DNA of 48,932 nucleotides from a virus. The position numbers and the translations under genes were made by a program. The stretch's first letter is position 1, and each line of letters starts with the position of its first letter. The DNA is taken from the UHGV virus genome UHGV-1350838, one strand, 5' to 3'. Shown piece by piece: positions 1 to 48,932 of this stretch. The notes beneath the pieces are model-generated. The model did no database searches. It was not told the origin of the DNA and saw nothing but the letters and a program-made list of their open reading frames with translations.

Positions 1-54
1 TGCGGGTTGTTGTTCTGCGGGTTCTGTTCTTCGTTGACATGAGGTTGCCCCGTA
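1..54. repeat. Left arm of a perfect 54-bp inverted repeat (partner 236..289); 1..50 equals lambda right-arm sequence in forward orientation
   Basis: Reverse complement of 1..54 is identical to 236..289 on direct reading; the last 4 nt (cgta) are shared with the start of the reverse-complemented right cohesive end. Confidence 0.9.
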
Positions 55-90
55 ACCTGTCGGATCACCGGAAAGGACCCGTAAAGTGAT
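51..90 (-). other. cos: Lambda right cohesive-end region (cosQ side); cosN overhang and cosB not present in window
   Basis: Sequence cgtaacctgtcggatcaccggaaaggacc is the reverse complement of the lambda right terminus ...GGTCCTTTCCGGTGATCCGACAGGTTACG. Confidence 0.8.
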
Positions 91-235
91 AATGATTATC
101 ATCTACATATCACAACGTGCGTGGAGGCCATCAAACCACGTCAAATAATCAATTATGACGCAGGTATCGTATTAATTGATCTGCATCAACTTAACGTAAA
201 AACAACTTCAGACAATACAAATCAGCGACACTGAA

Positions 236-289
236 TACGGGGCAACCTCATGTCAACGAAGAACAGAACCCGCAGAACAACAACCCGCA
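236..289. repeat. Right arm of the 54-bp inverted repeat (native lambda copy)
   Basis: Identical to reverse complement of 1..54. Confidence 0.9.
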
Positions 290-444
290 ACATCCGCTTT
301 CCTAACCAAATGATTGAACAAATTAACATCGCTCTTGAGCAAAAAGGGTCCGGGAATTTCTCAGCCTGGGTCATTGAAGCCTGCCGTCGGAGACTAACGT
401 CAGAAAAGAGAGCATATACATCAATTAAAAGTGATGAAGAATGA
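250..444 (+). CDS. Hypothetical small basic protein, lambda right-end ORF
   Basis: 64-aa ORF from the track; basic N-terminus; start lies inside the inverted-repeat arm; function unknown. Confidence 0.3.
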   Translation: MSTKNRTRRTTTRNIRFPNQMIEQINIALEQKGSGNFSAWVIEACRRRLTSEKRAYTSIKSDEE

Positions 445-608
445 ACATCCCGCGTTCTTCCCTCCGAACAGGACGATATTGTAAATTCACTTAATTACGA
501 GGGCATTGCAGTAATTGAGTTGCAGTTTTACCACTTTCCTGACAGTGACAGACTGCGTGTTGGCTCTGTCACAGACTAAATAGTTTGAATGATTAGCAGT
601 TATGGTGA

Positions 609-815
609 TCAGTCAACCACCAGGGAATAATCCTTCATATTATTATCGTGCTTCACCAACGCTGCCTCAATTGCTCTGAATGCTTCCAGAGACACCTTAT
701 GTTCTATACATGCAATTACAACATCAGGGTAACTCATAGAAATGGTGCTATTAAGCATATTTTTTACACGAATCAGATCCACGGAGGGATCATCAGCAGA
801 TTGTTCTTTATTCAT
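609..815 (-). CDS. Hypothetical protein (lambda right-arm ORF)
   Basis: 68-aa ORF at the position of a small rightward lambda ORF downstream of bor. Confidence 0.4.
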
Positions 816-977
816 TTTGTCGCTCCATGCGCTTGCTCTTCATCTAGCGGTTAAAATATTACTTCAAATCTTTCTGTATGAAGATTTGAGCACGTTGGCC
901 TTACATACATCTGTCGGTTGTATTTCCCTCCAGAATGCCAGCAGGACCGCACTTTGTTACGCAACCAATACTATTAA

Positions 978-1511
978 GTGAAAACATTCCTAATATTTGA
1001 CATAAATCATCAACAAAACACAAGGAGGTCAGACCAGATTGAAACGATAAAAACGATAATGCAAACTACGCGCCCTCGTATCACATGGAAGGTTTTACCA
1101 ATGGCTCAGGTTGCCATTTTTAAAGAAATATTCGATCAAGTGCGAAAAGATTTAGACTGTGAATTGTTTTATTCTGAACTAAAACGTCACAACGTCTCAC
1201 ATTATATTTACTATCTAGCCACAGATAATATTCACATCGTGTTAGAAAACGATAACACCGTGTTAATAAAAGGACTTAAAAAGGTTGTAAATGTTAAATT
1301 CTCAAGAAACACGCATCTTATAGAAACGTCCTATGATAGGTTGAAATCAAGAGAAATCACATTTCAGCAATACAGGGAAAATCTTGCTAAAGCAGGAGTT
1401 TTCCGATGGGTTACAAATATCCATGAACATAAAAGATATTACTATACCTTTGATAATTCATTACTATTTACTGAGAGCATTCAGAACACTACACAAATCT
1501 TTCCACGCTAA
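978..1511 (+). CDS. Hypothetical protein (lambda right-arm ORF; true start may be internal, ATG at 1059)
   Basis: 177-aa ORF; Shine-Dalgarno aaggagg at 1022..1028; AT-rich. Confidence 0.45.
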
Positions 1512-1800
1512 ATCATAACGTCCGGTTTCTTCCGTGTCAGCACCGGGGCGTTGGCATAATGCAATACGTGTACGCGCTAAACCCTGTGTGCATCGTTTTA
1601 ATTATTCCCGGACACTCCCGCAGAGAAGTTCCCCGTCAGGGCTGTGGACATAGTTAATCCGGGAATACAATGACGATTCATCGCACCTGACATACATTAA
1701 TAAATATTAACAATATGAAATTTCAACTCATTGTTTAGGGTTTGTTTAATTTTCTACACATACGATTCTGCGAACTTCAAAAAGCATCGGGAATAACACC

Positions 1801-2094
1801 ATGAAAAAAATGCTACTCGCTACTGCGCTGGCCCTGCTTATTACAGGATGTGCTCAACAGACGTTTACTGTTCAAAACAAACCGGCAGCAGTAGCACCAA
1901 AGGAAACCATCACCCATCATTTCTTCGTTTCTGGAATTGGGCAGAAGAAAACTGTCGATGCAGCCAAAATTTGTGGCGGCGCAGAAAATGTTGTTAAAAC
2001 AGAAACCCAGCAAACATTCGTAAATGGATTGCTCGGTTTTATTACTTTAGGCATTTATACTCCGCTGGAAGCGCGTGTGTATTGCTCACAATAA
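1801..2094 (+). CDS. bor: Bor lipoprotein (serum-resistance lysogenic conversion protein)
   Basis: 97 aa, MKKMLLATALALLITGC lipobox signal; matches lambda Bor. Confidence 0.9.
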   Translation: MKKMLLATALALLITGCAQQTFTVQNKPAAVAPKETITHHFFVSGIGQKKTVDAAKICGGAENVVKTETQQTFVNGLLGFITLGIYTPLEARVYCSQ

Positions 2095-2125
2095 TTGCAT
2101 GAGTTGCCCATCGATATGGGCAACT

Positions 2126-2587
2126 CTATCTGCACTGCTCATTAATATACTTCTGGGTTCCTTCCAGTTGTTTTTGCATAGTGATCAGCCTCTCTCTGAG
2201 GGTGAAATAATCCCGTTCAGCGGTGTCTGCCAGTCGGGGGGAGGCTGCATTATCCACGCCGGAGGCGGTGGTGGCTTCACGCACTGACTGACAGACTGCT
2301 TTGATGTGCAACCGACGACGACCAGCGGCAACATCATCACGCAGAGCATCATTTTCAGCTTTAGCATCAGCTAACTCCTTCGTGTATTTTGCATCGAGCG
2401 CAGCAACATCACGCTGACGCATCTGCATGTCAGTAATTGCCGCGTTCGCCAGCTTCAGTTCTCTGGCATTTTTGTCGCGCTGGGCTTTGTAGGTAATGGC
2501 GTTATCACGGTAATGATTAACAGCCCATGACAGGCAGACGATGATGCAGATAACCAGAGCGGAGATAATCGCGGTGACTCTGCTCAT
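2126..2587 (-). CDS. Rz: Rz i-spanin
   Basis: 153 aa; N-terminal TM helix plus coiled coil; directly downstream of R. Confidence 0.9.
2185..2367 (-). CDS. Rz1: Rz1 o-spanin lipoprotein, embedded in Rz in the +1 frame
   Basis: 60 aa, lipobox VVGC, proline-rich (PPPPP); fully nested within Rz. Confidence 0.8.
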
Positions 2588-3060
2588 ACATCAATCTCTC
2601 TGACCGTTCCGCCCGCTTCTTTGAATTTTGCAATCAGGCTGTCAGCCTTATGCTCGAACTGACCATAACCAGCGCCCGGCAGTGAAGCCCAGATATTGCT
2701 GCAACGGTCGATTGCCTGACGGATATCACCACGATCAATCATAGGTAAAGCGCCACGCTCCTTAATCTGCTGCAATGCCACAGCGTCCTGACTTTTCGGA
2801 GAGAAGTCTTTCAGGCCAAGCTGCTTGCGGTAGGCATCCCACCAACGGGAAAGAAGCTGGTAGCGTCCGGCGCCTGTTGATTTGAGTTTTGGGTTTAGCG
2901 TGACAAGTTTGCGAGGGTGATCGGAGTAATCAGTAAATAGCTCTCCGCCTACAATGACGTCATAACCATGATTTCTGGTTTTCTGACGTCCGTTATCAGT
3001 TCCCTCCGACCACGCCAGCATATCGAGGAACGCCTTACGTTGATTATTGATTTCTACCAT
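2584..3060 (-). CDS. R: Endolysin R (lytic transglycosylase)
   Basis: 158 aa beginning [24 protein letters not shown]; matches lambda R. Confidence 0.95.
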
Positions 3061-3367
3061 CTTCTACTCCGGCTTTTTTAGCAGCGAAGCGTTTGATAAG
3101 CGAACCAATCGAGTCAGTACCGATGTAGCCGATAAACACGCTCGTTATATAAGCGAGATTGCTACTTAGTCCGGCGAAGTCGAGAAGGTCACGAATGAAC
3201 TAGGCGATAATGGCGCACATCGTTGCGTCGATTACTGTTTTTGTAAACGCACCGCCATTATATCTGCCGCGAAGGTACGCCATTGCAAACGCAAGGATTG
3301 CCCCGATGCCTTGTTCCTTTGCCGCGAGAATGGCGGCCAACAGGTCATGTTTTTCTGGCATCTTCAT
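3044..3367 (-). CDS. S: Holin S carrying the Sam7 amber codon (TAG at 3201..3203, minus strand)
   Basis: ATG-AAG-ATG dual start at 3367/3361; the frame is interrupted by one TAG in the context CGCCTAGTTC, which is why no full-length ORF appears in the track. Confidence 0.85.
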
Positions 3368-3770
3368 GTCTTACCCCCAATAAGGGGATTTGCTCTATTT
3401 AATTAGGAATAAGGTCGATTACTGATAGAACAAATCCAGGCTACTGTGTTTAGTAATCAGATTTGTTCGTGACCGATATGCACGGGCAAAACGGCAGGAG
3501 GTTGTTAGCGCGACCTCCTGCCACCCGCTTTCACGAAGGTCATGTGTAAAAGGCCGCAGCGTAACTATTACTAATGAATTCAGGACAGACAGTGGCTACG
3601 GCTCAGTTTGGGTTGTGCTGTTGCTGGGCGGCGATGACGCCTGTACGCATTTGGTGATCCGGTTCTGCTTCCGGTATTCGCTTAATTCAGCACAACGGAA
3701 AGAGCACTGGCTAACCAGGCTCGCCGACTCTTCACGATTATCGACTCAATGCTCTTACCTGTTGTGCAGA

Positions 3771-3829
3771 TATAAAAAATCCCGAAACCGTTATGCAGGC
3801 TCTAACTATTACCTGCGAACTGTTTCGGG
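3771..3829 (-). terminator. tR' intrinsic terminator
   Basis: Inverted repeat cccgaaac(3781..3788)/gtttcggg(3822..3829) followed on the transcribed strand by a U-run (A-run 3774..3779 on plus strand). Confidence 0.7.
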
Positions 3830-3966
3830 ATTGCATTTTGCAGACCTCTCTGCCTGCGATGGTTGGAGTTCCAGACGATACGTCGAAGTGACCAACTAGG
3901 CGGAATCGGTAGTAAGCGCCGCCTCTTTTCATCTCACTACCACAACGAGCGAATTAACCCATCGTT
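3774..3966 (-). ncRNA. 6S RNA, the short pR'-initiated transcript ending at tR'
   Basis: Starts just downstream of the pR' -10 and ends at the tR' U-tract; about 193 nt. Confidence 0.6.
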
Positions 3967-4001
3967 GAGTCAAATTTACCCAATTTTATTCAATAAGTCA
4001 A
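3966..4001 (-). promoter_or_regulatory. Late promoter pR' (overlaps the qut site for Q)
   Basis: -35 TTGACT (3996..4001) and -10 TAAATT (3973..3978) on the minus strand with a 17-bp spacer, immediately downstream of Q. Confidence 0.8.
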
Positions 4002-4043
4002 TATCATGCCGTTAATATGTTGCCATCCGTGGCAATCATGCTG

Positions 4044-4667
4044 CTAACGTGTGACCGCATTCAAAATGTTGTCTGCGATTGACTCTTCTTTGTGGCATTG
4101 CACCACCAGAGCGTCATACAGCGGCTTAACAGTGCGTGACCAGGTGGGTTGGGTAAGGTTTGGGATTAGCATCGTCACAGCGCGATATGCTGCGCTTGCT
4201 GGCATCCTTGAATAGCCGACGCCTTTGCATCTTCCGCACTCTTTCTCGACAACTCTCCCCCACAGCTCTGTTTTGGCAATATCAACCGCACGGCCTGTAC
4301 CATGGCAATCTCTGCATCTTGCCCCCGGCGTCGCGGCACTACGGCAATAATCCGCATAAGCGAATGTTGCGAGCACTTGCAGTACCTTTGCCTTAGTATT
4401 TCCTTCAAGCTTTGCCACACCACGGTATTTCCCCGATACCTTGTGTGCAAATTGCATCAGATAGTTGATAGCCTTTTGTTTGTCGTTCTGGCTGAGTTCG
4501 TGCTTACCGCAGAATGCAGCCATACCGAATCCGGCTTGTGATTGCGCCATCCCCATAGCAGCCATCACATCAGTACCGGAAAGAGAGTCAGAAGCCGTGG
4601 CCCGTGGTGAGTCGCTCATCATCGGGCTTTTTGGCGAATGAAATTTAGCTACGCTTTCGAGTCTCAT
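4044..4667 (-). CDS. Q: Late antiterminator Q
   Basis: 207 aa; matches lambda Q, with the CxxC...CxxC zinc motif near the C-terminus. Confidence 0.95.
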
Positions 4668-5329
4668 GCGCCTTCTCCCTGTACCTGAATCAATGTTAGG
4701 TTTCCGCAGAACACTGCGCCGGTATCGATATACATTTGGTTGGCAAACTTGAGTGGTTTCACTGCTGGCGTATGACCAAAGATGAACGTGTCCGCGCCTT
4801 TGATTTCTTTCACGATCCCGTTTTGTGAGTTGCTGATTCGTTCGCGGTTCCAGATTACCTGCTGATGATCAACTGGCTTTCCAAACTCGTATTCGTCAAA
4901 GGGATAATCGGCGTGGCAGATAACATATTTTTTATCTTTGCTCACCAGTTCGATGATTAACGGAAGTTCATCTGCTTTATGGGCAAGAGCTTTAGCCAGA
5001 ATTTCTTTGTCGTAATCGAGATTAAAGAACCAGCCACCGCCATTAAGCAGCCAGTGATTAACGTTTCCACGCTCTGATAAGCCATCAATCATCATTTGCT
5101 CATGGTTTCCACGTACAGCTCTGAACCAGGGGAATGTGATTAATTCCAGGCATTCAACGTTCTCTGCACCACGATCAACCAAATCGCCCACCGAGATAAG
5201 CAGGTCTTTTTTGTTGTCGAATCCAATCGTATCCAGTTTGTTCATCAGGTTCGTGTAGCATCCGTGCAGATCGCCAACTACCCAAATATTTCGGTATTTG
5301 CTGCCATCAATTTTTTCGTAATAGCGCAT
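4664..5329 (-). CDS. ninI: NinI serine/threonine protein phosphatase
   Basis: 221 aa from MRYYEKIDG; GDLHG and GNHE metallophosphatase motifs. Confidence 0.9.
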
Positions 5330-5513
5330 CTCTTTCACTCCATCCGCGATGAACCATGAGAACGTCGTTGACGATGGCGTGCATTTTCCCGTCTTTATCA
5401 TCAACGTATTTTCTGACCGTACCGCGACTACATTTCAGTCTGCGTGCTACTTCTGTCTGATTTCCGTATGTTTCAACGAGCATGTCTGGAATGGTTTTTA
5501 CTGAGAACGTCAT
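5307..5513 (-). CDS. ninH: NinH
   Basis: 68-aa ORF in the lambda nin region position. Confidence 0.8.
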
Positions 5514-6124
5514 GCGGCCTCACTTCTGCTATTTCGCAGGTCTTTGAGTTTCTGTTGGTACTCTGCCTTGATCGCCTTGCACTCTTCGATAGTCCAGCGA
5601 TGGCGGTTATGGTTTGATTCGATTTCGTCTACTGCTTCCTGCCCGATGCGGCTAATCAGTTCGACGCGATACGGAACGAGATTTCCGCTTTTGTGCTGGT
5701 TGCACACCACGCATTGCTTGTGAATATTGCGTTCATTAAATCGGAGTTGAGGTGCCGCAGCAGTTGTCCGGTAATGTCCGGCATCCCACTGAGCAGACGT
5801 GAGCGTTCCGCACGAGATACATGGTAAGTCGCGGTCTCTTTCTCTGATGAAGGCGTTTACGGCTTGTTGGGCTTGTTTAATCCAGTAACTGCGGGGCTTT
5901 AAGGCGAGTTTTCGAATCTTAAGTTTATCTTTCTGTTTCTGCTCCTCTCGTCGTCGTTTCTTCTCTGCTGCTTTTTCCGCTTTTTCGCGTTCTTTACTTC
6001 GTCGTTCGAGTGCTATCTTGGTTCCACACTCTGGAGAGCACCACCACTGATTAGCGAATGCAGGGTGAAACCATTCCCGGCATTCATCGTTTTTACATCG
6101 TCTTCGCGCTGGTTTAGCCATCAT
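5510..6124 (-). CDS. ninG: NinG (Rap) recombination-promoting nuclease
   Basis: 204 aa; Cys-rich; lambda nin order. Confidence 0.85.
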
Positions 6125-6284
6125 CTTCTTCCTCGTGCATCGAGCTATTCGGATCGCTCATCAGTTCTGCGCAGCAGTGCTCACACACGTGAACTTCCAG
6201 CACATGCAGCTTCTGACCGCAGTTAGCGCACGTTAAAGCTCGCTCGACGCTTTCTTGTTCGTAACTTCGATTTTGGTCAATCAC
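6114..6284 (-). CDS. ninF: NinF
   Basis: 56-aa ORF with GTG start at 6284, Cys-rich; position matches lambda ninF. Confidence 0.6.
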
Positions 6285-6463
6285 CTTGTTTTCCTCGCAC
6301 GACGTCTTAGCCACCGGATATCCCACAGGTGAGCCGTGTAGTTGAAGGTTTTTACGTCAGATTCTTTTGGGATTGGCTTGGGTTTATTTCTGGTGCGTTT
6401 CGTTGGAAGGTATTTGCAGTTTTCGCAGATTATGTCGGTGATACTTCGTCGCTGTCTCGCCAC
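6281..6463 (-). CDS. ninE: NinE
   Basis: 60-aa [21 protein letters not shown]; lambda nin order. Confidence 0.7.
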
Positions 6464-6603
6464 ACGTCCTCCTTTTCCTGCGGTAGTGGTAACACCCCTG
6501 TTGGTGTTCTTTCACACCGGAGACACCATCGATTCCAGTAAGGTTGATTTGGTCGGAAGCGGTTATCTTCTTTGCATTCACCGCACCGATAACATCGCAT
6601 CAT
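6430..6603 (-). CDS. ninD: NinD
   Basis: 57-aa ORF below the track length cutoff; ATG at 6603 and TAA at 6430..6432 checked in the sequence. Confidence 0.5.
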
Positions 6604-7472
6604 GCAGCTTCCCTCCCGAAGTCGAAATCAAGCTGCCCTCCAAATATTTCGCATGACTCAGAACAAGAGCCGGTATCGAATCTTTTAGCTCGTACCATGT
6701 CCTGATACAGGGCTTGATAATCATTTTCTGAATACATTTTCGCGATACCGTCCAGCGACATTCTTCCTCGGTACATAATCTCCTTTGGCGTTTCCCGATG
6801 TCCGTCACGCACATGGGATCCCGTGATGACCTCATTAAAAACACGCTGCAATCCCTCCTCATCTTTGCAGGCAAGTCCGATTTTTTGCGTTGATTTTTTA
6901 ATGCAGAATATGCAGTTACCGAGATGTTCCGGTATTTGCAAATCGAATGGTTGTTGCTTCCACCATGCGAGGATATCTTCCTTCTCAAAGTCTGACAGTT
7001 CAGCAAGATATCTGATTCCAGGCTTTGGCTTTAGCCGCTTCGGTTCATCAGCTCTGATGCCAATCCACGTGGTGTAATTCCCTCGCCCGAAATGGTCATC
7101 ACAGTATTTGGTGAAGGGAACGAGTTTTAATCTGTCAGTGCAGAACGCGCCGCCGACGTATGGAGTGCCATATTTCTTTACCATATCGATAAATGGCTTC
7201 AGAACAGGCATTCGCGTCTGAATATCCTTTGGTTCCCATACCGTATAACCATTTGGCTGTCCAAGCTCCGGGTTGATATCAACCTGCAATACGGTGAGCG
7301 GTATATCCCAGAACTTCACAACTTCCCTGACAAACCGATATGTCATTGGATGTTCACAACCTGTATCCATGAAAACGTAATGCACGTCTTTACCTGCCCG
7401 TCGCTTTTGCTCCATTAGCCAGAGCAAATATGCTGACGTCCTGCCACCGGAGAAACTAACGACATTTATCAT
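6600..7472 (-). CDS. ninC: NinC (PAPS-reductase-like)
   Basis: 290 aa from [16 protein letters not shown] (PP-loop-like SGGxxS motif). Confidence 0.85.
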
Positions 7473-7909
7473 GCAGCCCTGTCTCCCCATCTCGCTTTCC
7501 ACTCCAGAGCCAGTCTCGCTTCGTCTGACCACTTAACGCCACGCTCTGTACCGAATGCCTGTATAAGCTCTAATAGCTCCGCAAATTCGCCTACACGCAT
7601 CCTGCTGGTTGACTGGCCTATTACCACAAAGCCATTCCCGGCAAGGTTAGGAACAACATCCTGCTGCTTTAATGCTGCGGTAAACACACACTTCCAGCTT
7701 TCTGCATCCAGCCAGCGACCATGCCATTCAACCTGACGAGAGACGTCACCTAAGCAGGCCCATAGCTTCCTGTTTTGGTCTAAGCTGCGGTTGCGTTCCT
7801 GAATGGTTACTACGATTGGTTTGGTTGGGTCTGGAAGGATTTGCTGTACTGCGTGAATAGCGTTTTGCTGATGTGCTGGAGATCGAATTTCAAAGGTTAG
7901 TTTTTTCAT
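7469..7909 (-). CDS. ninB: NinB (Orf) recombination mediator
   Basis: 146 aa from MKKLTFEIRSP; lambda nin order. Confidence 0.85.
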   Translation of the reverse strand: MKKLTFEIRSPAHQQNAIHAVQQILPDPTKPIVVTIQERNRSLDQNRKLWACLGDVSRQVEWHGRWLDAESWKCVFTAALKQQDVVPNLAGNGFVVIGQSTSRMRVGEFAELLELIQAFGTERGVKWSDEARLALEWKARWGDRAA

Positions 7910-7982
7910 GACTTCCCTCTCCCCCAAATAAAAAGGCCTGCGATTACCAGCAGGCCTGTTATTAGCTCAGTAATGTAGATGG

Positions 7983-8273
7983 TCATCTTTTAACTCCATA
8001 TACCGCCAATACCCGTTTCATCGCGGCACTCTGGCGACACTCCTTAAAAACCAGGTTCGTGCTCATCTTTCCTTCCCGTTCTTCCCTGGTAGCAAACCGG
8101 TAATACACCGTTCGCCAGACCTTACCTTCGATAACCAGAAGACCTGCCCGTGCCATTTTAGCCGCGGCCTGATTTATGCTGGTTACTGTTGCGCCTGTTA
8201 GCGCGGCAACGTCCGGCGCACAGAAGCTATTATGCGTCCCCAGGTAATGAATAATTGCCTCTTTGCCCGTCAT
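7983..8273 (-). CDS. ren: Ren (resistance to Rex exclusion)
   Basis: 96 aa, immediately downstream of P. Confidence 0.8.
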   Translation of the reverse strand: MTGKEAIIHYLGTHNSFCAPDVAALTGATVTSINQAAAKMARAGLLVIEGKVWRTVYYRFATREEREGKMSTNLVFKECRQSAAMKRVLAVYGVKR

Positions 8274-8971
8274 ACACTTGCTCCTTTCAGTCCGAACTTA
8301 GCTTTGATTTCTGCGATCTTCGCCAGAGCCTGTGCACGATTTAGAGGTCTACCGCCCATGACAGGAAGTTGTTTTACTGGTTCAGGGATCGCCTCACCAC
8401 GGTTAATTCTCGCAGTCATATGGACAAGCTCATCTGCGGCCTTACGGCGTAATTCCGCATCAGTAAGCGCATTGGCCCGCATGTTCTGATACAGGTTGGT
8501 AACCAGCCAGTAGTGCGCGTTTGATTTCCACGGATAAGACTCCGCATCCGGATACAGGCCTCGCTTCCGGCAATACTCGTAAACCATATCAACCAGCTCG
8601 CTGACGTTTGGCAGTCCGGCGGTAACGGATGCTTCTTCCCGGCACCATGCAACAAACTGCCCGGGTGATGGCAGAAATGGTCGATTCTGCCGACGGGCTA
8701 CGCGCATTCCTGCGTTAACCTGTTCCATCGTGGTGATCCCGTTTTCCCGAAAAGCCAGAACCCACTGGCGACGGATTTCGTTCACTTCGTTCTGGTCACG
8801 GTTAGCCAGGCTCGCCGGGAAAGTTGCCAGTAACTGGCTGAACACACCGTTGATGATCTGCGCTACCTGCTGTACCTGCGGCTTTTCGTCGTACTGTTCC
8901 GGCATGTTGTTGGCGATCCGACGCATCTGCTCACGGTCAAAGTTAACCATCTGTGCGGCGATGTTTTTCAT
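8270..8971 (-). CDS. P: Replication protein P (DnaB helicase loader)
   Basis: 233 aa; matches lambda P. Confidence 0.95.
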   Translation of the reverse strand: MKNIAAQMVNFDREQMRRIANNMPEQYDEKPQVQQVAQIINGVFSQLLATFPASLANRDQNEVNEIRRQWVLAFRENGITTMEQVNAGMRVARRQNRPFLPSPGQFVAWCREEASVTAGLPNVSELVDMVYEYCRKRGLYPDAESYPWKSNAHYWLVTNLYQNMRANALTDAELRRKAADELVHMTARINRGEAIPEPVKQLPVMGGRPLNRAQALAKIAEIKAKFGLKGASV

Positions 8972-9867
8972 AGATCCACCCCGTAAATCCAGTCTGTGTT
9001 TGTCAGGTCGAGTTTTGGTTTGCTGGCTGTCACGCCTGCCTGTTGCTTGTTACGGTTGATTTCGAGTTGGGTCCACTTATCGCGGAGTTTGGCCGGGCTC
9101 AGCACGTTACCGGACCAGAAGTTGTCCTGGCATGCCCAGCGGAACAGCACACACATGTCGCGGTGGTTACGTCCGTCACGTTCACGCATCAGGCGGATAT
9201 CGTTAGCCCACCCAGCAAAATTCGGTTTTCTGGCTGATGGTGCGATAGTCTTCACCATGTCAAACATCCACTCTGCGGCGGTCAGGTCTTCTGCTGTCCC
9301 CCACTTGCTGCCGCTCTGAATTGCAGCATCCGGTTTCACCACAGAAAGGTCGTTTTCTGGCTGGTCAGAGGATTCGCCAGAATTCTCTGACGAATAATCT
9401 TTTCTTTTTTCTTTTGTAATAGTGTCTTTTGTGTCCCCCTGTTTTGAGGGATAGCAATCCCCCAATTTGAGGGATGTTTTATCCCTCGTTTTAGGGGATT
9501 TTCCCTCGTTTTGAGGGATGCACCATTCTGAGATGTTTTTATTTGGTCCAAACATGCCGCCTTGCTGCTTGATAATATTCATTCTGACGAGTTCTAACTT
9601 GGCTTCATTGCACCGTTTGACAGGTAACTTTGTAATCTCGCTAAGTTGAGAATCGGTGATTCTGTCCATTGGTTTATTCCACCCATAGGTTTTACGCAGA
9701 ATGGCAAGCAGCACTTTAAACTGTCGCTTGGTCAGATCTGCGCCCGAATAAGCCTCAAGCAGCATATTTGATAGTCTGGCGTAACCATCATCGAGATCTG
9801 CCACATTACGCTCCTGTCCGGCAAAGTTACCTCTGCCGAAGTTGAGTATTTTTGCTGTATTTGTCAT
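8968..9867 (-). CDS. O: Replication initiator O
   Basis: 299 aa; contains the ori iterons within its coding sequence. Confidence 0.95.
   Translation of the reverse strand: MTNTAKILNFGRGNFAGQERNVADLDDGYARLSNMLLEAYSGADLTKRQFKVLLAILRKTYGWNKPMDRITDSQLSEITKLPVKRCNEAKLELVRMNIIKQQGGMFGPNKNISEWCIPQNEGKSPKTRDKTSLKLGDCYPSKQGDTKDTITKEKRKDYSSENSGESSDQPENDLSVVKPDAAIQSGSKWGTAEDLTAAEWMFDMVKTIAPSARKPNFAGWANDIRLMRERDGRNHRDMCVLFRWACQDNFWSGNVLSPAKLRDKWTQLEINRNKQQAGVTASKPKLDLTNTDWIYGVDL
9385..9511. other. ori: ori lambda: four iterons (about 9432..9511) plus adjacent AT-rich unwinding region
   Basis: Repeated tccctc....gaggga-type 18-19 bp units visible by eye, flanked by an A/T-rich tract (ttttcttttttcttttgtaatagtg). 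Confidence 0.8.
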
Positions 9868-9877
9868 AATGACTCCT

Positions 9878-9954
9878 GTTGATAGATCCAGTAATGACCT
9901 CAGAACTCCATCTGGATTTGTTCAGAACGCTCGGTTGCCGCCGGGCGTTTTTTA
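9878..9954 (+). ncRNA. oop: oop antisense RNA (77 nt), ending at the to terminator
   Basis: Sequence gttgatagatccagtaatgacc...cggttgccgccgggcgttttttatt matches the known oop transcript; GC hairpin plus T-tract at the 3' end. Confidence 0.7.
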
Positions 9955-10193
9955 TTGGTGAGAATCGCAGCAACTTGTCGCGCCAATCGAGCCATGTCGT
10001 CGTCAACGACCCCCCATTCAAGAACAGCAAGCAGCATTGAGAACTTTGGAATCCAGTCCCTCTTCCACCTGCTGATCTGCGACTTATCAACGCCCACAGC
10101 TTCCGCTGTCTTCTCAGTTCCAAGCATTGCGATTTTGTTAAGCAACGCACTCTCGATTCGTAGAGCCTCGTTGCGTTTGTTTGCACGAACCAT
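9900..10193 (-). CDS. cII: Transcriptional activator cII
   Basis: 97 aa from MVRANKRNEALRIESALLNKIAMLG. Confidence 0.9.
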   Translation of the reverse strand: MVRANKRNEALRIESALLNKIAMLGTEKTAEAVGVDKSQISRWKRDWIPKFSMLLAVLEWGVVDDDMARLARQVAAILTNKKRPAATERSEQIQMEF

Positions 10194-10272
10194 ATGTAAG
10201 TATTTCCTTAGATAACAATTGATTGAATGTATGCAAATAAATGCATACACCATAGGTGTGGTTTAATTTGAT

Positions 10273-10304
10273 GCCCTTTTTCAGGGCTGGAATGTGTAAG
10301 AGCG
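10273..10304 (-). promoter_or_regulatory. nutR (boxA CGCTCTTAC plus boxB hairpin GCCCTGAAAAAGGGC)
   Basis: Both elements read directly on the minus strand just downstream of cro. Confidence 0.8.
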
Positions 10305-10311
10305 GGGTTAT

Positions 10312-11326
<1,015 letters not shown>

Positions 11327-11438
11327 TCGGCAAGGTGTTCTGGTCGGCGCATAGCTGATAACAATTGAGCAAGAATCTTCATCGAATTAGGGGAATTTTC
11401 ACTCCCCTCAGAACATAACATAGTAAATGGATTGAATT

Positions 11439-12278
11439 ATGAAGAATGGTTTTTATGCGACTTACCGCAGCAAAAATAAAGGGAAAGATAAGCGCTCAAT
11501 AAACCTGTCTGTTTTCCTTAATTCTCTGCTGGCTGATAATCATCACCTGCAGGTTGGCTCCAATTATTTGTATATTCATAAAATCGATGGAAAAACTTTT
11601 CTCTTTACCAAAACAAATGACAAGAGTCTGGTTCAGAAGATAAATCGCTCTAAAGCTTCAGTTGAAGATATTAAGAACAGCCTCGCAGATGACGAATCAT
11701 TGGGATTCCCATCTTTTTTGTTTGTTGAAGGCGACACCATTGGTTTTGCCAGAACTGTTTTCGGGCCGACCACATCCGATCTGACAGATTTTTTAATCGG
11801 GAAAGGAATGTCATTAAGCAGTGGAGAGCGCGTTCAGATAGAGCCACTGATGAGGGGAACCACCAAAGACGATGTTATGCATATGCATTTCATCGGCCGA
11901 ACAACGGTGAAGGTAGAAGCCAAGCTACCTGTATTTGGCGATATATTAAAGGTCTTAGGGGCAACAGATATTGAAGGGGAGCTTTTTGACTCATTGGATA
12001 TAGTCATTAAGCCAAAATTTAAAAGGGATATAAAAAAGGTTGCCAAGGATATTATTTTTAACCCGTCACCTCAATTTTCAGACATTAGCCTGCGGGCAAA
12101 AGATGAGGCCGGAGATATTTTAACAGAACATTATCTATCAGAAAAAGGCCATCTCTCAGCGCCTCTGAACAAGGTCACCAATGCTGAGATAGCTGAAGAG
12201 ATGGCATATTGCTACGCAAGAATGAAAAGTGATATACTGGAATGTTTTAAAAGGCAGGTGGGCAAAGTTAAGGATTAA
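11439..12278 (+). CDS. rexA: RexA (Rex exclusion / abortive infection, sensor component)
   Basis: 279 aa, cotranscribed downstream of cI. Confidence 0.9.
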   Translation: MKNGFYATYRSKNKGKDKRSINLSVFLNSLLADNHHLQVGSNYLYIHKIDGKTFLFTKTNDKSLVQKINRSKASVEDIKNSLADDESLGFPSFLFVEGDTIGFARTVFGPTTSDLTDFLIGKGMSLSSGERVQIEPLMRGTTKDDVMHMHFIGRTTVKVEAKLPVFGDILKVLGATDIEGELFDSLDIVIKPKFKRDIKKVAKDIIFNPSPQFSDISLRAKDEAGDILTEHYLSEKGHLSAPLNKVTNAEIAEEMAYCYARMKSDILECFKRQVGKVKD

Positions 12279-12293
12279 TTATCAGGAGTAATT

Positions 12294-12728
12294 ATGCGGA
12301 ACAGAATCATGCCTGGTGTTTACATAGTAATAATTCCTTACGTTATCGTAAGCATTTGCTATCTCCTTTTCCGCCACTACATTCCTGGTGTTTCTTTTTC
12401 AGCTCATAGAGATGGTCTTGGGGCGACATTGTCATCATATGCAGGAACCATGATTGCAATCCTGATTGCTGCCTTGACGTTTCTAATCGGAAGCAGAACG
12501 CGCCGACTGGCCAAGATTAGAGAGTATGGGTATATGACATCGGTAGTTATTGTCTATGCCCTTAGTTTTGTTGAGCTTGGAGCTTTGTTTTTCTGCGGGT
12601 TATTGCTTCTTTCCAGCATAAGCGGCTACATGATACCCACTATCGCCATCGGCATTGCCTCTGCATCGTTCATTCATATATGCATCCTTGTTTTCCAACT
12701 ATATAATTTGACCAGAGAACAAGAATAA
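12294..12728 (+). CDS. rexB: RexB (Rex exclusion, membrane ion-channel component)
   Basis: 144 aa with multiple hydrophobic TM segments. Confidence 0.9.
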   Translation: MRNRIMPGVYIVIIPYVIVSICYLLFRHYIPGVSFSAHRDGLGATLSSYAGTMIAILIAALTFLIGSRTRRLAKIREYGYMTSVVIVYALSFVELGALFFCGLLLLSSISGYMIPTIAIGIASASFIHICILVFQLYNLTREQE

Positions 12729-12901
12729 CCCGGCCTCAGCGCCGGGTTTTCTTTGCCTCACGATCGCCCCCAAAACACATAACCAATTGTATTTATTGAA
12801 AAATAAATAGATACAACTCACTAAACATAGCAATTCAGATCTCTCACCTACCAAACAATGCCCCCCTGCAAAAAATAAATTCATATAAAAAACATACAGA
12901 T

Positions 12902-12970
12902 AACCATCTGCGGTGATAAATTATCTCTGGCGGTGTTGACATAAATACCACTGGCGGTGATACTGAGCAC
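12902..12970 (+). promoter_or_regulatory. Left operator OL3-OL2-OL1 with promoter pL
   Basis: Operators at 12902..12918, 12922..12938, 12946..12962; -35 TTGACA 12936..12941, -10 GATACT 12959..12964. Confidence 0.9.
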
Positions 12971-13003
12971 ATCAGCAGGACGCACTGACCACCATGAAGG
13001 TGA

Positions 13004-13034
13004 CGCTCTTAAAAATTAAGCCCTGAAGAAGGGC
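13004..13034 (+). promoter_or_regulatory. nutL (boxA CGCTCTT plus boxB GCCCTGAAGAAGGGC)
   Basis: Read directly upstream of N. Confidence 0.8.
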
Positions 13035-13192
13035 AGCATTCAAAGCAGAAGGCTTTGGGGTGTGTGATACGAAACGAAGCATTGGCCGTAAGTGCGATTC
13101 CGGATTAGCTGCCAATGTGCCAATCGCGGGGGGTTTTCGTTCAGGACTACAACTGCCACACACCACCAAAGCTAACTGACAGGAGAATCCAG

Positions 13193-13516
13193 ATGGATGC
13201 ACAAACACGCCGCCGCGAACGTCGCGCAGAGAAACAGGCTCAATGGAAAGCAGCAAATCCCCTGTTGGTTGGGGTAAGCGCAAAACCAGTTAACCGCCCT
13301 ATTCTCTCGCTGAATCGCAAACCGAAATCACGAGTAGAAAGCGCACTAAATCCGATAGACCTTACAGTGCTGGCTGAATACCACAAACAGATTGAAAGCA
13401 ACCTGCAACGTATTGAGCGCAAGAATCAGCGCACATGGTACAGCAAGCCTGGCGAACGCGGCATAACATGCAGTGGACGCCAGAAAATTAAGGGAAAATC
13501 GATTCCTCTTATCTAG
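13193..13516 (+). CDS. N: Antiterminator N
   Basis: 107 aa MDAQTRRRERRAEKQAQWKAANPLL (arginine-rich motif). Confidence 0.9.
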   Translation: MDAQTRRRERRAEKQAQWKAANPLLVGVSAKPVNRPILSLNRKPKSRVESALNPIDLTVLAEYHKQIESNLQRIERKNQRTWYSKPGERGITCSGRQKIKGKSIPLI

Positions 13517-14071
13517 TTACTTAGATATTGGCCTTGGCTTTATCTCAATATTATATGGATCATAGCTGGCAACTAATTCAGTCCAGTAAATATCCTCAAT
13601 AGGGAATAATATATGCTTTCCATTCCATCGGGAAAAAGTTTTGTTCAACACACCAAGCTCAATCAACTCACTAATGTATGGGAATTGTTTTGATGTAACC
13701 ACATACTTCCTGCCTTCATTAAGGGCTGCGCACAAAACCATAGATTGCTCTTCTGTAAGGTTTTGAATTACTGATCGCACTTTATCGTTTTGCATCTTAA
13801 TGCGTTTTCTTAGCTTAAATCGCTTATATCTGGCGCTGGCAATAGCTGATAATCGATGCACATTAATTGCTAGCGAAAATGCAAGAGCAAAGACGAAAAC
13901 ATGCCACACATGAGGAATACCGATTCTCTCATTAACATATTCAGGCCAGTTATCTGGGCTTAAAAGCAGAAGTCCAACCCAGATAACGATCATATACATG
14001 GTTCTCTCCAGAGGTTCATTACTGAACACTCGTCCGAGAATAACGAGTGGATCCATTTCTATACTCATCAA
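13517..14071 (-). CDS. sieB: Probable superinfection exclusion protein SieB
   Basis: 184-aa ORF between N and ral on the opposite strand, hydrophobic N-terminal segment; named by position and recollection. Confidence 0.55.
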   Translation of the reverse strand: MMSIEMDPLVILGRVFSNEPLERTMYMIVIWVGLLLLSPDNWPEYVNERIGIPHVWHVFVFALAFSLAINVHRLSAIASARYKRFKLRKRIKMQNDKVRSVIQNLTEEQSMVLCAALNEGRKYVVTSKQFPYISELIELGVLNKTFSRWNGKHILFPIEDIYWTELVASYDPYNIEIKPRPISK

Positions 14072-14265
14072 ACTGTAGGGGTTGTAATAGTTTATCCGAT
14101 TTCTCGCTGTAGGGGTACACGAGAACCACCGAGCCTGATGTGGTTAAAAGACAGGCACAATCTTTACTACCGCAATCCACTATTTAAGGTGATATATGGA
14201 AGAAGAATTTGAAGAGTTCGAAGAGCATCCTCAGGATGTGATGGAACAATACCAGGACTATCCGT

Positions 14266-14466
14266 ATGACTACGACTATTGATAAAAATCAATGGTGTGG
14301 ACAATTCAAGCGATGCAATGGATGCAAGCTGCAATCGGAATGCATGGTTAAGCCTGAAGAAATGTTTCCTGTAATGGAAGATGGGAAATATGTCGATAAA
14401 TGGGCAATACGAACGACGGCAATGATTGCCAGAGAACTTGGTAAACAGAACAACAAAGCTGCCTGA
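14266..14466 (+). CDS. ral: Ral (restriction alleviation)
   Basis: 66-aa ORF at the lambda ral position. Confidence 0.85.
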   Translation: MTTTIDKNQWCGQFKRCNGCKLQSECMVKPEEMFPVMEDGKYVDKWAIRTTAMIARELGKQNNKAA

Positions 14467-14648
14467 TAGTGGCCTTTATTTTTGGCATAAATAACAGAAT
14501 AAACACTGCACTGTGTATTCATTCCAACGAGTGAATACACGGAGCAATGTCGCTCGTAACTAAACAGGAGCCGACTTGTTCTGATTATTGGAAATCTTCT
14601 TTGCCCTCCAGTGTGAGGGCGATTTTTTATCTGTGAGGATATGAACAG

Positions 14649-15017
14649 ATGTCAAACATCAAAAAATACATCATTGATTACGACTGGAAAGCATCAATAG
14701 AAATTGAAATCGACCATGACGTAATGACAGAGGAAAAACTTCACCAGATTAATAATTTCTGGTCAGACTCTGAATACCGACTCAATAAACACGGCTCTGT
14801 ATTAAATGCTGTATTAATCATGCTGGCGCAACATGCTCTGCTTATAGCAATTTCAAGCGACTTAAATGCATATGGTGTTGTGTGTGAGTTCGACTGGAAT
14901 GATGGAAATGGTCAGGAAGGATGGCCTCCAATGGATGGTAGCGAAGGAATAAGAATTACCGATATCGATACATCAGGAATATTTGATTCAGATGATATGA
15001 CTATCAAGGCCGCCTGA
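14649..15017 (+). CDS. ea10: Ea10
   Basis: 122-aa ORF at the lambda ea10 position. Confidence 0.8.
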   Translation: MSNIKKYIIDYDWKASIEIEIDHDVMTEEKLHQINNFWSDSEYRLNKHGSVLNAVLIMLAQHALLIAISSDLNAYGVVCEFDWNDGNGQEGWPPMDGSEGIRITDIDTSGIFDSDDMTIKAA

Positions 15018-15089
15018 GTGCGGTTTTACCGCATACCAATAACGCTTCACTCGAGGCGTTTTTCGTTATGTATAAATAAGGAGCACACC

Positions 15090-15254
15090 ATGCAATATGC
15101 CATTGCAGGGTGGCCTGTTGCTGGCTGCCCTTCCGAATCTTTACTTGAACGAATCACCCGTAAATTACGTGACGGATGGAAACGCCTTATCGACATACTT
15201 AATCAGCCAGGAGTCCCAAAGAATGGATCAAACACTTATGGCTATCCAGACTAA
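15090..15254 (+). CDS. cIII: CIII (FtsH protease inhibitor)
   Basis: 54 aa from MQYAIAGWPVAGCPSESLLERITRKLRDGWKRL. Confidence 0.85.
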   Translation: MQYAIAGWPVAGCPSESLLERITRKLRDGWKRLIDILNQPGVPKNGSNTYGYPD

Positions 15255-15366
15255 ATTCACTATCGCCACTTTTATTGGCGATGAAAAGATGTTTCGTGAA
15301 GCCGTCGACGCTTATAAAAAATGGATATTAATACTGAAACTGAGATCAAGCAAAAGCATTCACTAA
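15223..15366 (+). CDS. kil: Kil (host-killing, FtsZ inhibitor)
   Basis: 47 aa from [12 protein letters not shown]; overlaps the cIII 3' end. Confidence 0.75.
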
Positions 15367-15737
15367 CCCCCTTTCCTGTTTTCCTAATCAGCCCGGCATT
15401 TCGCGGGCGATATTTTCACAGCTATTTCAGGAGTTCAGCCATGAACGCTTATTACATTCAGGATCGTCTTGAGGCTCAGAGCTGGGCGCGTCACTACCAG
15501 CAGCTCGCCCGTGAAGAGAAAGAGGCAGAACTGGCAGACGACATGGAAAAAGGCCTGCCCCAGCACCTGTTTGAATCGCTATGCATCGATCATTTGCAAC
15601 GCCACGGGGCCAGCAAAAAATCCATTACCCGTGCGTTTGATGACGATGTTGAGTTTCAGGAGCGCATGGCAGAACACATCCGGTACATGGTTGAAACCAT
15701 TGCTCACCACCAGGTTGATATTGATTCAGAGGTATAA
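15321..15737 (+). CDS. gam: Gam (RecBCD inhibitor)
   Basis: 138 aa. Confidence 0.9.
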
Positions 15738-15742
15738 AACGA

Positions 15743-16528
15743 ATGAGTACTGCACTCGCAACGCTGGCTGGGAAGCTGGCTGAACGTGTCGGCATGGATT
15801 CTGTCGACCCACAGGAACTGATCACCACTCTTCGCCAGACGGCATTTAAAGGTGATGCCAGCGATGCGCAGTTCATCGCATTACTGATCGTTGCCAACCA
15901 GTACGGCCTTAATCCGTGGACGAAAGAAATTTACGCCTTTCCTGATAAGCAGAATGGCATCGTTCCGGTGGTGGGCGTTGATGGCTGGTCCCGCATCATC
16001 AATGAAAACCAGCAGTTTGATGGCATGGACTTTGAGCAGGACAATGAATCCTGTACATGCCGGATTTACCGCAAGGACCGTAATCATCCGATCTGCGTTA
16101 CCGAATGGATGGATGAATGCCGCCGCGAACCATTCAAAACTCGCGAAGGCAGAGAAATCACGGGGCCGTGGCAGTCGCATCCCAAACGGATGTTACGTCA
16201 TAAAGCCATGATTCAGTGTGCCCGTCTGGCCTTCGGATTTGCTGGTATCTATGACAAGGATGAAGCCGAGCGCATTGTCGAAAATACTGCATACACTGCA
16301 GAACGTCAGCCGGAACGCGACATCACTCCGGTTAACGATGAAACCATGCAGGAGATTAACACTCTGCTGATCGCCCTGGATAAAACATGGGATGACGACT
16401 TATTGCCGCTCTGTTCCCAGATATTTCGCCGCGACATTCGTGCATCGTCAGAACTGACACAGGCCGAAGCAGTAAAAGCTCTTGGATTCCTGAAACAGAA
16501 AGCCGCAGAGCAGAAGGTGGCAGCATGA
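15743..16528 (+). CDS. bet: Bet (Red-beta single-strand annealing protein)
   Basis: 261 aa [20 protein letters not shown]. Confidence 0.95.
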
Positions 16529-17205
16529 CACCGGACATTATCCTGCAGCGTACCGGGATCGATGTGAGAGCTGTCGAACAGGGGGATGATGCGTGGCACA
16601 AATTACGGCTCGGCGTCATCACCGCTTCAGAAGTTCACAACGTGATAGCAAAACCCCGCTCCGGAAAGAAGTGGCCTGACATGAAAATGTCCTACTTCCA
16701 CACCCTGCTTGCTGAGGTTTGCACCGGTGTGGCTCCGGAAGTTAACGCTAAAGCACTGGCCTGGGGAAAACAGTACGAGAACGACGCCAGAACCCTGTTT
16801 GAATTCACTTCCGGCGTGAATGTTACTGAATCCCCGATCATCTATCGCGACGAAAGTATGCGTACCGCCTGCTCTCCCGATGGTTTATGCAGTGACGGCA
16901 ACGGCCTTGAACTGAAATGCCCGTTTACCTCCCGGGATTTCATGAAGTTCCGGCTCGGTGGTTTCGAGGCCATAAAGTCAGCTTACATGGCCCAGGTGCA
17001 GTACAGCATGTGGGTGACGCGAAAAAATGCCTGGTACTTTGCCAACTATGACCCGCGTATGAAGCGTGAAGGCCTGCATTATGTCGTGATTGAGCGGGAT
17101 GAAAAGTACATGGCGAGTTTTGACGAGATCGTGCCGGAGTTCATCGAAAAAATGGACGAGGCACTGGCTGAAATTGGTTTTGTATTTGGGGAGCAATGGC
17201 GATGA
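16525..17205 (+). CDS. exo: Exo (Red-alpha 5'-3' exonuclease)
   Basis: 226 aa [26 protein letters not shown]. Confidence 0.95.
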
Positions 17206-17384
17206 CGCATCCTCACGATAATATCCGGGTAGGCGCAATCACTTTCGTCTACTCCGTTACAAAGCGAGGCTGGGTATTTCCCGGCCTTTCTGTTATCCGA
17301 AATCCACTGAAAGCACAGCGGCTGGCTGAGGAGATAAATAATAAACGAGGGGCTGTATGCACAAAGCATCTTCTGTTGAGTTAA
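17202..17384 (+). CDS. Orf60a
   Basis: 60-aa ORF overlapping the exo stop. Confidence 0.55.
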
Positions 17385-17548
17385 GAACGAGTATCGAGAT
17401 GGCACATAGCCTTGCTCAAATTGGAATCAGGTTTGTGCCAATACCAGTAGAAACAGACGAAGAATTTCATACGTTAGCCGCATCCCTTTCACAAAAGCTG
17501 GAAATGATGGTGGCGAAAGCAGAAGCAGATGAGAGAAACCAGGTATGA
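17357..17548 (+). CDS. Orf63
   Basis: 63-aa ORF. Confidence 0.55.
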   Translation: MHKASSVELRTSIEMAHSLAQIGIRFVPIPVETDEEFHTLAASLSQKLEMMVAKAEADERNQV

Positions 17549-17714
17549 CAACCACGGAATGCATTTTTCTGGCAGCGGGCTTCATATTCTGTGTGCTTAT
17601 GCTTGCCGACATGGGACTTGTTCAATGACACCTCAGCAGGAAAACGCCCTTCGCAGCATTGCCCGTCAGGCTAATTCTGAAATCAAAAAAAGCCAGACAG
17701 CAGTTTCCGGATAA
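17529..17714 (+). CDS. Orf61
   Basis: 61-aa ORF. Confidence 0.55.
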   Translation: MRETRYDNHGMHFSGSGLHILCAYACRHGTCSMTPQQENALRSIARQANSEIKKSQTAVSG

Positions 17715-17939
17715 AAACGTCGATGACATTTGCCGTAGCGTACTGAAGAAGCACCGCGAAACGGTAACGCTGATGGGATTCACACCGACTCATTTAAGCC
17801 TGGCAATCGGCATGTTAAACGGCGTCTTTAAGGAACGATGAACATGAAAAGCAAAATCATCAGGGAGCTACAGGCTCCTTTTTTATTATTCGCATTCACC
17901 CTCAAGCGTATTAACCAACAGTTCAGGGATTAATGAAAG

Positions 17940-18161
17940 ATGGCAGACATCATTGATTCAGCATCAGAAATAGAAGAATTACAGCGCAACACAGCAATAA
18001 AAATGCGCCGCCTGAACCACCAGGCTATATCTGCCACTCATTGTTGTGAGTGTGGCGATCCGATAGATGAACGAAGACGCCTGGTCGTTCAGGGTTGTCG
18101 GACTTGTGCAAGTTGCCAGGAGGATCTGGAACTTATCAGTAAACAGAGAGGTTCGAAGTGA
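17940..18161 (+). CDS. TraR/DksA-like C4 zinc-finger protein
   Basis: 73 aa with CxxC-x14-CxxC; stop overlaps the ea22 GTG start (GTGA). Confidence 0.55.
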   Translation: MADIIDSASEIEELQRNTAIKMRRLNHQAISATHCCECGDPIDERRRLVVQGCRTCASCQEDLELISKQRGSK

Positions 18162-18706
18162 GCGAAATTAACTCTCAGGCACTGCGTGAAGCGGCAGAGC
18201 AGGCAATGCATGACGACTGGGGATTTGACGCAGACCTTTTCCATGAATTGGTAACACCATCGATTGTGCTGGAACTGCTGGATGAACGGGAAAGAAACCA
18301 GCAATACATCAAACGCCGCGACCAGGAGAACGAGGATATTGCGCTAACAGTAGGGAAACTGCGTGTTGAGCTTGAAACAGCAAAATCAAAACTCAACGAG
18401 CAGCGTGAGTATTACGAAGGTGTTATCTCGGATGGGAGTAAGCGTATTGCTAAACTGGAAAGCAACGAAGTCCGTGAAGACGGAAACCAGTTTCTTGTTG
18501 TTCGCCATCCTGGGAAGACTCCTGTTATCAAGCACTGCACTGGTGACCTGGAAGAGTTTCTGCGGCAGTTAATCGAACAAGACCCGTTAGTAACTATCGA
18601 CATCATTACGCATCGCTATTACGGGGTTGGAGGTCAATGGGTTCAGGATGCAGGTGAGTATCTGCATATGATGTCTGACGCTGGCATTCGCATCAAAGGA
18701 GAGTGA
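18158..18706 (+). CDS. ea22: Ea22
   Basis: 182 aa, GTG start. Confidence 0.8.
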   Translation: MSEINSQALREAAEQAMHDDWGFDADLFHELVTPSIVLELLDERERNQQYIKRRDQENEDIALTVGKLRVELETAKSKLNEQREYYEGVISDGSKRIAKLESNEVREDGNQFLVVRHPGKTPVIKHCTGDLEEFLRQLIEQDPLVTIDIITHRYYGVGGQWVQDAGEYLHMMSDAGIRIKGE

Positions 18707-18897
18707 GATCGGTTTTGTAAAAGATAACGCTTGTGAAAATGCTGAATTTCGCGTCGTCTTCACAGCGATGCCAGAGTCTGTAGTGTCAGATGATGACCGT
18801 ACTCAAACATCGGGTTGAGTATTATCTTACTGTTTCTTTACATAAACATTGCTGATACCGTTTAGCTGAAACGACATACATTGCAAGGAGTTTATAA

Positions 18898-19179
18898 ATG
18901 AGTATCAATGAGTTAGAGTCTGAGCAAAAAGATTGGGCGTTATCAATGTTGTGCAGATCCGGTGTCTTGTCTCCATGCAGACATCACGAAGGTGTTTATG
19001 TAGATGAAGGTATAGATATAGAGTCGGCATACAAATATTCCATGAAGGTTTATAAGTCTAATGAAGACAAATCCCCATTCTGCAATGTGCGAGAAATGAC
19101 TGATACCGTGCAAAATTATTATCACGAGTACGGTGGAAACGATACTTGCCCTCTCTGTACAAAACATATAGATGATTAA
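18898..19179 (+). CDS. ea8.5: Ea8.5
   Basis: 93 aa, Cys/His-rich. Confidence 0.8.
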   Translation: MSINELESEQKDWALSMLCRSGVLSPCRHHEGVYVDEGIDIESAYKYSMKVYKSNEDKSPFCNVREMTDTVQNYYHEYGGNDTCPLCTKHIDD

Positions 19180-19474
19180 ACCCAATATTACATAACAATC
19201 CTCGCACTCGCGGGGATTTATTTTATCTGAACTCGCTACGGCGGGTTTTGTTTTATGGAGATGATAAATGCACTTCCGAGTCACAGGAGAATGGAATGGA
19301 GAGCCATTCAACAGAGTTATCGAAGCGGAGAACATCAACGACTGCTACGACCACTGGATGATATGGGCGCAGATAGCACATGCAGACGTAACCAATATTC
19401 GAATTGAAGAACTGAAAGAACACCAAGCCGCCTGATGGCGGTTTTTTCTTGCGTGTAATTGCGGAGACTTTGCG

Positions 19475-19693
19475 ATGTACTTGACACTTCAGGAGTGGAA
19501 CGCACGCCAGCGACGTCCAAGAAGCCTTGAAACAGTTCGTCGATGGGTTCGGGAATGCAGGATATTCCCACCTCCGGTTAAGGATGGAAGAGAGTATCTG
19601 TTCCACGAATCAGCGGTAAAGGTTGACTTAAATCGACCAGTAACAGGTGGCCTTTTGAAGAGGATCAGAAATGGGAAGAAGGCGAAGTCATGA
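19475..19693 (+). CDS. xis: Excisionase Xis
   Basis: 72 aa MYLTLQEWNARQRRPRSLETVRRWVRECRIFPPPVKDGREY. Confidence 0.9.
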   Translation: MYLTLQEWNARQRRPRSLETVRRWVRECRIFPPPVKDGREYLFHESAVKVDLNRPVTGGLLKRIRNGKKAKS

Positions 19694-20741
19694 GCGCCGG
19701 GATTTACCCCCTAACCTTTATATAAGAAACAATGGATATTACTGCTACAGGGACCCAAGGACGGGTAAAGAGTTTGGATTAGGCAGAGACAGGCGAATCG
19801 CAATCACTGAAGCTATACAGGCCAACATTGAGTTATTTTCAGGACACAAACACAAGCCTCTGACAGCGAGAATCAACAGTGATAATTCCGTTACGTTACA
19901 TTCATGGCTTGATCGCTACGAAAAAATCCTGGCCAGCAGAGGAATCAAGCAGAAGACACTCATAAATTACATGAGCAAAATTAAAGCAATAAGGAGGGGT
20001 CTGCCTGATGCTCCACTTGAAGACATCACCACAAAAGAAATTGCGGCAATGCTCAATGGATACATAGACGAGGGCAAGGCGGCGTCAGCCAAGTTAATCA
20101 GATCAACACTGAGCGATGCATTCCGAGAGGCAATAGCTGAAGGCCATATAACAACAAACCATGTCGCTGCCACTCGCGCAGCAAAATCAGAGGTAAGGAG
20201 ATCAAGACTTACGGCTGACGAATACCTGAAAATTTATCAAGCAGCAGAATCATCACCATGTTGGCTCAGACTTGCAATGGAACTGGCTGTTGTTACCGGG
20301 CAACGAGTTGGTGATTTATGCGAAATGAAGTGGTCTGATATCGTAGATGGATATCTTTATGTCGAGCAAAGCAAAACAGGCGTAAAAATTGCCATCCCAA
20401 CAGCATTGCATATTGATGCTCTCGGAATATCAATGAAGGAAACACTTGATAAATGCAAAGAGATTCTTGGCGGAGAAACCATAATTGCATCTACTCGTCG
20501 CGAACCGCTTTCATCCGGCACAGTATCAAGGTATTTTATGCGCGCACGAAAAGCATCAGGTCTTTCCTTCGAAGGGGATCCGCCTACCTTTCACGAGTTG
20601 CGCAGTTTGTCTGCAAGACTCTATGAGAAGCAGATAAGCGATAAGTTTGCTCAACATCTTCTCGGGCATAAGTCGGACACCATGGCATCACAGTATCGTG
20701 ATGACAGAGGCAGGGAGTGGGACAAAATTGAAATCAAATAA
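19671..20741 (+). CDS. int: Tyrosine integrase Int
   Basis: 356 aa MGRRRSHERRDLPPNLYIRNNGYYCYRDPRTGKEF; overlaps xis. Confidence 0.95.
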   Translation: MGRRRSHERRDLPPNLYIRNNGYYCYRDPRTGKEFGLGRDRRIAITEAIQANIELFSGHKHKPLTARINSDNSVTLHSWLDRYEKILASRGIKQKTLINYMSKIKAIRRGLPDAPLEDITTKEIAAMLNGYIDEGKAASAKLIRSTLSDAFREAIAEGHITTNHVAATRAAKSEVRRSRLTADEYLKIYQAAESSPCWLRLAMELAVVTGQRVGDLCEMKWSDIVDGYLYVEQSKTGVKIAIPTALHIDALGISMKETLDKCKEILGGETIIASTRREPLSSGTVSRYFMRARKASGLSFEGDPPTFHELRSLSARLYEKQISDKFAQHLLGHKSDTMASQYRDDRGREWDKIEIK

Positions 20742-20974
20742 TGATTTTATTTTGACTGATAGTGACCTGTTCGTTGCAACAAATTGATAAGCAATGCTTT
20801 TTTATAATGCCAACTTAGTATAAAAAAGCTGAACGAGAAACGTAAAATGATATAAATATCAATATATTAAATTAGATTTTGCATAAAAAACAGACTACAT
20901 AATACTGTAAAACACAACATATGCAGTCACTATGAATCAACTACTTAGATGGTATTAGTGACCTGTAACAGAGC
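20740..20974. other. attP: attP, intact phage attachment site (15-bp core at 20815..20829)
   Basis: Core ttagtataaaaaagc is the reverse complement of GCTTTTTTATACTAA; flanked by phage P and P' arm sequence on both sides, so not an integrated attL/attR. Confidence 0.85.
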
Positions 20975-21016
20975 ATTAGCGCAAGGTGATTTTTGTCTTC
21001 TTGCGCTAATTTTTTG
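20975..21016 (+). terminator. tI terminator / sib retroregulation hairpin
   Basis: Inverted repeat attagcgcaag...cttgcgctaat followed by TTTTTT. Confidence 0.75.
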
Positions 21017-21579
21017 TCATCAAACCTGTCGCACTCCAGAGAAGCACAAAGCCTCGCAATCCAGTGCAAAGCTTTGTGTGCCACCCACTACGACCTGCAT
21101 AACCAGTAAGAAGATAGCAGTGATGTCAAACGACGCAGCTGACTTCTTTTCTTTCACGACTTCCCCACACCCAGCATGCATACCTTTCCGCCATAACTGT
21201 AGTGAATGTCTGTTATGAGCGAGGAGCGGAAGTTAACACTTATGAAAAATGGCTACGAAGTCCGTGGCTATCTATCGGCTTATTAGTACTTGAAACGCTT
21301 CTTCAGAAGCCTGAAGAGCTAATCGTTCGGCGATACTATATATGCATTAATAGACTATATCGTTGGTATAAACAGTGCACCATGCAACATGAATAACAGT
21401 GGGTTATCCAAAAGGAAGCAGAAAGCTAAATATGGAAAACTACAATACGATGCCCCGTTAAGTTCAATACTACTAATTTTTAGATGGAAAACGTATGTAA
21501 TAGAGAGTAACTTAAAAGAGAGATCCTGTGTTGCCGCCAAATAAATTGCGGTTATTTTAATAAAATTAAGGGTTACTAT

Positions 21580-33108: not shown

Positions 33109-33780
33109 TCAGCGACCAATCACCACAACCTGACCACCGTCCCCTTCGTCTGCCGTGCTGATCTCCTGAGAAACCACGCGTGACCCCACGCGCATTTCCC
33201 CGTACAGAACAGGCAGAACATTGCCCTGGGCAACCATGTTATCCAGTGAGGAGAAATAGGTGTTCTGCTTACCGTTATCCGTTGTCTGTATACGGGGAGT
33301 TCTGGCTTTCGGTGCCAGCATCTGCGCCACACCACCGAGCACCATACTGGCACCGAGAGAAAACAGGATGCCGGTCATACCACCGGCCCCAATGGCTGCC
33401 CCCCATGCTGCAAGGGTGGCTCCGGCGGTAAAGAATGATCCGGCAATGGCGGCAGCCCCCAGGACAATCTGGAATACGCCACCTGACTTGGCCCCGGCGA
33501 CTCTGGGAACAATATGAATTACAGCGCCATCAGGCAGAGTCTCATGTAACTGCGCCGTTAACCCGGACGTGCTGACGTCCCGCCCGGCAATCCGTACCTG
33601 ATACCAGCCGTCGCTCAGTTTCTGACGAAACGCCGGGAGCTGTGTGGCCAGTGCCCGGATGGCTTCAGCCCCCGTTTTCACACGAAGGTCGATGCGGCGA
33701 CCAAATCGTTGTAAATCCCCGTAAAGGCAGATGCGCGCCATGCCCGGTGACGCCAGAGGGAGTGTGTGCGTCGCTGCCAT
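33109..33780 (-). CDS. I: Tail tip assembly protein I
   Basis: 223 aa; overlaps the K 3' end by 103 bp. Confidence 0.9.
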   Translation of the reverse strand: MAATHTLPLASPGMARICLYGDLQRFGRRIDLRVKTGAEAIRALATQLPAFRQKLSDGWYQVRIAGRDVSTSGLTAQLHETLPDGAVIHIVPRVAGAKSGGVFQIVLGAAAIAGSFFTAGATLAAWGAAIGAGGMTGILFSLGASMVLGGVAQMLAPKARTPRIQTTDNGKQNTYFSSLDNMVAQGNVLPVLYGEMRVGSRVVSQEISTADEGDGGQVVVIGR

Positions 33781-34421
33781 TTGTCGGTGTACCTCTCTCG
33801 TTTGCTCAGTTGTTCAGGAATATGGTGCAGCAGCTCGCCGTCGCCGCAGTAAATTGCGGCGTGATTCGGCACTGATGAACCAAAACAGCACAGCAGCACA
33901 TCGCCCGGCTGTGCCGCTGACAACGGCACCTGATACAGCCCCGTCGCCTCCAGATTATCCAGATAGAGATTCTGGCCGTTACGCCACCAGTCATCCTCAC
34001 GATGAAAGTCCGGCATCTCAATCCCCGCCAGATGATAAGCATCCCGGAACAGTGTGTAACAGTCCGTCACACCGTGCTCAAAGCGCCGCCCGGTGAGATG
34101 CGGCACACAGCGGAACTTATGAATCGTCCCCCGGCAGACCAGCCACCACGGCAAATCACTCTGCACCTGCAGCCGCCGGTCGGCCTCACTCAGCCAGGGC
34201 AGACCACCGGGGTGGCTGTGGACCAGCGCCACAATCTCACCCTGCATTTCTGCCTGCAGCCAGTCTTCCGGCGACATACGGAAATACGCCTCCGGCTCAC
34301 CGGAGATATTCACGCAGGGGAAATATCTTTCCCCCTCCGGCGTGCTTACCACGAAGCCGCACGACTCCGCTGGCGCACATCGCCGGGCGTGCGCCAGAAT
34401 CGCTGATTCTGTCTGTGTCAT
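33678..34421 (-). CDS. K: Tail tip assembly protein K (long form; classical 199-aa annotation starts internally at 34277)
   Basis: 247-aa ORF; JAMM motif HSHPGGLPWLSEAD plus C-terminal NlpC/P60-like Cys/His; ATG 6 nt after the L stop. Confidence 0.8.
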   Translation of the reverse strand: MTQTESAILAHARRCAPAESCGFVVSTPEGERYFPCVNISGEPEAYFRMSPEDWLQAEMQGEIVALVHSHPGGLPWLSEADRRLQVQSDLPWWLVCRGTIHKFRCVPHLTGRRFEHGVTDCYTLFRDAYHLAGIEMPDFHREDDWWRNGQNLYLDNLEATGLYQVPLSAAQPGDVLLCCFGSSVPNHAAIYCGDGELLHHIPEQLSKRERYTDKWQRRTHSLWRHRAWRASAFTGIYNDLVAASTFV

Positions 34422-34426
34422 GGGAT

Positions 34427-35125
34427 TTACTGCGAAAGTTTGTTAATGGAAAGGAAGCCGCCAAAGTTGCCGACGTTATTGCGGAACTTACAACCGCTCA
34501 GGCATTTGCTGCATTTATCCTTCGTGATATCGGACGTTGGCTGGTCATATTCATCCGCGACAGCCGGACCGCTATAACCGCACTCGTCACCGCGATAGGT
34601 CCAGGTGCAGGTGTTGGCCAGCATGATACGTCCCGGAAAAACAGCGCCATCCGTTTCCGTCGGCGTGGACAGTACAAAGGAGGCACTCACCGCGCTCAGT
34701 TCGCTGCACTGCTCAATGCGCCAGCGGCTGATCACCTCCTGCTCCGGATCGGCGTAACTGTTTCCGTTGACGAAGTTCACCGCATCCAGAAAACGGGCGT
34801 AAACCTTACGCCGGACCACCGTTCCGCCGACCAGACTCTGCATATCTTCCGCCATCCCGGTGACCATACCGTACAGGTTAGAAACCGTCAGCGTGGGGCG
34901 CGTACTGGTGCCTTTGCCATTCAGTTCAAAACCGCTCCCCTGAATGGGATACGGCTGATACTGTCGCCCCTGCCAGGTGACCGGCTCACCTTTTTCGTTC
35001 TGCTCATTACAGAAAAAATAACGTTCTCCACCGACCTCTGTCAGGTCGATTTCCCAGAGCACCACGCTGGCCGACTGCTCCGCACGGGTGCATTCATTCA
35101 GTGTTTCCTGCCGGATATCCTGCAT
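34427..35125 (-). CDS. L: Tail tip protein L
   Basis: 232 aa. Confidence 0.9.
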   Translation of the reverse strand: MQDIRQETLNECTRAEQSASVVLWEIDLTEVGGERYFFCNEQNEKGEPVTWQGRQYQPYPIQGSGFELNGKGTSTRPTLTVSNLYGMVTGMAEDMQSLVGGTVVRRKVYARFLDAVNFVNGNSYADPEQEVISRWRIEQCSELSAVSASFVLSTPTETDGAVFPGRIMLANTCTWTYRGDECGYSGPAVADEYDQPTSDITKDKCSKCLSGCKFRNNVGNFGGFLSINKLSQ

Positions 35126-35454
35126 CAGTTCACCACCTGTTCAAACTCTGCGCTGAACTCAACACGCAGCATACTGACCCGCGACGACCATTTTGCGCAG
35201 GTCACCTTTATCTGCCGCCACTCATAAGGCGGCGTCCACAGAAAGGATTTCCAGCCCCCGTGCTCTTCCAGAAACGACTCCAGTACCGTGGCCTCCTCAC
35301 GGGGGACAGAAAGCGTCACGCTGTACGTTTTCAGGTTGGCATTCAGCCCGGCAGGCGCTCGCTGAGAATAGCCATCACCAAAGCGCACCTTTCTTACAGA
35401 AGGGACCGAAGCCACATCCATACCGGGTTTCACTTTCCAGCGGAAGGTCTTCAT
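35125..35454 (-). CDS. M: Tail tip protein M
   Basis: 109 aa. Confidence 0.9.
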   Translation of the reverse strand: MKTFRWKVKPGMDVASVPSVRKVRFGDGYSQRAPAGLNANLKTYSVTLSVPREEATVLESFLEEHGGWKSFLWTPPYEWRQIKVTCAKWSSRVSMLRVEFSAEFEQVVN

Positions 35455-38012
35455 CGTCCACCTCCGGAGAACAGGCCACCATCACGCATCTGTGTCTGAA
35501 TTTCATCACGGGCACCCTTGCGGGCCATGTCATACACCGCCTTCAGAGCAGCCGGACCTATCTGCCCGTTCGTGCCGTCGTTGTTAATCACCACATGGTT
35601 ATTCTGCTCAAACGTCCCGGACGCCTGCGACCGGCTGTCTGCCATGCTGCCCGGTGTACCGACATAACCGCCGGTGGCATAGCCGCGCATCAGCCGGTAA
35701 AGATTCCCCACGCCAATCCGGCTGGTTGCCTCCTTCGTGAAGACAAACTCACCACGGTGAACAATCCCCGCTGGCTCATATTTGCCGCCGGTTCCCGTAA
35801 ATCCTCCGGTTGCAAAATGGAATTTCGCCGCAGCGGCCTGAATGGCTGTACCGCCTGACGCGGATGCGCCGCCACCAACAGCCCCGCCAATGGCGCTGCC
35901 GATACTCCCGACAATCCCCACCATTGCCTGCTTAAGCAGAATTTCTGTCATCATGGACAGCACGGAACGGGTGAAGCTGCGCCAGTTCTGCTCACTGCCG
36001 GTCAGCATCGCCGCCATATTCTGTGCAATACCATCAAAGGTCTGCGTGGCTGCACTTTTTACCTGCGACATACTGTCCGTGGCGCTCTCTTCCCACTCAC
36101 TCCAGCCGGACTTCAGGCCTGCCATCCAGTTCCCGCGAAGCTGGTCTTCAGCCGCCCAGGTCTTTTTCTGCTCTGACATGACGTTATTCAGCGCCAGCGG
36201 ATTATCGCCATACTGTTCCTTCAGGCGCTGTTCCGTGGCTTCCCGTTCTGCCTGCCGGTCAGTCAGCCCCCGGCTTTTCGCATCAATGGCGGCCCGTTTT
36301 GCCCGTTGCTGCTGTGCGAATTTATCCGCCTGCTGCGCCAGCGCGTTCAGGCGCTCCTGATACGTAACCTTGTCGCCAAGTGCAGCCAGCTGGCGTTTGT
36401 ACTCCAGCGTCTCATCTTTATGCGCCAGCAGGGATTTCTCCTGTGCAGACAGCTGGCGACGTTGCGCCGCCTCCTCCAGTACCGCGAACTGACTCTCCGC
36501 CTTCCACAAATCCCGGCGCTGCTGGCTGATTTTCTCATTTGCTCCGGCATGCTTCTCCAGCGTCCGGAGTTCTGCCTGAAGCGTCAGCAGGGCAGCATGA
36601 GCACTGTCTTCCTGACGATCGCCCGCAGACACCTTCACGCTGGACTGTTTCGGCTTTTTCAGCGTCGCTTCATAATCCTTTTTCGCCGCCGCCATCAGCG
36701 TGTTGTAATCCGCCTGCAGGATTTTCCCGTCTTTCAGTGCCTTGTTCAGTTCTTCCTGACGGGCGGTATATTTCTCCAGCGGCGTCTGCAGCCGTTCGTA
36801 AGCCTTCTGCGCCTCTTCGGTATATTTCAGCCGTGACGCTTCGGTATCGCTCTGCTGCTGCGCATTTTTGTCCTGTTGAGTCTGCTGCTCAGCCTTCTTT
36901 CGGGCGGCTTCAAGCGCAAGACGGGCCTTTTCACGATCATCCCAGTAACGCGCCCGCGCTTCATCGTTAACAAAATAATCATCCTTGCGCAGATTCCAGA
37001 TGTCGTCTGCTTTCTTATACGCAGCCTCTGCCTTAATCAGCATCTCCTGCGCGGTATCAGGACGACCAATATCCAGCACCGCATCCCACATGGATTTGAA
37101 TGCCCGCGCAGTCCTGTCTGCCCAGGTCTCCAGCGTGCCCATGTTCTCTTTCAGGCGGCGGGTCTGGTCATCAAACCCTTTCGTTGCGGCCTCGTTCGCC
37201 GCCTGCAATGCCCCGGCTTCATCGCCGGAACGCTGCAACTGAGCAACATACGCAATCTGCTCCGCCGACACGTTATGGAACTGGCGAGCCATCGCCGTCA
37301 GCCCCGACGTCGGGTCTGTGGTCAGCTTCCCGAAGGCTTCAGCGACCTTGTCCACCTCCACGCCGGATGCAGAGGAGAAACGCGCCACACTCTGGCTGAT
37401 GGACGCAATCTGAGCCTCACCGCTTACCCCCGCCTTAACCAGTGCGCTGAGTGACTCGCTGGTCTGGTTAAACGTCAGCCCTGCCGCCTGCCCGGCTCTG
37501 GACAGGACCAGCATACGATCTGCCGTCAGTCCCGCCTGATTGCCGGAAAGGACCAGCGTTTTGTTGAAATCGGACAGGGTTGAGTTGCCCTGATACCAGG
37601 CATACGCCAGCGCACCGGTCGCCACCGCCAGCGAGGTGGCCCCCACCATCGGCAGGGTGATCGCACCGGCAAGCCCCCTGAACATGGGGATCATCCCGCC
37701 GAAGGAGTCCTTCACCTGCCCCCCCTGTTGCAGCAGGATCAGCCACGGACTTTGCCCGCCTGCAAGCTGCGTGGCCACGTCGGTGAACTGTGCAGGCAGC
37801 ATACGCATGGCGGCTTTATACTGCCCGACGGAAATCCCCGCTTTCTGTGCAGCCAGCGCCTGTCGGCTCAGCGACTGTTCAACGACTGCCGCTGTTTTTT
37901 TCGCATCACTTTCCGTACCAGAAAAATGACGCCTGACTCTGGCCATCTGCTCGTCAAATCTGGCCGCATCCAGACTCAAATCAACGACCAGATCGCCTAC
38001 CGGTTCAGCCAT
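35451..38012 (-). CDS. H: Tape measure protein H
   Basis: 853 aa, coiled-coil rich. Confidence 0.95.
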   Translation of the reverse strand: MAEPVGDLVVDLSLDAARFDEQMARVRRHFSGTESDAKKTAAVVEQSLSRQALAAQKAGISVGQYKAAMRMLPAQFTDVATQLAGGQSPWLILLQQGGQVKDSFGGMIPMFRGLAGAITLPMVGATSLAVATGALAYAWYQGNSTLSDFNKTLVLSGNQAGLTADRMLVLSRAGQAAGLTFNQTSESLSALVKAGVSGEAQIASISQSVARFSSASGVEVDKVAEAFGKLTTDPTSGLTAMARQFHNVSAEQIAYVAQLQRSGDEAGALQAANEAATKGFDDQTRRLKENMGTLETWADRTARAFKSMWDAVLDIGRPDTAQEMLIKAEAAYKKADDIWNLRKDDYFVNDEARARYWDDREKARLALEAARKKAEQQTQQDKNAQQQSDTEASRLKYTEEAQKAYERLQTPLEKYTARQEELNKALKDGKILQADYNTLMAAAKKDYEATLKKPKQSSVKVSAGDRQEDSAHAALLTLQAELRTLEKHAGANEKISQQRRDLWKAESQFAVLEEAAQRRQLSAQEKSLLAHKDETLEYKRQLAALGDKVTYQERLNALAQQADKFAQQQRAKRAAIDAKSRGLTDRQAEREATEQRLKEQYGDNPLALNNVMSEQKKTWAAEDQLRGNWMAGLKSGWSEWEESATDSMSQVKSAATQTFDGIAQNMAAMLTGSEQNWRSFTRSVLSMMTEILLKQAMVGIVGSIGSAIGGAVGGGASASGGTAIQAAAAKFHFATGGFTGTGGKYEPAGIVHRGEFVFTKEATSRIGVGNLYRLMRGYATGGYVGTPGSMADSRSQASGTFEQNNHVVINNDGTNGQIGPAALKAVYDMARKGARDEIQTQMRDGGLFSGGGR

Positions 38013-38439
38013 ACCGGACTCCTCCTGCGATCCCTTCTGATACTGTCATCAGCATTACGTCATCCTCCGTCATGTCCGCCACATCCGGGGAAGCGGGGAT
38101 AACTTCATTCCCGTCCGGGCCAAAGCGGACACCTCCGGCAAGCCCTGCCGCTTTCTGCATCAGCACATCATCTTCAGGCTCTTCGTCAGCCTCGCGCCGG
38201 TTCAGCAGACTGAAATCCAGCGGATGCATATCCGGATCGCTGAAAAACAGGCTGAGCACGGTGTACGTCAGCCCGGAAAAGTGCATATCCAGCAGAACAT
38301 CATGAAAATAATGGGTACTGTAAAAGCGGTGCCAGTCGGCATACTCCGTGGATGACATCCCGGCAAGCATGGCACGCCAGTCGGGTCGCCCCATCTCACG
38401 CGCCAGTTTCAGGGCAAAACTCAGCTCACCGTCGAACAC
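38005..38439 (-). CDS. T: T portion of the G-T tail assembly chaperone (expressed by -1 frameshift from G)
   Basis: 144-aa ORF overlapping the G 3' end; slippery heptamer G GGA AAG on the minus strand at 38439..38445. Confidence 0.85.
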   Translation of the reverse strand: MFDGELSFALKLAREMGRPDWRAMLAGMSSTEYADWHRFYSTHYFHDVLLDMHFSGLTYTVLSLFFSDPDMHPLDFSLLNRREADEEPEDDVLMQKAAGLAGGVRFGPDGNEVIPASPDVADMTEDDVMLMTVSEGIAGGVRYG

Positions 38440-38843
38440 TTTCCCGCAGAAACAGGCTCTGCGGGCCCGGCGTCCTCTGTCTGTTCAGGGGCATTATTCA
38501 CCACAAACTCATACATACCAGACAGCCGGTACACCACGTTTTCAGCATGAGAAATTGCCTCCGTGGGCCAGGTGGTAAGCACTTCCTGCTCAATCTGTTT
38601 AACGGCTTCATTCATGGACGGCATCTGCGTCTTCTGCGGATGGTTATGCCACAGGGACATCGCCACCAGAAACGCGCCGGTTCTGATGGCGTCTTCCACA
38701 GTAAACTTCCGGTTGCTGTCTGACTCCGCCTGTTCTGCCTGCCGTTTCATCAGGGCGAGATGCTCAATGCGCTGCAGGGCTGACAGTTCAGAAAGCGTGA
38801 CGGTCACACCGTTATGTTCAAATGATTCGGTTTTCAGGAACAT
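38421..38843 (-). CDS. G: Tail assembly chaperone G
   Basis: 140 aa. Confidence 0.9.
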   Translation of the reverse strand: MFLKTESFEHNGVTVTLSELSALQRIEHLALMKRQAEQAESDSNRKFTVEDAIRTGAFLVAMSLWHNHPQKTQMPSMNEAVKQIEQEVLTTWPTEAISHAENVVYRLSGMYEFVVNNAPEQTEDAGPAEPVSAGKCSTVS

Positions 38844-38858
38844 CGCTGACTCTCCGGA

Positions 38859-39599
38859 TTAACTGGCGGTGACGGTAATTTCTGCAACCGCAGCAAACTC
38901 ACCATTACCGGATACAACCGGAATGTTGACCTTGCCTGCAGCAACGCCGTTCACGGTGATGGTCATACCACTGACCGACACGGTGGCTTTTGTTTTATCC
39001 GCAGACACCGCACGAAAGCTCTTGTCGGTTACGCCCTCCGGCTGGAAGGCCACGGTCAGCGTGGTGCTCTGCCCTTTCACCACCGAGGTGCTGGCAGGCG
39101 TCACGGTCATGCCGGTTGCCGCTGTTACCGTGCTGCGATCTTCTGCCATCGACGGACGTCCCACATTGGTGACTTTCACCGTGCGGGTGATCACTTCCTT
39201 CGCCGTCACCGCCTTACCGATACTGCTGACCCAGCCACGGAACACATCGACCGTGCCGTTCGGGAAGCGGATTTTATAGGCACGGGTATCGCCTTCATTA
39301 AACCACGCCAGCAGCGCCTGCTGCCCCTGCTCTCCGGGCATCCACGCCAGCGTGAAGCTGGTATCTCCGGCAGATTTCTGCCCCTGCCCGGTCGCAGTCC
39401 AGTCTGCATCTTCATCATCGAGATAGCTGTCGTCATAGGACTCAGCGGTCAGTTCGCCGGGCGTCAGGTCTTTAACTTTTGCCAGACGCGACCAGTCAAC
39501 GTCTGAAAGCGGATTCGCGTAAGGGTCACCGCTCCCCTTATAAACCCACAGGGTGGTCCCGGCACCTTTCACCGGCATTGTAGGATTTGGTACAGGCAT
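38859..39599 (-). CDS. V: Major tail protein V
   Basis: 246 aa from [22 protein letters not shown]. Confidence 0.95.
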
Positions 39600-39606
39600 A
39601 GCGTCC

Positions 39607-40002
39607 TCACATTTCATAGGTAATGACATAAGTCAGATCGGCTGAACTCCACAAGCCCGCATCATCGTCGCGCCGGTAGTCATAGCCGCTGGCCACCATA
39701 CTGGTGATCAAATCTGACAGTGCCGGGATATCGCTCATCACCGGATAAATCCGGGACTCCATCCACGCATCCAGCTCTGAATCCGGCACCTGAGCAGGCA
39801 GGAAAACTTCGATATGCAGCTCCGCCTGCCAGGTATCGCTGTCCAGCTCTTCGCCCGTGTATTCAGCGCCGGTGAGATAAACGGCAACTGCCGGAAAATC
39901 CGCCTCATCAAAAACAGCGGGGCGACCATCAAAAAACGTCGCCCCGGTGTCATGCTTCTCCAGTGCATCCAGTACGGCTGCACGGAGTTCAGTATGTTTC
40001 AT
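39607..40002 (-). CDS. U: Tail terminator U
   Basis: 131 aa. Confidence 0.9.
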
Positions 40003-40577
40003 CGCTTTATTACCATCCTCAGTTGATGCTGCAGCGCATAGCCCAGCTCTTTCGGAAGACGTTCACGCCGTATCCGCTCAATATTTTGTTTAAACGCCGT
40101 GGTCAGCGGCACCGCCATCGGGATTTTCACCACATCAATGGGGTAACGGTTTTTCCCAGCCACACGCTGCATGACATGCCACCGGCCATTTTTCAGTTGC
40201 TGAATAAACGCGCCGGGAATACGACGGTTACCCACCACAAGCACGCTGCCGCCACCTTTCAGGGATGAACGCTGCCCCTTTTTACGACGCCTGCGGCGCG
40301 AAAGGACAACCCGCGCATTACCCAGCTTGATTACGGGCAAATCCCCCCGGTTAACTTTGATTCTGGCCTGCGGATTTTTGACCGTGGCCCTTTTCAGCCT
40401 GGCCCTTTCCTTTACCAGTTTCCGGCGTACCTTTGTCTCACGGGCAACCTGTGACGCCGACTGCGATATCGCGGATGAAGCAACGCGGTTAATGGCCATT
40501 GCGGCGGCACCAGGCACCGCCGTTTTGCTGATACGGCTGAGGTTTTCAACGGCCTGCTCAAGACCTTTTATGGCCAT
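39999..40577 (-). CDS. Z: Tail completion protein Z
   Basis: 192 aa. Confidence 0.9.
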   Translation of the reverse strand: MAIKGLEQAVENLSRISKTAVPGAAAMAINRVASSAISQSASQVARETKVRRKLVKERARLKRATVKNPQARIKVNRGDLPVIKLGNARVVLSRRRRRKKGQRSSLKGGGSVLVVGNRRIPGAFIQQLKNGRWHVMQRVAGKNRYPIDVVKIPMAVPLTTAFKQNIERIRRERLPKELGYALQHQLRMVIKR

Positions 40578-40588
40578 ACATCCCCCTT

Positions 40589-40942
40589 TCAGCGGCGACG
40601 GTTAACGGCAGGCGGTACGCCCCGTCCAAGCCAGAGATGACAACTTCCGCCATCATCCGGCGAAACCCGATCTACCCAGAAATTTTCCTCACCGATGGTC
40701 AGCGTGTCTCCACGCCGCAGCTGCCGCACCTCATCAGTCCGGACAAACAGGGACGGGCTGGAGCCTTCAACGCGCACGCCCTGTCCGGCATAGCTGATAT
40801 TTTCAGGGTCATCAAAAACACCACGTATCACCGCACCTGACTGCTCACCGGATGTAATGGTGGCTGACGTTCCCATGTACCCGCGTATCGTTTCATCGGC
40901 GCGGGCAATGGCAGCATCGAACAGGTTATCGAAATCAGCCAC
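40589..40942 (-). CDS. FII: Head-tail connector FII
   Basis: 117 aa. Confidence 0.9.
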   Translation of the reverse strand: MADFDNLFDAAIARADETIRGYMGTSATITSGEQSGAVIRGVFDDPENISYAGQGVRVEGSSPSLFVRTDEVRQLRRGDTLTIGEENFWVDRVSPDDGGSCHLWLGRGVPPAVNRRR

Positions 40943-40953
40943 AGCGCCTCCCG

Positions 40954-41352
40954 TTATTGCATTCTGGCCAGGCCGCGCTCTGTCATTTCGGCTGCCACAC
41001 CGGCAGAGACACGAAACGCCGTTCCCGGCAGCACAAATGCCACAGGTTCATCCCGCGTGGCGTGAAGTGCATCAGTATGCAGCTTCACCAGTGCCACGAC
41101 CGTGACCAGTTCAGACGTATCCAGAATCACGGTATCCGGCTGCGCTGATCCCACCTCATTTTCATGTCCGGTCAGCACATTTTCCCGGCTGAGAGGGGTG
41201 TCCTGACCGGCAGTTTCATCCGTGTCATCAAGCTCCTCTTTCAGCTCTGCCACACGGAGCGCCAGTTCTTCTTTCGTCCCCGTCAGGCTGACATCACGGT
41301 TCAGTTGTTCACCCAGCGAGCGGAGACGGGCAATCAGTTCATCTTTCGTCAT
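40954..41352 (-). CDS. FI: DNA packaging protein FI
   Basis: 132 aa from MTKDELIARLRSLGEQ. Confidence 0.9.
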   Translation of the reverse strand: MTKDELIARLRSLGEQLNRDVSLTGTKEELALRVAELKEELDDTDETAGQDTPLSRENVLTGHENEVGSAQPDTVILDTSELVTVVALVKLHTDALHATRDEPVAFVLPGTAFRVSAGVAAEMTERGLARMQ

Positions 41353-41393
41353 GGACTCCTCCACAGAGAAACAATGGCCCCGAAGGGCCATGA

Positions 41394-42419
41394 TTACGCC
41401 AGTTGTACGGACACGAACTCATCAGGGTCAGCCAGCAGCATCAGCGGTGCTGACTGAATCATGGTGAACTCACGCGCCGGATCGCCGGTGGTCACCCAGT
41501 TTTTCGGGTAACGGGCAGAGGCGTTAATGCCTTCGCGCTGTGCGTCCGCATCCTGAATGCAGCCATAGGTGCGCAGACCGCGTGCCTGAGTGTTCCCCAG
41601 CACCATCGTGTTGTCCGGCAGGAAGTTCTTTTTGACGCCGTTTTCCACGTACTGTCCGGAATACACGACGATGGCCACATCGCCATACATCCCCTTATAG
41701 GACACCGCTTTGCCCAGGTCTTTCACCGCTGTCTCCAGCTCGGAATTAGAGCCACGACGGGTATCCAGCTTCTCCTTGACGGCTTTGAAGGAACGGAACA
41801 GCGCCCAGCCTTTCGGATCGAACACGATGATATTCACCACACCGCTGGCGTTCAGCGCGTAGGCTTCGATATCGTCGGTCGGGTCATACGTGGACTTGTC
41901 ACGCTTGCTCCACTCCGTGCCGCCGGACTGCGTGATGTTATTCTCCTCACTGCGGCCCATATCCACCTCAACCGGATCGAAGGCTTCACCGGTCATGGTG
42001 TATTTGCCCTTAAGCACGGCAGAAACTGCCTGCATCTCTTCGACCTGAGCAATGGCCAGCTCTTCGTCACGCATGTTCTGCATGATGATGCGACGGCGGC
42101 GGTAAGCCGGGTCCGCCAGATTCTGCGGATCTTCATCCGGCAGGCGACGCAGGGTCATCTGCGGATTCACTTCATGCTTCGGCTTGACATATCCCGGCGT
42201 AAATTCAGAGGTGGAGCCGCCACGGGAACGGATAACCTCACCGGAAACAATCGGCGAAACGTACAGCGCCATGTTTACCAGTCCCGGAATTTGTGAGAGA
42301 TAGACTTTCTCCGTGGTGAAGGGATAGCTCTCACGGAAAAAGAGACGCAGAAACAGCGGATCAAACTTAAATTTCTGCTCATTTGCCGCCAGCAGTTGGG
42401 CGGTTGTGTACATCGACAT
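41394..42419 (-). CDS. E: Major capsid protein E
   Basis: 341 aa from MSMYTTAQLLAANEQKFKFDPLFLRLFFRESYPF. Confidence 0.95.
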   Translation of the reverse strand: MSMYTTAQLLAANEQKFKFDPLFLRLFFRESYPFTTEKVYLSQIPGLVNMALYVSPIVSGEVIRSRGGSTSEFTPGYVKPKHEVNPQMTLRRLPDEDPQNLADPAYRRRRIIMQNMRDEELAIAQVEEMQAVSAVLKGKYTMTGEAFDPVEVDMGRSEENNITQSGGTEWSKRDKSTYDPTDDIEAYALNASGVVNIIVFDPKGWALFRSFKAVKEKLDTRRGSNSELETAVKDLGKAVSYKGMYGDVAIVVYSGQYVENGVKKNFLPDNTMVLGNTQARGLRTYGCIQDADAQREGINASARYPKNWVTTGDPAREFTMIQSAPLMLLADPDEFVSVQLA

Positions 42420-42474
42420 AAAAAAATCCCGTAAAAAAAGCCGCACAGGCGGCCTTTAGTGATGAAGGGTAAAG

Positions 42475-43062
42475 TTAAACGATGCTGATTGCCGTTCCGG
42501 CAAACGCGGTCCGTTTTTTCGTCTCGTCGCTGGCAGCCTCCGGCCAGAGCACATCCTCATAACGGAACGTGCCGGACTTGTAGAACGTCAGCGTGGTGCT
42601 GGTCTGGTCAGCAGCAACCGCAAGAATGCCAACGGCAGCACCGTCGGTGGTGCCATCCCACGCAACCAGCTTACGGCTGGAGGTGTCCAGCATCAGCGGG
42701 GTCATTGCAGGCGCTTTCGCACTCAATCCGCCGGGCGCGGTTGCGGTATGAGCCGGGTCACTGTTGCCCTGCGGCTGGTAATGGGTAAAGGTTTCTTTGC
42801 TCGTCACATCCTCATAACGGAACGTGCCGGACTTGTAGAACGTCAGCGTGGTGCTGGTCTGGTCAGCAGCAACCGCAAGAATGCCAACGGCAGCACCGTC
42901 GGTGGTGCCATCCCACGCAACCAGCTTACGGCTGGAGGTGTCCAGCATCAGCGGGGTCATTGCAGGCGCTTTCGCACTCAATCCGCCGGGCGCGGTTGCG
43001 GTATGAGCCGGGTCACTGTTGCCCTGCGGCTGGTAATGGGTAAAGGTTTCTTTGCTCGTCAT
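42475..43062 (-). CDS. D: Decoration protein D carrying an in-frame tandem duplication (195 aa versus the usual 110)
   Basis: [11 protein letters not shown]...TFRYEDV occurs twice in succession, then the normal C-terminus [24 protein letters not shown]. Confidence 0.9.
42551..43060. repeat. Perfect direct tandem duplication, 2 x 255 bp, inside D
   Basis: 42551..42805 is identical to 42806..43060 on direct comparison; boundary ambiguous by 1 nt. Confidence 0.9.
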
Positions 43063-43071
43063 AAACATCCC

Positions 43072-43677
43072 TTACACTGGTGTGTTCAGCAAATCGTTAA
43101 CGGCATCAGATGCCGGGTTACCTGCAGCCAGCGGTGCCGGTGCCCCCTGCATCAGACGATCCAGCGCAGTGTCACTGCGCGCCTGTGCACTCTGTGGTGC
43201 TGCGGCCAGAATGCGGCGGGCCGTTTTCACGGTCATACCGGGGGTTTCTGCCAGCACGCGTGCCTGTTCTTCGCGTCCGTGAGCCTCCTCACAGTTGAGG
43301 ATCCCCATAATGCGGCTGTTTTCTGCCGCAACCGCTGCGGTGATCTGCGCGTTCACGTCCGGCTGCGCCGCGCTGGCGTTCTCGCCCTCCGTCGCTGGCA
43401 CCACGTCAGTAACGTCAGCCTGCGAAGCAGTGGCTGAAACAGTTGTTGATTGAGTCTCTTTGGTCATTCGCCCTCCTGAGAGACGGGATTTACGTGCATC
43501 CAGTGCATCACGCATGACGGTGATCGCATCGGTGCTGTTAACAAGTTCATCAGCCAGTCCGGCATCAATGGCCTCCTGACCGCTGTACACTGCAGCCTCG
43601 GTATCCAGCACAACCTGCACGGACAGGCCGGTATATGCCGACACCTTCTGCGCAAACATCTGGCGGGTTGCGTCCAT
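43072..43677 (-). CDS. nu3: Scaffolding protein Nu3 (in-frame internal start within C)
   Basis: 201 aa from MDATRQMFAQKVSAYTGL, same frame as C. Confidence 0.6.
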   Translation of the reverse strand: MDATRQMFAQKVSAYTGLSVQVVLDTEAAVYSGQEAIDAGLADELVNSTDAITVMRDALDARKSRLSGGRMTKETQSTTVSATASQADVTDVVPATEGENASAAQPDVNAQITAAVAAENSRIMGILNCEEAHGREEQARVLAETPGMTVKTARRILAAAPQSAQARSDTALDRLMQGAPAPLAAGNPASDAVNDLLNTPV

Positions 43678-44371
43678 CCGGGACTGCAGTGTCTCCCGGA
43701 CGTCATCCGGAAGATGGCTGTAGGGGTTGCCATCCACCTTATGGCTGCCGCTGTAAATCAGCGTGATTTCCACACCCTGTTTCTCCAGCGCAGCACCGTA
43801 ATTACTGTGAGCCATCATGACGCCGATGGAGCCTGTCCGGGCGGTCTGCGTGACCAGACGCCGGGAGGCGGCACTGGCAAGCAACTGACCTGCACTGCAG
43901 TTCATGTCGTTGGCAAGCGCCCATACCGGTTTTATGTCACGCACACGGGCGATGATGTCAGCGCAGTCAAATGCCCCCGCCACCATCCCGCCGGGCGTGT
44001 CCATATCGAGCAGAATGCCGTCCACCATCGGATCGCTGGCAGCCTGTTGCAGACGGGCGATAATGCCGTTGTAACCGGTCATCCCCGAGTACGGCTGCAG
44101 CGCCCGCGTCCGGCTGACCAGCGTGCCGGACACCGGCAGCACGGCGATGCCGTTCATGACCTGATAACTGCGGGCCTGTCGTGGTCCGTCATCATCACCG
44201 GATAATGCCAGCGTCGCGAGTGCCTCCTGGGCAGTCAGGCTGTCGCCGGACACCGCATCCGTCAGGCTGCTGATCCCAAGCTGGCCTGCAAGCGCACAAA
44301 AGAAAACCCGCGCATAGGCGGGTTCAAGCATCAGCGGCTCATTAAAGGCCATGCTGGCAATATGCGGGAGA

Positions 44372-44391
<20 letters not shown>
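43072..44391 (-). CDS. C: Head maturation protease / scaffold C
   Basis: 439 aa with GTG start at 44391 (TAELRNLPHIASMAF...); overlaps the B 3' end by 20 bp. Confidence 0.9.
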
Positions 44392-48378
<3,987 letters not shown>

Positions 48379-48404
<26 letters not shown>

Positions 48405-48924
48405 TCAGCAACCCCGGTATCAGTTCATCCAGCGCGGCTGCTTTGTTCATGGCTTTGATGATATCCCGTTTCAGGAAATCAACATGTCGGTTTTCCAGTT
48501 CCGGAAAACGCCGCTGCACCGACAGGGGGAGCCCGTCGAGAATACTGGCAATTTCACCTGCGATCCGCGACAGCACGAAAGTACAGAATGCGGTTTCCAC
48601 CACTTCAGCGGAGTCTCTGGCATTCTTCAGTTCCTGTGCGTCGGCCTGCGCACGCGTAAGTCGATGGCGTTCGTACTCAATAGTTCCTGGCTGGAGATCT
48701 GCCTCGCTGGCCTGCCGCAGTTCTTCAACCTCCCGGCGCAGCTTTTCGTTCTCAATTTCAGCATCCCTTTCGGCATACCATTTTATGACGGCGGCAGAGT
48801 CATAAAGCACCTCATTACCCTTGCCACCGCCTCGCAGAACGGGCATTCCCTGTTCCTGCCAGTTCTGAATGGTACGGATACTCGCACCGAAAATGTCAGC
48901 CAGCTGCTTTTTGTTGACTTCCAT
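48379..48924 (-). CDS. nu1: Terminase small subunit Nu1
   Basis: 181 aa MEVNKKQLADIFGASIRTIQNWQEQGMPVLRGGGKGNEV. Confidence 0.95.
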
Positions 48925-48932
48925 TGTTCATT

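Follow-up and report, generated by a model that had tools for sequence, protein, structure and literature searches.

An inverted repeat at the right end of a bacteriophage lambda record as a probable library chimera of the cohesive end, truncated in a k = 55 assembly graph

Introduction

The viral record UHGV-1350838, the whole of which was analysed and is referred to here as the window (48,932 nucleotides), opens with a perfect inverted repeat that involves the right terminus of bacteriophage lambda. The best explanation is that the window is ordinary laboratory lambda cI857 ind1 Sam7 virion DNA, recovered as a short-read de Bruijn-graph contig, and that the inverted repeat is non-biological, being the product of a library chimera at the cohesive end followed by truncation in a graph with k = 55; we give the two together a probability of about 0.78. 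This explanation is supported by the fact that the whole window is lambda, by the use of the cut terminus at the junction, by a start that fits k = 55, by the landing of the junction on a unique 8-nt site and by junctions that are private to this record. The original prediction, made from the sequence alone, described the repeat and considered a contig-end fold-back artefact to be plausible, with a real fold-back rearrangement or a construct boundary as the alternatives.

Results

All of the bases in the window are accounted for by the lambda reference NC_001416, and a blastn comparison revealed no vector, adaptor or foreign sequence. The orientation is the reverse of the reference, except at positions 1–54. 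The window is made up of three collinear blocks, in which positions 51–42806 correspond to lambda 48502 down to 5748, positions 42805–45689 to lambda 6004 down to 3120, and positions 45689–48932 to lambda 3426 down to 183. The rearrangements aside, there are five differences between the window and NC_001416, the alleles being read from the codons. Four are substitutions on the minus strand, namely an amber codon at residue 56 of S (W56amber, TGG to TAG, position 3201), A15T in NinH (position 5471, also read as a codon), A67T in cI (GCA to ACA, position 10811) and E118K in cI (GAG to AAG, position 10964). The fifth is an additional G near position 34287 (lambda 14266), in the L–K intergenic region directly upstream of K.

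We take A67T in cI to be the cI857 allele (A66T in the numbering of the mature protein), E118K to be ind1 (Glu117Lys in the same numbering) and the amber codon in S to be Sam7, which together presumably make up the genotype of commercial lambda DNA. These three codon changes place the window with lambda cI857 ind1 Sam7. The same five differences are, we assume, those in the supplier's list relative to J02459 (14266 +G, 37589, 37742, 43082 and 45352), and a search of the literature for these coordinates gave no match. Lambda cI857 Sam7 DNA is sold commercially and serves as a sequencing spike-in (PMC8218415).

The window is 48,932 nt long compared to approximately 48,370 nt expected, an excess of about 560 nt that is there because the window contains two perfect tandem duplications. 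Together with the fold-back end these bring the number of structural anomalies in the record to three. At all three junctions the joined sites are 185–306 nt apart in lambda, and the microhomology is between 1 and 8 nt.

A repeat search identified positions 1–54 as the perfect reverse complement of positions 236–289, with all 54 nt paired and a spacer of 181 nt, exactly the arms and spacer of the original prediction, and no other inverted repeat of at least 24 nt is present anywhere in the window. The first 54 positions match lambda 48264–48317 by blastn against NC_001416, in the orientation opposite to the rest of the window. Position 51 is lambda 48502, the last base of the mature right terminus, which agrees with the proposal that the terminus is joined at this point, and CGTA at positions 51–54 is common to both of the joined segments. 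The left arm is formed by an inverted extra copy of lambda 48264–48313 at positions 1–50 (plus strand), the sole non-collinear sequence at the right-end side of the window, together with positions 51–54. It is followed by the final 185 nt of the mature genome (lambda 48502 to 48318) at positions 51–235 on the minus strand, in which positions 55–235 make up the 181-nt loop. The natural copy of the arm (lambda 48317–48264) then occupies positions 236–289 (plus strand); it is collinear with the genome and has the acceptor site at its start.

This part of the window also contains a 64-residue open reading frame similar to ylcI/ynfO at positions 250–444 on the plus strand. The matching stretch is annotated elsewhere as belonging to the YlcI/YnfO family, and no CDS is listed for it in NC_001416. 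The inverted copy at positions 1–50 covers the ribosome-binding region and the first 40 nt of this reading frame.

The left-end cos partner had been reported as missing from the window, and this is the case. The cohesive-end sequence GGGCGGCGACCT has no exact match in the window, where its single match with one mismatch, at position 28474, is at the level expected by chance, and lambda 1–182 is also absent. The blastn map and the search for the cohesive-end sequence both show that the window is neither a packaged linear genome nor a cos junction, as had been argued. It is also not the genome of a phage with genuine terminal inverted repeats or hairpin telomeres, as both arms lie at one end and the gene content is that of lambda.

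The length of the arm had been noted to equal k − 1 for an assembly with k = 55. The window opens on a 55-mer that lambda lacks, the first k-mer to span the junction, and any shorter k-mer taken from the same start (k ≤ 54) is ordinary lambda. A toy de Bruijn graph was generated from the linear lambda right end and one fold-back chimeric read, and was then compacted. At k = 55 this gave a unitig identical to positions 1–289 with inverted ends of 54 nt, and at k = 77 it gave a unitig of 333 nt that reached past the window start. The start at the first novel 55-mer and the toy compaction bear out both the k − 1 relationship and the choice of a contig-end fold-back artefact as the leading reading. 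The window has two properties of a de Bruijn hairpin-loop artefact, as it starts at the first junction k-mer with an arm of k − 1, and its arms are perfect with one of them (236–289) collinear.

The 54-nt arm marks the point at which the path through the graph runs back into used sequence in reverse complement, and so the arm itself carries no biological information. As a point against the explanation, an overlap of k − 1 fits the output of Velvet, ABySS, IDBA and Minia, while SPAdes or MEGAHIT would yield 55. A de Bruijn contig contains only k-mers that came from reads, and chimeric reads with the 50|51 junction must therefore have been present. The part played by the assembler is limited to the truncation at 54 nt; the 50 junction-spanning 55-mers are not its invention.

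The junction at 50|51 reads ...GAGGTTGCCC|CGTAACC... in the window, and the normal lambda right end, either filled in or joined at cos, reads ...GGTTACGGGGCGGCGACCT. In the lambda orientation the junction becomes ...GGTTACG|GGGCAACCTCATG..., and the filled-in or annealed right end ...GGTTACG|GGGCGGCGACCT. An 8-nt sequence, TACGGGGC, is common to the two; it lies at positions 47–54 as read on the minus strand, and is composed of the right-end TACG and the GGGC of the cohesive-end fill-in. The unfilled terminus shares just 4 nt with the acceptor segment, CGTA at positions 51–54. The original prediction that a 4-nt CGTA is shared by chance was therefore correct as to the sharing of CGTA, but not as to a match of only 4 nt by chance, as 8 nt are shared with the filled-in end. 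Within the window TACGGGGC occurs at the junction and at positions 236–243 and nowhere else, so that the 8-mer across the cos nick has this acceptor as its only second copy there. A rough estimate puts the likelihood of an 8-nt match by chance within approximately 300 nt at 0.005. These observations suggest that the cohesive end switched strands in vitro under the guidance of microhomology. The join is as found in inverted chimeras made in vitro by polymerases or end repair, being inverted with an offset of 185 nt and having a short microhomology, of 4 nt for the bare end or 8 nt for the filled-in end, with an acceptor that is unique in the window.

The donor of the fold-back is the terminase-cut end, which is found only in mature virion DNA, and the event must therefore have taken place after packaging. 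The product has no left cos and cannot be propagated. When the single-stranded 3′ terminal 250 nt was folded it proved no more stable than shuffled sequences (z = 0.03), and in the minimum-energy fold the 3′ end is not paired with the acceptor; a spontaneous hairpin as the favoured structure was rejected on these grounds. As there is no thermodynamic preference for the fold, the event should be rare and seen only after amplification or at very deep coverage. Very high depth is a condition under which graph assemblers retain spurious edges.

The first of the two tandem duplications is a perfect, in-frame duplication (2 × 255 nt) of codons 2–86 of gene D, at positions 42550–43059 on the minus strand (lambda ~5750–6004). 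The resulting reading frame encodes a D(1–86)–D(2–110) fusion of 195 amino acids from the D start codon, or 197 amino acids as listed. The junction, ...GAGGATGTG|ACGAGC..., is located at the TG of the ATG start codon of D and has a microhomology of 2 nt (TG), in addition to an imperfect match of GGATGTG with GGATGT(TTA)TG. This imperfect homology may offer a mechanical reason for the position of the junction at the start codon. The second is a perfect, in-frame duplication (2 × 306 nt, 102 codons) within the portal gene B, at positions 45383–45994 on the minus strand (lambda ~3121–3426). It extends the reading frame from 533 to 635 amino acids, and its junction, ...ATTAATGAC|TATCTGG..., has a microhomology of 1 nt. 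Both duplications would be in frame by chance in one case out of nine. A portal gene with an internal duplication of 102 codons is unlikely to be carried by a viable clonal stock. Against an artefact, the start of the D duplication coincides with the start codon of D, and in this respect the duplication might resemble a selected or engineered variant.

The three junctions were searched for in public collections. The fold-back junction had no match in IMG/VR, JGI metagenomes, 185,579 GTDB species genomes, GenBank phages, PLSDB or complete E. coli genomes. The D junction had none in IMG/VR or JGI metagenomes, the B junction had none in IMG/VR or GTDB genomes, and an exact-sequence look-up of the duplicated D and B proteins gave no record of either. 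The natural lambda right-end 29-mer, which served as the positive control, was found in 66 IMG/VR contigs, 65 of which continue into the normal cos junction (...AGGTCGCCGCCC) and one of which ends exactly at the terminus. The fold-back thus does not recur in independent samples across the six collections, and a normal cos is present in 65 of the 66 IMG/VR contigs, as would be the case for a chimera made in vitro.

Judged by sequence matches, lambda control DNA would seem to be commonly found in public assemblies under other names. The record for “Campylobacter phage CJLB-4” (MW057783.1, 48,361 nt) is 100% identical to lambda over the stretches compared, and by coordinate arithmetic its left end is 81 nt and its right end 61 nt short of the lambda termini, so the window is not alone in having lost terminal bases. 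In PLSDB, 48.5-kb “plasmids” assigned to Stenotrophomonas maltophilia (NZ_CP104294.1), Paenibacillus sonchi (NZ_CP068597.1) and Salmonella (NZ_CP082339.1) agree with the right end of lambda throughout the 400 nt used for the comparison. “Plasmids” of approximately 1.2–6.9 kb, most of them about 3.6 kb, from S. aureus, Acinetobacter, Klebsiella and E. coli are 100% identical to the right end of lambda from window position 65 onwards. These small records are probably a nanopore control amplicon.

At its other end the record was predicted to stop at about lambda 183, and blastn places position 48932 at precisely this coordinate. The final segment (positions 48879–48932, minus strand) stops 8 nt upstream of the Nu1 start codon, and the missing 182 nt include the left half of cosN and cosB. 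Inspection of lambda 1–300 revealed no convincing microhomology or repeat through which a second fold-back could explain the stop. Our guess is that coverage fell off near the physical end, possibly made worse by a strong hairpin at lambda ~110–170.

Discussion

We propose that the donor was the 3′ end at the mature right terminus, ...GGTTACG, which would have switched template during library preparation or amplification. This recessed 3′ end would first be extended by up to 4 bases on its own overhang, probably to ...GGTTACGGGGC, and could then fray and re-anneal to GCCCCGTA on the same-sense strand 185 nt upstream, on either the same or a sister molecule. The landing place would be the only other TACGGGGC/GCCCCGTA site. 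Extension from here would copy back along the acceptor strand and generate inverted, or “fold-back,” chimeric molecules. In the graph, the junction k-mers would connect the last 185 nt of the genome with the node at 236–289 in reverse complement, giving a hairpin-shaped loop that the assembler would walk once before halting at its re-entry into used sequence, to leave an inverted arm of k − 1 = 54 nt. The tandem duplications may be events of the same type in direct orientation, in which a chimeric back-edge would form a cycle that is traversed once and so gives two copies. We infer the in vitro origin of the junction reads, the enzyme step responsible for them and their minority status among the reads.

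Similar molecules have been described from two kinds of sequencing library. In MDA more than 85% of chimeras are inverted with an intervening deletion, and these are mostly intramolecular and primed on 2–21 nt of complementarity (PMC1855051). The fold-back is like these chimeras (Lasken & Stockwell 2007, PMC1855051) in being inverted, with an offset here of 185 nt, in having its partners on the same molecule or in the same neighbourhood, and in priming from a 3′ end on a short complementarity, which is 4–8 nt in the window. The difference lies in the donor, which here is the natural cohesive end of a phage, while in MDA it is a displaced nascent strand. In libraries made with end repair, single-stranded sticky ends anneal to short inverted sequences and are then filled in, a process captured in the PDSM model, which was described for human DNA fragmented by sonication or enzymatically (PMC10908179). 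As in this model, the chimeric read would be in part the original strand and in part its inverted complement. However, the sticky end in our case is the 12-nt cos overhang of lambda, and a single junction is seen. A paper on fold-back artefacts in long reads (PMC12870357) offered nothing of use on the mechanism.

The form of the repeat can also be compared with repeats at other contig and genome ends. A k − 1 arm at k = 55, perfect arms and a loop traversed once are as found in de Bruijn hairpin loops or spurious cycles, whereas the familiar direct terminal repeats of k-mer length in circular genomes differ in that the repeat here is inverted and present at one end only. The inverted repeat touches the genome end, as do the inverted terminal repeats of protein-primed phages and the hairpin telomeres of the N15 type, but both of its arms are at one end, 181 nt apart, with none at the other end, and lambda has neither a terminal protein nor a protelomerase. 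Tools that call inverted terminal repeats compare the two ends of a contig, and the repeat in the window would therefore go uncalled.

An explanation that is purely computational or editorial is unlikely, although it fares best among the alternatives. In this explanation there were no junction reads, and the end was produced by a mis-join, scaffolding, polishing, manual editing or deliberate manipulation, the duplications having arisen likewise. It would account for a record that was matched in none of the collections searched, either by junction or by exact protein, for the presence of three tidy and perfect anomalies in lambda sequence that is otherwise free of errors, and for duplication lengths that are both exact multiples of 3. 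However, the k-mers of a de Bruijn contig are all derived from reads, and arbitrary editing predicts neither a start at the first novel 55-mer nor a microhomology of 8 nt at a unique acceptor.

The same perfection of the repeat, at a position that is biologically meaningful, could be read as the mark of a lambda that was rearranged in vivo, its right end having snapped back and been extended, either after injection or in the course of replication, to give a hairpin-capped molecule or a head-to-head inverted dimer. The D and B duplications would then be genuine in the stock, which would suit the in-frame status of both, and the genome, at about 49.1 kb with the missing 182 nt restored, would be packageable. 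The packaging limit of lambda is approximately 105% of wild type. We regard this combination as improbable, because the use of a terminase-cut end means that the event postdates packaging and leaves no left cos for repackaging, and a fold-back molecule is not clonally inheritable. The genotype cI857 ind1 Sam7 is moreover that of DNA obtained by lysogen induction, with a sequence that is otherwise as expected; the portal protein would probably not tolerate its duplication; the other lambda or lambdoid sequences searched contain none of the three junctions; and the arm is exactly k − 1 in length.

It is more doubtful still that the fold-back was simply a real DNA species, formed either spontaneously in virion DNA during storage or in vivo once the DNA had been injected, with the duplications as genuine variants. 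The recessed 3′ end at the right end would in that case gain 4 nt, slip 185 nt inwards to the unique TACGGGGC site and copy back. If this were true, the sample would have contained hairpin-ended or head-to-head lambda molecules.

The boundary of an engineered construct or cloning vector, for example a lambda vector arm or a gpD display derivative, is very improbable, even though lambda has been heavily engineered and the D duplication runs from codon 2 of D. Platforms for gpD display do exist, and the paper that describes them mentions no duplication or tandem arrangement (PMC13119297). The construct boundary suggested in the original prediction is unsupported, as every base of the window is lambda and blastn detected no polylinker, stuffer or marker. 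A truncated D(1–86)–D fusion combined with a duplicated portal segment serves no known design, and we found no published or deposited construct map with these exact junctions. Naive concatenation of read pairs was rejected by reasoning, since it would give many junction positions and no 8-nt microhomology.

Conclusions

The record has the appearance of a slightly oversized lambda whose end is unusual and whose D and portal proteins are lengthened, while in our preferred explanation, a cohesive-end library chimera truncated at k = 55, it is control DNA with three chimeric junctions. In a database it could pass as a variant of lambda, as a phage whose termini are unusual, or as a source of novel capsid or portal proteins, and the importance of the finding is one of quality control only, with a quality flag on the record as its outcome. 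The lambda cohesive end appears to be a defined donor for microhomology-guided chimeras, with 8 nt of homology and a unique acceptor, and the chimera that it forms would be a reproducible test case with which to study artefacts of library preparation in spike-in data.
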